A stretch of 64,000 nucleotides of DNA from an uncultured Chloroflexia bacterium (lineage in GTDB: Bacteria > Chloroflexota > Limnocylindria > Limnocylindrales > CSP1-4), in the NCBI GenBank assembly GCA_963707215.1, contig CAVPPB010000003.1, forward strand, positions 1,632,001-1,696,000, written 5' to 3'. This document shows positions 1 through 64,000 of this stretch, in pieces. The notes beneath the pieces were generated by a model. It made no database searches. It was not told the origin of the DNA and saw only the letters and a program-made list of their open reading frames with translations. A program made the translations under genes and the position numbers. The stretch's first letter is position 1; the number at the start of each line of letters is the position of its first letter.

Positions 1-896
1 ACCTTCCGCTCGCGCGAGGTCGCGTGGAGGAAGTCCTTGATGAGCCGCAGCTCGTCGTCGCGTCCGACGAACGGCGCCTCGATGCCCTCGCTGCGGCCGG
101 TCCCGCCCCGCTCGGCCACGACCCGCAGCGCCCGGAAGGCCTCGACCGGCGCTGGCTTGCCCTTGAGGAGCTGCTCGCCGGCCGCCTCGAAGGCGATCGC
201 CCCGGACGCGGCCCTCCGGGTCGCCTCGCCCACGAGGACCGTTCCTGGCGGGGCGACCGACTGGAGCCGCGAAGCGGTGTTGACCAGGTCGCCGGCCACC
301 ATGCCCTGGTTCGTCGCCCCGACCGCGACCGCGGCCTCGCCGGTCAGGACGCCGGCCCTTGCCTGGAGGGCCTCATCGCCCTCGCGCTTGCCGAGATGAC
401 GGACCGCGTCCACGAGCTCGAGGGCGGCACGGACGGCCCGCTCGGCGTCGTCCTCGCGGGCGACCGGCGCACCCCAGAGCGCCATCACGGCGTCGCCGAT
501 GAACTTCTCGACCGTGCCGCCGTACCGCTCGACGACCTCCTGGCAGAGCTCGAAGTAGCGCGACAGGAACTCCCGGACCTGCTCGGGGTCGGCGCTGTCG
601 GCCCGGGTCGTGAAGCCGACCAGGTCGGCGAAGAGGACCGTGACAAGGCGACGCTCGGTGACCGGCTCGACCGGCTGGAAGGGTCCCGGCTCGCCAATCG
701 AGGACGAGGTCGGGGCTGGGCCGGCGTCCGGGCTCGTGGCAGGACCCAGCCGGGTCCCGCACTCCGCACAGAAGCGAGCGCCCGGCGGGTTGGTGGTCGC
801 TCCGCAGGTCGGGCAGGCGACTGCCAGCCGGGTGCCGCACTCGACGCAGAACTTGGCCCCGGCAGGGTTGGCGGCGTTGCAGGTCGGACACGTCAC
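1..896 (-). CDS. Double zinc-ribbon + class III adenylate/guanylate cyclase domain protein (runs off the window start)
   Basis: Manual translation from GTG 896 (GGGAG RBS): TCPTC..FCVECG..CPTCG..FCAECG, then ERRLVTVLFADLVGFT, VEKFIGDAVMA, GDLVNTASRLQ. Absent from the ORF track because it has no stop in the window. Confidence 0.9.
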   Translation of the reverse strand, partial: MTCPTCNAANPAGAKFCVECGTRLAVACPTCGATTNPPGARFCAECGTRLGPATSPDAGPAPTSSSIGEPGPFQPVEPVTERRLVTVLFADLVGFTTRADSADPEQVREFLSRYFELCQEVVERYGGTVEKFIGDAVMALWGAPVAREDDAERAVRAALELVDAVRHLGKREGDEALQARAGVLTGEAAVAVGATNQGMVAGDLVNTASRLQSVAPPGTVLVGEATRRAASGAIAFEAAGEQLLKGKPAPVEAFRALRVVAERGGTGRSEGIEAPFVGRDDELRLIKDFLHATSRERK

Positions 897-1002
897 GCGC
901 TGGACTCCCATCCCGGTGGAGTCGGCAGCGTAGCGGATTCGGAGGATCGGTCGACAGCGTCGGAGCCCGTCCGAGCGCCGACAGCGCGGCAGTCGCCGCG
1001 GA

Positions 1003-1677
1003 TCAGATCCCGAAGGTGACCCGGAGGTTCTCCCAGTTGACCGCGAGGTCCCAGATCCCGACGCCGATGAGCAGGACGCCGCCGACCGCCTCGATGGCCC
1101 GATGGTTCCGGGTGATGAAGCCCACGACGAGCCGCTGGTTCGCCCCGGCCAGGAGCGAGAGCAGGACCAGCGGAAGCCCGAACCCGAGCCCGTAGACGAA
1201 GAAGGTCAGCAGCCGGGGAGCTGCGTCGGTGACGCCGACGCTGAGGCCAAGGAGCGCGACGATGAACGCCCCGGCGCAGGGCAGGGCCAGCGGACCGAGC
1301 ATCAGCCCGTACAGGTAAGCCTGGCCGTAGGGGTTCGAGACGATCGGCACCGAGGCACCGGGCAGGCGGTTGAACGGGTTCCGGCCGACCAGCAGGAGGA
1401 CGCCGAGGAGGATGAGCACGCCGTCGACGATCGGGATGAGGTAGCCCAGGAGCGATCCCATCGGCACGGCCAGGGCGACCAGGATGACCCCGATGGCGAT
1501 CATCGTCGTGAGGACGCCGAGCAGGATGATGAGCCCCAGCCAGCCCGAGGCCCCACGGCCCTGGAGCCGCGACGCGTTCGCCGAGAGGTAGGCGAGGAAG
1601 CTCGGATACAAGGGCAGCAGGCAGGGGCTGGCAGCGCTGCCGATGCCGAGGGTGAAGGCGAGGACCAGCGTGTCCAT
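1003..1677 (-). CDS. ccdA: Cytochrome c biogenesis CcdA/DsbD transmembrane protein
   Basis: SPCLLPLYP and LPCAG motifs; six hydrophobic segments. Confidence 0.85.
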   Translation of the reverse strand: MDTLVLAFTLGIGSAASPCLLPLYPSFLAYLSANASRLQGRGASGWLGLIILLGVLTTMIAIGVILVALAVPMGSLLGYLIPIVDGVLILLGVLLLVGRNPFNRLPGASVPIVSNPYGQAYLYGLMLGPLALPCAGAFIVALLGLSVGVTDAAPRLLTFFVYGLGFGLPLVLLSLLAGANQRLVVGFITRNHRAIEAVGGVLLIGVGIWDLAVNWENLRVTFGI

Positions 1678-1747
1678 CGGTCGTGGTCGGGCGACGGCCG
1701 GGGCCGGGTCGGTCGGGCTCGACCCCGACCGGGCGGCGTCCCGCCGC

Positions 1748-2407
1748 CTACGCCCGGTGGTCCTCCACGAGGGCGAGGATCTGCTCGCCGGACTTCTGGC
1801 CGAACTCGGTCAGGGTCGCCCGGCCGTCCGGGCTGGTCACGATCATCGGGGTGCTCGGCGGGTTGAGGATCAGGTCGCCGAACTCATCGGCCAGGGCCCG
1901 GCTGACCTCCCGGCCCGCCACGGCGTAGACGCCCTCGAAGCCATTGTCCTCGCGGTAGCGGGCCAGGGCCGCCGCGTCCTCGCTCGGGTCGACGGTCAGG
2001 ACGACGTAGGCGACGTCGTCGACCCCCTCCAGCGCGGCATGCGCCTCGCGCTGCTGGGCCTGGCACTTGGAGCACCAGATGGCCATCGGCTCGATGATGA
2101 CGACCCCGCCGGACGCGAGATCGGCGATGCGGAACGTCTGACCGGTCGCGACGTCGGTGAGGGTCGCCGTGGCCCAGGGCTGGTCGAAGGACGCGGCCGG
2201 CGGCGCCTCGGACGCGGGGGCCTCGGAGGCGGGAACCTCGCTGGCCGGAGCGGAGGCTCCCGGGGACGCCGGGGCCGCCGAGGGGGCGACGGAGGCCGGC
2301 GCGTCGGTCTGTGACGGGTCGGCAGCCCCGCTGCAGGCGGCCAGGGCGAGGGCGGCGACGAGGGCGAGCGCGGCGATCCGGAGCGGCGTGGTCATCGGGT
2401 TCCTCAT
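1748..2407 (-). CDS. Thioredoxin-fold (TlpA/redoxin-like) lipoprotein
   Basis: LAAC lipobox, Pro/Ala/Ser linker, WCSKC motif, adjacent to ccdA; start may be 2395. Confidence 0.8.
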   Translation of the reverse strand: MRNPMTTPLRIAALALVAALALAACSGAADPSQTDAPASVAPSAAPASPGASAPASEVPASEAPASEAPPAASFDQPWATATLTDVATGQTFRIADLASGGVVIIEPMAIWCSKCQAQQREAHAALEGVDDVAYVVLTVDPSEDAAALARYREDNGFEGVYAVAGREVSRALADEFGDLILNPPSTPMIVTSPDGRATLTEFGQKSGEQILALVEDHRA

Positions 2408-2496
2408 GCGTGGTCGTCGTCGGGACCGGGGACGGCCCCACGGTCAGGGTTCGGCATCACGGACGGCAAGGATGGACGACCGTCCATGACGGCTCC

Positions 2497-2525
2497 GTGA
2501 CGAAGATCACGCGGCCGCCTACGAT
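2497..2525 (+). promoter_or_regulatory. Sigma70-type promoter, probably leaderless transcript
   Basis: GTGACG-N17-TACGAT, then 6 nt to ATG 2532; no SD. Confidence 0.55.
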
Positions 2526-2531
2526 CCCCGG

Positions 2532-3479
2532 ATGAGCGAGACCCCGCACCACACCCTGATGACCGTCCACGCCCACCCCGACGACGAATCGATCGGGACC
2601 GGCGGGACGATGGCGAAGGCGGTCGCCGACGGCCACCGGGTCGTCCTCGTGACCTGCACCCGGGGCGAGCTCGGCGAGATCGTCGTCCCGGCGCTCGACA
2701 CGCCCGACAACTACCGGCGCCTCGGCGAGCTGCGGGCGGCCGAGCTCGAGGCTGCCATGGCCGAGCTCGGCGTGACCGAGTGGGAGAACCTCGGCTACCG
2801 CGACTCGGACATGATGGGGCGCGTCGGGAACCTCGATCCGCGGTGCTTCTGGCAGGCCGACCTGGACGAGGCGATCGGTCGGCTCGTCTGGCTGGTCCGC
2901 CGCTACCGACCGGACGTGATGACCACGTACAACGACTTCGGCGGCTACGGCCACCCGGACCATATCCGGACCCACGAAGTGGCCATCGGCGCGTTCGCGC
3001 GGGCCGGGGATCCGGCCTGGTACCCGGAGCAGGTCGCGTCCGAGCACGGCGGCACCGGTCCGGCCGAGGCCGACGGCGGCCTGGCCCCATGGGCGCCGAG
3101 CAAGCTCTACGAGCAGGCCATCCCTGCCTCGGTCCGCCTGGCCATGGCCGAGGCCCTCGAGGAGCTGGGGCGCGACCACCCCTGGCGGCCGCCGGACGCG
3201 GCGTCGGCCGGGGAGCTGGCCGCTTTCGAGGCGCGGATGGCGCGGATGCTCGTCCCCGACGAGGCCGTCACGACCTGGATCGACCTGGCCGGAGCGCCCC
3301 TGGAGGCGAAGTGGCGGGCGGTCGGCCGCCACGTGACCCAGATGGCCCCGGACAGCTTCTTCCTCGCCGCCGGTCTCGAGGGCTGGCAACGCTGGTGGGA
3401 CCGCGAGGCCTTCGTCCTGCGCGAGAGCCGGGTCCCGACGACCACCCCGGAGGACGACCTCTTCGCCGGCCTGCCCTGA
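2532..3479 (+). CDS. PIG-L family deacetylase (Mca/MshB-like)
   Basis: HAHPDDE, TCTRGELGE, GYRDSDM, GGYGHPDHI motifs. Confidence 0.9.
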   Translation: MSETPHHTLMTVHAHPDDESIGTGGTMAKAVADGHRVVLVTCTRGELGEIVVPALDTPDNYRRLGELRAAELEAAMAELGVTEWENLGYRDSDMMGRVGNLDPRCFWQADLDEAIGRLVWLVRRYRPDVMTTYNDFGGYGHPDHIRTHEVAIGAFARAGDPAWYPEQVASEHGGTGPAEADGGLAPWAPSKLYEQAIPASVRLAMAEALEELGRDHPWRPPDAASAGELAAFEARMARMLVPDEAVTTWIDLAGAPLEAKWRAVGRHVTQMAPDSFFLAAGLEGWQRWWDREAFVLRESRVPTTTPEDDLFAGLP

Positions 3480-3496
3480 GCCGACCAGGAAAGGCT

Positions 3497-3528
3497 GACG
3501 CCCCGTCCGGGCGGGAGGACGGGGCGTC
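3497..3528. terminator. GC-rich hairpin between converging deacetylase and tRNA-Asp
   Basis: GACGCCCCGTCC-N8-GGACGGGGCGTC, perfect 12-bp stem. Confidence 0.7.
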
Positions 3529-3547
3529 GGGATATGCGGGGATCGGA

Positions 3548-3624
3548 TGGCGGACCCGACCGGATTCGAACCGGCGATCTCCAGCGTGACAGGCTGGCAT
3601 GTTGGGCCGCTACACCACGGGTCC
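3548..3624 (-). tRNA. tRNA-Asp(GTC)
   Basis: Reverse strand GGACCCGTGGTGTAGCGG...CTGTCAC...GGTTCGAATCC...CGGGTCCGCCA; cloverleaf with encoded CCA. Confidence 0.97.
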
Positions 3625-3764
3625 GCGGCCGGCAGCGAAGGATAGCAGAGGCCGTCCGGACCGTCACGCGCGGCCGAGGCCTCGGGCAGGGCGTCGGACC
3701 TGGCCCGGGCGTCCGCTCGCGGCCGCCGGCAGCCTCGGAGGCTGACCGGCGCTATCCTCGCCCG

Positions 3765-4910
3765 GTGAACCCCATCGACCTGCGGTCCGACACCGTCACT
3801 AAGCCCAGCCCGGAGATGCGCCGGGCGATGGCCGAGGCCGAGGTCGGCGACGACGTGTTCGGCGACGACCCCACCGTCATCGCCCTGGAGGAGCGGGCAG
3901 CCGAGCTCCTCGGCAAGGAGGCGGGGCTCTTCGTCGCTTCAGGGACCATGGGCAACCTCGTCGCCCAGATGGCCCATCTCGCCCGGGGCCAGGAGATGAT
4001 CACCGGTCGCCAGGGTCACATCGTCCTCGACGAGGCGGCCGGCCACGCGGTCGTCGTCGGAGCCAGCGCCCGGGCCCTCGACGAGCGCCCCGACGGAACG
4101 CTCGATCCGGCTGCCGTGGCCGATGCCTTCCGGGATGCCACCGACCCGCACCATCCGATCACCGGGCTGGTCATCCTGGAGAACACCCACGCCCACTCCG
4201 GCGGTCGGCCGCTGACCGCGGCGTACGAGGCGGTCGTCGCCGCCGTCGCCCGCGAGCGAGGCGTCCCGCTGCACGTCGACGGAGCCCGCTTCTTCAACGC
4301 GACCGTCGCCCTGGGCATCGCGCCGAGCGAGCTGGCCGCCCCCGCCGACACCGTCTCGTTCTGCCTGTCCAAGGGGCTCGCCTGCCCGGTCGGCTCGGTG
4401 GTCGTCGGAAGCCGCGACGTCATCTGGCGAGCCCGTCGCGCGCGCAAGCTGCTGGGTGGCGGGATGCGGCAGGTCGGCGTGCTGGCGGCGCCCGGGCTCG
4501 TCGCCCTGCGCGACGGCCCGACCGGGATGATCGAACGCCTCGCCGAGGACCACGCCAACGCCCGCACCCTGGCCGAGGCGCTGGCCGGGATGGACGGCAT
4601 CCGCTCGCCCGGCGACATCGCCCAACCGGAGCCCGGACGGCTGGATCCCGACCGCACGGTCACCAACTTCGTCCTCTTCCGGGTCGACCGCGACCGGGCC
4701 GCCTTCCTCGAGGCCCTGGAGCGACGGGGCGTGCTTATGGATTGGTATCCTCACGGCCAGGTCCGGGCCGTCACCCACTACGGCATCGAGGCCGCCGACG
4801 TGGACGCGACGATCCGCGCCGTCCGCGAGTCCCTCGCCGAGACCTCGGCCCCGCGACGCCGCGTCGGTCGGCCCGACGAGCTGACCGACCACCCTCAGCG
4901 GAGAGAGACC
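3765..4910 (+). CDS. ltaE: Low-specificity L-threonine aldolase (no in-frame stop; reads through into DUF885)
   Basis: [33 protein letters not shown] (PLP Lys), GGGMRQ. Confidence 0.9.
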
Positions 4911-6611
4911 ATGGCCCATCCCGCGACCGTCCCGCTGCCGCGCCCCGAGTCGCCCGAGGGCGCCGGCCCGCTCGACGACCGGTTCTACGACCTCGTTGAG
5001 GCGCGCTTCCGGCGCGTCCTCCAGGAGGAGCCGGTCTACGCGACGATCGTCGGCCTTCACGACCTCGACGACCGCTGGGGTGACGGCAGCCGGGAGGCCC
5101 TCCTGGGGCGCGTCGGGGCGGACCGGACGCATCTCGCCGAGGTCGAGGCCATCGACCCGGCCGGGCTCTCCCCGAGCGCCCGGTTCGAGCGAGATCTGGA
5201 GATCCACAACGTCCGCCGCGAGCTCTTCGACGCCGAGGAGGTGCGGCGCTGGGAGCGCCGCTCGACCGCCCTCGACCTCGTCGGCGACGCGCTCTTCCTG
5301 GGCTTCGCCCGTGACTTCGCGCCGCTGCCCGAGCGCCTCGAGCGGCTGGCCGACCGGATGTCGGCCATCCCGGGGATGCTCGAGGAGCACCGGACCCGGG
5401 CGACGGTCCCCCAGGTCCGGCTCTGGCAGCAGATCGAGATCGAGGCGGCCGAGGACCTGCCGTCCTTCATCGACGAGATCGTCGCCGCCGGGCAGCAGAC
5501 CCTCGACGAGGCCGGTCGGCGCCGGCTCGAGGCCGCGGCCGAGACGGCCCGGGTCGCTATCGGCGCCTACGCCGACGACCTGCGGGCGACGCTGGCCGGC
5601 GGGACCGACGACTGGCCCCTGGGCCGCGAGCGCTACGACGAGCTGGTCCGACTTCGGGCCTTCGACGGGCTCGACGCGGACGCCATCCTCGAGATCGGCC
5701 GGGCCCAGCTCGCCGAGCAGAAGGCGGCCCGCATCGCCGTCGCCCGGGAGATCGACCCGGCGGTCGACGAAGCGACCGTCGTTGACCGAGTGAAGCGCGA
5801 CCAGCCCGAGTCCTTCGAGGCCGCCCTGGACGCGTACCGGGACGCCATGGACCGGGCCCGGGCCCATCTCATCGCCAACGACCTCGTCACGGTCCCCGAC
5901 GACGAGCGGATCGAGGTCGTAGAGACGCCCGCCTACCTGCGCAACGTCATCCCCTTCGCGGCCTACTTCGATCCGCCGCGCTTCGACGCGCAGCCGACGG
6001 GGATCTACATCGTCACCCGATCGGTCGGCGGCGACCCGGGAGCGATGCGCGAGCACAATCGAAGCTCGATCAGCAACACCAGCATCCACGAGGCCTACCC
6101 GGGCCACCATCTCCAGCTGGCCGTCGCCGGCAGGCATCCCTCGCTGACCCGCTTCATGGCCGACGCGCCGGAGTTCGTCGAGGGCTGGGGCATGTACTCC
6201 GAGCAGATGATGCGCGAGGAGGGCTTCGACGACTCGGCCCGCTTCCGGCTGACGATGCACACCGACGCCATCTGGCGGGCCTGCCGGATCGTCCTCGACA
6301 TCGGCATGCACCGGGGCGAGTTCTCGATCGATGAGGCCACCGACTTCCTGGTCGAGCACACCTCGTTCCAGGCGTCGAATGCGCGGGCCGAAGTGCTCCG
6401 CTACTCGTACACCCCGACCTACAACTTCTCCTACCTGCTCGGCAAGGTCCTGATCCTCCAGCTCCGCGAGGACCAGCGGCAGCGCCTGGGTGCCGACTTC
6501 TCGCTGCGCGGCTTCCACGACGCGCTCCTCCGGGCAGGCAGCATCCCCATCAGCTTCCACCGGCGCCTGCTCGACGGACCGGGCGAGGGCCCGCTCGGAG
6601 GGTCGGCGTGA
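4911..6611 (+). CDS. DUF885 family protein (metallopeptidase-like)
   Basis: HEAYPGHHLQ, FVEGWGMYSE, FHDALL motifs; own RBS (GGAGAGAG) before ATG 4911. Confidence 0.88.
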   Translation: MAHPATVPLPRPESPEGAGPLDDRFYDLVEARFRRVLQEEPVYATIVGLHDLDDRWGDGSREALLGRVGADRTHLAEVEAIDPAGLSPSARFERDLEIHNVRRELFDAEEVRRWERRSTALDLVGDALFLGFARDFAPLPERLERLADRMSAIPGMLEEHRTRATVPQVRLWQQIEIEAAEDLPSFIDEIVAAGQQTLDEAGRRRLEAAAETARVAIGAYADDLRATLAGGTDDWPLGRERYDELVRLRAFDGLDADAILEIGRAQLAEQKAARIAVAREIDPAVDEATVVDRVKRDQPESFEAALDAYRDAMDRARAHLIANDLVTVPDDERIEVVETPAYLRNVIPFAAYFDPPRFDAQPTGIYIVTRSVGGDPGAMREHNRSSISNTSIHEAYPGHHLQLAVAGRHPSLTRFMADAPEFVEGWGMYSEQMMREEGFDDSARFRLTMHTDAIWRACRIVLDIGMHRGEFSIDEATDFLVEHTSFQASNARAEVLRYSYTPTYNFSYLLGKVLILQLREDQRQRLGADFSLRGFHDALLRAGSIPISFHRRLLDGPGEGPLGGSA

Positions 6612-7309
6612 TCGTCATCCCGTCGATCGACCTGACCGCGGGACGGTCTCGGTTGGTCTGGTGGCCCGGCGCATCGACCGGCAGCGGGGCCCCGACCGAT
6701 CGGCCGGAGATCATCGCTGCCCGGCTGGTCGAGGCTGGGGCGCGGCAGCTCCACCTCGTTGATTTCGAGGGTGCCCGGGCCGGACAGCCCGGGAACCTGG
6801 AGGCCATCGCCCGGATCGCGGAGCGCGTGGCGGTACCGCTCCAGGTCGCGGGTGGGCTCGAGTCGGCGGACGCGGTCCGCCTGGCCTTCGCCGCCGGAGC
6901 GACTCGAGCGGTCGCCTCCCTGGCCATCGCCGATCGCCCCGAGGACCTGCGCGAGTGCCTCGCGGTCGCCGGGGATTGGCTGGCCGTCGGCCTCGACCCG
7001 CGCCCCGAACGCCTCGCGGCGTTCGCCTGGCGCCGGGATGCGCCGCCCACGCCCGACGGGCTCCTCGGCGAGCTGATGAGCGCCGGCGTCCGCCGCTTCA
7101 TCCTCTCCCACGGCGGATCCGAGGCGGACGTCGCCCGGCTGGCCGCCCTCGCCGCCACCTACGACGCCGAGCTCCTCGTCGCCGGCGGCGTCAGCGATCT
7201 TGCCACCCTTGGGCGCCTTCGGGAGGCCGGCGTCGCCGGGGTCATCCTCGGGGAGCCGCTCTTCTCGGGCGCCATCGACCTGCCAGCCGCCCTGGAGACC
7301 GCCGCATGA
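6608..7309 (+). CDS. HisA/HisF-like TIM-barrel protein, divergent
   Basis: IPSIDL, LHLVDFEGA, QVAGGL, AGGV..GVILG; GTGA overlap with DUF885. Confidence 0.75.
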   Translation: MIVIPSIDLTAGRSRLVWWPGASTGSGAPTDRPEIIAARLVEAGARQLHLVDFEGARAGQPGNLEAIARIAERVAVPLQVAGGLESADAVRLAFAAGATRAVASLAIADRPEDLRECLAVAGDWLAVGLDPRPERLAAFAWRRDAPPTPDGLLGELMSAGVRRFILSHGGSEADVARLAALAATYDAELLVAGGVSDLATLGRLREAGVAGVILGEPLFSGAIDLPAALETAA

Positions 7310-8025
7310 ACCGACGCGCCCGATCGTCCGCCCTCGGCCTGGTGGCCGTCGCCCTGCTGGCCGCCGGCTGCACGAGCGGGGGCCTGCCCTCGATCCCCGA
7401 CGCGACCCCCGCCCCCTCGGCCACCCCGGAGCCCTCGGCGCATCCGTCGATCGAGCCGTCACCGGTCATCGCGGGTTGCCCGACGAGCCAACCCGAACCC
7501 CTCCCGGCCGGCGAGGTCCGTGACGTCACCATCGAGACGAGCCAGGGCTCGATGGTCATCCGGGTCGAGGGCGACCTGTCGCCGATCGCCGCCGGCAACT
7601 TCGTTGCGCTGGCCGAGTGCGGCTACTACGACGGGGTCGTCTTCCACCGCCTGGTCCCGGGATTCGTCATCCAGGGCGGCGACGGGGTCAACGGCCGGGC
7701 CCCTGACGTCGTGGCGGATCTCGTCGGGACCGGCGGGCCCGGCTACACCATCGAGGACGAGCCGGTTACAGCCCGCTACGAGCGGGGTGTGGTCGCCATG
7801 GCTCGCACGCCGGCCCCGAACAGCCAGGGCTCCCAGTTCTTCATCGTGCTCGACGACCAGGCCGAGCGGGCCCTCGCGGACTACAACACCTACGCCATCT
7901 TCGGTCATGTGACGGAGGGCATGGACACGGTGGACACCATCGCCGCCATGCCGAACAGCGGTCCGCCGAGCAACGCGGCGCTCGAGCCCGTCGCGATGGA
8001 CGCGGTCACCGTCAGCACCCCCTGA
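7306..8025 (+). CDS. Cyclophilin-type PPIase, lipoprotein
   Basis: LAAGC lipobox; YYDGVVFHRLVPGFVIQGGD, AMAR, GSQFFI; ATGA overlap. Confidence 0.9.
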   Translation: MNRRARSSALGLVAVALLAAGCTSGGLPSIPDATPAPSATPEPSAHPSIEPSPVIAGCPTSQPEPLPAGEVRDVTIETSQGSMVIRVEGDLSPIAAGNFVALAECGYYDGVVFHRLVPGFVIQGGDGVNGRAPDVVADLVGTGGPGYTIEDEPVTARYERGVVAMARTPAPNSQGSQFFIVLDDQAERALADYNTYAIFGHVTEGMDTVDTIAAMPNSGPPSNAALEPVAMDAVTVSTP

Positions 8026-8057
8026 CCACCGAGCAGCACTACGGAAGGAGGCCCAGC

Positions 8058-8519
8058 ATGGCCAAGGCCACGATCGGAACCACCAAGGGCGACATCGAGG
8101 TCGAGATCTTCACCGACGGCGCCCCCAAGGCGGCCAACAACTTCCTGGACCTGGCCGAGAAGGGCTTCTACGACGGTGTGATCTTCCACCGCATCGTCCC
8201 CGGCTTCGTCATCCAGGGCGGGGACCCCACGGGAACCGGGCGTGGCGGGCCTGGCTACCAGTTCGAGGACGAGCCGGTCGTCGGGGAGTACGTCAGGGGC
8301 GCCCTTGCCATGGCCAATGCCGGCCCGAACACCAACGGCAGCCAGTTCTTCATCTGCCTCGAGGATCTGACCGGGCGGCTTCCGAAGCAGTACACGCTCT
8401 TCGGCCAGGTGACCAGGGGTCTCGACGTCGTCGACGCGATCGCCGCCGGCCCCACCGGCGCTGGGGATCGACCGGTGGACCCGGTCGCCATGACCGCGAT
8501 CAGCGTCCTGGAGCGGTAG
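8058..8519 (+). CDS. Cyclophilin-type PPIase, cytoplasmic
   Basis: FYDGVIFHRIVPGFVIQGGDPTGTG, AMANAGPNTNGSQFFI; AGGAGG RBS. Confidence 0.95.
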   Translation: MAKATIGTTKGDIEVEIFTDGAPKAANNFLDLAEKGFYDGVIFHRIVPGFVIQGGDPTGTGRGGPGYQFEDEPVVGEYVRGALAMANAGPNTNGSQFFICLEDLTGRLPKQYTLFGQVTRGLDVVDAIAAGPTGAGDRPVDPVAMTAISVLER

Positions 8520-8650
8520 CCTGCGGCCGGCGCTGCGGCTGCGCGGCGACCCCCGGGACGGCCTCCGCATCGCACCGCGTCACCCCCTCGAGCCCGCGCG
8601 GCATCCGGCGAATGGTTAAGGGATATTCACCGAACTTGCGTCCAAATCCC

Positions 8651-8679
8651 TTGGCGAATGGCCCAGCGACAGGTAGAGT
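8651..8679 (+). promoter_or_regulatory. Sigma70-type promoter of the putative ncRNA
   Basis: TTGGCG-N17-TAGAGT in a locally lower-GC intergenic stretch. Confidence 0.6.
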
Positions 8680-8685
8680 ATCCCG

Positions 8686-8870
8686 CGGCGGATGCCACAA
8701 GTGTCCACCAAACGCTGCCCCAGCACCATGTGGCATGGGTAGGTAGGGTTAGGGTAGTCGGTGCAGCCGACGTGATAGATGCCCTTGGGGCGTGGCAGAA
8801 GGCCCGTCGAAAGACGGACGCACTTCACCGGGACAGCAACGGAGCGGCTCCTTCGGGAGCCGCTCCGATG
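8686..8870 (+). ncRNA. Putative ~180-nt structured ncRNA (6S-like candidate)
   Basis: Bounded by a promoter and a UUCG hairpin; nested complementary blocks AAGTG.TCC/GGA..CACTT, GCCCCAG/TTGGGGC, GGCAT/ATGCC; apical GTCGG/CCGAC; CCGTC-GAAA-GACGG hairpin. Confidence 0.5.
8840..8867 (+). terminator. Hairpin with cUUCGg tetraloop
   Basis: CGGAGCGGCTCC-TTCG-GGAGCCGCTCCG, perfect 12-bp stem; weak U-tract. Confidence 0.7.
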
Positions 8871-8930
8871 ATTCACCGGCCGATCAGGCGCGGCACGCAA
8901 CCCACGGCAGCCTCGCGGCGTCTCCATGAC

Positions 8931-10232
8931 ATGAAGCGCGCGATCGCCACGTTGCTCTGCGTCCCGTTCATCGTCACCGCCTGCGCCTCGCCCGGCGCAT
9001 CGAGCCCCGGCACGACCCCCGGTCCCGACCCCGAGGGGATCGAGTTGGCCGCCCTCGAGGTCCCCCGGATCCTCGGCAGCGAGGACGACGCCCGGGCCGC
9101 CGGGGCCGCCATCGACGCGTTCGGGCTCGACCTCTACCGCCTCGTCGCCCGCCCGGACGAGAACGCCGTGCTGTCCCCGGCGAGCATCGCCATCGCCCTC
9201 TCGATGGCCCGGGCCGGCGCCCGCGGCACGACCGCCGAGCAGATGGACGCTGCGCTCTACGAGCTCGGCTCGGACGAGCACGCTGCCTGGATCAGCGCCC
9301 TCGACCAGGCCCTGGCCGAGCGGTCGGGCACCTTCGAGGACTTCGAGGGCAACGACCTCGAGGTGGCGCTCCGGATCGCCAACGCCCCGTTCGCCCAGCG
9401 CGACTACGCGCTCGAGGACGCCTTCCTCGAGGCGCTCGGCGGACGGTTCGGGGCCGGCCTGCGGCTGGTCGACTACCGGGCCGACCCTGAGGCAGCCCGC
9501 CGGGCCATCAACGCCTGGGTCGAGGAGCAGACCGAGGAGCGCATCCCCGAGCTGCTGGCCGCCGGCGACGTCGACACGCTGACCCGCCTGGTGCTCGTCA
9601 ACGCCATCTACCTCAAGGCCGCCTGGCTGACCCCCTTCGCCGAGGAGGCGACCGAGGACGGGACGTTCACCCGCCCGGACGGATCGACGGTGGAGGTCCC
9701 GCTCATGGCGGCCGGGATCGAGGCCACCTACGCCGCCGGCGACGGCTGGCAGGCGGTCGAGCTGCCCTACGTCGGCGGCTCGTTGGCGATGACGATCGTC
9801 GTCCCCGACGACCTGGCGGCCTTCGTCGCGGACCTCGACGCTGACCGGCTGGCGCTCATCACCGGTGGGCTGGAGGCGGCCCACGTTGATCTCGTGCTGC
9901 CGCGCTTCAGCCTCGAGACCCGGACGGAGCTCGGGGCGGTCCTGGCGGCGCTCGGGATGACCGACGCCTTCGACCCCGACCTGGCCGACTTCAGCGGCAT
10001 GACGGCCGAGGAGCGGCTCTTCATCTCGGCCGTCGTCCACCAGGCCGACATCGACGTCGACGAGGAGGGCACCGAGGCGGCGGCCGCCACGGCGGTGGTC
10101 ATGCGGGCGACGAGCCTGCCGGAGCGCCAGGTGGAGCTGCGCGTCGACCGACCGTTCCTGTTCGCCCTCCGCGACCTCCCCACCGGGACGGTCCTCTTCC
10201 TGGGCCAGGTCGTCGACCCGTCGTCCGAGTAG
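8931..10232 (+). CDS. Serpin family protein, lipoprotein
   Basis: VTAC lipobox; SPASI, NAIYLKAAW, hinge DEEGTEAAAATAV, DRPFLF. Confidence 0.93.
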   Translation: MKRAIATLLCVPFIVTACASPGASSPGTTPGPDPEGIELAALEVPRILGSEDDARAAGAAIDAFGLDLYRLVARPDENAVLSPASIAIALSMARAGARGTTAEQMDAALYELGSDEHAAWISALDQALAERSGTFEDFEGNDLEVALRIANAPFAQRDYALEDAFLEALGGRFGAGLRLVDYRADPEAARRAINAWVEEQTEERIPELLAAGDVDTLTRLVLVNAIYLKAAWLTPFAEEATEDGTFTRPDGSTVEVPLMAAGIEATYAAGDGWQAVELPYVGGSLAMTIVVPDDLAAFVADLDADRLALITGGLEAAHVDLVLPRFSLETRTELGAVLAALGMTDAFDPDLADFSGMTAEERLFISAVVHQADIDVDEEGTEAAAATAVVMRATSLPERQVELRVDRPFLFALRDLPTGTVLFLGQVVDPSSE

Positions 10233-10256
10233 CGGCCGAGCCGCGCCCCGAGGCCC

Positions 10257-11657
10257 TCAGGGCCCGCCACAGACCTCCGCGACGGAGCAGTAGAGCACTG
10301 TCCCTCCCACGATCGCCGCGATGACCTCCATGGCCCGGATCTCGTCAGGGTCGCTGCTGGTGACGTCGCCCGACAGGATCGTGACGTCGCCCAGGGTGCC
10401 CGGTGCCAGGTGCCCTCGCCGGGCCTCGTCGCCGAGCGCCCAGGCGGCATCGAGCGTCACGGCCCGCAGGCCCTGCTCTGCCGTCAGCAGCTGGTCGCGG
10501 AGCCACTCCGGCGTCTCCGGCTGGGTCCGAGCGCGGCCGTCCATCCCGGCGGCGATCTGGTCGACGGGCCGGCCCTGGTCCACCGCCAGCACGAAGCCCT
10601 TGAACGTCCACGGCGCGTCGGTCGCCGAGGCGACGTGCAGCCCGGCGTCGACGAAGTCCCGCCAGCGCGCGACCCAGTCGATCTCGGCGTCGGGTTCGTC
10701 GCGCTCGAACTCGGGCCGGAAGGCATCACCCAGGATCCAGTCGCGGGCGCCGTCGAGGTGGATCACCGTGACGATGTCCATCGCGACCATCCGGGCCAGC
10801 TGCTCGTCGGTGACCTGGATAGCGTGCTCGATGCGGTGGTGGAGCGGGTTCGGTCCGGTCGGGCCGAGCGCCGCCTCGAGAGCGTCGAGCGCCAGGTCCA
10901 TGGCCGCCGCGCGCGCGCTGTGCATCGAGACCTGCCAGCCGGCGTCGTTCGCCCGGCCGATCGCATCCACGAGCTCCGCCGGCTCCCAGTTGATGGCTCC
11001 GCCCAGGCCGTGGTCGAGGTGGATCTTCAGGCCCTGGACGCGGAGATGGTCGTCGACCGCGCCGGGCGCGCGGTCCTCGTACCAGTCGCCGAGGAAGTCC
11101 TGCTCGAAGTTGAGGGCGAGATAGGCGTCGACCCGCAGCGGCAGGGCGCCCTCCGCGGCAAGGGACTCGAGCTCATCCAGGCGTTCCGGGTCGACCCACT
11201 GCTCGGAGATCGCGGTCCATCCACGGGTCGCGGCCGCGTCCATCGCCGCCGCCGGCGTGCCCAGGCCGAGATACCCACGGTCGCCGATCCAGTGGGCATG
11301 AGTGTCGATGAAGCCCGGGTAGGCCACGTTCTCGCCGATGTCGATGACCGGGGTGTCGTCACATGCACGCGCCGATACGTCATCGCGGGTGCCGACCGCC
11401 ACGACCGTTCCATCCTCGATGAGGACCGCCTCCGCGATGGGCGGCTCGTCCATCGTGACGATCCGGCCGACGACGACGAGATCGCGGGGCTCCGGGCCGA
11501 GGGCGCTCGTGGCGGCACCGGCAGTCTGGTCGTCGCACGCCGACGGGGATGGCGACGCCGAGGGGTCCGTGCCCGCCGGGCCGCAGCCGGCGACGAAGGC
11601 AAGCAGGATCGATATGGCCGAGAGCCGCGCCGGGCCACCGACCGGACTCGATCGCAT
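10257..11657 (-). CDS. Amidohydrolase_3 (YtcJ-like) lipoprotein
   Basis: VAGC lipobox; PGFIDTHAH, HRIEHA, ATDAP, GHLAPGTLGD; start could be 11690. Confidence 0.85.
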   Translation of the reverse strand: MRSSPVGGPARLSAISILLAFVAGCGPAGTDPSASPSPSACDDQTAGAATSALGPEPRDLVVVGRIVTMDEPPIAEAVLIEDGTVVAVGTRDDVSARACDDTPVIDIGENVAYPGFIDTHAHWIGDRGYLGLGTPAAAMDAAATRGWTAISEQWVDPERLDELESLAAEGALPLRVDAYLALNFEQDFLGDWYEDRAPGAVDDHLRVQGLKIHLDHGLGGAINWEPAELVDAIGRANDAGWQVSMHSARAAAMDLALDALEAALGPTGPNPLHHRIEHAIQVTDEQLARMVAMDIVTVIHLDGARDWILGDAFRPEFERDEPDAEIDWVARWRDFVDAGLHVASATDAPWTFKGFVLAVDQGRPVDQIAAGMDGRARTQPETPEWLRDQLLTAEQGLRAVTLDAAWALGDEARRGHLAPGTLGDVTILSGDVTSSDPDEIRAMEVIAAIVGGTVLYCSVAEVCGGP

Positions 11658-11706
11658 CCGCGCCTTCCTCTCACCGCCGACACGGCCCATCGCGGACCCC
11701 TTGATG

Positions 11707-11739
11707 CAGTGATGACGCGTGCGGCCGCCGGTTCGTTCA
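11707..11739 (-). promoter_or_regulatory. Putative ECF-sigma promoter
   Basis: TGAACGA-N15-CGTCATCACTG; near-identical to the motif upstream of the ECF gene. Confidence 0.55.
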
Positions 11740-11804
11740 GATCCCACGGTCGCCGGTCTCGACTGGATGCGCGAGCCCTCCGGTTGCGCGAGGCCGGTGT
11801 GGGT

Positions 11805-12911
11805 CTACGGCTGGTCCAGCGTGTCGAGGAGGGTCGCTTCGGCGGCGGCTCCGTCGGCCGAGCTCAGGTACTCGACATTCGGCGCGCCCTCGACCGGCCG
11901 CGTGAACCCGACGTCGGGGCCCTCGGCCTCCTCGACGTCCACGCGAGCGGCGCTGAACGTCCCGACCGGGTGGCCGGCGGCCACCATGGCGGCGAGGGGA
12001 TCCCACAGGTAGTAGGTGCCGTCCGTCATGAACGGGCTCGCGGCGAAGAGCTCTGCGAGCACCAGCGCGCCGGTGCCGGTCGCCTCCCGCTGGACGCGCT
12101 GGGCGAACTCCGGCGTGACGGGCGCCTGGTTCGTGCCGTCGAGGCTGACGAGGCGGACCGCGATCCCCGAGTCGATCACCCGCTGGGCCGCTGTCGGGTC
12201 GGCGTAGATGTTCCACTCCGCCACCTCGTTGTCGGGCGGCCCGCCGAAGCCAACGTTGCCCGGGACGAACACCGCTCCGCCCATCGCGTAGACGGACTCG
12301 AGCCGTCCGGCGAGATCGGGATGGCTGCCGAGCGCATCGGCCAGGTTGGTCAAGGGCCCGAGGGTCAGGACGCGCAGCCCGTCGGTCTGGTCGGCCGTCT
12401 GCGTGATGAGCTGCACGGCATCCCCGGCGAACGGCTGACGCGAGGTCGCGGGTAGCTCCAACCCGGAGCCGCCATCGACACTCTCCCGCCACGCATCCGG
12501 GAAGGCATGGTCACCGGCCATGGGCGTCTCGCGCCCACACGCGACGTCGATCGTCGGCGCCTCGAGGCGCTCGAGCAGCCGCAGGACGACGTCCACGCCG
12601 GGAGCACAGTGGGCCTCTCCGGTCCCGGAGATGGTGATGGCCCTGACCTTGACAGCTGGTGACGCCAGGAGGAAGGCGATCGCCACGAGGTCATCGGGCG
12701 CGACGTCCGTGTCCACGAGCAGCGGCCGCGCAGTCTCGTAGGCGGTCTCGGAAGGCGGCGCGGCCGGGCTCGGGATCGGGCCGATCGGCGGCGTCTCGCC
12801 CACCAGTGACGGTGCCCCTCCCGCCGGCGACAAGGACTCGGCGCCCGGAGCACAGGCGGCGGCGAGGGCGAGAAGGATGGCCGCGGTCGGGAGCAGTGCT
12901 CGAGGACGCAT
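11805..12911 (-). CDS. Nucleoside hydrolase (IUNH family), lipoprotein
   Basis: AAAC lipobox; DTDVAPDD, LGPLTNLA, AEWNIYADP, LWDPLAA. Confidence 0.9.
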   Translation of the reverse strand: MRPRALLPTAAILLALAAACAPGAESLSPAGGAPSLVGETPPIGPIPSPAAPPSETAYETARPLLVDTDVAPDDLVAIAFLLASPAVKVRAITISGTGEAHCAPGVDVVLRLLERLEAPTIDVACGRETPMAGDHAFPDAWRESVDGGSGLELPATSRQPFAGDAVQLITQTADQTDGLRVLTLGPLTNLADALGSHPDLAGRLESVYAMGGAVFVPGNVGFGGPPDNEVAEWNIYADPTAAQRVIDSGIAVRLVSLDGTNQAPVTPEFAQRVQREATGTGALVLAELFAASPFMTDGTYYLWDPLAAMVAAGHPVGTFSAARVDVEEAEGPDVGFTRPVEGAPNVEYLSSADGAAAEATLLDTLDQP

Positions 12912-12935
12912 GGACGGCACTCCGTGCGGGGAAGG

Positions 12936-12965
12936 TCGCAGGCGGCCCGGCCGGGCCGCCTGCGA
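12936..12965. repeat. Perfect 30-bp palindrome upstream of the nucleoside hydrolase
   Basis: TCGCAGGCGGCCCGGCCGGGCCGCCTGCGA. Confidence 0.75.
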
Positions 12966-13078
12966 TGGATCGGGGACGAGGATCGTTCTGGTCCATCGAC
13001 GAGAGCGGACCACTTCGGGCGGCTGAAGCGACCGTGCGCTCGACAGGCGACGCTTCGAGCCCTCGGCCCCCGCTGCGC

Positions 13079-14405
13079 TCAGGGCGCCAGGTCAGGCGGG
13101 GGCACCAGCACCCCGGACTCCACGGGCTGGAAGTTCGAAGGATCGATGTCGGCGAGATCGACCCCTCCGAGCCACCCGGCGCAGTCGGTTCCCGCCGCCT
13201 TGGGATCGGAGATCCAGATCCCGATCCGCTGGGGGGAGCCGTCCTTGACGATGACCGCCGACCAGTCGCCGGCACGCTCGCCTGAGACCGTGGTCTGCTC
13301 GGTCGTGCCGCTGAGGGCCCAGGTGTCGCCGTCCCGGGCGGCACACTCCAGCCGGACGGTGTGGGTGCCTGCCTCGAAGGTCGTGACGGCCGTGCCGGAC
13401 ACGCTCGCGCCATCGGCGACGGCGTCGACCTCCGTCGTGGCGGCGGCTCCATCGAGCTGGTACTCCACGGTGCCGCCGAGAGCGCTGCCGAACGTCGTCG
13501 ACTCGGCGATCGACCGCATCTCCTCGACGAGGTCCGCTGGAGTGTCGAGGCGGTACATCGCATCGATCACCAAGAAGGCGCCGTCGACGTCCACGATCCA
13601 GAGCGCATCGATCTGGCCTGGGCCCTGGTGGTAGCGCGCCAGGGCGATCCTCCCCGGTCGCGAAGCTGACGAACTCGCCCTCTTCGCACCCATCGGGCGC
13701 GGCGTCAGCCGGCACGTGGAGGGTGATCGACTGGCCCGCGTTGCCGTCGACCGTCACATCGACCGGCTCCGTGGCATCCCGTGATGCCTGCTCCGCGAGA
13801 GCGGCCGCGAACTCTTCGATCGTCGTGGCGGGAGTGGCCGGCCTGGTCGATGTCACCTGGCAGGGATCCCCTGTGCACGTAGAAGCTCGTACCGGCGGGA
13901 TATGCCCAGAGAAAGCCTCGTGGCCTCAGGCAGATTGTCCAGGCCTCGTCGTCCTTCACACGGGCTGAAGTCGCGGAAACGGTCCATCCGGGATCCGATG
14001 GTGACCGTGACCTGCACCGATCTTCGTCGGTGGAGACGACGACCGGGCCTTCGGGAAGGCCGGCTGCGAAGCCGACGGCGCGGCTGATGGCGCTCGCGTA
14101 GGGGCCGGCGCGGACGAGGGCGAGGGCGATGAAGCGCCACCGATTCCGTCGGGCGCTGGGGCACCCAGGAACTGGACGCCGACGACGAGGGCAACGGCCA
14201 CGCCGGCGGCGCCGAGGCCGATGGGGACGAACTTGTTCATGGTTCTCCGTAGTCTCTCTGGGAGCGTGCGCCAACCGCCCTGCTGCCTGGTCGCCCGCGT
14301 GCGTTCGAACGTCGCACGCAGGACGCGATCGGACAGCCGACCCGGGGCTTCCGCCTCGAGCCAATCGCTGATCCGTTCCTCGAGCTGGCGGTCGGTAGGC
14401 ATCAC
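13079..14405 (-). pseudogene. Membrane-anchored anti-sigma-like protein broken by several frameshifts
   Basis: Overlaps the ECF stop (GTGA). Protein-like text is split across ORFs 13956-14405, 13705-14460, 13853-14194, 13092-13856 and 13079-13693. Indels cluster at about 13650-14070. Confidence 0.6.
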
Positions 14406-14953
14406 GCAGTCCTGTCCTGGGCGACCGCCGGCTGCCGCGCGTCGGCCTCGAGCGCCGCACGCATCGCCTCGGTCGCGTAGTGAAGTCGTGATCTGGCGGT
14501 CCCCTCGGGGATGCCGAGCATCCGCGCGATCTCGGCCGACGAGAAGCCGCTGTAGTAGTGGAGGACGACCACCGCCCGTTGCTCGGGCTTCAGTCGACTG
14601 AATCCCCGCTCCAGCTGTTCGCGGTCAGCGACGGCACCGGTGTCATCGCCGACCGAGGTGTCGAGCGGCAGTGGCCGCACCTGGTTCGACCAGCGCCGCA
14701 GCTGTCGGCCCTGGTCTGCACAGGCGTTGACCACCAGGCGATAGAGCCAGGCGTCGAACCGATCCGGATCGCGCAGCGAGGGAAGCTGCCGCCACGCGCG
14801 AACCAGCGCTTCCTGCACCGCGTCCTCCGCCAGGTCGGACGACCGGAGGATCAGGCGAGCGACCGCGTACAGGCGATCGCCGGCGGAGGTCGCGAGGACT
14901 TCGAATGCCTCATGGTCTCCCTGGCGGGCCGCCTCTACGAGATCTCGCCTCAT
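14402..14953 (-). CDS. ECF RNA polymerase sigma factor
   Basis: AEDAVQEALVRAW, FDAWLYRLVVN, EIARMLGIPEGTARSRLHYA; GGAGA RBS. Confidence 0.93.
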   Translation of the reverse strand: MRRDLVEAARQGDHEAFEVLATSAGDRLYAVARLILRSSDLAEDAVQEALVRAWRQLPSLRDPDRFDAWLYRLVVNACADQGRQLRRWSNQVRPLPLDTSVGDDTGAVADREQLERGFSRLKPEQRAVVVLHYYSGFSSAEIARMLGIPEGTARSRLHYATEAMRAALEADARQPAVAQDRTA

Positions 14954-14995
14954 CCGTTCTCCATCACCAGCACGGTCCATCGTCGTCCCGTGTGC

Positions 14996-15029
14996 CAGTT
15001 ATGACGGGTGTGGCAAGTCAAGTCGTTCA
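14996..15029 (-). promoter_or_regulatory. Putative autoregulatory ECF promoter
   Basis: TGAACGA-N16-CGTCATAACTG immediately upstream of the ECF gene. Confidence 0.55.
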
Positions 15030-15211
15030 ATAACAGGCGGCACCAGCCGGGAGCGGGTCGCAGAATGCCATGGAGGCGATGGGCTCGGCCGCCGGATCCG
15101 TCGGCCTGCCGGACCGGTTCGATCGGACTCGTAGGGCCATACCGCCACGCCGGACACGCACGCGGGGCCGATGGCCGATCGCGCGCGCCGGGGTATCATC
15201 GGCCCGCACGC

Positions 15212-15287
15212 GCGCCTGTAGCTCAGCGGATAGAGCGTCGGCCTCCGGAGCCGAAGGTCGCAGGTTCGAATCCTGTCGGGCGCGCCA
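15212..15287 (+). tRNA. tRNA-Arg(CCG)
   Basis: GCGCCTGTAGCTCAGCGGATAGAGCG TCGGC CTCCGGA GCCGA..GGTTCGAATCC..CGGGCGCGCCA. Confidence 0.97.
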
Positions 15288-15621
15288 TTGCAACCTTTTC
15301 GGGCAGCGCCAACGCCAATCCGTGCGCGTAGGCCGACTGCGTCAGCCGGACAGCCACGATCTCGGGCCCGGCGCTCGTGATCCGGTCGTAGATGGCGTGC
15401 ATCAGGTCTGCCTTCTCCTTCGGTACATCTGCCTGCTGGATCGACGCGGCGAGGGCATGCAGCCACTCGATCGCTCGCTGCGCGGGGACGCCGGTATCCG
15501 CGCCGTCCGCGATCGCGCCCCGCGCCTGGCGGAGCGCCTTGAGCCGGGCGAGGTACGTGTCGTCGCCCAGGGTGCCCGCGGCGTGCTCGAGGGCGAGCTC
15601 GCGGATCCGCCGGTCGCACAT
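15223..15621 (-). pseudogene. C-terminal remnant of a probable large serine recombinase, reading antisense into the tRNA
   Basis: Coiled-coil-like RIRELALEHAAGTLGDDTYLARLKALRQ and terminal EKADLMHAIYDRIT block; no catalytic domain upstream; family assignment inferred from style and att geometry. Confidence 0.65.
15272..15293 (+). repeat. att direct repeat, tRNA-proximal copy
   Basis: Identical to 19525-19546. Confidence 0.9.
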
Positions 15622-15909
15622 GACGAGGGCGACGCCGGCGGGATGCAGGCCGTCCTCCAGGAGCTCGAGGGTCCGCCGGAGGTTGCGCTGCCCGTGCCCT
15701 CGTGGCGATGGCCGCTCGTCGTGTCCAGGAGGGTCGCCTGCAGGTTCTCGATGTCGGTGCCTGTCGCTCGCGGGCCGCGCTCGCGGGACCTGCGGCCGAC
15801 AGCGGCCACGCCCGCGCTCCGCTCAGCGTCGAGCGCGAGGCAAGAGTCCCGACGGAGCGCCCTCAAGGCAAACTCGATTGCGCTCCCGGGTTGGTGCGGC
15901 CGAAACGCG

Positions 15910-15946
15910 GCGGGGCGGGGCACACAGATGGCGTGCCCCGCCCCGC
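15910..15946 (-). terminator. Hairpin downstream of the DUF1269-like gene
   Basis: GCGGGGCGGGGCAC-N9-GTGCCCCGCCCCGC, 14-bp stem. Confidence 0.7.
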
Positions 15947-15959
15947 GATCGTGGTGCTG

Positions 15960-16580
15960 TCAGCCGGCCTGCTTGGCGGCCTCCTTGATGGACTTCGCGG
16001 AGGCGTCGGAGACGCCGGCGCTGCGGACCTTGGTGGCCGCCGGCATGGCCTTCTTGACCGCGTCGACATCGGACGCTTCGACGAGCGCGAGGATGCCGGA
16101 CTGGTTGGGCCCAAGGGCTCCGGCCAGGGCGCCGCCCACTTCGGACTTGTGGAGCTCGTTGCGGAGCTTGCCGAGCACGCCACCGACCGCACCCCAGGCG
16201 ACGGTGCTGGCGATGATGCTGGGCGGGAAGATGATGCCGAGCACGAGCCCGCCAACGGCGCCCCACTTGACGCCCGTCTTGGTGGCGTGGTCGGTCATCT
16301 TCTGGATGTGGACCTTGCTGTCCGCGTCGGTCTTGATGACAAGGACGCCGTCAACCGTGGCCTGGCCGGCCGTCTCCGCGTCCTGCAGGGCCTGGTACGC
16401 CGCCATGGCTGCCGTATCGTCGGCAAACGCCGCAACCACCACGGCGTAGTCGTAGTCGGTCACAACGGCACCGACCGCCTGAGCACCGGAGTCATCGCCG
16501 ATGGCGCCCACCACAGTGGCGCCGGTGTCGTCGGCCTCTGCGGCCACCACTGCGTCCTGAGCCCCCTGGTCGTCTGTCAT
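15960..16580 (-). CDS. DUF1269-like glycine-zipper membrane protein
   Basis: GVKWGAVGGLVLGIIFPP..GAVGGVLGKL..LGPNQSGILAL. Confidence 0.7.
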   Translation of the reverse strand: MTDDQGAQDAVVAAEADDTGATVVGAIGDDSGAQAVGAVVTDYDYAVVVAAFADDTAAMAAYQALQDAETAGQATVDGVLVIKTDADSKVHIQKMTDHATKTGVKWGAVGGLVLGIIFPPSIIASTVAWGAVGGVLGKLRNELHKSEVGGALAGALGPNQSGILALVEASDVDAVKKAMPAATKVRSAGVSDASAKSIKEAAKQAG

Positions 16581-16933
16581 AGGTGGTACCCCAATCTGCG
16601 TCCATTCCCGCGAAGACCGGGTGCGGACGCCCGACCCGGCCGAAGGACGGTACCCGATATCCCGCTGGGACGCGACCAATGGCACTGTTGCGACGATGAC
16701 CCTCGCCCGAGCGCAGCTCCGCGGTCCGCGCGAGCCCGATCAGCTGCGGGGTCCCGAGAGTGGCCCGGCGGCGGAACCCTTCCGCCGGTGAACCGAGAGC
16801 GGCAGCGCGCTCAGAGGTCCTCGACGTTCCCCAGGCCGATCGAGCGCATCTGGGAGAAGACCGCGGCCACGGCCATGTGGCGATCCTCGAACTGGCGTCA
16901 CAGTCCCACGGGCCCTCGTGCGAGCATCGCGGC

Positions 16934-17713
16934 GTGATCCACGACCCTCTCCAACGGGCAGCCCAAGGCCCGCTGACCATCCGGCTGATCCTTCACGAAG
17001 CCCTGGCCATGTTCCGCCTCGGCTACCTGCGGGTGGCCCTGGTGGCCCTGCTCCTGTTCGTGCCGCCCGCGGTCCTGGCCGTGCTGCTCGAGGGGATCAC
17101 GGAGGAGCAGCTGGACCTGCCATTCGGCGGCGGGGTGTTGCTCGCGATGGCGATCGGGGGCCTGTTCCGCCTGTTCGGCCCGGTCGTCTTCGCCGGCTAC
17201 CTCGACGAGGCTGTGGGCAGCGAGTACTTCAAGGGTCATCGCCAACGGCTGCCGGAAGTGCTGCGGTCGCTGCCCTGGGTCTCGCTCCTCGTGGCCGACG
17301 TGATCGTGGTCGTAGGGGCGTCCATCGGACTCGCGCTGATGGTGATCCCCGGGATCGCCTTCTACGCGGCCTTCGGGCTGATCGGTCCGGTCATGGTCCA
17401 GGAGCGTCGCGGGATCCTTCCGTCCTTCGGGCGCACGCTGCAGATCAGCCGGACCGCCGTGATCCCGGTCGTCCTCCTGGTCATCGTGCCGCTGGCGGCC
17501 GAGCAGGTGATCCACGAGGCCGCCTACCGCGCGGTGCACGAGGAGGCGGTCCTGGTCCGGATCCTCGCGGAATGGCTGGTCGCGGCCATCGTCGGTGGTG
17601 CCGTTGGCCTGCTGGAGGTTGCGCTCGCCACGGAGCTCATGGCGCGCAACCCGATGCCGGCGGTCCAGCCCGACTCGGCAGTCGCCGGCGCCGAGCGGGA
17701 GCGATCCGCCTAG
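16934..17713 (+). CDS. Hypothetical multi-pass membrane protein (start uncertain: 16934 or 17009)
   Basis: About 6 hydrophobic segments, GLALMVIPGI..P.MVQERRG; coding-like GC3. Confidence 0.65.
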   Translation: MIHDPLQRAAQGPLTIRLILHEALAMFRLGYLRVALVALLLFVPPAVLAVLLEGITEEQLDLPFGGGVLLAMAIGGLFRLFGPVVFAGYLDEAVGSEYFKGHRQRLPEVLRSLPWVSLLVADVIVVVGASIGLALMVIPGIAFYAAFGLIGPVMVQERRGILPSFGRTLQISRTAVIPVVLLVIVPLAAEQVIHEAAYRAVHEEAVLVRILAEWLVAAIVGGAVGLLEVALATELMARNPMPAVQPDSAVAGAERERSA

Positions 17714-17743
17714 CTCGCGAGGCCGGCGGATACCCGCCGCGGG

Positions 17744-19105
17744 TCACCGGGCGTCGGCGGCCACCCGTCCGTCCGCGATCGCTGTCTTGAGCGCGCCATA
17801 GTCGAGATCGTTCTGGTTCGCATACGCCTCGGCGAAGTCCGCGACCGCGCCATCGAACGTGTCGCTGTTGCCGAGGTAGCCGGCGATCAGGGCCGGCTCA
17901 CCGGAACGTGCATGAGCCCGGGCGAGGGTCCAGCCGCAGGCCTTGGCGTAGCGGACAAGTCCAGGGGGATCGAGCCGGGCAACGTCGACGCCCACCTTCC
18001 AGTCGCGCATCTGGCGGACGTAGAACGCCGGCTGTCCGGATGCTCCCAGCCAGCCGAGGAAGATGTCGCTGGCCGCCTGCATCACACGCTGGCCCTGCAC
18101 CACCCGCTCCCCGGGCCAGCGGAACTCGCTCCTATCGAGAAACTGCTCGAGGACGGATGCCTGCGCTTCCTTCACCTGCAGGACGAGGAGGTCATGGTCC
18201 GTACGACCCCGCATCAGCACGATGAACGCGCGAAGCCCGACGCTCCCGACGCCGACCACCTTGTGGGCGATGTCGAGGACCTGGTAGCGGTCGAGCAGCC
18301 GCCGGCGCTCGAGCGGGAGCGTCCTGCGGTAGAGGCGCGTCGCCTTCTCGACCGTGTCCTTGAGATCCTCCTGGTCCACGCCCGGCAGCTCGCCCAGCCG
18401 GTAGAGCAGCGGTGGCTGATTGCGGAGCCGCAGGGTGCCCTGCACGCGTTCCGTCAGCTTGCCGATGGGGCGCAGGGGGTCCTCGGTGGTCACGTGACGG
18501 ACCCCTTCGGCGAAGCCCTTGCGTTGGGCCTTTGGAAGAGCAGCCTGCATCGCCGAGCTGGTGAGGCGCGCGTACCAGGTCGTGAGGTACGGATCAGCTG
18601 CGAACCGGCTCATCGCCGACCGGTAGGTGGTGACCAGCGCCAGCACGCTCCTCCGGTCGTCCCCGGATGTGAAGCCATTGCTCCGGCCTGCGATGACGAA
18701 GCTCGCCGCGAGCCGCTTGACGTCCCACTCGAAGGGCCCTGGGAGCGTCTCGTCGAAATCGTTGACGTCGAAGACGAGGTTCCGCTCCGGCGTCGCGTAT
18801 CCGCCGAAGTTGACGAGGTGCGCGTCGCCGCAGAGCTGGGCGCGGATGCCCGTTGCCGGTAGCGTCGCGAGGTCCTCCGCCATGATCGCCGCTGCGCCGC
18901 GGTAGAAGGCGAACGCCGACTCGGACATGCGGCTGTACCGAATGGGCACGAGCGCGGTGACCCTCGTGGCTGCCTGCGCCTCGAGGATCGCGACGGGATT
19001 CCTCCGGCTGTCCGGCGGCGACCAGGCAGCGTGCGCCGACCTGGGGACCCGCTGACGCCGCTCACGACCTTGGTCGAGCTCGCCCTGGGTGGTGTTGCCT
19101 GCCAT
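17744..19105 (-). CDS. DUF2252 family protein (kinase-like fold)
   Basis: LVPIRYSRM..FAFYRG, CGDAHLVNFG, FDVNDFDET, KVVGVGSVG, FYVRQMRDWK. Confidence 0.92.
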   Translation of the reverse strand: MAGNTTQGELDQGRERRQRVPRSAHAAWSPPDSRRNPVAILEAQAATRVTALVPIRYSRMSESAFAFYRGAAAIMAEDLATLPATGIRAQLCGDAHLVNFGGYATPERNLVFDVNDFDETLPGPFEWDVKRLAASFVIAGRSNGFTSGDDRRSVLALVTTYRSAMSRFAADPYLTTWYARLTSSAMQAALPKAQRKGFAEGVRHVTTEDPLRPIGKLTERVQGTLRLRNQPPLLYRLGELPGVDQEDLKDTVEKATRLYRRTLPLERRRLLDRYQVLDIAHKVVGVGSVGLRAFIVLMRGRTDHDLLVLQVKEAQASVLEQFLDRSEFRWPGERVVQGQRVMQAASDIFLGWLGASGQPAFYVRQMRDWKVGVDVARLDPPGLVRYAKACGWTLARAHARSGEPALIAGYLGNSDTFDGAVADFAEAYANQNDLDYGALKTAIADGRVAADAR

Positions 19106-19194
19106 GCTCCCCATCTCCCGTTGCGGCCCGTCGCCCGTGGCGCCGTCCCTGGCGGCGCCGAGTCGACCGCGCCATTGTGGGCGCCGCTCAGCCG

Positions 19195-19446
19195 TCAGGA
19201 CAGCCCGAGTGTCCGCTCGGGCTCCGGCAGTCGCGGCGCAAGGATCCACACCAGCTGCGCCATGGTCGCAGCCCCGACCTTCGTCCGCGCATTCGCGAGG
19301 TGGTGCTTGACGGTCGAGTGGGACAGCCCGAGGCGATGAGCAGCGGCCTTCTCTGAGCCCGTGGCGAGCACCGCGGCGACCACCCCGACCTCACGGTCTG
19401 TGGCTCGCCCTGTAGTGCTCCGAGCGGCCGGAGTACGCGCACTCAC
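19195..19446 (-). CDS. Small LuxR/GerE-type HTH protein
   Basis: TDREVGVV..EKAAAHRLGLSHSTVKHHLANARTKVG; GTG 19446 overlaps TGA of the att-derived frame. Confidence 0.75.
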   Translation of the reverse strand: MSARTPAARSTTGRATDREVGVVAAVLATGSEKAAAHRLGLSHSTVKHHLANARTKVGAATMAQLVWILAPRLPEPERTLGLS

Positions 19447-19524
19447 GCCAGCCGCCGCGCGGCCGCGAGCCACTCATCCCGCCCCTCGATCGGGATCTCG
19501 TAGGTAGCTAACGCGCGCCCAACA

Positions 19525-19546
19525 CCTGTCGGGCGCGCCATTGCAA
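19525..19546 (+). repeat. att direct repeat, distal copy (displaced tRNA 3' end)
   Basis: Identical to 15272-15293; embedded in inverted repeat GCGCGCCCAACA-CC-TGTCGGGCGCGC. Confidence 0.9.
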
Positions 19547-19547
19547 A

Positions 19548-20000
19548 ACGTCGTGGGCCAATGATTGGGTCCCTCGATGCCGGGGAATTCGATGGGCGCC
19601 ATCAGCTGTCCGCCGCGGTGGCTCCATCGAACCTTCCGGTGCCGCCGACGATCTCGAAGTCGTACGTGATCTCCAGCAGCGTGGGATCTGGTCCGACCGC
19701 GGCAACGTCGCTGGCTTCGTAGGTGACGAAGACCTCGTCACCGTTCGCGGCCATGAAGGTCATCTCGATCCCCGTGATGGCGGGGCCAGGCGGGGTACAG
19801 TTGTAGTAGTCGAGCTCGAACTTGCCCAGATGCGTAGCCTGTCCGGTGGCCGTGAAGACGGAGCGCAGCGTCGCCCCATCGGGCAGCACTGGGCACAGCG
19901 AGTCGGGCTGAACCATCCCGAACCCCGCTGCGGTGCCGTTGAACGGACGCTGTGGATCGCTCCTGGCCGCCACGGGTGCCGCGGTGGCCAGCACCAGCAT
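19548..20000 (-). pseudogene. Fragment of a secreted beta-rich protein
   Basis: Begins in mid signal peptide (LVLATAAPVAA); GQATHLG and IVGGTGRFDGAT motifs; apparent frameshift near 19615, after which the frame runs to the att site. Confidence 0.55.
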
Positions 20001-20002
20001 CA

Positions 20003-20386
20003 GTACGACCAGACTGGCAGGACCTGCGGGACGCGCTCGACCGGACCTACGACGAGATCCGGAGGCTGCGCGCCGGCCAGCCGACGATCCTCAGGGTCGT
20101 CGGCAGCTTCGCGCCGTGGTATGGCCAGCTGCGACAGGCGGGGATCGAATCGGCGTGCATGGCCAACGAGGCGGTCCGCGAGCAGGTCGAGCGGGATGCC
20201 GCCGAGGCGGCCGGGGCCGTGTTCGTCTCCGCGCTCGATCTGTTCAATGGACCCGCGCACGACGTGGACCCGGTCGAGCTGGGCTGGATCGGCATGGACA
20301 GTGTCCACGCCAACGACGCCGGCCGCGCCATCCTGGTCGAAGCGCTCGCTGCCACCGGATGGGAGGCGAGCGAGCCGCCAAGCTGA
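20003..20386 (+). pseudogene. C-terminal fragment of an SGNH/GDSL hydrolase
   Basis: Block V MDSVHANDAG present; GDS block absent. Confidence 0.6.
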
Positions 20387-20505
20387 GCCCACCTCGGTGG
20401 GGACGAGGCGTCTGAAGCCCTGCACGTCACCGTCCAGCCCGAGGAGGCCCGCGCCAGGCCAAGTCACACGGCGCGTCCCGGCTGCCGAGGCCGTCGCCGG
20501 GCTCT

Positions 20506-20547
20506 GGTACCTCCACGCCCTGCGGGGGTACCTCCACGCCTTGCGGG
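20506..20547 (+). repeat. 21-bp tandem duplication
   Basis: GGTACCTCCACGCC(C/T)TGCGGG x2. Confidence 0.8.
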
Positions 20548-20750
20548 CGGCTGCGGACGACTCGGGCAGGCGGCAGGCTGGCCCACGCGGTGCCGGGCCT
20601 GATCCAGGCGGGGCTAGCCGTGAGCGTGACCGCCGCCCTGTGGCTGTTCCGGGTGTCCGCGACGACGCCCGACGCCCCGTTCCACTCGCTGACGGGACCC
20701 CTGCTCTGCCTCTGCGCCCGGGGTCTTCGCCGGGTCAGCGACGTTCGTCC

Positions 20751-20990
20751 TCAAGAAGGCGTCAACCACTCCGTGATGTCACCCGCTGACGGCAGGCGGC
20801 CCGTGCTCACGACCTTGCCGTCGATGACGAGCCCGGGGGTGCTCATGACACCGCGGCTCGCAATCTCGGCGTAGTCGGTGACCTTGACGATCTCCGCTTC
20901 GACGCCGGCCTGCGCGACCGCCTCGCGGACGTTTGCCTCGAGCCGCTGGCAGTTGTTGCAGCCGGGTCCGAGGACCTCGATGACCTTCAC
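20751..20990 (-). CDS. Small redox-active disulfide protein (Thioredoxin_3/MTH895-like)
   Basis: IEVLGPGCNNC..GVMSTPGLVIDG. Confidence 0.9.
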   Translation of the reverse strand: MKVIEVLGPGCNNCQRLEANVREAVAQAGVEAEIVKVTDYAEIASRGVMSTPGLVIDGKVVSTGRLPSAGDITEWLTPS

Positions 20991-21247
20991 GGGTGGACCT
21001 CCTTGGGTGTCGTGAGCCAGGCGGCGACCTCCCGCCGGCTCGGGACCCGGCCGGCCGCGACGACCGTGCCGTCGACGACGAGGGCCGGGGTTCGCATGAA
21101 GAAGCCGCGGCCGACGATCTCAGCCGGATCGGTGACGTAGCGAGCATCGATGTCGAGGCAGGCGCTGCGCGTCACGTCGCGCACGAGCTCGAGCAGCTCC
21201 GAGCAGCGCCGGCAGCCTGGACCGATGACCTCGACGATCCGCTCCAT
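20987..21247 (-). CDS. Second small redox-active disulfide protein
   Basis: MERIVEVIGPGCRRC..MRTPALVVDG (3' part of ORF 20987-22555). Confidence 0.85.
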   Translation of the reverse strand: MERIVEVIGPGCRRCSELLELVRDVTRSACLDIDARYVTDPAEIVGRGFFMRTPALVVDGTVVAAGRVPSRREVAAWLTTPKEVHP

Positions 21248-22287
21248 CACGCGGCCAGCCAGTTGAACAGGTAGCCGATCGCAACGATGCCGACGGCGAC
21301 GATGCTGGCGAAGGCGACGAGCAGGCGCGGCTTCATGACTTTGCGCAGGATCACCACCTCGGGCAGCGAGAGGGCGGTGATCGCCATCATGAACGCGAGC
21401 GCCGAGCCGACCGGGAGGCCCTTGCCAAGGAGGGCTTCGATGACCGGGATCGTGCCTGCGGCGTTGCTGTACAGCGGCACGCCGAGGATGACGAGCGCCG
21501 GGACCGCGAGCGGGTTGCCGGGGCCGCCGATCTGGACGACGAGCTCGGTCGGCACGAAGCCGTGGATGAAGGCGCCGATCCCGATGCCGACGATCACGTA
21601 GGGCCACACCCGGCCGACGATGTCGCGCGTTGAGCGCCACGCCTCGCGGACGCGGTCCTCGAGCGTGGTGTGCTCGTCGATCGTCACGCCGCCCGCCCGG
21701 ACCTTCCAGACATAGTCCTCGACGTAGCGCTCGAGGCCAAGGCGCCCGATGAGCAGGCCCGCGACGATCGCGACGACGAGGCCCGCGGCCATGTAGGCGA
21801 GCGTGAGCTGCGGGCCGACAAGGCCCCACAGGAGCACGATCGCCACTTCGTTGACCATCGGTGAGGCGATGAGAAACGCGAACGTGACCCCGAGCGGCAC
21901 CCCCGCCTCGAGGAACCCGATGAAGAGCGGGACAGCTGAGCACGAGCAGAACGGGGTGACGACGCCGAAGCCGGCGGCCGCGACCGTCCCGGGGACAGCG
22001 CCCCGGCCAGCGAGGGCACGCCGCACCCGCTCGGGCGACACGAACGAGCGCAGGAACGAGATGAGGGTGACGATGCCGGTCAGCAGCAGCAGGACCTTGG
22101 GCACGTCGTACAGGAAGAACGCAACCGCCTCCCCGAGCGGTGATCCATGCTCGAGCCCGAGCACGTCGAAGGCCAGCCAGTTCGCCGCGGGCAGGGCGAG
22201 GAACCACGCCACGAGCCAGAGCGTGGTGCCCGCGAGGACGACGACCCAGAGCGGCGGATGGATCTGGCGGACAACCAGGATCGTCAT
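21247..22287 (-). CDS. arsP: ArsP/DUF318 family permease
   Basis: VTPFCSCSAVPLF, SPMVNE, PLYSNAAG, ALSLPE. Confidence 0.85.
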   Translation of the reverse strand: MTILVVRQIHPPLWVVVLAGTTLWLVAWFLALPAANWLAFDVLGLEHGSPLGEAVAFFLYDVPKVLLLLTGIVTLISFLRSFVSPERVRRALAGRGAVPGTVAAAGFGVVTPFCSCSAVPLFIGFLEAGVPLGVTFAFLIASPMVNEVAIVLLWGLVGPQLTLAYMAAGLVVAIVAGLLIGRLGLERYVEDYVWKVRAGGVTIDEHTTLEDRVREAWRSTRDIVGRVWPYVIVGIGIGAFIHGFVPTELVVQIGGPGNPLAVPALVILGVPLYSNAAGTIPVIEALLGKGLPVGSALAFMMAITALSLPEVVILRKVMKPRLLVAFASIVAVGIVAIGYLFNWLAA

Positions 22288-22613
22288 CGCAGGACGTCGT
22301 CGATTGCAGCGCGCGCCGTCGCGATCGCCGGCTCGATCCGCTCGTAGTAGAGGAACCGCGCGTTCGCATCGTGGCGGCTCGCGCGCACCAGGCCAGCGTC
22401 GCGGAGCTTCGCGAGGTGGTTGCTGACGGCGTTGTCGCGCATCTCGAGCGCTGCCGCCATCTCGCACACGCACACCGGCCCGTCCGCAAGCATCCGCAGG
22501 ATCGCGGCGCGGGTCGGGTCGGCGAGCAGGGCCGCGGCCGCGACGGCCGCGCCAACGTCGGGTGCCTGCATGTCGAGGCGCGGGACGCACACGACGGGGA
22601 GCACGGTGGTCAT
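22284..22613 (-). CDS. arsR: ArsR/SmtB family repressor
   Basis: LADPTRAAIL..PVCVCEM..VSNHLAKLRDAGLV. Confidence 0.88.
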   Translation of the reverse strand: MTTVLPVVCVPRLDMQAPDVGAAVAAAALLADPTRAAILRMLADGPVCVCEMAAALEMRDNAVSNHLAKLRDAGLVRASRHDANARFLYYERIEPAIATARAAIDDVLR

Positions 22614-23683
22614 GCCACGCCCCCCTGGACCACCGGCAGCGGCTGGACGCCGAACAGGCGCGGCGCCAGGCGCATCGCGGACCACACGAAGAACAGCATC
22701 ACCGGCACCTCGATCAGCGGGCCGACGACGGTCGCCAGCGCGACCGTGGGCGAGAACGCGGTGATGGCAATCGCGATCGCGATCTCGAAGTCCCGGCCCG
22801 TGGCGTTGAAGGCGACGGCGACCGCGTCCTGGTAGGAGAACCGCATCCGCCAACCGACCAGGAGCACGGTGAAGAACATGAACGAGAAGAACAAGGTCAT
22901 CGGGATCGCCATCTGGAGCACGATCGCGGGCTGCTGGAGGATGAGGTCGCCCTTGAGCGCGAACATGACGATCAGCGTGAACAGCAGCCCGAGGATCGAC
23001 ACGGCGTTGAGGGCCGGCTTAAGCGCCTCCATCCCGGCCTCACCCCTGCGCCGGACAACCAGGATCCGGGTCAGCACGCCCACCACCAGCGGCAGGCCCA
23101 GGTACAGCACCACGCTCTGGGCGACGACCATCGTGTCGAACTCCACGCTGCCGATCAGGAGGTTCGCGTAGACCGGGATCAGGAGCATCTGGATGACCGA
23201 GTTGAGGGCCACGAACACGAGGGCCATCGGCGTGTTCCCCTTGGCCAGGAACGTGAAGATGATCACCATCGCGATGCACGGCGCGAGGCCATAGAGGATC
23301 AGGCCGGTGCGGAGCTCCGGGTCCGCGACAAACAGGTTGGCCAGCCCGAACATCACGAACGGCGCGACCAGGTAGTTGAACCCCACCACGACGCCCAGTT
23401 GCCGCGGCGACCGGAACGCGATCCCCACCTCACCCAGGCGCACGTTGGTCATCGCGGGGTACATCATCGCGAACAAGCCGATGGGGACGCCGAGGCTGAT
23501 CAGCGCCGGCACGGAGGGCTCGAACGTGCCCGCCGCGATCGACTTGATCGCGTCGATCGGCGGAGTGAGCGCGAAGTCCGAGATCGAGAGCGCGTTCCCG
23601 ATGAGGATGCCGGCGGCCATGCTGAACAGGACCAGGAACGGCAGGAGGCGGAAGTCCTCGAGGCGTGTCAGCAGACGTCCCAC
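22610..23683 (-). CDS. acr3: ACR3 family arsenite efflux transporter
   Basis: MMYPAM, GLAPCIAMV, GRDFEIAIAIA, GPLIEVPVM. Confidence 0.92.
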   Translation of the reverse strand: MGRLLTRLEDFRLLPFLVLFSMAAGILIGNALSISDFALTPPIDAIKSIAAGTFEPSVPALISLGVPIGLFAMMYPAMTNVRLGEVGIAFRSPRQLGVVVGFNYLVAPFVMFGLANLFVADPELRTGLILYGLAPCIAMVIIFTFLAKGNTPMALVFVALNSVIQMLLIPVYANLLIGSVEFDTMVVAQSVVLYLGLPLVVGVLTRILVVRRRGEAGMEALKPALNAVSILGLLFTLIVMFALKGDLILQQPAIVLQMAIPMTLFFSFMFFTVLLVGWRMRFSYQDAVAVAFNATGRDFEIAIAIAITAFSPTVALATVVGPLIEVPVMLFFVWSAMRLAPRLFGVQPLPVVQGGVA

Positions 23684-23718
23684 GATGGTCCCCGTTCGAG
23701 CACTACACGACAGGCTGA

Positions 23719-23742
23719 ACATATCACTCCACCGTGAGATGT
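23719..23742 (-). promoter_or_regulatory. Putative ArsR operator
   Basis: ACATATCAC-N6-GTGAGATGT imperfect inverted repeat, 36 bp upstream of acr3. Confidence 0.65.
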
Positions 23743-24092
23743 CCGAGAGGACCGCCAGTCCTGAAGCCGCGGGACGAATGGCCTGGGATCTGCCGATGCC
23801 CGTGGGCGGCGGGCCGCGATTCGCGATCGGTCGATCGGGCCATACGACCGCGGGGAGGCCGGTGCTCGAGCTGCTGGCGGGCCCGTGCCGGGCCACGTCA
23901 TCTGCCGGCTCCCCTGCGGCCGTCCCTTCTTCCCCTGCAGGAGTCGATGTCCAAGGCGGTCCTCTCCGTGCGCGGGCTCACGAGGCGCGAGGCCCTGGGC
24001 GCTGGGCGTCGCGGTCAGCCGGACACTCACGACCTCGGCTGTTCCCCAGCCATCCGTCACGCGACGAGTAGCGACTCCGCGATACTCGCGGG

Positions 24093-24554
24093 ATGAACCT
24101 CTACTTCGCGGGTCCGCTGTACACGACGCCCGAACGCACCTGGAATGCCGAGGTGGTGGCTGCCCTGCGTGCTGCCGGGCACGAGGTCTTCCTGCCGCAG
24201 GAGCAGGAGCAGGGCAAGGATGGCCCGGGGATCTTCGCCACGGATGTCGGCGGGATCGACCGGGCGGATGCACTCGTCGCGATCATGGACGGCCCCGATC
24301 CCGATTCGGGGACAGCCTGGGAGGTCGGGTACGCGTTCGGGATGAGAAAGCCGGTCGTGCTGGTCCGCACCGACTTCCGGGTGCTCGCCGGCGACGCCGG
24401 CGACTACAACCCGATGCTGACCCAGGCGGCCACGATCAGGGTCGACGCACCGGCCGGGTCGACGACCGAGATCGTCGGTGCCGTCCTCGACGCGCTCGAG
24501 CGGGTCGAGGCCGGTCGGGACGGGACGTCGCCTGGGGAGGCCGCCACAACGTAG
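24093..24554 (+). CDS. Nucleoside 2-deoxyribosyltransferase family protein
   Basis: YFAGPLY, VFLPQE, DSGTAWEVGYA, YNPML. Confidence 0.9.
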   Translation: MNLYFAGPLYTTPERTWNAEVVAALRAAGHEVFLPQEQEQGKDGPGIFATDVGGIDRADALVAIMDGPDPDSGTAWEVGYAFGMRKPVVLVRTDFRVLAGDAGDYNPMLTQAATIRVDAPAGSTTEIVGAVLDALERVEAGRDGTSPGEAATT

Positions 24555-24690
24555 GTGATGCGCCGACGATCCGACCGGAAGCAGGGCGGAGTCTCGGCAG
24601 CGACGCGCCACTCGTCCGCCTGGGCGACGACGAAGACGGCGAGACCCCGGCCGGATGTGGCGGGGTCTCGCTCATGCCGCCGCCTGCCAG

Positions 24691-25641
24691 CTACGGCGTG
24701 ATGTCGAAGCTGGCCAGGAATGCGAGGTCGTCGGGCTGATCGAGCCGATACGCGCCACCCACGCCCGTGCAGTTCGGGCTGTAGCCGAACGAGGTCACGG
24801 CCACCAGGAGCAGCGAGTCCGTCGTGTCGAAGGTCGGACCACCCGAGTCACCGAAGCAGGTGCCGCCGGTGACCGGGTTGTTCGACAGCTGGATGTAGGT
24901 GTCCTTGGGGTTGCTGACGAGGTTCAGGAGTCGGGGCTCGGCCTTCATCCGCGTATCGCCGCCGATGTCCGCGAAGGGGAGGACCTTGTTGAGGCCGTAG
25001 CCGACGACCTCGAAGCGGTGGGCGTTCCGCCGGCCGGCATAGCGTTGGAGGTAGTCCTCCTCCGCGACCGTCGCGTAGGGGCCGGCCATCCCGTCGTCGA
25101 GGACGAGGACGCCGGCGTCATGGAGGTAGAAGGCCCGATCGTCGTACTGGGGATGCGGGAACGACTCCGCCCGGACCCACATGGAGCTTCCGTTGAGCCA
25201 GTCGCGCCGCGCCTCATAGCGGGCCCGCTGGGTCGGGTAGTTGAGATCACCGTTCTCGTCGAACGTCGGCGGGAAGCCGTCCCAGTGACTGTCGTCCTCG
25301 TTGGTGGTGAACCAGACGTCGTTGCCACCGGAGCCGTTCCCATCGGCAGCCGTATACCGATCGTCCTGCGTGGTCGTCGAGACGCCATCGAGACCGATCG
25401 CGAACGTGCAATGCCCGGCGGTCACCACCACAGTGGGGCTGGCGAGCGTGCCGGAGCAGCTGTACCAGGCACCCGGGTCGTCGTAGATGCCACTGGGGGC
25501 GTCGGGGACGAAGAACAGGAGCTGGCCGACCTGGGGATGCTCCCCGGCATCGTCGACGCCGCCCTTCGTGATCGCGGTCGCCGGCGCTGCGGCCAGGGCC
25601 AGCGCGAGCAGGGCTGCGAGTGCTGCGATGCGGATGCGCAT
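24691..25641 (-). CDS. Secreted trypsin-like (S1) serine protease
   Basis: Signal peptide, ITKGG mature N-terminus, TAGHC, HDAGV, GDSGGP; AGGAGG RBS. Confidence 0.92.
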   Translation of the reverse strand: MRIRIAALAALLALALAAAPATAITKGGVDDAGEHPQVGQLLFFVPDAPSGIYDDPGAWYSCSGTLASPTVVVTAGHCTFAIGLDGVSTTTQDDRYTAADGNGSGGNDVWFTTNEDDSHWDGFPPTFDENGDLNYPTQRARYEARRDWLNGSSMWVRAESFPHPQYDDRAFYLHDAGVLVLDDGMAGPYATVAEEDYLQRYAGRRNAHRFEVVGYGLNKVLPFADIGGDTRMKAEPRLLNLVSNPKDTYIQLSNNPVTGGTCFGDSGGPTFDTTDSLLLVAVTSFGYSPNCTGVGGAYRLDQPDDLAFLASFDITP

Positions 25642-25771
25642 GCGCCTCCTCCTGGGATGCAGGCGCGGCCGCGCGGCGCACGGCCGCAGTGCCGCGATGG
25701 TAAACCCAGGTCGGCCGAGGGCGGTGCGGGCGGGCACCGGTTCTTGGGTGACGGTCGCCCGAGCGGCCGGA

Positions 25772-26269
25772 CTAGGCGCTCGCGAGCCTCGCCTCCGCCG
25801 GCGCACCGGCTTCGCGTCCGGCGAGGACCCGCGTCAGCCCCTGCTCGCCCGAGCGCATGATGGCGTTGAAGTTGGAGGTGACGACCCGGCCGGCGAGCGG
25901 GACCGGCAGGTTCATCCACCAGCGCGCGGGGCGGACGTCCATGACGAAGCGGACCGTGGTTCGGCCACCGGCCGGCTCGAACGTCCAGGTGCAGGTGCCC
26001 TCCATGTCGCCGGCTGCCCGACCCTGCAGGAGGCGATGGCGCGCGATGTCGACGATCTCGACGTCGATCTTGAGCGTGTACGGCAGCCAGCCGCGCCAAC
26101 CCTGGCGGATCCGCATCCCGCGGCCCGAGGACTCGCCTGCCGAAAGCTGCTCGGCGGAACGGAACCCGTTCCACCAGGTCGGCCACTGCTGCTGGTCCAG
26201 GAGCACGTCCCAGACGCGCTCGACCGAGGCCTCAGCCTGCCATTCGGTGACGAAACGGAAGTGACCCAT
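25772..26269 (-). CDS. SRPBCC/polyketide cyclase family protein
   Basis: ASVERVWDVL..WPTWW..GDMEGTCTWTF. Confidence 0.85.
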   Translation of the reverse strand: MGHFRFVTEWQAEASVERVWDVLLDQQQWPTWWNGFRSAEQLSAGESSGRGMRIRQGWRGWLPYTLKIDVEIVDIARHRLLQGRAAGDMEGTCTWTFEPAGGRTTVRFVMDVRPARWWMNLPVPLAGRVVTSNFNAIMRSGEQGLTRVLAGREAGAPAEARLASA

Positions 26270-26437
26270 CGGAGTGGCGCCTCATCGCTCTGCCGTCCCG
26301 GGACGCTTGGTGACGTGCAGCGAGCCTCGGCGCTCCGGGGGCCGGCGACGATGGACAAGCGGCATCGCGGCGATACGTCATCCGTCCTGGCTTCCGGAGC
26401 GAGCCCCCGTGCGGGTCGCGCCGCGGGCAGCCCCACC

Positions 26438-27256
26438 CTACAGCCGCCGCTTCCCCCGATCCCCGTCGCCGGCGCGCTCCATGTAGAAGTTCAGCATCTC
26501 GTAGGCCCAGGCGGCATCGAAGGTGAGGTGGAACTGCTGCTGGAGCCGGCGGTTCAGGACCCGCTTCGACCAGGCCAGCGCGTAGGGGGTCCGCTTCAGA
26601 AGGCGGTCGGTCAGCTCCTTGACGGCTGCGTCGAGCTCGGCGGCCGGGACGGCCCGGTGGATGTAGCCGAGGTCCGCCAGCTCGCGGCCGGTGAAGGGCC
26701 GGGCCAGGAGCAGGAAGTCACGGGCGTGGGCCAGGGTCATCTGCATCGGCACGAAGACCGCCCCGCCGTCGCCGGGCACGACCCCCAGGTCCGGACGTCC
26801 GTAGGGCAGCTCGCCCATGCCCAGGTGATAGTCGGCGATGAGGGCCTCCTCGTCGGCGACGACGAAGTCACAGGCGAAGACCAGGCTCGAACCGAACGCC
26901 ACCGCGGGACCATTGACCCGGGCGATCACCGGCTTCTCGATCTCGATGATCGCGTTGAGGGTCCTGGCGAGGCCGACGCTCAGGTCCCAGTCCTCGCCGG
27001 GGTCGTGCGCCTTGATCCCGGGGCCCGCTGAGGGCGGAACGAAGAACATCTCGCCCAGGCCGGTCAGCACGATGACCCGGACATCGTTGTCGCCGCGGAG
27101 CTCCTCGAGCGCCTCCCCGACCTCCTTGTGCTTCGGGAAGTACTTGACGACCTCCTGGCCCGCCTGGCGGGCGTAGTGGGCGTCACCCGAGGGCAGCATC
27201 CCGATCGTTGCGACGCCGCCCTCCCTCGTGATCCGCAGGTCTCCGTACTCGCGCAT
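26438..27256 (-). CDS. Enoyl-CoA hydratase/isomerase (crotonase) family protein, divergent
   Basis: VRVIVLTG, EKPVIARVNGPAV, ACDFVVA, GVVPGDGG. Confidence 0.85.
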   Translation of the reverse strand: MREYGDLRITREGGVATIGMLPSGDAHYARQAGQEVVKYFPKHKEVGEALEELRGDNDVRVIVLTGLGEMFFVPPSAGPGIKAHDPGEDWDLSVGLARTLNAIIEIEKPVIARVNGPAVAFGSSLVFACDFVVADEEALIADYHLGMGELPYGRPDLGVVPGDGGAVFVPMQMTLAHARDFLLLARPFTGRELADLGYIHRAVPAAELDAAVKELTDRLLKRTPYALAWSKRVLNRRLQQQFHLTFDAAWAYEMLNFYMERAGDGDRGKRRL

Positions 27257-27323
27257 CCGTACCCTCCTGCCAGGTCGACTCCGGAACGCATCCGAGCGTA
27301 GCCGAGGGCGCTAGAGTCGGGTG

Positions 27324-28226
27324 ATGGACGCGCAGGCAGATCGGCCCGGGCCGGTCGAGCGGTGGTTCCGCGGGGACGGGATCCGGATCCATGCTCTCGA
27401 CTGGGGAGGGCCGGCCCATGCGCCTGCCGCCCTCATGCTCCACGGGGTCGGCGGCAACGCCTGGATCTGGGACGGGGTCGCGCGCCGGCTGGCACGGCTC
27501 CTTCCGGGCCACCGGATCGTCGCCATCGACCAGCGCGACGGTGGCGACACGGAGCATCCGCCGACCGGCTACTCGAGGGAACGGTTCGTCGCCGATGTGG
27601 CAGCGGTCCATGACCAGCTGGGCGGCGGTCCGATGGCGCTGATCGGCCACTCGAGGGGCGGCTGGCTTGCGTCCGCCTTCGCTGCGACGTATCCGGATCG
27701 CCTCTCCCGGCTGGTCCTCGTCGATCCCGCCCGGCTCGTCTTCGAGCGCGAAGCCGACGCAGACGCCTTCTTCTCCTGGGTCAGCGGCTCGCTGGGCCCG
27801 TTCGAGTCCGAGGAGGCCGCTCTGACCTGGGCGACCGCGCAGGACCCGCACGCGGACTGGACGCCGATCCGGACGCGCTCGTTCCTCGCCGGTCTGCGCC
27901 GCGACGAGGCCGGACGCCTGGTCGGCAAGTTGCCGAGCGAGGCCGTTCCTCAGCTTCGTCAGGCGCGGGTGGACGGTGAGGTGGTGACCGAAGGCCTGTC
28001 GGCCATCGAGACCCCGACCCTGCTGCTGGTCGCCGAGCGGCAGTCGGCGGCCCGGCTCCGCGACAAGCTCGCCTACGCCGAGCGGATCCCGGAGGTCACC
28101 GTTCGGAGACTCGACGGGAGCCACTTCCTCCACGCCGAGACCCCGGCTGATGTGGCCGCGGAGATCGCGTCCTTCATCGCGGCTGATCGACCGGGGCGCG
28201 AGGGCCGCTGCGAGGGCCCGCGCTAG
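27324..28226 (+). CDS. Alpha/beta hydrolase
   Basis: LHGVGG, GHSRGG nucleophile elbow, GSHFLH. Confidence 0.9.
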   Translation: MDAQADRPGPVERWFRGDGIRIHALDWGGPAHAPAALMLHGVGGNAWIWDGVARRLARLLPGHRIVAIDQRDGGDTEHPPTGYSRERFVADVAAVHDQLGGGPMALIGHSRGGWLASAFAATYPDRLSRLVLVDPARLVFEREADADAFFSWVSGSLGPFESEEAALTWATAQDPHADWTPIRTRSFLAGLRRDEAGRLVGKLPSEAVPQLRQARVDGEVVTEGLSAIETPTLLLVAERQSAARLRDKLAYAERIPEVTVRRLDGSHFLHAETPADVAAEIASFIAADRPGREGRCEGPR

Positions 28227-28278
28227 CGCGGGCAGCTCGCGGTCGACGGGCGCCGCACGGCCGGCGCATCATTCCCGC

Positions 28279-28950
28279 ATGCGACGTCCTGCCGCACCCT
28301 CCGACCGCGTCCGAGTCCGACGCCTGCCCGAGCTGGGAGCCTACGACCGGGCCACGATCGAGGCGATCCTCGACGAGGCCCTCGTCTGCCACCTCGCCTT
28401 CGTCCAGGACGGCCAGCCGTACGCGATCCCCACGCTCCACGCGCGGGTGGGCGACCGCCTCTACGTCCACGGCTCCTCGGCCAGCCGGGCGCTCCGCGTC
28501 CTCGGCGGCGGAGCACCGGTCGGCGTCACGGTGACGCTCTTCGACGGCCTGGTCCTGGCCCGCTCCGTCTTCGAGCACTCGGTGGGCTACCGATCGGTCG
28601 TGGTCCTCGGCACGGCGACGCTCGTCGCGGATCCTGAGGAGAAGCTGGCCGCGCTCGAGGCCTTCACCGAGAAGCTCCTCCCCGGCCGCTGGGCCGAGGC
28701 CCGCCAGCCGTCGCGGAAAGAGCTCAAGGCGACCGCGGTCCTCTGGCTGCCGCTCGACGAGGCATCGGCCAAGGTCTCGGCCGGGCCACCGGACGACGGC
28801 GAGGGCCCCGACGCCGCGCTCGACGTCTGGGCCGGCAACCTGCCGGCCCGCGAGGCCTGGGGCGAGCCGATACCGGACCCGCTCCTCCGCGAGGGGATCC
28901 CGGTGCCAGAGAGCGTGCGGCGGTTCCTGGCATCGCGCCGGGACGACTGA
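28279..28950 (+). CDS. Pyridoxamine 5'-phosphate oxidase-like flavin-binding protein
   Basis: ILDEALVCHLAF, LYVHGS, DGLVLARSVFEHS..YRSVV. Confidence 0.88.
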   Translation: MRRPAAPSDRVRVRRLPELGAYDRATIEAILDEALVCHLAFVQDGQPYAIPTLHARVGDRLYVHGSSASRALRVLGGGAPVGVTVTLFDGLVLARSVFEHSVGYRSVVVLGTATLVADPEEKLAALEAFTEKLLPGRWAEARQPSRKELKATAVLWLPLDEASAKVSAGPPDDGEGPDAALDVWAGNLPAREAWGEPIPDPLLREGIPVPESVRRFLASRRDD

Positions 28951-28974
28951 CCGACCCGGGGGCTCGGCCGAGGG

Positions 28975-30180
28975 TCAGGCGACGCGGGCGCCCGCCTTCC
29001 AGACCTGCTCGACGCGGCCGGCCAGCCCACCGAACTCGAAGAGATCGCCCGCCACGACGACGAGGTCGGCCAGCTTGCCCGGCTCGAGCGTCCCGAGGTC
29101 GGCCTCCAGGCCCATCAGCTCGGCCGCACTCCGGGTCGTCGCGACGAGCGCCTGTCCCGGCGTCATCCCTCCGTGCTCGACCATGAGCTCGAGCTCGCGC
29201 AGGTTCCGGCCGTGCGGGGTGACGCCGGAGTCGGTGCCCATGGCGATGCGGACGCCGGCCTCCACGGCGCGCCGGAAGCTCGCCCGGTGGATCTCGATGA
29301 CGGAACGCGCCTTCTCGACGATGGCGGACGGGAGCGCGACCCCCTGGTCGACGGCATCGAGCACACCCTGCGGGGCGACGAGTGTCGGCACGAGCCAGGC
29401 TCCCCGGGCGAGCATGAGGTCGATGCCCTCGTCGTCGAGGTAGATCCCGTGGTCGATCGAGCGGATCCCGGCTCGGACGGCGTTCTTGATGCCCTCGGCG
29501 CCCTGGGCGTGGGCCATCACCCAGCGGCCGGCGGCATCGGCCTCTTCCACGAGGACTCCGAGCTCGACGGGCCGGAGGTGGGCGTGCCGGGGGTCGTCTC
29601 GCGGCGAGAGGACCCCGCCGGATGTCGCCACCTTGATGACGTCGGCGCCCATGCGAACGAGCTCGCGCACCGTCCGCCGCATCTCGTCGGGACCGTCGAC
29701 GATCGTCTCCGGGATGCCAGGATGCGGGCCCAGGATGCCCATCCGGGCGCCGGACGGCATCCAGTCGTCGCCATGCCCGCCGGTCTGGCTGATCATGCCG
29801 AGGGAGATCTGCATCCGCGGTCCGACCACGAGACCGCGCTCGACCGCCTCCTTGACCCCGAGGTCGGCGCCGCCGGCATCGCGCACCGTGGTGATCCCGG
29901 TCCGGATCGTCGCCCGGAGGTTCCGGGCGGCCTCGAAGAACTGGAGCGAGAAGGGCGTCTGGGCCAGCCGCCAGAGGTCGACGTGGCTGACCGTGACGTG
30001 GACGTGGCAGTCGAACAACCCGGGGAGGAGCGTCCGGCCGGCGAGGTCGAGCCGCTCGTCGCCGTCGAGCCCGGAGCCGACGTCCACGATGCGGCCGTCG
30101 GCGATGGCCAGGTCGGCGATGGCGGGCTCGGCCCCCGATCCGTCGAAGACCCGGGCTCCGGCAAAGACGGTGCGGCGCAT
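28975..30180 (-). CDS. Metal-dependent amidohydrolase (Xaa-Pro dipeptidase-like subgroup)
   Basis: PGLFDCHVH, GITTVRDAGG, IKVATSGG, AHAQG, MGTDSG. Confidence 0.9.
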   Translation of the reverse strand: MRRTVFAGARVFDGSGAEPAIADLAIADGRIVDVGSGLDGDERLDLAGRTLLPGLFDCHVHVTVSHVDLWRLAQTPFSLQFFEAARNLRATIRTGITTVRDAGGADLGVKEAVERGLVVGPRMQISLGMISQTGGHGDDWMPSGARMGILGPHPGIPETIVDGPDEMRRTVRELVRMGADVIKVATSGGVLSPRDDPRHAHLRPVELGVLVEEADAAGRWVMAHAQGAEGIKNAVRAGIRSIDHGIYLDDEGIDLMLARGAWLVPTLVAPQGVLDAVDQGVALPSAIVEKARSVIEIHRASFRRAVEAGVRIAMGTDSGVTPHGRNLRELELMVEHGGMTPGQALVATTRSAAELMGLEADLGTLEPGKLADLVVVAGDLFEFGGLAGRVEQVWKAGARVA

Positions 30181-30231
30181 GGGCCGAGGATACCCGGCGG
30201 ACCGGGCTCCAGCCCGGCGGCCGGACTGGGT

Positions 30232-31743
30232 TCAGCCGGTAGCACGCCGACGTGTCGGCCGGCGGCCGCGAGGGATGGCCGGGTCCCGGCGCTCGTCCTT
30301 CTCGGCTTGGGGACCGGGAGCGGCGCCTGCCACCGCATCGTAGGGCTCGACCGGATAGGGCATCCCGGCGTCGAAGAGGTGGATGAACTGCTCGACCAGG
30401 TCGGGGTCGAACTGTCGGCCGGCCTGGCGGCGCAGCTCTGCGAGGGCCGCCTCGTGGGAGATGGGCTGCCGATATGGGCGTCCGGCGACCATGGCCTCGT
30501 AGGCGTCGACGATGGCGACGATACGGGCACCGATCGGGATCTCCTCGCCCCGGAGTCCGTGGGGATAGCCGCGTCCGTCGAACCATTCGTGGTGGTGGAG
30601 GACGATCGTCGCGGCGTCGCGGAGGGCGCCAGCGTGCTCGAGCATGACCTGGCCGATCTTCGGGTGCTCGGCCACCACCCGCCACTCGCCCTGTTCGAGC
30701 TCGGTCGGCTTCGACAGGATCTCGTCCGGGATCGCCAGCTTGCCCAGGTCGTGGAGAAGGCTGGCGACCCGGATCCGCTCGATCTCGCGGCCCGGCAGGC
30801 CGAGCGAGCGGGCCATCGCCATCGCCGAGCCGGCGATGAGCGGAGACGATCGCCCTGCCCAACCCGATCGCTCGCGCAGCGCATCGGCCAGCGAGGTGGT
30901 CGCTGCGTCGAGGGCGAGGCGGCCCACCTCCATCGCCGCAGCGCGAGCGTCCGGGTCGATCGGTGCGCGACGAACGCGTCCGTCGTCGTGGACCTCGTTG
31001 AAGACGAAGACCTGGTCCCGCCCCAGGGCCTTGGCGGAGTACAGCGCCGTGTCCGCGTCGCGGATCAGGCGGTCGAGGTCGAGCTGGCCGCCCATCCCGC
31101 CCGCTACGCCCGCCGACAGGGTCACGACGACGCTGGTCCCGTCGTCGAGGACCACCGGGGAGCTGGCCAGGAGCCGCCGGAGCTTCTCGGCCACGGTCGC
31201 GGCCGCTTCGGCGTCGGTCTCGGGCAGGACGATCATGAACTCCTCGCCGCCATAGCGGCCGAGGGCATCCTGCGCCCGCATATCTCCCCGTAGCATGCCG
31301 GCCACGGCGCGGAGGACCTGGTCGCCGGCGAGATGTCCGAACGTGTCGTTGAGCCGCTTGAAGTGGTCGAGATCGACCAGGGCGACGGACAGCGGGCGAT
31401 GGTAGCGCGCCGCCCGCCGCAGCTCCTCCTCGAGTCGGGCGAGGAGGGCCTGGCGGTTCGAGACGCCGGTGAGCTCGTCGGTGGTGGCGAGGGTCCAGGT
31501 GGCCGTCAGGCGGTCCGTCAGCCGGGCGAGCGCCCGTCGGACCCGGGCCCCGCCGATCCGCGACCCGGCGAGCTGCTCGAGGGCGACGCCGTCGGCCACG
31601 GCGAGGCGCTCCAGCAGAGCGGCCAGCCGACGGTCCCGCCAGCGGACCAGGATCGCGTACCCGACGGCGCCGGCGAAGGCGATCGAAGCCACGAAGGCCA
31701 CGAACGCGACCGAGAACCACGTCGACTGGCTGACGTCGATCAC
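30232..31743 (-). CDS. Membrane-anchored GGDEF + HD-GYP protein
   Basis: N-terminal TM; RAQD I-site, RYGGEEF; LHDLGK, HHEWFDGRGYP. Confidence 0.93.
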   Translation of the reverse strand: MIDVSQSTWFSVAFVAFVASIAFAGAVGYAILVRWRDRRLAALLERLAVADGVALEQLAGSRIGGARVRRALARLTDRLTATWTLATTDELTGVSNRQALLARLEEELRRAARYHRPLSVALVDLDHFKRLNDTFGHLAGDQVLRAVAGMLRGDMRAQDALGRYGGEEFMIVLPETDAEAAATVAEKLRRLLASSPVVLDDGTSVVVTLSAGVAGGMGGQLDLDRLIRDADTALYSAKALGRDQVFVFNEVHDDGRVRRAPIDPDARAAAMEVGRLALDAATTSLADALRERSGWAGRSSPLIAGSAMAMARSLGLPGREIERIRVASLLHDLGKLAIPDEILSKPTELEQGEWRVVAEHPKIGQVMLEHAGALRDAATIVLHHHEWFDGRGYPHGLRGEEIPIGARIVAIVDAYEAMVAGRPYRQPISHEAALAELRRQAGRQFDPDLVEQFIHLFDAGMPYPVEPYDAVAGAAPGPQAEKDERRDPAIPRGRRPTRRRATG

Positions 31744-31874
31744 CGCGGGCGTCGATCCTCCGGCACGGGCGGCCGGGAGGCCGCGAGCTCGAAACGAGCG
31801 TGCCAGTCGTCACCTTCCGGCGACATGGCCCGGCGGTACCGTCGGCGGACCGGACCGCTGTCCGGTCGATGTGG

Positions 31875-32633
31875 TCAACCGAGCGGCTCGACCCGGGCTC
31901 GGAGCAACTCATCCGAGGCGTCGGTGAGCCGATATGCCGCGACGCCGGGCTCCAGCTCCCAGGCTCGACCGGCGATCGTCGCCCCAGGGCCGGCGGGCGC
32001 CAGGTACTCCGCGACGATGGCCCTCGGCCACGCACGGAGGGACGTCGTCCCGAGCGGCACCGCCGCCGTTGCCTCGTCGATCCAGTCGATGTAGGCCCCG
32101 TTGTTGGCGTGGCCCATCGGATCGAGATCGGAGCGACGGACGGTGATGACCGACGCCGCCGCGTCGACGGGTGTCGGTGGAAGGGCGACGCGATGTGGCT
32201 CGAAGGGCGGTGGCGTCTCCGGGAAGAGGCGAGGGAAGTCGTCCGGGATGCGCGTCGGCATCCCCCGCCGATCGGTCATGACCCAGTCCGTCTCGACGGC
32301 GGCCAACGGCCGGCCTTCGGCGGCGGCCACGGTGGTGCGGCGCCGAGCCAGGATCCTCCGGAACCCGCTGATCGAGGTCGAGACGACCAGGGCGGTCCCG
32401 GTCGGGGCATCGGCCAGCTGCTCGAGCCGGATGGCCCGGACGAGCCAGGCGAGGCCGCGGGCCTCGTACCACTCGCGCCCGAAGCCCAGGGCCTCCGAAT
32501 GCCGCCAGGCGCAGTCCTGCGCGTACCGCAGGAACGCCGATGGCCGGGCCGTCCCGTCGGGACCAGCCTCGTCGAAGCGGACCCGGTACTCGGCGGAGAA
32601 GCCGGCGACGAGCGGGTCCCCCGGGGCGATCAT
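31875..32633 (-). CDS. Acyl-ACP thioesterase (double hotdog)
   Basis: YRVRFDE..., VRRSDLDPMGHANNGAYIDWIDE. Confidence 0.85.
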   Translation of the reverse strand: MIAPGDPLVAGFSAEYRVRFDEAGPDGTARPSAFLRYAQDCAWRHSEALGFGREWYEARGLAWLVRAIRLEQLADAPTGTALVVSTSISGFRRILARRRTTVAAAEGRPLAAVETDWVMTDRRGMPTRIPDDFPRLFPETPPPFEPHRVALPPTPVDAAASVITVRRSDLDPMGHANNGAYIDWIDEATAAVPLGTTSLRAWPRAIVAEYLAPAGPGATIAGRAWELEPGVAAYRLTDASDELLRARVEPLG

Positions 32634-33316
32634 CGGCGGGCCCTCAGGGTTGCCGGACGACCCGCCAGGTCCCCGATCGTCTCGATCGTGGCCAGACGAG
32701 TCCCGTCAGCGGGCGCGGTCTCGCGGGCGAGGCGCACCAGGCAGGATCGGTAGGCATCGAAGACGACCAGGCCGACCCGGACGCGCTCCCCCTCGGCGGC
32801 AGCGTGGGTCCGGGCGTCATCGAGCTGCAGGAGGACCTCGCCGTTGATGCCGCGGGCACCCCACTTGCAGTCGTAGACCTCGGCCGCACCCGGCGATTCG
32901 ACCGTCACGTCGTAGGGGTGGACCTGCGAGCGAACCCCATCGAACAGCACCCGTCGCTCGCGCCGGACGTCGGGGCCACGTCGCTGCAGGAGGAGCTCGG
33001 TCAGCGCCTCGACGATCGCCCCCCGGAACTGGGATCGGGCCTGTTCACCGCGATCCGCGACCTGGAGCGATACGTCGAGGATGGCCTCCGCCCGAGCCCG
33101 GTCTTCGGGTTCGACAGCGTCGCCGAACAGGCCCGGGAACATGGTCCGCCAGCCGGCGGGCTCGATGGACTCGCCGTTCATGACGGCCCGGGCAAGGATC
33201 CTCGCTCCATGGGAGGCGTCGGCCAGCAGCCCGGCCGCCCGGGCGACGAGCGGATCGGCCTGGATGCCCTGGTAGACGACGGCCCGCGCGTCGGGTGCCG
33301 CGTCCTGGAACCTCAC
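32630..33316 (-). CDS. Hypothetical protein with PD-(D/E)xK-like motif
   Basis: GAIVE..PYDVTV..EVYDCK; 4-bp overlaps with both neighbours. Confidence 0.6.
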   Translation of the reverse strand: MRFQDAAPDARAVVYQGIQADPLVARAAGLLADASHGARILARAVMNGESIEPAGWRTMFPGLFGDAVEPEDRARAEAILDVSLQVADRGEQARSQFRGAIVEALTELLLQRRGPDVRRERRVLFDGVRSQVHPYDVTVESPGAAEVYDCKWGARGINGEVLLQLDDARTHAAAEGERVRVGLVVFDAYRSCLVRLARETAPADGTRLATIETIGDLAGRPATLRARR

Positions 33317-33615
33317 GTCGCCTCCTCGAGGCCCAGGAGGACCACCTGCGGGAAGGTCGACAGCCAGTCGATGGCGCGGTGCGGGTCGCTGATCCTGGCG
33401 ACCTCGGCTGCCAGGCCATCGACCGCGGCCACGACGGCTGGTGTGGCGGGCTCGGTCGGACGTGCGGACGCCACCGCCTGCAGACGGGCCGACCAGGCCG
33501 CCCGGAGGTCGGTGACGTAGGGCCACTCGTCCTCCACCGCCTCGGCGACCTCGGCGAGTCCACCGTAGACCGCGAGGGCCCGGGCGATGAGATCCGCGAT
33601 GGTCGGGGCTTCCAC
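33313..33615 (-). CDS. Hypothetical helical protein
   Basis: Coding-like composition; GTGA coupling to next gene. Confidence 0.7.
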   Translation of the reverse strand: MEAPTIADLIARALAVYGGLAEVAEAVEDEWPYVTDLRAAWSARLQAVASARPTEPATPAVVAAVDGLAAEVARISDPHRAIDWLSTFPQVVLLGLEEAT

Positions 33616-33686
33616 GCCGGGCAGGGTACCGCGTCCGGACCTCTCGACCGGGAGCGCCGGGTGCCGACCGACCGCTCGGCGCTGGC

Positions 33687-33944
33687 TCAGCGAGAGAGGA
33701 GAGCGAGGAGCAACTCCGGTCGCGTGTCCTGGGGACGCCCCTCGAGCGTGGCTCGGACCTGATCGAGCAGGCGGATCAGGCGACGCTCCGCGGCCTCGTC
33801 CCAGACCGCGTACACCTCGACCGCCCGTCGGCGGACCTCACCGGCTTCGCGGCGCTCGCCGCGTCGCTCGAGCTCGGTCGCGGCGTCGAGCACCGCCCGG
33901 TAGAGTTCGGGCAGGGAATCGGCACGGGTCCGGCTAGGTTCCAT
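33687..33944 (-). CDS. Small hypothetical protein
   Basis: MEPSRTRADSLPELYRAVLD... (3' end of ORF 33687-35975). Confidence 0.55.
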   Translation of the reverse strand: MEPSRTRADSLPELYRAVLDAATELERRGERREAGEVRRRAVEVYAVWDEAAERRLIRLLDQVRATLEGRPQDTRPELLLALLSR

Positions 33945-34040
33945 CGCTCGTCGAGGATGGACCCGGCGGGCCGCAGCGGCGATAGCGAACTGGTCCGGGC
34001 GTGTCCCGCCGAACGGACCACCAGGGCATGGAGGGATCGC

Positions 34041-34829
34041 ATGGACCTCGGCATCTCGGGTCGGGGAGCGATCGTCGGGGGCGGCTCGTCGGGGCTCGGC
34101 CGGGCCTCCGCCGAACGACTCGCCGAGGCCGGCTGCCGGCTGGTCATCTGGGCGCGAGGCGCCGATGCGCTGGAGGCCACGGCCCGCTCGCTCCGGGAGC
34201 GCCACGGCGTCGAGGTCCATCCCGTGGTCGCGGACGCGGCCGACCCAGGGGCGGCGGCGCTCGTCGCCGGTGCGGCGGCCGAGCTCCTGGGCGACGTGGA
34301 CATCCTGGTCCTCAACGCCGGCGGCCCGCCGACGGTCGACCCGACCGCGACCGACGCTGACGCCTGGCGGATCGCCTTCCAGCAGCTCAGCATCACGCCG
34401 ATCGATCTCGCGACGCGGCTCCTGCCGTCGATGCGGCGTCGCGGCTGGGGCCGGGTCGTCGCCCTCCTGTCCTACGGCGTCCGCCAGCCGATCGGCGACC
34501 TGGCCTACTCGAATGCTGGCCGGACCGCCCTGGCCGCCTGGCTCAAGACGACGTCGCGCACCGTGGCCGCGGACGGTGTGACGATCAACGGCGTGCTGCC
34601 CGGCCGGATCGAGACTCCGCGGATCGCCTACCTGGACCGGACGGCCGCCGAGCGGACGGGCCGCACCCAGGAGGAGGCCCGCGCCGATCAGGTCGCGGCG
34701 ATCCCGGCGGGTCGCTACGGCGACCCAGACGAGCTCGGGGCGCTGGTGGCCTTCCTGTGCTCGGAGCCGGCGCGCTACCAGACCGGCACCTTCACGGCCG
34801 TCGACGGCGGGCTGCTGCTGGGACTCTAG
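34041..34829 (+). CDS. SDR family oxidoreductase
   Basis: GGSSGLG, LNAGGP, NGVLPGRIET, VDGG. Confidence 0.92.
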   Translation: MDLGISGRGAIVGGGSSGLGRASAERLAEAGCRLVIWARGADALEATARSLRERHGVEVHPVVADAADPGAAALVAGAAAELLGDVDILVLNAGGPPTVDPTATDADAWRIAFQQLSITPIDLATRLLPSMRRRGWGRVVALLSYGVRQPIGDLAYSNAGRTALAAWLKTTSRTVAADGVTINGVLPGRIETPRIAYLDRTAAERTGRTQEEARADQVAAIPAGRYGDPDELGALVAFLCSEPARYQTGTFTAVDGGLLLGL

Positions 34830-34900
34830 ACCCACCGGTCGACCGATCGGCCGGGCCTGACCGCCGGTCCGCGTCCGACGCCGTATGCGATGCGGACGGA

Positions 34901-35233
34901 TCAGTCGCCCGGGTGCCCCCAGGACCGGACCGTGAATCCCTCGAGTCGACCCGTCGCCGGGAACCGGCGGACCTCGACCCGCTCCACGACGGCGCCGAAG
35001 GGGCCCTCGCGCAGGGACTCGAGCAGCCGTTCGAGTCGGTCGGTCGGTCCCTCGGCGACGCACTCCACCCCGCCGTCGGGCCGGTTGGCGACCCAGCCGT
35101 CCAGGCCGAGAGAGATCGCGACGTGGATGACGAAGGCCCGGTAGCCGACGCCCTGGACCCTGCCGCGTACCGTCGCTTCGAGGCGGAGGGCGGGGCCGGG
35201 AGAACGGGGCTGACCGCCCGCCGTCGTGGCCAC
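34901..35233 (-). CDS. acyP: Acylphosphatase
   Basis: GRVQGVGYR, GWVANRPDGGVE. Confidence 0.93.
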   Translation of the reverse strand: MATTAGGQPRSPGPALRLEATVRGRVQGVGYRAFVIHVAISLGLDGWVANRPDGGVECVAEGPTDRLERLLESLREGPFGAVVERVEVRRFPATGRLEGFTVRSWGHPGD

Positions 35234-35235
35234 GG

Positions 35236-36414
35236 TCAGGCGGACGCGCCCGCGCGGGGAGCCGCCAGGACGAGCGCATCGAGCAGGAGCTCGGGGCCGA
35301 CGTTGGCGTCGAGGCGCTCCGCGGCCGAGGCGAGCTCGGCCAGGAACGTGGCCACCGAGCGGGCATCGACGATCGTCGACGTCGCCTGAAGCTCGTCGAG
35401 AAGACCCGGGTCACGGACGAGGCCCGGCGTCCCGGCCTGGACGAGGGCGAGATCGCGGAAGACGTCCCGCCAGGTCTCCACCAACCAGGCCGCCGCGCGT
35501 CGTCGCTCCGATGCCGGCGATCGGACCATCGTGCCGGCGTCCTGCTCGGCCACCGCGACCGGGACGCCGTCGGTCGGAGCGACGGCCGATCGGCGCGGCC
35601 GGCTTGCGCGACCGGTCGCGCTCCCATCGGTCTTCCCGTCGGGGCCGGCCCGGTCGAGCTCCTCGAGGGCATCGCCCGCACGGCCTGCAAGATCGCGGAT
35701 CGCAGCCAGCCTTGCGGACCGCCGTGCCGGCAGCAGGTCCATGAGGCCCCGGGCGATCTCGGCGCGGGCGAGCGCGGCCGCCGGTGCCCGGGCATAGGCG
35801 ACGGCCAGTCCGGGTCGCCCGCCGGCGATCCTGGCCAGTCGAGCCGCGGTCGGCGGGTCCGCCAGCCCGAGGTCCCCGAGGAGGCCCTCGATCTCCCTGA
35901 CGGGCGCAGGACCGAGCCGGACCCGGACGCAGCGGGAGCGGACCGTGTCGAGGAGCCGCTCCTCGTCGTCGGCACAGAGGACGATGACGACCCCGAGCGG
36001 AGGTTCCTCCAGGAGCTTCAGCATGGCGTTCTGGGCGTCGTCGTTGAGCCGATGGGCTGCCTCCACGAGGGCGACCCGGGCACCTCCCTCCACCGGCATC
36101 AGGGCCAGCTCGGTGACGAGCTCGCGGACGCGGCCGATGCCGATCTGTCCACCGGGTCCTTCGGGGGCCAGCAGATGGAGATCGGGGTGGTTGCCGGAGG
36201 CCACCTGTCGACATCCACGGCACGCGCCGCATGGACGTTCGTCGGCTGTCGACGCCTGACACAGGAGCCCCCTGGCGAGGTCACGGGCCAGGGTCGACTT
36301 GCCGACCGATCCCGGGCCCACCAGGAGGATGGCATGCGGGACGGGCCCGGCGACGAACGCGCGGACGGCCGCCAGGGCGGACGGCTGGCCGCGCGTCTGC
36401 GATCCCGTCGTCAC
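35236..36414 (-). CDS. holB: DNA polymerase III delta-prime subunit
   Basis: HAILLVGP, CGACRGC..GNHPD, NAMLKLLEEPP, TVRSRC. Confidence 0.9.
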   Translation of the reverse strand: MTTGSQTRGQPSALAAVRAFVAGPVPHAILLVGPGSVGKSTLARDLARGLLCQASTADERPCGACRGCRQVASGNHPDLHLLAPEGPGGQIGIGRVRELVTELALMPVEGGARVALVEAAHRLNDDAQNAMLKLLEEPPLGVVIVLCADDEERLLDTVRSRCVRVRLGPAPVREIEGLLGDLGLADPPTAARLARIAGGRPGLAVAYARAPAAALARAEIARGLMDLLPARRSARLAAIRDLAGRAGDALEELDRAGPDGKTDGSATGRASRPRRSAVAPTDGVPVAVAEQDAGTMVRSPASERRRAAAWLVETWRDVFRDLALVQAGTPGLVRDPGLLDELQATSTIVDARSVATFLAELASAAERLDANVGPELLLDALVLAAPRAGASA

Positions 36415-36444
36415 GGCGTCTGGGACTGCCGGCCGCGACGCCGC

Positions 36445-38334
36445 TCAGCCCTCGGCGGTCGGCTCGGCGGTCTTGGCGGCCTTTGAGCGGGTGCTCGTGC
36501 GGCGGGTCCGCGGCTTGGCTGCCGGCGTCTCGTCGGCTGCCGCGGCCTCGGGGGCCTCGGCGGTCGGCTCGGCGGTCTTGGCGGCCTTCGAGCGGGTGCT
36601 CGTGCGGCGGGTCCGCGGCTTGGCTGCCGGCGTCTCGTCGGCTGCCGCGGCCTCGGGGGCCTCGGCGGTCGGCTCGGCGGTCTTGGCGGCCTTCGAGCGG
36701 GTGCTCGTGCGGCGGGTCCGCGGCTTGGCTGCCGGCGTCTCGTCGGCTGCCGCGGCCTCGGGGGCCTCGGCGGTCGGCTCGGCGGTCTTGGCGGCCTTCG
36801 AGCGGGTGCTCGTGCGGCGGGTCCGCGGCTTGGCTGCCGGCGTCTCGTCGGCTGCCGCGGCCTCGGGGGCCTCGGCGGTCGGCTCGGCGGTCTTGGCAGA
36901 CGGCTTCTGGGCCGCCTGGGCCCGGATCATCGCCTCGAGCTCCGGCGGGACCTCGCTCCAGGGATCGCCGCCGCCCCCTCGGCGCCCACCTCCAGATGAT
37001 GGTGCGCCGGCGGACGGCTGGGCGACCGGCCTGGCGGTGGGCTGGGGCAGACGGGGACCACGACCGCGCCCGTAGCGCTCGCGCTCGATAGCGCTCACAT
37101 ACGCCGCGCGACCGCCCCGGCCACCTCCCCGACCGCTCCCACCGCGGCCACCGCCCCGGCCGCTCCCGCCGCCTCCGCGGCGCTCGGCGATCAGGTACTC
37201 GGGGATCTCCGGCTCCTCGAAGTCCTCCTCGTCGAGGTCGACCGCCCCGGCCGACGGGGTGGTCGACACGCCGATCTGGCTGTCCCAGACGGAGCCGAAA
37301 GCCCCGGCCCTCGGTGGGCGCGGCGCGGCGACGACCTCCTCCTGGTCCTCGTGGTCCTCTTCCTCGTCCTGACCGCCGGCCTCGGCGACCTCGGGGCCCT
37401 CGGCCGCAGCGTCGGTCGCCCGACCTCGGCCGCGACCTCGGCCACCCCGGCGCCGCCGGCGCCGTCGGCGGCCATCGCCCTCACCGGCTTCCTCGCCGGC
37501 ATCGCTCGCCTCATCAGCAGCAGCTGCAGCTGCCTCCTCGGACGCCTCGACTGCGGCCTCTTTGGCCTCTGTGGCCTCTGTGGCCTCTGCGTCCTCGCCA
37601 GCGGATCCGGCCCGGGCGAGCTTCTCGCCCGGCAGGACGACGAGTCCGGCGCCACCGGGTGCCTCGGCAGCGGCCGCGGCGACGGCCGGTTCCTCGGTCG
37701 TCCGCCGGCGGCGCGAACGGGTCGCCGGCTCGGCCGGTTCGGTGGTCCTTCGGGTCCGCCGACGTCGGCCGCTCCCCTCGCTCTCCTTCTCCGGCACCTC
37801 GGTCATCGAGAGGTCCTCGTCCGTGCCGGCGACCCGGCGACCGGACCGGGACGACCCCTTCTCGACCTTGGCCACGTGGATGATGTCGGTGAAGACGTCG
37901 GCGACGTCGATCAGGTCCGAGCTGGTGTTGCCACGGAAGGACACCACTTCGACGCGGACGCCCATCTCCTGGACGGCCCGGATCGCCGGTGCGAAGTCGC
38001 CGTCCCCGGAGACGACGACGGCGACGTCGAGGTTTCGAGCCGTCTTCATCATGTCGACGACGAGCTCGATGTCGAGGTTGGCCTTCACCTTGCCGTCGCC
38101 GTACTTGCGGATGTCCTTGCTCACGACCTTGTAGCCGCTGCGGGCAAGGAACGAATGGAAGTTGCGCTGGTTCTCGTTCTCGGGATCGAGACCCGTGTAC
38201 GCGTAGGCGCGCACGAAGTCGCGCCCGGCGGTGGCGGCCTTCAGCAGGGTGACGTAGTCGATATCGACTCCCGCGGCCTTGGCCGCGTAGAAGATGTTCG
38301 CCACGTCGACGAAGACCGCGACGTTCTTGCTCAC
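36445..38334 (-). CDS. NYN (LabA/DUF88, PIN-fold) domain protein with long disordered C-terminal tail
   Basis: VFVDVAN, KANLDIELVVD, VSGDGDF, ADVF; about 470-aa acidic/Arg-Gly-rich tail. Confidence 0.88.
   Translation of the reverse strand: MSKNVAVFVDVANIFYAAKAAGVDIDYVTLLKAATAGRDFVRAYAYTGLDPENENQRNFHSFLARSGYKVVSKDIRKYGDGKVKANLDIELVVDMMKTARNLDVAVVVSGDGDFAPAIRAVQEMGVRVEVVSFRGNTSSDLIDVADVFTDIIHVAKVEKGSSRSGRRVAGTDEDLSMTEVPEKESEGSGRRRRTRRTTEPAEPATRSRRRRTTEEPAVAAAAAEAPGGAGLVVLPGEKLARAGSAGEDAEATEATEAKEAAVEASEEAAAAAADEASDAGEEAGEGDGRRRRRRRRGGRGRGRGRATDAAAEGPEVAEAGGQDEEEDHEDQEEVVAAPRPPRAGAFGSVWDSQIGVSTTPSAGAVDLDEEDFEEPEIPEYLIAERRGGGGSGRGGGRGGSGRGGGRGGRAAYVSAIERERYGRGRGPRLPQPTARPVAQPSAGAPSSGGGRRGGGGDPWSEVPPELEAMIRAQAAQKPSAKTAEPTAEAPEAAAADETPAAKPRTRRTSTRSKAAKTAEPTAEAPEAAAADETPAAKPRTRRTSTRSKAAKTAEPTAEAPEAAAADETPAAKPRTRRTSTRSKAAKTAEPTAEAPEAAAADETPAAKPRTRRTSTRSKAAKTAEPTAEG
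36449..36897 (-). repeat. 105-bp coding tandem repeat, about 4.3 copies
   Basis: Units start at 36451, 36556, 36661, 36766, 36871; encode AKTAEPTAEAPEAAAADETPAAKPRTRRTSTRSKA. Confidence 0.95.
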
Positions 38335-38358
38335 GGAGCCTCCTCAGGTTCTCGTCGA

Positions 38359-38820
38359 TCAGCTGCGCCGGCCGGCGGCCCCGGCCACCGTCACGGCGCG
38401 TTCGATATGGGGACCCGCCTGGGAGAAGCCGTGGCGACCCCAGCGGGCGAAGGTGTCCGGATGAGATGGGAGCGGCGCCTCCACGAGGCTGCAGCCCTTG
38501 TTCCCGGCCGATCGGATGACCTCGTCGAGGAGGACCGCGGTGACGCGGTCCTCGTCCTGGCCGGGGGCGACCACGAGCAGGTCGACCGTGCCGATGTACC
38601 CGCCGGCCCTGATCGAAGGTCGAAGGGCCAGCACCGCATATCCGGCCATCGAGCGCCGGGACTCGGCGACGAAGACGCTGGCCTGCGGGATGAAGACGAG
38701 CTGGCGGAGCAGATCCCCGGCCGCGATAGGCGCGTCGTCCCCGCTGCCGAGCTCGTCGGATGCGAGCGCGACGAGGCGGTCGACATCCGTGATGCGGGCT
38801 GTCCGGACCTGGTAGTCCAC
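38359..38820 (-). CDS. GNAT-fold protein
   Basis: VRTARITDV, VFVAE, GTVDLLVV, WGRHGF; acetyl-CoA loop degenerate. Confidence 0.75.
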   Translation of the reverse strand: MDYQVRTARITDVDRLVALASDELGSGDDAPIAAGDLLRQLVFIPQASVFVAESRRSMAGYAVLALRPSIRAGGYIGTVDLLVVAPGQDEDRVTAVLLDEVIRSAGNKGCSLVEAPLPSHPDTFARWGRHGFSQAGPHIERAVTVAGAAGRRS

Positions 38821-39371
38821 GCCGTTGGTCCACCTCGAAGAGGGAGGCGAGGTGCGAATCCGCTGGTTCCCGGACCGAAGGGTGCGGGGCGGGCATCGGG
38901 CCGGCGCGTCTCACGGGTGGCACAGGGCGTACCCGGGTCGCTCGGGACCGATGTTGCATTCGGTTCGCCGATGGCTATCATACGGCATCGCTTCGGCGGC
39001 TTCCTGCGCGCCGTCCGGGGCCCTCGTGGATCGCCGACCGCCACGCATCATGGTCGCGCCGCCTTCTGGCCCAGTCAGCCGGAGGGGGCTCGACCCGGAG
39101 CGACGGCCGAGCGACCCGGGATGGCCACGGCCCCGGGGTTCGGGACGGTCGATCTGGGCCGGGTCGTCATCGGCAAGGTGCCGCTGCCCGCCCGCAACCC
39201 GCCGCCGCTGCGCAGGGCAAGGCCGGCGTCACTAGCGCCGGAGGACGTTGGAGGAAGGGTCAGCTCTTCTGGAGCGCGTCGAGCGACGACACCGGTCGTG
39301 TCGATCACGACAGGGAAGATCTGCTCGGTGATGACCAGGTCGCGGTGCGAACGCACCGCAGAGGAGGGTTC

Positions 39372-40604
39372 ATGAAGCGACTGTCTCTGTTCGGTTCGCT
39401 ATTGGTCGGGGCCGCCCTGGTGGCGGGTGCCTGCTCCGACGGAGGCTCGACGCCGCCGCCGGACGACCTGGGTGTCGTCACCATCCCGGCGGGCGAGCCC
39501 ATCCACGTCGCCTACTGGGGCGTGCTTTCGGGCGCCGACTCCACGCTCGGGACCGATTCCCAGCGCGGCGTCGAGATCGCCATCGACGACCGGGATGGCA
39601 AGCTCCTCGACCATGACATCCGACTGACCACCGAGGATGGCCTCTGCACGCCGGAGGGTGGGGCGACCGCTGCCCAGAAGCTGGCGGCCGACAGCACGAT
39701 CGTGGCGCTCGTCGGCTCGAGCTGCTCGGATGAGACCGTCGGCGGCGTCCAGACCATCACCGAAGCCGGCCTCACCACGATCTCGCCGTCCAACACCCGG
39801 CCGGCGCTGACCGCCGAGGACCGCGACGCGACGTACGCCGGCTACTTGCGGACCGCCCACAACGACAACGTGCAGGGCCGGGTGGCGGCGGAGTTCGTCT
39901 ACAACGAGCTGGGCCTCCGGAGCGCGGCCACCATCCATGACGGCAGCGCCTATGCCGAGGCACTCCAGCAGGTCTTCGCCGACGCATTCACGGAGCTCGG
40001 CGGCACGATCACCGTCCAGGAGGCCATCTCGAAGGGCCAGACCGACATGAAGCCGGTCCTGACCCGGATCGCGGCCACGTCGCCGGAGATGATCTACTAC
40101 CCGATCTTCATCGCCGAAGCGGGCTTCCTGAGCGACCAGATCCCGCAGGTTCCGGGGCTCGAGGACGTCGCCACGATGGGGGCCGACGGTCACTTCTCGC
40201 CGGACTTCATCACGGCGGCCGGGGCAGCGGCCGAGGGACACTACCTGTCGAGCCCCGACTTCACGGCGTTCGGCTCGGCGTACTCGGAGTTCCTTGCCAA
40301 GCACCAGGAGAAGTACGGCGAGGACGTTCTCAGCATCTTCCATGCCCATGCCTACGACGCCACGAACATCCTGTTCCAGGCGATCGAGGAGGTCGCGGTC
40401 GAGGCCGACGATGGGACGCTCTACATCCCGAAGGGCGCGCTCCGGGACGCGCTGTTCGCGACCGCCAACTTCCAGGGTCTGACCGGGACGCTCTCGTGCA
40501 CGCCGACCGGCGACTGCGGAGCCCCGATCATCGGCGTCTACGAGGTCACATCCCGGGAGACCGGTGGCGAGTGGCCGCCCGAGGCGCCGATCTGGAGGCC
40601 ATGA
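39372..40604 (+). CDS. livK: Branched-chain amino acid ABC substrate-binding lipoprotein
   Basis: AGAC lipobox; EDGLC, GSSCS, ISPSNT, LRTAHND, AYDA. Confidence 0.88.
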   Translation: MKRLSLFGSLLVGAALVAGACSDGGSTPPPDDLGVVTIPAGEPIHVAYWGVLSGADSTLGTDSQRGVEIAIDDRDGKLLDHDIRLTTEDGLCTPEGGATAAQKLAADSTIVALVGSSCSDETVGGVQTITEAGLTTISPSNTRPALTAEDRDATYAGYLRTAHNDNVQGRVAAEFVYNELGLRSAATIHDGSAYAEALQQVFADAFTELGGTITVQEAISKGQTDMKPVLTRIAATSPEMIYYPIFIAEAGFLSDQIPQVPGLEDVATMGADGHFSPDFITAAGAAAEGHYLSSPDFTAFGSAYSEFLAKHQEKYGEDVLSIFHAHAYDATNILFQAIEEVAVEADDGTLYIPKGALRDALFATANFQGLTGTLSCTPTGDCGAPIIGVYEVTSRETGGEWPPEAPIWRP

Positions 40605-40703
40605 CCTGAGACCTGGCCGCCTTCGGCGGCCAGACAGCGCTTGCGGGCGGGCCTCGAGGCCCGCCCGTGATCCATCGAGACGACGCAGAAGGGGCCTCTG
40701 CCG

Positions 40704-41776
<1,073 letters not shown>

Positions 41777-41780
<4 letters not shown>

Positions 41781-43540
41781 CCGCGGTGGCGGCGACCCGT
41801 TCGCAAGGCCAGGGGGCGACGCTGGCTGCGGCCCGGATCGGGCTGATCGCCGCCGGCGTCCAGCTCTACCTCTGCCTGGTCGGCATCGTGCCGATCTTCG
41901 ACGAGCGGCCACTCATCGCGGGGGTGCTGTCGCTCGGCGAGGCGGCGATCCTGATCACGATGTTCGGGGCCGGCTACCTCGCAGCGCAGCGTGCTCGCGA
42001 GGTGACCGCGTGGCAGGCCGGCCTGGCCGGGGTCGGCGCGGGCGGCCTGTCGGGTGCCTCGCTGACGCTGCTCGTGCTCGTCGGTTCGGTCGTCGACCTC
42101 CGAACGGTCTTCATCCATGCCTCACCCGAGCTCTTCGACATGCTCACGCGGGGCCTCGGTGTCGCCGGGGCGTGGATCCCGACCGTGATCGGCGTGGCCG
42201 TCGGCGCCGCGGCGGGACTCGTGGCCCGATCGCCCGCGACGATCCGCCGGCCGCTGCTCTGGGCGCTGGCGATGGTCGTCGCGTTCGGCCTGTTCGCCGG
42301 GCTCCTCCGCACGCCGATGCTCAACAACTTCCTGGCTGGCCTCGCCCGCTTCCTGTTCGCGCCGGAGGGCCTGACGCCGATCGGAGCCGGCATCGTGTTC
42401 GTCTCCACGTTCGCGATCGTGGCCCTCGAGGGCCGGCTGCGGGTGCGTCGGCGGGTCGGCCAGCTGCCGGCTGCTCGGCGCCGGCAGCTCCAGGTCCCTT
42501 TGCTCGTGCTGGCGATCGCGATCGTGCTCGCGTTCCCGATCGGATTCGGGTCGTTCTTCGCGCAGGTGATCGCGGTCGTCGCGATCTACGTGCTGATGGG
42601 CTTCGGCCTGAACATCACGCTCGGCCTGGCTGGCCTGCTCGACCTCGGTTTCGTTGCCTTCTTCGCGGTCGGCGCCTACACCGTCGCCCTGCTGACCTCG
42701 ACCGGGGAGTTCGGGATCGCCGGGTGGTCGTGGTGGGCCGCCGTCCCGTTCGCGGTCCTTTTCGCGATGGCCTTCGGGGCCTTCCTCGGTCTGCCGATCC
42801 TCGGCATCCGTGGCGACTACCTGGCGATCGCAACGCTCGGCTTCGGCGAGATCATCGCGATCCTCGCTCGCTCGGACCTCCTGAAGCCATGGCTCGGGGG
42901 TCCGCAGGGCATCACGAACGTCCCCAAGCCCATCGACGTGCCGCCGGACAGCTTCCTGGCCGGCCCGAACCAGATCTACTACCTGGCCATCGCCGGGGCG
43001 GGGATCATCGCCTTCGTCGCGATGCGGCTTCGCGCCTCTCGGCTCGGACGCGCCTGGATGGCCATCCGGGAGGACGAGGACGTGGCCGAGGCTCTCGGTG
43101 TGAACCTGGTCCAGACCAAGTTGCTCGCCTACATGCTCGGCGCAGCGTTCGCCGGCCTCGGCGGCGCCATGTTCGCCGGACTCGTCGGCGCGATGTTCCC
43201 GACCAGCATCACCTTGTTCGTCTCGATCAACGTCGTCGCCCTGCTGATCGTCGGCGGGATGGGCAGCAACCCCGGCGTCGTCGTCGGGGCCATCTTCCTG
43301 ATCGGCGTCCCGGAGCTGTTCCGGGAGTTCTCCGAGTACCGGTTCCTGTTCTACGGCATCGCCCTGATCGGCATGATGATCCTCCGACCGGAGGGGCTCC
43401 TGCCGTCGCGGGTCACGCGTCGGGAGCTCCGCCGACCCGACGAGCTCGACGCGACCGCGCCCGAGGATCTCACCGCCGCCGCTGGCGACACCGACCGAAG
43501 CGGGGGCTCGCCCGACGCGACCCGTGGGGCGTCCAGCTGA
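41777..43540 (+). CDS. livM: Branched-chain amino acid ABC permease with N-terminal TM extension
   Basis: GLAGLLDLGFVAFFAVGAY, RGDYLAIATLGFGEI, AIREDE. Confidence 0.92.
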
Positions 43541-44364
43541 TGGCACTCCTAACCGCGAAGACCGTGACGAAGCGCTTCGGCGGCCTGGTGGCCGTGAAGG
43601 CCCTCGACCTCGCGATCGAGCCGGGCTCGATCGCCAGCGTCATCGGGCCCAACGGTGCGGGCAAGACGACGTTCTTCAACTGCGTCTCGGGCTTCTTCCG
43701 GATCGATGACGGGGAGATCCGATTCGACGGTCACCCGATCCACCACCTGCGACCTGACCAGATCGCCCGGCTCGGCATCGCCCGGACGTACCAGAACATC
43801 CGCCTCTTCCCCACGATGACGGCGCTCGAGAACATCCTGGTGGGGGAGCATCGCCATCTCCACTCCACCTGGATGGGGGCGGTCGTCCGGACCCCGGCCC
43901 AGCGGCGGGAGGAACGGCGTGCCGTCGAGGAGGCCCGACGGGTGCTGCAGTTCGTCGGCCTGTCCGGCCGCGGCGACTTCCTCGCCGGGAAGCTGGCCTA
44001 CGGCGACCAGCGCCGGCTGGAGATCGCCCGGGCGCTCGCCAGCAAGCCGCGGCTCCTGCTGCTCGACGAGCCGACGGCGGGCATGAACCCGGTCGAGACC
44101 GCGCAACTGACCGAGTTCATCCGTCGACTCCGGGACGAGCTCGGGATCACGATCCTCCTCATCGAGCACGAGATGCGGGTGGTCATGGGGATCTCCGAGC
44201 GGATCACCGTCCTCGACTACGGCGAGAAGATCGCCGAAGGCAGCCCGAAGGAGATCCAGTCGGACGCCCGCGTGATCGAGGCGTATCTGGGGCACGGGGC
44301 CGCGACCGCCGAGTCCGGACCCGCGCCGGTGGAAGGCGAGACCGCCCCAGGGACTTCGACATGA
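43540..44364 (+). CDS. livG: Branched-chain amino acid ABC ATPase
   Basis: GPNGAGKTT, LAYGDQRRLEIARAL, LDEPTAG. Confidence 0.93.
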   Translation: MALLTAKTVTKRFGGLVAVKALDLAIEPGSIASVIGPNGAGKTTFFNCVSGFFRIDDGEIRFDGHPIHHLRPDQIARLGIARTYQNIRLFPTMTALENILVGEHRHLHSTWMGAVVRTPAQRREERRAVEEARRVLQFVGLSGRGDFLAGKLAYGDQRRLEIARALASKPRLLLLDEPTAGMNPVETAQLTEFIRRLRDELGITILLIEHEMRVVMGISERITVLDYGEKIAEGSPKEIQSDARVIEAYLGHGAATAESGPAPVEGETAPGTST

Positions 44365-45113
44365 CGGAAGCCATCACAGCCATCGATCGCGACGCCCAGG
44401 CGCCGCTGCTCGACGTCCAGGAGATCCATGCCTTCTACGGCAACATCCATGCGCTCCAGGGGATCTCGCTCACCGTGCGCGAGGGGGAGATCGTCACCCT
44501 CGTCGGCGGCAACGGAGCTGGAAAGAGCACCACGCTGAACGCCATCTGTGGGATCGTGCCGCCGCGCCAGGGCGCCGTCCGGCTCGCCGGTGACGACCTG
44601 GCGGGCCTCCCGGCCCACGAGATCGTGGCGCGCGGGGTGACCCAGGTCCCCGAGGGACGGCGCACGTTCGCACGGCTCACCGTCAACGAGAACCTTCGGA
44701 TGGGTGCCTACGTGGTCAAGGACAAGGCCCTGATCCAGCAGCGCGTCGAGGACGTCTTCCAGCTCTTCCCCCGCCTGCGCGAGCGGCGGGAGCAGATCGC
44801 CGGGACGCTGAGCGGCGGCGAGCAGCAGATGCTGGCGATGGGCCGGGCGCTCATGTCCGGTCCGCGGCTCCTGCTCCTCGACGAGCCGTCGATGGGGCTC
44901 GCGCCCGTCCTGGTCGAACAGATCTTCGAGACGATCGAGCGGCTGAACGATGCCGGGACGACGATCCTGCTCGTGGAGCAGAACGCCCGGATGGCGCTCC
45001 AAGTCGCCAACCGCGGGTACGTGATCGAGAACGGTCGGATCGTCCTCGAGGACGAGGCGGCTCGTCTCCGCGACAACGAGATGGTCCGGAAGTCGTACCT
45101 GGGCATCGCCTGA
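44361..45113 (+). CDS. livF: Branched-chain amino acid ABC ATPase
   Basis: GGNGAGKST, LSGGEQQM, DEPSMGL. Confidence 0.93.
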   Translation: MTEAITAIDRDAQAPLLDVQEIHAFYGNIHALQGISLTVREGEIVTLVGGNGAGKSTTLNAICGIVPPRQGAVRLAGDDLAGLPAHEIVARGVTQVPEGRRTFARLTVNENLRMGAYVVKDKALIQQRVEDVFQLFPRLRERREQIAGTLSGGEQQMLAMGRALMSGPRLLLLDEPSMGLAPVLVEQIFETIERLNDAGTTILLVEQNARMALQVANRGYVIENGRIVLEDEAARLRDNEMVRKSYLGIA

Positions 45114-45129
45114 CCCGGCCAGGCCGTCG

Positions 45130-45548
45130 TCAGGTGGTTGCCGGCTCCTTCCAGATCTCGAAGGCAGCCCGAGCCAGGACGAGCATGCCGACGCCGGCGA
45201 CCCACAGGCCCGGCGCCCGGTCGGGCAGGAGGCCGGTAGGGAACGACAGGTAGTCGATGGGCCACAGGACGACCCCGACGGCGGCCAGGCCGGTGATGAT
45301 CGCGTAGGCGGGCCAGGCGTCGATCGCGACCGAGCGGCCGGCAGCGTACGGGAGGGAGGCCAGGGCGAGCGTCAGCAGCCCGGCCAGGAACACGAGGATG
45401 CCGCTGCCGTCGAACGCCCGGAGCTCGGTGGTGGGCAGGTCGCTGCCACCGCCGGCCGAGAACCACGGCAGCAGGCAAGCGACGATCAGGATGGCGGCCC
45501 CGACCAGGGCGAGGCGTCGGCCGCGGCCGAGCGGGCGCCGATGCATGG

Positions 45549-45552
<4 letters not shown>
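45130..45552 (-). CDS. Hypothetical 4-TM membrane protein
   Basis: LPWF motif, four hydrophobic helices, overlaps the hpt stop. Confidence 0.75.
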
Positions 45553-46111
<559 letters not shown>

Positions 46112-46115
<4 letters not shown>

Positions 46116-46651
46116 GTCGGGATGGCCTCAGTAGCGGTGCGGGAAGCGGTCTTCCTGGTCGTCGACAGCGGCTGGGCCGCCCGGCCATCGTCGGATCCGG
46201 TCGATGGCAGCTCGGGCGTCTCGTCCACCGGCCCGACCGGGACCGGGATGCCCAGCTGGCCATCGGCGCCAGAGAGCGCATCGGCGATCGCGAGCTTGCC
46301 GTACTTGAGCATCAGGGCGCGGAAGTCGCGAGCGTAGAACAGCTTGACCCGGATGGTCGGGTAGAGCGCCCTGAGACGCCGGAGCTTGCGGTTCTTCTTG
46401 CGGACGAGACGCTGCTTGAGGGTCGTCAGCTCCACGTAGAGATCCAGGTCGGGCAGGTAGAAGTCGGGGCTGAAGCTCTCGAGGACCTCGCCCTCGAGGC
46501 TCCAGCGGATCGGGAACACGTGCGGCTCGTATTGCCAGCGGACGTCGTAGAAGTCGAGGATCCGGGCCAGCTCGGCCTCGCTGGCGTGAGCGAACGGCGG
46601 AGCTACCTCGGCCGCCGTATCGGCGGGCTCGACGACCTGGGTCCCGCTCAC
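46112..46651 (-). CDS. Conserved-looking hypothetical protein, restriction-endonuclease-like
   Basis: WQYEP..FSPDFYLPDLDLYVELTT followed by a basic helix. Confidence 0.7.
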
Positions 46652-47031
46652 AGCTCGAACCCTTCGGTACCGCCGTCGACGGCCGAGTCGGCTAGCAGGT
46701 CGAGGAGGTCACCGCGCCAGGCGGCCAGGAACCGGCGCATCGCGAGGACGTCGTCCTCCCCGAATGGAGGCGCACCGGGCCGCGGCGGAGCGTCGGCCGG
46801 GTCTACGGCACCCGACGGGCGCGGGCCGGCGTCGAGGGTCGGCAGCCCACGGCTCTCGGGCTGGGAGATCATCCCGAGGGTCACCGCACCGCATCTCCGA
46901 CATGGGAGCTCCAGGAAGACGAGGTCGTCGCGCTCGGCCAGGACCCGGATCTCGGCGGCAGCGGGGATGTCGCCGCAGACGGTGCATGAAGTCCGCTCGA
47001 GTCGGGCGCGGAGACGGTCGTGCGGATCCAT
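46648..47031 (-). CDS. Hypothetical zinc-ribbon protein
   Basis: CTVCG..CRRCG; ATG 47031 is 7 nt after a TAGACT -10 element. Confidence 0.65.
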   Translation of the reverse strand: MDPHDRLRARLERTSCTVCGDIPAAAEIRVLAERDDLVFLELPCRRCGAVTLGMISQPESRGLPTLDAGPRPSGAVDPADAPPRPGAPPFGEDDVLAMRRFLAAWRGDLLDLLADSAVDGGTEGFEL

Positions 47032-47088
47032 CGCCTGCAGTCTACTCGCAGCCGCCCGACCGGTCAGCCGTCGCCCTCTCGACGGTCG

Positions 47089-47108
47089 ATACCCCCTAGG
47101 AGTATCAT
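47089..47108 (+). promoter_or_regulatory. CsoR-type operator overlapping the csoR -10
   Basis: ATACCCCCTAGGAGTAT pseudo-palindrome with C-tract; TATCAT at 47103-47108. Confidence 0.75.
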
Positions 47109-47115
47109 GCTCGAC

Positions 47116-47559
47116 GTGAGCGAGCCACGAGGGACATCGCGACCGGGGCCGCCCGCCGATGCCGGATCCCGAGCCGACACGACGTCCTCCCGGTCCACCA
47201 CGGCCGCCCGAGCGCCGTCGCGCAAGGGCGGGTCCGCCGAGGTCGAGGGCGGCCACTTCCGCCACAGCTACTCGAAGGACCGCGCCAAGCTGATCAGGCG
47301 CCTGTCCCGGATGGAGGGCCAGGTCCGCGGCATCGCCCGGATGATCGAGCGAGAGGAGTACTGCGTCGACATCCTCCAGCAGACCGCCGCTCTCAGGGCC
47401 GCCGTCGACGGCGTTGCCCTGCTCATCCTCGAAGACCATGTCCAGGGCTGCGTCCGGACGGCCGCCGAGCGGGGCGAAGCGGACGTCTACGCGGACGAGG
47501 TGCTCGACGTCGTCCGGCGGACCCTGGGACGCCCCGTCCGAACCGGTCGTTCCACCTGA
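47116..47559 (+). CDS. csoR: CsoR/RcnR family metal-sensing repressor
   Basis: RLSRMEGQVRGIARMIE..YCVDILQQ..HVQGC (C-H-C ligands). Confidence 0.9.
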   Translation: MSEPRGTSRPGPPADAGSRADTTSSRSTTAARAPSRKGGSAEVEGGHFRHSYSKDRAKLIRRLSRMEGQVRGIARMIEREEYCVDILQQTAALRAAVDGVALLILEDHVQGCVRTAAERGEADVYADEVLDVVRRTLGRPVRTGRST

Positions 47560-47600
47560 CGATCCGGCCCTCGCCCTTGCCGGCTGGTCGTCGGGGACGT

Positions 47601-47719
47601 TCATCCACGACCCCCTCGCTCGGGTCCGGTCCCCCCACCGGGAGTTATCCACAAATCCACCGTCCGGTCCGCGGATCGTGGATAACCGCATTGACGACGG
47701 TCGACGCGATCCGTAGCGT
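47601..47719 (+). promoter_or_regulatory. DnaA boxes plus sigma70 promoter upstream of rsmG
   Basis: TTATCCACA 47645-47653; inverted TTATCCACG 47677-47685; TCATCCACG 47601-47609; TTGACG-N17-TAGCGT 47691-47719. Confidence 0.7.
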
Positions 47720-47782
47720 CCGGCGTCCGCATCGTGGTCGACGGGGAGCGCGGCTCGCGAGAGGCCAAGGGGAGACCCGGCC

Positions 47783-48658
47783 GTGAACCGGACGAGCCGC
47801 GTCAGACCGGACAGGACGGCCATCGGTGCGCAGCACGACGACGTCGGGGGCGCCGTCCACCCGCAACGGGATCCACTGCATCGTGGGCCCGTCCGGGCCC
47901 GGACGACGCCCCCGGCGCGCGCCAGCGACCTGCCGCCGATCCCGGCGCCATTCCTCGGAAGCCTCGACGAAGGTCTCGCCGAGCTCGGGCTGGGGCTCGA
48001 CGGGGACCAGCGTCGACGACTCGTCGATCATGCGCGCCTGCTCCTCGCCTGGACGTCGGCTGTCAACCTGACCGGCATCCGCGACCCGGCGGCGGCGGCC
48101 CGGCTCCATGTGATCGATTCGATCAGTGCCGTTCCCCTGCTCCGCGAGCTGGGCGTCGATCGCTTCGTCGACCTGGGCAGCGGTGGCGGATACCCCGGCC
48201 TCGCACTGGCGATCGCCACCGCGGCCGCGGCGCGGCTCGTCAATTCCACCGGCAAGAAGGCCACCTTCCTCGAGCTGGCCGTGGCGGACCTCGGCCTCGA
48301 CGATCAGGTCGCCGTCGACCGCCGACGAGCGGAGGAGCTCGCGGCCGATCCCATCCACCGCGAGGGCTGGCCCGCGGTCACCGTCCGGGCCGTGGCCGGC
48401 CTCGGCGAGCTCGTCGAGCTTGCCTTCCCACTGCTTCGCCCGGGCGGCGCCCTGCTCGCCTGGAAGCGCGATCCCACCGAGGCGGAGCTGGCGGCCGGCA
48501 GACGGGCGGCGCTGGCGCTCGGCGGCGGGTCGGTGGTGGTGCGCGACCAGGGGCTCGAATTGCTCCCCGGCCACCGGATCGTCGTGGTCACCAAGGAGGG
48601 CCCCACACCCGGCGAGTTCCCGCGCGACCCGGCCCGGCGGAAGCGGCGCCCCTGGTGA
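47783..48658 (+). CDS. rsmG: 16S rRNA m7G527 methyltransferase (start uncertain)
   Basis: NLTGIRD..HVIDS, DLGSGGGYPG, RAEE, TVRAV. Confidence 0.9.
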   Translation: MNRTSRVRPDRTAIGAQHDDVGGAVHPQRDPLHRGPVRARTTPPARASDLPPIPAPFLGSLDEGLAELGLGLDGDQRRRLVDHARLLLAWTSAVNLTGIRDPAAAARLHVIDSISAVPLLRELGVDRFVDLGSGGGYPGLALAIATAAAARLVNSTGKKATFLELAVADLGLDDQVAVDRRRAEELAADPIHREGWPAVTVRAVAGLGELVELAFPLLRPGGALLAWKRDPTEAELAAGRRAALALGGGSVVVRDQGLELLPGHRIVVVTKEGPTPGEFPRDPARRKRRPW

Positions 48659-48685
48659 CCCGCCGGGGTCTACACTCCGCGACGC

Positions 48686-49417
48686 ATGCGCGCGGCCGTC
48701 CTGTCCGATATCCACGCCAATCTCGTGGCGCTCGACGCCGTATTGGCGGTGATCGGCGATGTCGACGAGGTCTGGCAACTCGGCGACATCGTGGGCTACG
48801 GGCCCGAGCCGGATGGCGTCGTCGACCGCCTCCGGGAGATCGGCGCGGTCGGCGTCCGCGGCAACCACGACGCGGCCGCGGTCGGCGACCTCGAGCTGGA
48901 CTGGTTCAACCCCGATGCCAGGCGCGCCATCGAGTGGACCCGGGCGACTGCGGCCGCGCGGACGCTCGACTGGCTTCGGACCCGGCCCGAGATCGAGCTG
49001 CGATCCGGTGCCGCCCTGGTCCACGGCAGCCTGCGCGACCCGACCTGGGAATACATCACCCACGCCTCGATCGCCCGGGAGAGCCTCGACCGGCTGGCGG
49101 AGCACGGCGTCACCCTGGGGCTCTTCGGTCACACCCACGTCCCGGTGGCCTTCCGGATGACCGAGCGACGCATCGAGACGATCGAGCCCGACGTGGATGC
49201 GACGGTGGCGATCGACGATCGGCCGACCCTCCTGAACCCGGGTAGCGTCGGTCAGCCCAGGGACGGCGACCCGGCGGCCAGCGCCATGGTCCTGGATCTC
49301 GAGCGGCGCCAGGCGGCCTGGATCCGCGTCCCCTACGACGTGCCCCGGGTCCAGGCGACGATGCGCGACCTGGGCCTCCCGGAGCGCCTCGCCGCCCGGC
49401 TTTCCTACGGCCTGTAG
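48686..49417 (+). CDS. Calcineurin-like metallophosphoesterase
   Basis: SDIHAN, GDIVGYG, GNHD, GHTH, NPGSVGQPRDG. Confidence 0.92.
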   Translation: MRAAVLSDIHANLVALDAVLAVIGDVDEVWQLGDIVGYGPEPDGVVDRLREIGAVGVRGNHDAAAVGDLELDWFNPDARRAIEWTRATAAARTLDWLRTRPEIELRSGAALVHGSLRDPTWEYITHASIARESLDRLAEHGVTLGLFGHTHVPVAFRMTERRIETIEPDVDATVAIDDRPTLLNPGSVGQPRDGDPAASAMVLDLERRQAAWIRVPYDVPRVQATMRDLGLPERLAARLSYGL

Positions 49418-49419
49418 CG

Positions 49420-51423
49420 ATGGCGATCGGCGGGCGGCGGCCGCTCCAGGGACGCAAGCCTGGCGACCGCCGCGTGCGGGTCGAGCGCCCCCACTCGGCC
49501 TACTTCCGCTGGAGCGGTCCAGGACAGCTCGTCGCCAAGCAGGCCGCCAGCGCCCCCACGACGCCCGTCGGGCGAGCCTGGGCCGCGACGAAGCGGGTCC
49601 TCATCGGCCGTCCCCTCGCCAGCGAGGAGGACATCACCGAGCGCCTGCCCAAGAAGAAGGCCCTGGCCATCTTCAGCTCCGACGCGATCAGCTCCTCGAC
49701 CTATGCCTCCGAGGAGATCCTGCTGATCCTGGTGACGGCCGGCGCGACCGCGGTCGCCTTCTCGATCCCCATCGCCATCGCGATCGCCGCCCTGCTGCTG
49801 GTCGTCTCGACGTCGTACCGGCAGATCTGCCATGCCTACCCGTCGGGCGGCGGCGCGTATGCCGTCGCCAAGGCGAACATCAACATGCCCTCGGCCCTGC
49901 TCGCGGCCGCGGCCCTGCTCTTCGACTACATGATGACCGTGGCGGTCTCCATCGCCGCCGGGATCGCGGCCATCACCTCGGTCATCCCCGAGCTCATCCC
50001 GTTCCGCGTCGAGCTGGCCCTCCTGGCCATCGCCCTGCTCACCGTCGCCAACCTCCGGGGCCTCCGGGAGTCCGGCAACATCTTCGCCCTGCCGACCTAC
50101 GCCTTCGTGGGCGGCGCCCTGGCGATGATCGCCATCGGCGTCGTCGCGATCGCCACCGGCGACCCGGCCGCCTCGTTCCCGACCCCGGAGATCGAGGCCC
50201 CGCCCGGCGGGTTCGAGGTGCTGACGATCGTCCTCGTGGTCCGGGCGTTCGCCTTCGGCTCGGTCGCTCTCACCGGCACCGAGGCCATCTCGAACGGCGT
50301 TCCGGCCTTCAAGCCGCCGGAGGCGACGAGCGCGGCCAACACCCTGACGATCATGGCCGTCCTGCTGGGCACGATCTTCATCGGGATCTCGCTCCTGGCG
50401 GCCGCCTACGGCCTGGTCCCCAGCGAGACCGAGACGCTCATCAGCCAGGTCTCGCGGACGGTGTTCGGCGACGGGGTCGTCTACGTCGGCTTCCAGGCGG
50501 CGACCGCCCTGATCCTGCTCCTGGCCGCCAACACCGGCTACAACGGGGCCCCAAGGCTGGCCCAGATCCTGGCGGCCGACGGCTACCTGCCCAGGCAGTT
50601 CGCCTTCCGCGGCGATCGGCTCGCCTACTCCTGGGGGATCATCATCCTGGCAGTCACCGCCGGGATCTTCGTCGCCATCTTCGACGGCTCGGTGAGCGGC
50701 CTGATCCCGCTCTACTCCGTCGGGATCTTCGCCTCGTTCACCCTCTCGCAGGCCGGCATGGTCAAGCACTGGTTCCTGGAGCGCGGCCCGGGCTGGCGCT
50801 GGAAGCTCGGGGTGAACCTCCTCGGGGCGGCGGTCACGGGCGTGGTGGCGGTCATCATCATCGGCGCCAAGTTCAGCCTCGGCGCCTGGATCGTCCTGAT
50901 CGCGGTCCCGCTCATCGCGCTGCTGATGGTCGCGATCCGACGCCAGTACCGGCTCCAGGCCACCGAGCTAACGGTGCCCGAAGAGGACGAGATCCCCCCG
51001 CCACACCGCGAGCAGCGGGTCATCGTCCCGGTCCCCGGCATCACCCGGGCCGTCGTCCAGGCGGTGAACTTCGGGCGATCGATCGCCACGGACGTCCGGG
51101 CCGTCTTCGTGACCGAGGACCCCGACCAGGGCGACGAGCTCCGCGAGCGCTGGGAGCGCCAGTTCCCGGACGTCCCCCTCGTCATCGTGGAATCCCCGTA
51201 CCGGGCCCTGGTGGGGCCGGTGGTCGCCTACCTCGACGTCCTGGACATGGCCTGGCCGCCAGGCAAGGAGTCGCCGACGACGATCGTCGTCATCCCCGAG
51301 TACGTGGCCAAGCGGTGGTACGACCGCCTGCTCTACAACCAGTCGGCCCGTCGGCTTCGAGCGGCGCTCGTGGGCCGCGAGCACACCGTCATCGCCGACG
51401 TCCCCTACCGCCGGCGCCACTAG
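49420..51423 (+). CDS. APC family permease, KimA/YdaO-like K+ transporter
   Basis: FSSDAISS.TYASEE, SYRQ..AYPSGGGAY, ALTGTEAISNGVP, LIPLYSVG, ESPYR. Confidence 0.85.
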   Translation: MAIGGRRPLQGRKPGDRRVRVERPHSAYFRWSGPGQLVAKQAASAPTTPVGRAWAATKRVLIGRPLASEEDITERLPKKKALAIFSSDAISSSTYASEEILLILVTAGATAVAFSIPIAIAIAALLLVVSTSYRQICHAYPSGGGAYAVAKANINMPSALLAAAALLFDYMMTVAVSIAAGIAAITSVIPELIPFRVELALLAIALLTVANLRGLRESGNIFALPTYAFVGGALAMIAIGVVAIATGDPAASFPTPEIEAPPGGFEVLTIVLVVRAFAFGSVALTGTEAISNGVPAFKPPEATSAANTLTIMAVLLGTIFIGISLLAAAYGLVPSETETLISQVSRTVFGDGVVYVGFQAATALILLLAANTGYNGAPRLAQILAADGYLPRQFAFRGDRLAYSWGIIILAVTAGIFVAIFDGSVSGLIPLYSVGIFASFTLSQAGMVKHWFLERGPGWRWKLGVNLLGAAVTGVVAVIIIGAKFSLGAWIVLIAVPLIALLMVAIRRQYRLQATELTVPEEDEIPPPHREQRVIVPVPGITRAVVQAVNFGRSIATDVRAVFVTEDPDQGDELRERWERQFPDVPLVIVESPYRALVGPVVAYLDVLDMAWPPGKESPTTIVVIPEYVAKRWYDRLLYNQSARRLRAALVGREHTVIADVPYRRRH

Positions 51424-51608
51424 GGCCGACCGACGGCGCCACCAGGGCCGAGACCCGGGGGGTTCCACCGGCTCACACCGGCGGTCGGTCCGACATGCGG
51501 GATGCTCCTGACCGGACCGAGCGTCCACGGTGGTATGGTGGCCGTCGAGCGACGCTGGCCGCCGACCCCGCGGTCCCTCGCGATCATCGACCGGAGACCC
51601 TCGCACCC

Positions 51609-52067
51609 GTGTCCGACCATCGTCCGCCCGTCTTCCGACGGGCCGTCCTCGCGCTCGGTGGAGGGTCCGGCGACGAGCGCGTCGTCCGACTCGCCGCGGA
51701 GGTCGCCAAGCAGGCCAAGGCCGAGCTCGTCGCCGTCCATGTCGTCGAGATCGACTGGACCCTTCCGCTCGACGCAGACGTCGCCAGCACGTCGGAGGAC
51801 GCCCAGCGGGTCCTCGACATGGCCGAGCTGACCGCCGAGGCTACCGGCTGGAAGATCGAATCGGTCCTGCTCCAGGCCCGCGACGTCGGGGCCGCCATCG
51901 TCGACGAGGCGACCGAGCGAGGCGCCGATCTGCTGATCCTCGCCCTCGCCTACCGGCGCCGCTTCGGCGGTGACTTCGCGATCGGGCGGACCATCCCGTA
52001 CGCCCTCAAGAACGCTCCCTGCGCTGTCTGGATCGTCCGGGAGCCGATGCCCGAGGAGATGCCATGA
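51609..52067 (+). CDS. Universal stress protein
   Basis: VAVHVVE..AIVDEA..GADLLIL..KNAPCAVWIVR. Confidence 0.85.
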   Translation: MSDHRPPVFRRAVLALGGGSGDERVVRLAAEVAKQAKAELVAVHVVEIDWTLPLDADVASTSEDAQRVLDMAELTAEATGWKIESVLLQARDVGAAIVDEATERGADLLILALAYRRRFGGDFAIGRTIPYALKNAPCAVWIVREPMPEEMP

Positions 52068-52558
52068 GGACCGTCATCATCGGGTGCGGCCGGACCGGGG
52101 CCGTCCTCGCCGAGACGTTCGAATCGCTCGGTCACGACGTGACCGTCCTGGACACCGACACCCGGGCCTTCGACCGGCTGCCGGCGGCCTTCCGGGGCAG
52201 CACCGTCCGTGGCGATGGGACCGACGAGGACGTCCTCCGCCGGGCCGGGGTCACCGACGCGGACCTGCTGCTGGCCATGACGGAGGGCGACAACCGGAAC
52301 ATCATGGCCGGCCAGCTGGCGACCGAGGTGCTGGGCGTCCGACAGGTCATCGTCAAGATCAATGACCCGGTCCGCGCCGACGCCTATACGGCCCTGGGCA
52401 TGGCGACCATCTGCCGGACCAACCTGATGGAGGACGCCATCCTGGCCTTCATCGGTCAGCCGGCCCGGCACCTCGCCGGCGTCCGGGCGCCGACGGGGAC
52501 GCATCCGGGTGGCGAGCACCACGACACCGGGGCCGCAGCGCCCACGACGGAGGGCTAA
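52064..52558 (+). CDS. TrkA-N (RCK) domain protein
   Basis: IIGCGRTG, GDGTDEDVLRRAG, DNRNI. Confidence 0.9.
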   Translation: MRTVIIGCGRTGAVLAETFESLGHDVTVLDTDTRAFDRLPAAFRGSTVRGDGTDEDVLRRAGVTDADLLLAMTEGDNRNIMAGQLATEVLGVRQVIVKINDPVRADAYTALGMATICRTNLMEDAILAFIGQPARHLAGVRAPTGTHPGGEHHDTGAAAPTTEG

Positions 52559-52561
52559 GCG

Positions 52562-53245
52562 ATGTTCGTCATCGTCGTCGGCGGCGGCAAGGTCGGCTAC
52601 TACCTGACCAAGGAGCTGATCGAGTCCGGCCACGAAGTCGTCCTCATGGAGAAGGACCGCGGGCGCGCGGACCAGATCACCGATGAGATCGGCTCCGTCG
52701 TCATCCCTCACGACGGTTGTGAGGGCGCCTACCTGGCCGAGGCCGGCGCCAGCCGAGCCGACATCGTCGCCGCCGTGACCGGTGACGATGAGGACAACCT
52801 GGTCATCTGCCAGATGGCCAAACACCACTTCGACGTGCCGCGGACGATCGCCCGGGTGAACAACCCGAAGAACGAGGAGCTGTTCCGGCACCTCGGGGTC
52901 GACGAGATCAACAGCCCGACCCGGATGATCCTCGCCTCGATCGAGCAGGACATCCCGGTCCACGAGCTGCTCCACCTTGCCGCTCTCGGGGAGGGCGAGC
53001 TGGAGATCATCGAGGCCCGCCTGCAACAGGGCTCGCCGGCCATCGGACGGGCTTCGGGCGATCTCGTCATCCCGGACGGTTGCTCACTCTTCGCGGTGAT
53101 CCGCGACGGGTCGGCTGTGCCGCTCCGGCCGGACACGGTGCTCCGCGACGGCGACAAGGTCATCGCCATCGGTCGGGCCGACTGCGAGGTCGAGCTCAAG
53201 GCCCAGCTCATCGGAGAACCCTCGGTCGAGGTGGTCGGGAGCTGA
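52562..53245 (+). CDS. trkA: TrkA family potassium uptake regulator (RCK-N + RCK-C)
   Basis: VGGGKVG, VTGDDEDNLV, ARVNNPKN, RCK-C tail. Confidence 0.88.
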   Translation: MFVIVVGGGKVGYYLTKELIESGHEVVLMEKDRGRADQITDEIGSVVIPHDGCEGAYLAEAGASRADIVAAVTGDDEDNLVICQMAKHHFDVPRTIARVNNPKNEELFRHLGVDEINSPTRMILASIEQDIPVHELLHLAALGEGELEIIEARLQQGSPAIGRASGDLVIPDGCSLFAVIRDGSAVPLRPDTVLRDGDKVIAIGRADCEVELKAQLIGEPSVEVVGS

Positions 53246-53317
53246 GGACGATCCGACCCGAGCCACGGTTCGGACCGAAGCACACCCGAGTTATCTGCGG
53301 TTTGCGCGCCCTGCTAT

Positions 53318-53348
53318 CTTGACAACATCATTGTCAGGGTTCTAGGAT
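53318..53348 (+). promoter_or_regulatory. Heat-shock operon promoter with overlapping HAIR-like inverted repeat
   Basis: TTGACA-N18-TAGGAT; CTTGACA-N7-TGTCAGG. Confidence 0.75.
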
Positions 53349-53413
53349 ACGGGATGTCCGCCGGACCGGCCGGTGGGCCGCGTATTCCGATCCGACCGGA
53401 GGTATGCCTGACG

Positions 53414-53908
53414 ATGACCCTGATCCGTCGTCCGTCACCCTTCAACGACCTGCTCACCCTGCGCCAGGCCATGGACCGGGTGTTCGAGGACAGTTTCCTG
53501 CGCTCGCCGTTCTGGACGGGCTCGACGCCCGAGGGCGGCGCCATCCCCCTTGACATCACGTCGACGCCCGACGCCGTCGTCGTCGAGGCCTCCCTGCCTG
53601 GCGTCAGCCCCGAGGACGTCGACATCACCGTCGAGAGCGGCACGCTGACGATCACCGGGACCTTCGATGCCGAGGCCTCGATGGAGGAAGGCGATCAGCT
53701 CATCCGCGAGCTGCGCCGGGGCACCTTTGCCCGCTCGATCACCCTTCCGCAGGGCCTCGAGCCGGACAGGGCCGACGCCACCTTCGAGAACGGCATCCTT
53801 CGCCTGCGACTCCCCAAGGCGGAGCAGGTGAAGCCACGCCAGATCAAGATCTCCGCCGCCCCCACGACCGAGACCGTGGCGGTCTCGACCGGCAGCCAAC
53901 AGGGCTGA
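53414..53908 (+). CDS. Hsp20/alpha-crystallin small heat shock protein
   Basis: LPGVSPEDVDI, GTFARSITLP, ATFENGILRLRLPK; GGAGGT RBS. Confidence 0.95.
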   Translation: MTLIRRPSPFNDLLTLRQAMDRVFEDSFLRSPFWTGSTPEGGAIPLDITSTPDAVVVEASLPGVSPEDVDITVESGTLTITGTFDAEASMEEGDQLIRELRRGTFARSITLPQGLEPDRADATFENGILRLRLPKAEQVKPRQIKISAAPTTETVAVSTGSQQG

Positions 53909-53912
53909 CCGG

Positions 53913-54290
53913 ATGGCGATCCGTCGGCTCGATCGAGATCCGGCCCGGCCGGTCTACGTGATCAGCGTCGCCGCGGGCATGGTCCACGTCCATCCTCGGA
54001 CGCTCCGCATCTACGAGGACGAGGGCCTGGTCGCGCCGGCGCGCACGCCGACGAACATCCGGCTCTACAGCGAGAACGACATCCGGCGGATCCTCTGGAT
54101 CCGCCACCTGACCCAGGACCGGGGCGTCAACCTCGCCGGGATCCGGCTGCTCTTCGAACTCGAGGAGCGGCTCGGCAAGCGCATCCTCGAGGTCCTGTAC
54201 GACGAAGGGACCAGAGGCGCGTCCGATGACGAGCGCGACACCGACACCTCACCGTCGGCCGGCCGGGCCGGCCGACGGACCGACTTCTAG
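53913..54290 (+). CDS. hspR: HspR-like MerR family heat-shock repressor
   Basis: PVYVISVAA..HPRTLRIYE..RLYS..GVNLAGI. Confidence 0.85.
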   Translation: MAIRRLDRDPARPVYVISVAAGMVHVHPRTLRIYEDEGLVAPARTPTNIRLYSENDIRRILWIRHLTQDRGVNLAGIRLLFELEERLGKRILEVLYDEGTRGASDDERDTDTSPSAGRAGRRTDF

Positions 54291-54345
54291 GGCTGACCGG
54301 GCCGGCGAAGTCGCGATACACCTTCCCGTGAACCAGGAGAACCCG

Positions 54346-56844
54346 ATGGCCAAGCGAGCGTCCGGAGCGGACGAGACGAAGAAGCCCGTCGCGCCGGCCC
54401 GGCGCGAGCTACCACTGGTCGCCCTGCGGGAGACCGTCATCTTCCCCGAGATGATCGTCCCTCTGCAGGTCGGTCGCGAGAAGAGCGTCAACGCCCTCAA
54501 CGCCGCCGTCGCCGACGGGGGCCCGATCGCACTCGTCACCCAGCGCCAGGCCGAACAGGAGGACATCACCGACCCGAGCGAGCTCTACGAGGTCGGGACG
54601 CTGGCCAAGATCGCCCAGGTCGTGCAGCTGCAGGACGGGACCGTCCGGGCCATCGTCCAGGGCCAGGGACGGCTTCGCGTGCACGCCTTCGCCAAGGTCG
54701 ATCCCTATCTGCGCGCCGTCATCGAAGAGGTGGAGGAGCCGACCGCCGCCGGCGTCGAGGTCCAGGCGCTCATGCGGACCGTCCAGGGCCAGATCGAGCA
54801 ATACGTCGCGAACGGCGCGCCGGTCCCTCCCGAGGCAGCCGTTGCGGCCCGCAACATCACCGAGCCCGGGCTCCTCGCCGACATGGTCGCCTACAGCCCT
54901 GACATGTCGACCGAGCAGCGCCAGGAGCTCCTCGAGACCATCGACGTCGTCGAGCGGCTCAAGCTCGTCTCGGGCTTCCTCGCCCGCCAGGTCGAGATCC
55001 TCGAGCTCAAGGGGAAGATCCAGAGCGAGGTCAAGTCCGAGATGGACAAGACCCAGCGCGAGTACATCCTCCGCGAGCAGCTCAAGGCGATCCAGCGCGA
55101 GCTGGGCGAGGATGATCCCCAGCAGGCAGAGATCAGCGAGCTCCGCGACAAGGTCGAGAGCGCCGGCATGCCCGAGGAGGTCAAGACCCGGGCGCTCAAG
55201 GAGATCGACCGGATGTCGCGGATCCCGTCCGCCTCGCCGGAGGTGGGCGTCATCCGGACCTACGTCGACTGGCTGGTCGGGCTGCCGTGGGACGTCTCCA
55301 CGGACGACCAGCTGGACATCCGCCGGGCCGCCGAGATCCTCGAGGAGGACCACTACGGTCTGGAAAAGGTCAAGGAGCGGATCCTCGAGTACCTCGCGGT
55401 CCGCTCGCTGGCCGAGACCATCCGCAGCCCCATCCTTGCCCTGGTCGGGCCGCCCGGCGTAGGCAAGACGTCGCTCGGCAAGAGCATCGCCCGGGCGATG
55501 GGTCGGAAGTTCGTCCGCATGAGCCTGGGCGGCATCCACGATGAGGCGGAGATCCGCGGTCACCGGCGCACCTACATCGGCGCCCTGCCCGGGCGGATCA
55601 TCCAGAACGTCAAGACGGCCGGCTCGAACAACCCGGTCTTCATGCTCGACGAGATCGACAAGATCGGGATGGACTTCCGGGGCGACCCGTCGTCGGCCCT
55701 CCTCGAGGTCCTCGACCCTGAGCAGAACAACACCTTCCAGGACAACTACCTCGAGGTGCCCTTCGACCTGAGCCGGGTCCTCTTCATCGCCACCGGCAAC
55801 CTCATGGACCCGATCCCGGCCGCGCTCCGCGACCGGATGGAGATCATCCAGCTGCCGGGCTACACCCAGCAGGAGAAGATCGAGATCGGCAAGCGGTTCC
55901 TGGTCCCCAAGCAGATGGAGAACCACGGCCTCAGGCCGAAGCACATCCAGATCACCGACGAGACCATGGTCGAGCTCGTCCAGGCCTACACCAAGGAGGC
56001 CGGCGTCCGGAACCTCGAGCGCGAGATCGCCAACATCATGCGCAAGGTCGCCCGCGCGGTGGCCGAGGGCCGCAAGCGCAGGACCGTCGTCGACCGCCGC
56101 AAGCTGGTCGCGTACCTCGGCCCGCCGCGCTTCGACTACGGCGAGCTCGAGGCCGAGGACCAGACCGGCTCGGCGACGGGACTCGTGGTCACCGAGGTCG
56201 GAGGCGACATCGTCGCCGTCGAGGTGACCCGGATGGAGGGCAAGGAGGACTTCATCCTGACCGGCCAGCTCGGCGACGTCATGCGCGAGTCGGCCCGGGC
56301 AGGGCTGTCCTGGATCCGAGCCAACGCCGACCGCCTCGGGATCTCCCGCGAGCAGTTCGAGAAGAACACCCTCCACATCCACGTGCCGGCTGGGGCGATC
56401 CCCAAGGACGGCCCATCAGCCGGCATCACGATGGCCACCGCCATGATCTCGGCCTTTACCGGGATCCCGGTCCGCAAGGACGTCGCCATGACCGGTGAGA
56501 TCACCCTTCGGGGCCGGGTCCTGCCGATCGGCGGACTCAAGAGCAAGATCCTGGCGGCCCACCTCTCGGGGGCCAAGACCGTCATCCTGCCCCGGAAGAA
56601 CGAGAAGGACCTCCGGGACATCCCCGACGAGATCCGCCGCCAGATGCGGCTGGTCCTCGTCGATTCGATGGACCAGGTCCTCGAGGCCGCCCTTCGTCGC
56701 CGGCCGCGGCCCCTGACCAAGGACTCGGGCACCAGCAGCACCGAGGAGCGCTCGACCGGGACCCCGACTTCCCGGACCCAGGGTGGGCGCCGGCCCTCGT
56801 TCCCGCCGGCGGACCAGCCTCCGGTGGTCGTCCAGGGCGGCTGA
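54346..56844 (+). CDS. lon: Lon protease
   Basis: [30 protein letters not shown]. Confidence 0.97.
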
Positions 56845-56850
56845 TCGCAC

Positions 56851-57942
56851 TTGGAGTTCAAGGACTACTACGCGACCCTCGGCGTTCCCCGGACCGCCAG
56901 CCAGGCGGAGATCAAGAAGGCCTTCCGCAAGCTGGCCCGGGAGTCCCATCCTGACCGCAATCCCGGTGACGAGGCCGCGGAGCGACGCTTCAAGGACGTC
57001 AACGAGGCCAACGAAGTCCTGTCCGACCCCGAGAAGCGGAAGCTCTACGATCAGCTCGGCTCGAACTGGGAGACCTACGCCAGGGCCGGAGCAGGGGCGG
57101 GGGCGGGCGCCGGGTCCCCCTTCGGGGCCGGCGGCTTCGCCGGGTTCCCGGGCGGCGTCCGCTACGAGTTCCGGTCCGGCGGCGACGCCTCGGGCTTCAG
57201 CGACTTCTTCAACATGTTCTTCGGCGGCGCGGCCGAGGGCTACGAGACCACGACCCGGGGCAGCGGGCGAACGCGGACGCGGCGATCGGCCTCTGCTGGC
57301 GATCCGGGTTTCGAAGACATCCTCTCCGGCATGGGTCTCGGGGGCCGGTCGGCCACCGGACGGAGTCCGGTCGCCCGTCCACCCGGGCCGATCGAGGTCG
57401 AGGCCGAGGTCACGCTCGAGGAGGCCTTCCACGGCGCCAAGCGCCTGCTCGACGTCGACGGTCGGCGGCTGGAGGTCTCGATCCCCCGCGGCGTCACCGG
57501 CGGCAGCCGGGTCCGCCTGAAGGGGCAGGCGCCGGGCGGTGGCGACCTGGTCGTCGTCGTCCGGGTCGCCCCCCATCCGGTCTTCACCCGGAAGGGCCGG
57601 GACCTGGAGCGGGAGATCCCCATCACCCTGGCGGAGGCCCTCCTTGGCGGGCCGGTCCCGGTCCCCACGCTCAAGGGGCGGGTCCTCCTGACGATCCCGC
57701 CGGGGACCCAGAACGGGCGCCGTTTCCGGCTCGCTCGACAGGGCATGCCGGCGCTCAGGGGCGACGCCGTAGGCGACCTCTACGTCCGCGCCCGGGTCGT
57801 CCTGCCCACCGACCTCAGCACGGACGCGACGGCTGCGGGTCGTGCGTTCCTCGACCTCGTCGACCAGCCCGACCCACGGGCCGGCGGTCGCCCCTCTATC
57901 GACCACCCAACCAACGATCGCACCACGGGATCCAGCCGATGA
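56851..57942 (+). CDS. DnaJ class B (CbpA-like) co-chaperone, TTG start
   Basis: [16 protein letters not shown] region, no Cys-rich domain. Confidence 0.92.
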
Positions 57943-60704
57943 ACCTCGAACAATTCACCCAGAAGGCCCAGGAGGCCGTCGTCGCCGCCCAGTCGCTCGC
58001 CGAGAGCCTCCAGAGCCCCGTGCTCGACGCCGAGCACCTGCTCGCCGCCCTCGTCGAGCCCGACGACGGCATCCCGGCGGAGACGCTCCGCCGCGTCGGC
58101 GTCGACCTGCCGGCCTTCCGGGGCGAGCTGGCCGCGGCACTGTCGCGACGTGCCCGGATCGCCGGGGGATCGCTGACCCTCGACGCGCGGGCCAAGCGGG
58201 CCGTCGAACGCGCCGAGGAGGAGGCCCGGCGACTCGGCGACGAGTACGTCTCCACCGAGCACCTGCTCCTCGGCGTGGCCGAGGCGGGCGGCGAGGGCCA
58301 GGCCCTCCTCGACCGCAACGGCGCGAACCGCGAGGCGATCCTCTCCGCCCTGACCTCGGTCCGCGGCGGCCAGCGGGTCACCAGCCCCAACCCGGAAACG
58401 ACCTACCAGGCCCTCGAGAAGTACGGGCGGGATCTCACCGCCGACGCCCGGGCGGGCAAGCTCGACCCGGTCATCGGTCGCGACGAGGAGATCCGCCGGG
58501 TCATCCAGGTCCTCTCGCGGCGGACCAAGAACAACCCGGTCCTCATCGGCGAGCCGGGCGTCGGCAAGACGGCCATCGTCGAGGGCCTGGCCCAGCGGAT
58601 CGTCCGCGGCGACGTGCCCGAGACGCTCAAGGACAAGCGGGTCGTCGCCCTCGACCTGGGCGCGCTCATCGCGGGGGCGAAGTTCCGGGGCGAGTTCGAG
58701 GAGCGCCTCAAGGCGGTCCTCAAGGAGATCCGCGACAGCGAGGGCCGGGTCGTCCTCTTCATCGACGAGCTCCACACGGTGGTCGGCGCCGGGGCCGCGG
58801 AGGGCGCGATGGACGCCTCCAACCTGCTCAAGCCGATGCTGGCCCGCGGCGAGCTCCACACGATCGGCGCGACGACGCTCGACGAGTACCGCAAGCACGT
58901 CGAGAAGGACGCCGCCCTGGAGCGGCGCTTCCAGCCGGTCGTGGTGGACCAGCCCTCGGTCGAGGACACGATCTCGATCCTCCGCGGCCTCCGGGAGCGG
59001 TACGAGGTCCACCACGGCGTCCGCGTCACCGACTCCGCACTGGTCGCCGCGGCGACCCTCTCCGACCGCTACATCACCGAGCGGTTCCTGCCGGACAAGG
59101 CCATCGACCTGGTCGACGAGGCGGCAAGCCGGCTGCGGATGGAGATCGACTCGATGCCCGTCGAGCTCGACGAGCTCGAGCGACGGCGGATCCAGCTCGA
59201 GATCGAGCGCGAGGCGCTGCGCAAGGAGAGCGACGAGGCTTCGAAGACCCGCCTGGAGGCCCTCGAGCGGGAGCTCGCCGAGATCGCCGAGCGGGCCGGC
59301 GCGATGAAGCAGCGCTGGCAGCTCGAGAAGGACGCCATCGCCGCGATCCGGACGACCAAGGAGGAACTCGAGGCGCTCCAGGTCCGCATCGACCAGGCCG
59401 AGCGCGAGACCGACTTCGGCACGGCCGCCCAGCTCAAGTACGGGACCCTGCCGGAGCTGCAGCAGCGGCTCCAGGCATCCGAGGCCGCCCTGGCCACCCT
59501 GCAGGGCTCCGGCCAGCTCCTCAAGGAGGAAGTCGACGCTGACGACGTGGCCGAGATCGTCTCGGCCTGGACCGGCATCCCGGTCACCAAGCTCCTGGAG
59601 GGCGAGACGGCGAAGCTGGTCCAGATGGAGGACCGCCTCCACCGGCGGGTCATCGGCCAGGACGAGGCGGTGACGGCGGTCTCCGACGCCGTCCGCCGGG
59701 CTCGAGCCGGCCTCAAGGACCCGAAGCGGCCGATCGGCTCGTTCCTCTTCCTTGGTCCCACGGGCGTCGGCAAGACCGAGCTCGCCCGGGCCCTGGCCGA
59801 GTTCCTCTTCGACGACGACGCCGCCATGGTCCGGATCGACATGAGCGAGTACATGGAGAAGTTCTCCGTGTCGCGGCTGGTCGGCGCCCCACCCGGCTAC
59901 GTCGGCTATGAGGAGGGCGGCCAGCTGACCGAGGCCGTCCGGCGACGGCCCTACCAGGTCGTGCTCCTCGACGAGATCGAGAAGGCCCACGCGGATGTCT
60001 TCAACGTCCTCCTCCAGGTCCTCGACGACGGTCGGCTGACCGACGGCCAGGGTCGGACGGTGGACTTCCGGAACACCGTCCTCGTCATGACGAGCAACGT
60101 CGGCTCGCAGTTCATCGCCGGCTTCGCGGCCCGCGGCGACGCCGAGGAGGACGCCACGGCCTACGAGGCGATGAAGGAGCAGATCACCCAGTCGCTCCGG
60201 CTCCAGTTCCGGCCCGAGTTCCTCAACCGGATCGACGAGGTCATCGTCTTCCACAGCCTGAGCGACGCTGACCTTGCGGCCATCGTCGACCTGCGCCTGG
60301 CCGACCTCCAGCGGCGGATCGCCGACCAGGAACTGACCCTGGAGCTGACGCCGCAGGCACGAGCCCTCATCGCCCGGGAGGGCCATGACCCGGCCTATGG
60401 TGCGCGGCCGATCAAGCGGTCCATCCAGCGGCTGGTCGAGAACCCGTTCGCCCGGGCCCTGATCAGCGGCGGATTCAAGCCGGGCGACCACGTCGTCGCG
60501 GACGGCGACGCGATCGGTGGGTCCCTGGTCTTCCGGACCGAGAGCTCGACGGTCGTGGCGGAGGCGGGCGTCCGCCGTGATGCCCGCTCTCGGAGCGGGG
60601 AGCCGGCGACGACCGGCGCCCGCTCGGGTCGGCGCGGCGATGCCCTGGAGCCACCCGCGGGCGACGACGGCGGCGACGACGGAGGCGGCGCGCTGCTGAA
60701 CTGA
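57939..60704 (+). CDS. clpB: ClpB disaggregase
   Basis: Two AAA+ modules ([16 protein letters not shown]) and coiled-coil middle domain. Confidence 0.97.
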
Positions 60705-60727
60705 CCCGGAGGGCGTAGCCTCTGGGC

Positions 60728-61417
60728 ATGGACTACGCCGAGGCCGTCGACCGCCTGGCGCGACCGTTCCCGGAGCGCTGGCCGCAGCCGCCGGCAGCGC
60801 TCACGCCGATCCTGACCTCGACCGGCGGGCGACGGCCGGAGGAGCCCGAGGGCTCGGCCGTCCCGCGGGCGGCCGCGGTCCTCGTCCTCGTGATCCCGGG
60901 GCCCCACGGCGACGCCCGGGTGGTCCTGACCGAGCGTGCCCATCTCGGCGGCCACCACAGCGGCGAGGTCTCGCTGCCCGGCGGTGCCATGGAGCCCGAC
61001 GATGCCGACGACATCGCGGCCGCGTTCCGCGAGGCGAGCGAGGAGATCGGCCTCGACGCGCGAGCCGCCGGCGTCCGGTTCGTCGGCCGCCTGGAACCGT
61101 TCGTCATCCCGGTCAGCGGCTTCACGGTCACACCGGTCGTCGCGGTCGCCCGCCACCGGTGGCACTGGCACGCCCGCCCCGAGGAGGTCCGAAGGATCGT
61201 CGAGGCACCGCTCGCCGCCTTTCTGCCGGATGCCCCGATCGTGCTCGTCCACGACGAGATCCAGGGCATGCCGCTCCGCTATGGTGCCTACCCGGTCGAG
61301 GACCTCGTGGTCTGGGGTGCGACGGCGCGGATCCTGTCACAGCTGGGGGCGATCCTCGCGGGCCAGGCAGGCCCGGACGTCGAGGATCAGCGGGGCTCGC
61401 CCTCGGCAGGGTCGTAG
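60728..61417 (+). CDS. Nudix hydrolase, CoA pyrophosphatase-like
   Basis: LTER..HSGEVSLPGG..REASEEIG, VWGATA. Confidence 0.9.
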   Translation: MDYAEAVDRLARPFPERWPQPPAALTPILTSTGGRRPEEPEGSAVPRAAAVLVLVIPGPHGDARVVLTERAHLGGHHSGEVSLPGGAMEPDDADDIAAAFREASEEIGLDARAAGVRFVGRLEPFVIPVSGFTVTPVVAVARHRWHWHARPEEVRRIVEAPLAAFLPDAPIVLVHDEIQGMPLRYGAYPVEDLVVWGATARILSQLGAILAGQAGPDVEDQRGSPSAGS

Positions 61418-61860
61418 GTCGGGACCGGCCGGTCGTCCTCGCGGAGCGAGCCCTCGCCCCGCTCGATCGGACCGCCGGTGGCGGCCGACACCGGGAGGGC
61501 CCCGGCCTCGAGGTAGCCGACAGCCGGCGGCCCGATCGGCAGCTCGACCACGATGGCCCGCATCTCGGAGACGTCCGTCCAGGCCGAGTGGTCGATGCCT
61601 GGTGGCCACAGGACGGCCTCTCCGGCGGCGACCCTCGCCCGTTCCTCGCCGACGCTCACCCAGCCACCGCCCTCGATGACGACGAACCAGGTCAGGTTCG
61701 GGTTCGAATGGGGCTCGATGCGCGCTGCCCGGCGGAAGGCCAGCTCGGCGACGACCCCCTCGTTCCCGGCGTGGATCGGCTGACCGGCGACCCCGCTCGA
61801 ACCCTCCGGTCCGTGCGGCCGTCGATGGCCGACCCCGAAGCGGCGGATCTCGATCGGCAT
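61387..61860 (-). CDS. Cupin domain protein
   Basis: PHSNP..FVVIEGGG..GEAVLWPPGIDHSA. Confidence 0.85.
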   Translation of the reverse strand: MPIEIRRFGVGHRRPHGPEGSSGVAGQPIHAGNEGVVAELAFRRAARIEPHSNPNLTWFVVIEGGGWVSVGEERARVAAGEAVLWPPGIDHSAWTDVSEMRAIVVELPIGPPAVGYLEAGALPVSAATGGPIERGEGSLREDDRPVPTYDPAEGEPR

Positions 61861-61894
61861 GGCGGCCTCCCTGGACCGCTCCCGGTCCTGGGCC

Positions 61895-62329
61895 CTAGCG
61901 CCGGCGGCGCCGGCGGCGGGCCGTCTTGGGCCGGATGGTCGTCTCCGGGTGGCTGAAGCGCTCCCGGCTGAAGTACCGCTGGCGGGCCAGCCGCTGCTCG
62001 TAGCCCGCGATGATGGGCGGGAAGCGAACGAAGCGGATCCAGACCATCACGCCAAGGCCGACGATCTCGAGGGTCAGCGGGATGATGAAGTCGAAGACGA
62101 AGAGCGCGCTGACGATGAGGCCGCCGTAGACGGCGACGCCGCTCCAGAGCAGCCACTCGTAGAGGGCCAGGTACGGCGGATGGTGGCGGAGCTGTCGGGT
62201 CCGCACGAGATACAGGGCGAGCACGCCGACGAGGAGGACGGACGCGGCGACGACCGTGGGGAGGAAGGTGTCCTCGAAGTTCGCCGAGTTGAACGAGAGG
62301 AAGAGGTACTCCCAGGGTGGCAGTTCCAT
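61895..62329 (-). CDS. Hypothetical membrane protein with basic C-terminus
   Basis: 3 TM segments, Arg-rich tail. Confidence 0.75.
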   Translation of the reverse strand: MELPPWEYLFLSFNSANFEDTFLPTVVAASVLLVGVLALYLVRTRQLRHHPPYLALYEWLLWSGVAVYGGLIVSALFVFDFIIPLTLEIVGLGVMVWIRFVRFPPIIAGYEQRLARQRYFSRERFSHPETTIRPKTARRRRRRR

Positions 62330-62531
62330 GTCGAGGCGGGTCCTCGTCGCTTCGGGGATGACAGCCGGCGGGTCGCCGGGACGCGGTCCGAGCCGGGACC
62401 GCAGCGGGCGACGCTCGCCGAGTATGCCACGAGCCGGCGCTATACTCGGGCGCCGGACGCGCGACCCCGAGCCATCCGTGCGCCGTCGTACGGCTCGACC
62501 CCGACCGGCGACCCAGGAGGTGATGGAACCC

Positions 62532-64000
62532 TTGCGAGCGTTGCTCTCCGTCGCTGATCGGACCGGGCTCGTCCGGTTCGCCCGCGAGCTCCTCGACCTG
62601 GGAGTCGAGATCTACGCGACCGACGGGACCCGCGACCATCTCGCCGCTGACGGCATCGAGGTCGGGAGCGTCGCCGAGCTGACGAACGTCCCGTCGCTCG
62701 CCGGGGGCCAGGTCAAGACCTTCCATCCGGCCGTCTACGCGGGGATCCTGGCCCGTCGCGACCGCGCCGAGCAGATGGCCGAGCTGGCCGCCAACGACCT
62801 CGCCCCCATCGACCTGGTCGTGGTCAACGTCACCCCGTTCGCCCCGGAGGTGGGCCGGGCGCTCATGGGTCTCGATGAAGCGATCGAGATGATCGACGTG
62901 GGAGGCGCGGCCCTGCTGGGGGCGGCCGCCCGCAACGCCGCAGGCGTGACCGCGGTGGCCGACCCGGGCAACTACGAACTCGTCATCACCGAGCTCCGCG
63001 AGTTCGGCGGGACCACCCCCGAGACGCGCGCCCGGCTCGCAGCCGAGGCCTTCGGCATGGTCGCCGCCTACCACGCCGAGATCGCCGCCTACCTGAACCA
63101 GATCGCCGGCAACCGCTATCCCCACCGATTGGCGATGGTCCTCACGAAGGTCGACGACCTGCGCTCGGGCGAGAACCCTCATCAGGAGGCCGCCTTCTAC
63201 CGCGAGACGACCCACCGCAGCGGCACGATCGCCGACGCGACCCGCGTCCAGGGGCCGCCACCGACCTTCAACGACCTGCTCGACTTCGACGCCGCGTACC
63301 GGATGGCTCGTGACTTCACGTCGCCGACGGTCGCCCTCGTCCGGCACACGGATCCGGTGGGTCTGGCATCGGCCGACTCCCTGACGGAGGCCTACGCGAA
63401 GGCCCTCGAGACCGATCCGGTCGCCGCCTTCGGCGGGATCGTCGGGGTCAACCGGGAGCTCAACGAGGGCACCGCCCGCGAGATCATGGCCAACTCGTAC
63501 GAGGGCGTGATCGCCCCGGGCTACTCCGAGGTGGCCCTGCGGATCCTTGGCGAGCGGCCGACCCTCGAGCTCCTGGCCGTGCCGCCGGACCCGGTCGACG
63601 GGATGCGCGACTACGGGATCGCGAGTCTCGATTTCAAGCGGGTCGGTGGCGGCCTGCTGGTCGAGGACCTCGACGCCCTGGCCCTCGACAAGGGCCACCT
63701 CCAGGTCGTCACGAAGCGCCGGCCGACGCTCGAGGAGCTGACCGACCTGCTGTTCGCCTGGCGGACGGTCCGGCACGTGCGGTCCAACGCCATCGTCCTC
63801 GCCCGTGACGGCGCGACCGTCGGGATCGGGGCGGCCCAGACGAGCCGCGGCACGGCCGTCGAGATCGCCCTCCGCAAGTCCGGCGAGCGAGCCCGCCTGG
63901 CGGTCATGGCCAGCGACGCCTACTTCCCCTTCCCTGATGTCATCTCGATGGCGGCGATGTCAGGGGTGACCGCCATCATCCAGCCGGGCGGTTCGATCCG
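62532..64000 (+). CDS. purH: PurH (AICAR transformylase/IMP cyclohydrolase) homologue, divergent, partial at window end
   Basis: Manual translation: RALLSV, VKTFHP, GENPHQ, AFGGIV, SNAIV, SDAYFPF, IIQPGGS; AGGAGG RBS; start TTG 62532 or ATG 62523. Confidence 0.85.
   Translation, partial: MRALLSVADRTGLVRFARELLDLGVEIYATDGTRDHLAADGIEVGSVAELTNVPSLAGGQVKTFHPAVYAGILARRDRAEQMAELAANDLAPIDLVVVNVTPFAPEVGRALMGLDEAIEMIDVGGAALLGAAARNAAGVTAVADPGNYELVITELREFGGTTPETRARLAAEAFGMVAAYHAEIAAYLNQIAGNRYPHRLAMVLTKVDDLRSGENPHQEAAFYRETTHRSGTIADATRVQGPPPTFNDLLDFDAAYRMARDFTSPTVALVRHTDPVGLASADSLTEAYAKALETDPVAAFGGIVGVNRELNEGTAREIMANSYEGVIAPGYSEVALRILGERPTLELLAVPPDPVDGMRDYGIASLDFKRVGGGLLVEDLDALALDKGHLQVVTKRRPTLEELTDLLFAWRTVRHVRSNAIVLARDGATVGIGAAQTSRGTAVEIALRKSGERARLAVMASDAYFPFPDVISMAAMSGVTAIIQPGGSI

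Follow-up and report, generated by a model that had tools for sequence, protein, structure and literature searches.

Probable remnant of an integrative element at a tRNA-Arg gene, from a family of large serine recombinases with the attachment site inside the integrase gene

Introduction

A 22-bp direct repeat with one copy in a tRNA-Arg gene, and a recombinase-like reading frame running across this very copy, raise the question whether the integration state of a mobile element decides on the C-terminus of its own recombinase. The sequence-only reading of the analyzed stretch of DNA (64 kb, hereafter the window) had proposed such a switch: excision would exchange the tail of the enzyme and bring it into an operon with a small helix-turn-helix (HTH) gene. 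Following up this proposal in the window and in related genomes, we consider it very likely that the segment from 15272 to 19546 is a decayed, immobile remnant of an integrative element, relatives of which carry a live family with the att site in the integrase gene.

Results

Anatomy of the island

The positions given by the sequence-only reading were all reproduced by ARAGORN, exact repeat search, translation, and a GerE match (Table 1). Within the window, the 22-mer has only two sites at up to three mismatches, 100 shuffled sequences gave no match, and the whole assembly holds it at the same two sites only (up to two mismatches). Chance as the source of the repeat was rejected. The repeat copies delimit an island of 4.25 kb, which supplies the final 16 nt of the tRNA-Arg(CCG) gene. 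The distal arm of attP corresponds to the first 23 nt (19524-19502) of the orphaned tail, and the region upstream of the distal repeat is not integrase-like. Judged from palindrome symmetry only, the putative crossover dinucleotide is located at 15272-15273, reading CC on the plus strand and GG in the sense of the integrase.

As had been described, the recombinase frame crosses the repeat as AMARPTG and continues antisense through the tRNA, with the minus-strand ORF 15223-15621 ending in EKVAMARPTGFEPATFGSGGRRSIR (stop at 15223-15225). At the opposite end of the island, minus-strand translation from 19547 to 19192 yields FAMARPTGVGRALATYEIPIEGRDEWLAAARRLA with a stop at 19445-19443, confirming the alternative in-frame tail. 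The TGA of this tail overlaps the GTG start (19446-19444) of the HTH gene in the form of GTGA, likewise as claimed; this GTG opens a frame of 83 codons with a Pfam GerE match (E=7.3e-07, 29.2 bits, cut-off 23.5).

Table 1. Features of the island and its target in the window
Feature	Position	Strand	Evidence
tRNA-Arg(CCG), integration target	15212..15287	+	ARAGORN
Large serine recombinase pseudogene	15223..15822	-	tblastn of the G188 integrase (full-length relative) against the window
Proximal 22-bp repeat, attL (integrase-side arm, core, tRNA arm)	15272..15293		Exact repeat
Cargo: DUF1269-type membrane protein	15960..16685	-	Pfam PF06897, E=1.5e-06, 28.9 bits (cut-off 26.9)
Cargo: predicted membrane protein, start uncertain	16760..17713	+	ORF list; Pfam and NCBIfam sub-threshold matches only
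Cargo: DUF2252 protein	17744..19249	-	Pfam PF10009, E=6.9e-137
Small LuxR/GerE-type HTH gene	19195..19446	-	GTG start, Pfam GerE
Orphaned native integrase C-terminal tail, VGRALATYEIPIEGRDEWLAAARRLA and stop	19443..19524	-	Translation
Distal 22-bp repeat, attR (chromosome-side arm, core)	19525..19546		Exact repeat

The actual start of the DUF2252 gene probably lies later than 19249. DUF2252 proteins represent a patchy accessory family among the relatives (8 of 41, at most 52% identity), and at none of 19 other loci was one located beside an att core or this type of HTH gene. The cargo of the window is not phage-like and was not found adjoining the integrase/tail/HTH module elsewhere.

The integrase of the window is a fossil

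The open recombinase frame spans 15822-15226 on the minus strand, its final 15 codons being antisense tRNA. Only two parts of it could be aligned by tblastn to a full-length relative, residues 95-123 (15690-15604) and 362-500 (15642-15226), both in one frame. Residues 1-94 are undetectable and residues 124-361 are gone, so that the catalytic, recombinase, and zinc-ribbon parts are missing and the loss amounts to approximately 340 of 500 codons. What had escaped the sequence-only reading is that only a fragment is left. The 199-aa fragment gave no match in Pfam and NCBIfam, and one weak PHROGs family of unknown function (E=0.025); since these family scans did not identify it, its identity derives from the full-length relatives only. 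A match to the Resolvase domain (PF00239) was not found anywhere in the assembly, which is 84.8% complete. With the integrase being a pseudogene, no switching takes place at this locus: the proposed recombination-state switch stands as an architecture of the family, not as a property of the window copy.

Intact integrases in related genomes

Many related genomes encode intact large serine recombinases of about 500 aa in antisense orientation on tRNA-Arg. In 49 of 78 named relatives the integrase end is located on tRNA-Arg (43 CCG, 5 TCG, and 1 TCT), and tRNA-Arg(CCG) was also found under the integrase 3' end in 13 of 21 scanned stretches, the window included. The integrated copies retain long intact frames that end in tRNA-coded residues. 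Matches in 160 of 201 genomes must not be taken as element prevalence, the weak ones, among them all 28 in the small-genome family, covering little beyond the tRNA-antisense residues; the best E value reached 1e-12 or lower in about 86 genomes (hand count). The element family is common among relatives with public records labeled Candidatus Limnocylindrales or Chloroflexota. An empty target site was sought in five relatives without the integrase: two have a tRNA-Arg(CCG) with a different T-stem and acceptor sequence, and the loci fetched from the remaining three held only other tRNA-Arg isoacceptors.

The full-length relative from G188 matches PF00239 (E=1.8e-10, 41.5 bits, cut-off 23.3) and weakly PF07508 (E=0.0015, 19.2 bits, under the cut-off of 21.1). 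Within an alignment of 42 sequences the nucleophilic serine S23 is nearly invariant, and C292, C294, H313, and C317 are invariant. A search of the 512-aa integrase sequence against the chains of solved structures gave no match at E<=0.001, making a fold search necessary. Its AlphaFold model (mean pLDDT 92.5) found 9dxh, phiC31, and Bxb1 by Foldseek (E 2.4e-15 to 3e-13), and model residues 7-468 align with solved full-length serine integrases (9dxh_A: Z 16.5 over 386 residues, rmsd 16.4; Bxb1 9iu2_A: Z 14.1). By sequence motifs and predicted fold, the family belongs to the large serine recombinases, with the catalytic domain followed by recombinase and zinc-ribbon parts in the expected order.

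The attachment site lies inside the gene

The attP site is a 48-bp near-palindrome of two 23-nt arms flanking a central GG, which falls in a glycine codon some 26 codons ahead of the natural stop. Comparison of the two arms showed matches at 19 of 23 positions in the phage contig G201 and at 18 in the window. This GG is also the exact end point of the direct repeats, and the stretch shared by attP and target measures 17-23 bp. The integrase frame reads ARPTG across the core at the tRNA junction as well as at the joined junction. A far-end repeat was detected for only 3 of 16 tRNA-seated elements within 20 kb; for the rest the far end was not reached, in most cases because an intact prophage, measuring 43 kb, extends beyond the 20 kb fetched. 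Sequencing runs were also searched for the 8.7-kb G188 element, the best of them containing 0.22 of the sampled words, and contigs from four runs were fragmentary and of low depth, giving no informative joint at the att sites.

The search for intact elements among relatives revealed both states. The intact members include 43-kb tailed prophages. One prophage of 43.3 kb (G202) carries phage genes for primase, methyltransferase, and ParB; its integrase is intact and sits on the tRNA, and the tail together with the GTGA-overlapped HTH gene occupies the opposite end. The phage contig G201, which also bears terminase genes, contiguously holds the 3' part of the integrase and its tail, followed with an ATGA overlap by the HTH gene; both ends of the contig fall within an integrase gene, and it may represent a tandem array instead of a circle. 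A further contig (G180:C127) encodes an intact 512-aa integrase including the tail. Altogether, the joined form was found at 13 of 78 named loci. Furthermore, an integrase 3' end lies directly upstream at 12 of 35 junctions, representing integrase-to-tail joints inside chromosomes. Because such internal junctions of tandem arrays also restore tail and coupling, the earlier statement that only the excised circle possesses the operon and the alternative tail was too strong. In respect to the location of attP in the recombinase 3' end and the tail swap by integration, the many relatives support the proposal for the family.

Coupled downstream gene and native tail

In all 23 tails of proper length the stop overlaps the next start as ATGA or GTGA, and in a second set this holds for 11 of 13. 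Genes at the corresponding position in relatives are homologs of the HTH gene of the window, an alignment of 15 sequences having 12 invariant columns. The HTH gene starts beyond the att site, and both states contain it in full. The HTH is the usual partner, as had been suggested, with the exception of one subclade in which the tail is kept and the coupled gene is ParB-like instead. The HTH protein gave generic HTH matches only, and complex prediction of the C-terminal 298 integrase residues with the cognate HTH protein resulted in scores of 0.20 and 0.10 (mark 0.32).

Upon integration, the native tail of 26 aa is exchanged for about 15 tRNA-antisense residues. The conservation analysis suggested by the sequence-only reading was carried out on 25 unique tails: dN/dS beyond the attP arm was 0.20, compared with 1.65 and 3.24 in the other frames, values that are descriptive rather than a test since the tails were picked as intact and are mutually related. 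This supports purifying selection on the 26-aa distal tail, as judged from codon substitutions. Its motif [IV]PIxGRxEWL...[ST]A occurs in at least 10 of the 42 full-length representatives, in proteins 33-54% identical to the query and with other att cores. The native tail was modeled as a strand (490-494) and a helix (500-511) with block pLDDT values of 94 and 80, the tail being present in only 11 of 42 rows of the underlying alignment, compared with a pLDDT below 50 and no secondary structure for the tRNA-coded tail. Alignments to solved integrases stop at model residues 462-473; thus, the tail is part of a clade-specific extension, which adds approximately 40 residues to canonical integrases.

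Discussion

Based on these data, we propose that attP recombines with the T-arm and acceptor end of tRNA-Arg(CCG), whereby the tRNA would be rebuilt from the element-borne copy of its last 16 nt. The integrase would then read antisense into the tRNA and gain about 15 foreign residues, the native 26-aa tail and the next gene, usually the HTH gene of ~80 aa, being moved to the far end of the element. Consequently, native tail and integrase-HTH operon would exist only where the integrase-side arm joins the distal arm, i.e., on a free circle or at the internal joint between tandem copies. The tail swap may alter regulation or stability of the enzyme, and only the joined state would allow co-expression of integrase and coupled gene. 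As suggested by the sequence-only reading, the HTH protein may be a directionality factor and the tail may be a degradation signal. A farther-reaching version, which we consider unlikely, assigns directionality control to the swap: the tailed enzyme would integrate, and the tRNA-tailed one would be freed for excision or kept inactive, with no classical directionality factor involved. Expression of the stop-start coupled gene (HTH, or ParB-like in one subclade) would then be confined to the free element and signal its excision to the phage programme. Under this version, tandem arrays would be frequent because an occupied site still resembles a free target, the integrase-side arm copying about 20 bp of the target arm.

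The swap could also be a mere by-product, the overlap of attP with the last integrase codons being incidental and without effect on recombination, and the tail being kept for ribosome delivery or slight stabilization. We regard this as possible, if somewhat doubtful. The catalytic and DNA-binding core is complete without the tail, the alignable part of the protein ending before the att-coded loop, and the long intact frames of integrated copies with their tRNA-coded end fit as well; for the comparable dsiB/ssrA overlap, the consulted part of McMurdie et al. (PMC3146451) considers a functional role unlikely. However, coupling alone would not constrain residues, whereas the tail residues are conserved across divergent integrases with different att cores, dN/dS is low in the tail frame, and the predicted fold of the tail is confident. 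A different view of the same conservation would be that the 31-32-codon frame serves chiefly as a separate ORF upstream of the HTH gene and is no functional part of the integrase, receiving its ATG from the antisense CCA end of the tRNA upon integration. At 8 of the 23 proper-length junctions, including the one in the window, an ATG directly precedes ARPTG with non-integrase-like sequence upstream, and in the prophage, too, translation of the HTH gene would be tied to such a mini-ORF by the stop-start overlap. Contiguous full-length integrases reading straight into the tail, its packing on the preceding strands in the high-confidence model, and its retention in the subclade with the ParB-like gene argue against a leader peptide, which makes this explanation very improbable.

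In respect to the origin of the repeat, a 22-bp direct repeat regenerating a tRNA 3' end is the classic signature of a tyrosine integrase, and cores published for serine integrases measure 5-8 bp in the consulted part of PMC8092301. The repeat might hence stem from a lost enzyme of this type, with the serine recombinase fragment being incidental. This has next to no probability and was rejected: a tyrosine integrase is not present, the integrases of the 49 named relatives cross the core into tRNA-Arg in the same register, and the repeat ends at the center of a 48-bp palindrome typical of the attP of serine integrases.

The preferred reading, a remnant of the att-in-integrase family, explains the 4.25-kb accessory segment and the stray HTH gene of the window as a fossil prophage-type insertion. 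Gene callers will annotate tRNA-derived integrase ends and orphan "small ORFs" at the borders of such islands. Serine integrases are valued in genome engineering because of the strict control over their direction, which normally depends on a separate factor. In this clade, each recombination exchanges the C-terminus of the enzyme and its connection to the following gene, offering a natural case for state-encoded direction or stability. In addition, the family contradicts the working rule, stated in the consulted part of the Islander paper (PMC4383910), that tRNA genes are not targets of serine integrases, and island finders built on this rule would miss these elements.

Comparison with known systems

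Domain order and fold are shared with the integrases of Bxb1, phiC31, and Listeria LI/A118, and attP, a near-palindrome of about 48 bp around a putative crossover dinucleotide, resembles theirs; the present family differs by the location of attP inside the integrase gene and by a C-terminal extension. Mycobacterial serine integrases, as far as covered in the accessible part of PMC8092301, disrupt protein genes at cores of 5-8 bp, in contrast to a restored tRNA and 17-23 bp in this family. Serine recombinases at tRNA genes were listed by Ghinet et al. 2011 (PMC3218068) for tRNA-Leu (Mycobacterium AICEs) and tRNA-Ser (phiRSM1) and called rare; the portion of that paper at hand, which allows likening by description only, mentions no overlap of attP with the recombinase.

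As in elements of the Mx8, SSV1, and dsiB type, the att core lies in the integrase frame and integration is predicted from the sequence to change the encoded protein. For Mx8 intP, the available text of the review PMC6070905 likewise describes an attP in the int gene and a new 3' end upon integration, the enzyme being altered and not inactivated; unlike the present family, Mx8 Int is a tyrosine recombinase, and no translationally coupled downstream gene is described there. In BPs-like phages, an attP inside a gene also decides on the C-terminus by integration state, with degradation tags being part of the logic (PMC8092301, same part). Their split gene encodes the repressor and their integrase is a tyrosine recombinase, whereas here the integrase is split and the HTH gene, starting past the att site, stays intact; truncation of a repressor of the BPs type is thus not found.

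The closest precedent concerns Dehalococcoides, and it shows that an arrangement of this kind, which the sequence-only reading did not know for a tRNA-targeting serine recombinase element, had been described. According to the part of McMurdie et al. 2011 (PMC3146451) considered here, the 3' end of dsiB overlaps attL in every case; the authors proposed that the gene may be fully functional only on the circularized element, and complete only there or beside an adjacent island. Compared by description only, the DsiB islands likewise occur in Chloroflexota, encode a serine integrase of ~500-540 aa, regenerate the 3' end of a small stable RNA, show a repeat of ~20 bp, and form tandem islands. They differ by targeting the tmRNA gene (ssrA) rather than tRNA-Arg and by a module including a second small serine recombinase, DsiA; their 3' ends are divergent, with neither a conserved tail nor a stop-start overlap reported in that part of the paper. 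For the Dehalococcoides ssrA islands, a serine integrase gene overlapping attP/attL was thus already published in 2011, and measured against that account, conservation of the tail and its coupling to the next gene set the present clade apart.

Anatomy of the island in the window

The sequence-only reading had described a tRNA-Arg gene, a direct repeat, a recombinase-like frame crossing this repeat as AMARPTG, an open distal tail and an HTH gene coupled to it by a GTGA overlap, and this anatomy was confirmed as written (see table). The two copies of the 22-mer are the only ones in the whole assembly; a search of the window allowing up to 3 mismatches returned no third copy, and 100 shuffles used as a chance control gave 0 matches. 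The GC content of the island is not distinguishable from that of its flanks. Beyond the island limits, an ECF-type sigma factor gene lies ~230 bp upstream of the tRNA-Arg gene, and two adjacent small paralogous thioredoxin-like genes, both with GPGC..C near the N-terminus and sharing a 59-nt repeat, adjoin a large membrane-protein gene.

Features of the island and its surroundings in the window
Feature	Position	Strand	Remarks
ECF-type sigma factor gene	14402-14980	-	Sigma70_r2 and r4_2, E about 1e-15
tRNA-Arg(CCG)	15212-15287	+	ARAGORN
22-mer repeat, proximal copy	15272-15293		covers the final 16 nt of the tRNA and 6 nt beyond
Recombinase ORF	15621-15223	-	reads AMARPTG over the proximal repeat, then the tRNA antisense as FEPATFGSGGRRSIR
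Cargo between the island ends			DUF2252 gene; membrane-protein gene (opposite strand); DUF1269-type gene
HTH gene	19195-19446	-	GTG at 19446 overlapping the tail TGA; 83-codon frame; Pfam GerE E=7.3e-07
Distal repeat and tail	TGA stop 19445-19443	-	reads AMARPTG, then VGRALATYEIPIEGRDEWLAAARRLA
22-mer repeat, distal copy	19525-19546		exact match to the proximal copy
Repeat extension past the tRNA CCA end	15288-15293 and 19541-19546		TTGCAA
Thioredoxin-like gene	20751-20990	-	
Thioredoxin-like gene, paralogue	about 21000-21250	-	
59-nt repeat in the thioredoxin-like pair	20790-20848 and 21041-21099		73% identity
Large membrane-protein gene	21247-22590		

Identity and state of the recombinase

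The 199-aa frame in the window matched no Pfam or NCBIfam family; the PHROGs gave a single weak hit (E=0.025), to a family without an assigned function. When 201 genomes from the same order were searched in six frames, many relatives were retrieved, and about 27 of the 150 matches listed (counted by hand) sit in open frames of at least 480 codons. Nine full-length frames were translated, revealing a resolvase-type N-terminus and a C-terminal end ...ARPTGFEPATFGSGGRRSIH/R. The protein of the related genome G188 showed a Pfam Resolvase match (E=1.8e-10) next to a weak Recombinase match. A 512-aa member modelled with AlphaFold (mean pLDDT 92.5) was placed by Foldseek with solved serine integrases, among them those of phiC31, Bxb1, and Listeria, at E values between 2.4e-15 and about 4e-08, VIA-align against 9dxh_A yielded Z 16.5 over 386 residues, and four zinc-ligand positions are invariant across 42 sequences. 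Based on the Resolvase match, the fold matches, and the invariant zinc ligands, the family is one of large serine recombinases.

The window frame had been taken for a recombinase C-terminus. Alignable residues of the full-length G188 serine recombinase are restricted to 95-123 and 362-500, both in one frame. For residues 1-94, carrying the catalytic serine, no counterpart was detectable in the window copy, and a Resolvase-domain match was found nowhere in the assembly (84.8% complete). Judged from sequence, the window integrase is a dead remnant; the live switch initially proposed for this locus is therefore not upheld there.

Outside the window, the genome carries another remnant of this module (L002, G000:C3:1275370-1278477; locus coordinates 1432-2072), with no tRNA within its 3.1-kb locus. 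An 84-codon frame therein reads, in this order, through an HTH-gene fragment, the C-terminal ~30 residues of the integrase, an att core, and an intact tail, followed by a complete HTH gene with a GTGA overlap with the tail. It looks like the deletion product of a tandem array.

Target tRNA and attachment sites

In 21 stretches, comprising the window and 20 regions located upstream of integrase matches, tRNA-Arg(CCG) was found antisense beneath the integrase 3' end in 13 cases and tRNA-Arg(TCT) in 2 more. A further scan covered 78 loci from named genome records titled Candidatus Limnocylindrales, Chloroflexi/Chloroflexota and similar. Here, the integrase frame terminates on tRNA-Arg at 49 loci (43 CCG, 5 TCG, 1 TCT) and continues into its native tail at 13 (12 by script plus L174, which the script had classed as "other"), while 7 of the 78 reach the contig end and 9 are otherwise broken.

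Alignment of the junctions in the integrase sense showed that both ends of an element share the sequence left of a central GG, and that the GG is followed by the tRNA T-arm at some junctions and by an inverted copy of the left arm at others. As a palindrome the attP arms match at 19 of 23 positions in the viral-collection record G201 and at 18 of 23 in the window (compared by eye). This anatomy corresponds to a predicted serine-integrase attP, ~48 bp long, palindromic, with a central dinucleotide, and because it is centred on the GG, the direct repeat stops exactly there. The combination of shared arm, GG, and start of the distal arm occurs at ~100 places in 55 of the 201 genomes, with 0 occurrences of the reversed control pattern in the same 201. 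The repeat is 22 bp long in the window, against 23 bp for the G202 prophage and 17 bp for G188; all three exceed the 5-8 bp cores given for mycobacterial serine integrases (PMC8092301).

The identity of both ends reaches 6-7 nt past the tRNA CCA end in the window and in G202 (L090, L092). These nucleotides (TTGAAA in G202) vary from one element to another, yet within an element the two arms agree. Either the arm at the far end goes back to an earlier element, or the arm of the element follows the sequence of the host flank. In two integrase-free relatives (L100 and L101, from G089 and G048), the T-stem and acceptor end of tRNA-Arg(CCG) differ, reading ...GAGTCCCGCCG... in place of ...GAATCCTGTCG...; owing to this difference the predicted integrase recognition site is not conserved across genera.

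Split and joined forms of the integrase gene

The split, i.e., integrated, form is represented by the viral-collection record G202, in which an intact 500-aa integrase ends on tRNA-Arg(CCG) and the second core lies 43.3 kb off, followed by a tail ending ...EWEAAARVRSA and an HTH gene with GTGA overlap. Primase/helicase, methyltransferase, ParB-like nuclease, and sigma factor genes fill the interval. The joined form is found in G201, where the integrase 3' part, tail, ATGA, and HTH gene are contiguous without a tRNA, alongside genes for small and large terminase. Its 41.7-kb phage contig G201:C1 (ends L088 and L089; IMG/VR class linear) opens at integrase residue 214 and closes with residues 1-75 of an integrase, ~140 residues in between being absent. 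It could be an assembler-broken circle or concatemer, or equally a tandem array. An intact 512-aa integrase carrying its tail is encoded on G180:C127. For the family, the central idea of the sequence-only reading holds: attP lies within the integrase gene, and the recombination state decides on the tail and on the operon link.

The additional proposal that only the excised circle restores the tail does not stand, since the integrase 3' end is directly upstream of the tail at 12 of 35 junctions as well, joined inside chromosomes. Several among the 13 joined loci belong to contigs hundreds of kilobases long, and the 8.7-kb G188 element with its intact integrase abuts an integrase-tail remnant. 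We read the chromosomal joined forms as probable tandem arrays. As the element arm copies the target arm, an occupied site would retain ~20 bp of the target arm, and a second element could insert there.

Conservation of the distal tail and its coupled gene

Counting from ARPTG, 23 of 35 distinct junctions retain a tail with 31-32 codons, the other 12 showing frameshift, read-through, or truncation. Every retained tail (23 of 23) terminates in ATGA or GTGA, its stop overlapping a start codon, which bears out the overlap noted in the window. Pairwise Nei-Gojobori ratios were calculated for 25 unique intact tails, the window included. Over the 14 codons past the attP arm, dN/dS was 0.20 in the tail frame vs 1.65 and 3.24 in the other frames, in line with the value below 1 anticipated for a conserved tail; the figure is descriptive, the tails being mutually related and picked for intactness. 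Beyond the attP arm, sequence differences fall on third codon positions as read in the tail frame. The 8 attP-arm codons gave 0.73 in the tail frame with no cleaner signal in the other frames, as expected under constraint by DNA recognition.

Searching 1.84 billion representative proteins revealed 2077 relatives with E<=0.001, of which 194 reach E<=1e-30. Among 42 listed representatives of at least 440 residues each, at least 13 bear tRNA-antisense C-termini of several kinds (GLEPPT, GIEPAT, GFEPPT) and at least 10 the tail end [IV]PIxGRxEWL...[ST]A. The latter are 33-54% identical to the query with different att-coded residues; hence, the tail is conserved at the protein level even where the target has changed.

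Downstream of the 25 tails, 10 HTH genes of the window's type and 8 of a second or third type were found, besides 3 degraded copies still beginning MRGGYLRG or similar and 4 cases of something else. The three HTH types form one family (alignment of 15 sequences, 12 invariant columns), whose only matches are to generic GerE/LysR-type HTH. At L051, the frame has no canonical start before the ATG of the ATGA, which favours the overlap start over an upstream GTG at 19473 in the window. In the G180-like subclade (L109 and L111, named genome contigs), tails end ...VKSA or ...AKSA and the ATGA-coupled gene is ParB-like instead of HTH, starting MT..L.V.Q..IDQLRPDP.NPRRIS; thus, the overlap is kept even with a different partner.

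Predicted structure of the tail

The tailed enzyme is modelled with its att-coded residues as a loop (block pLDDT 69) between strands 477-481 and 490-494, the latter strand with block pLDDT 94, followed by a terminal helix 500-511 (80); just 11 of the 42 rows of the underlying alignment contain the native tail. For the integrated G188 enzyme, the model shows no secondary structure over residues 484-500, where pLDDT is <50, and strand 477-481 is also gone. Alignments to solved integrases stop at model residues 462-473, where those proteins end, and the last ~40 residues therefore represent a clade-specific extension. According to these models, integration would remove the second half of this extension, and the canonical enzyme would be complete without it. 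The tail may accordingly serve in regulation, act as a degron, or be a neutral appendage.

Comparison with known systems

The sequence-only reading had known of no description of the arrangement for a tRNA-targeting serine recombinase element; its core, however, has been in print since 2011. The closest precedent is found in Dehalococcoides islands at the tmRNA gene, where the 3' end of the gene for the ~540-aa serine integrase DsiB invariably overlaps attL and its stop falls in ssrA or in a neighbouring island (McMurdie et al. 2011, PMC3146451). The authors suggested that DsiB may reach full function only when the element is circular or when an adjoining island provides the lacking fragment, and they described dsiB 3' ends as divergent (PMC3146451). 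A conserved tail or a coupled gene, as observed here, is not reported in the available text of that study (PMC3146451). The Mx8 tyrosine integrase is an established case of an int gene that contains attP and acquires a new 3' end upon integration (review PMC6070905). The Islander study takes serine integrases not to use tRNA genes (PMC4383910). Ghinet et al. 2011 call such targets rare for serine recombinases and name as examples phage phiRSM1 and, at tRNA-Leu, elements of Mycobacterium (PMC3218068). Within the literature searched, of which the coverage is partial, no description of a conserved swapped tail or of stop-start coupling for a serine integrase was found. The features that appear to be new are the tail, which is conserved, under selection, and predicted to fold as a clade-specific extension, the ATGA/GTGA coupling, which is likewise conserved, and the tRNA-Arg-targeting phage clade in these Chloroflexota.
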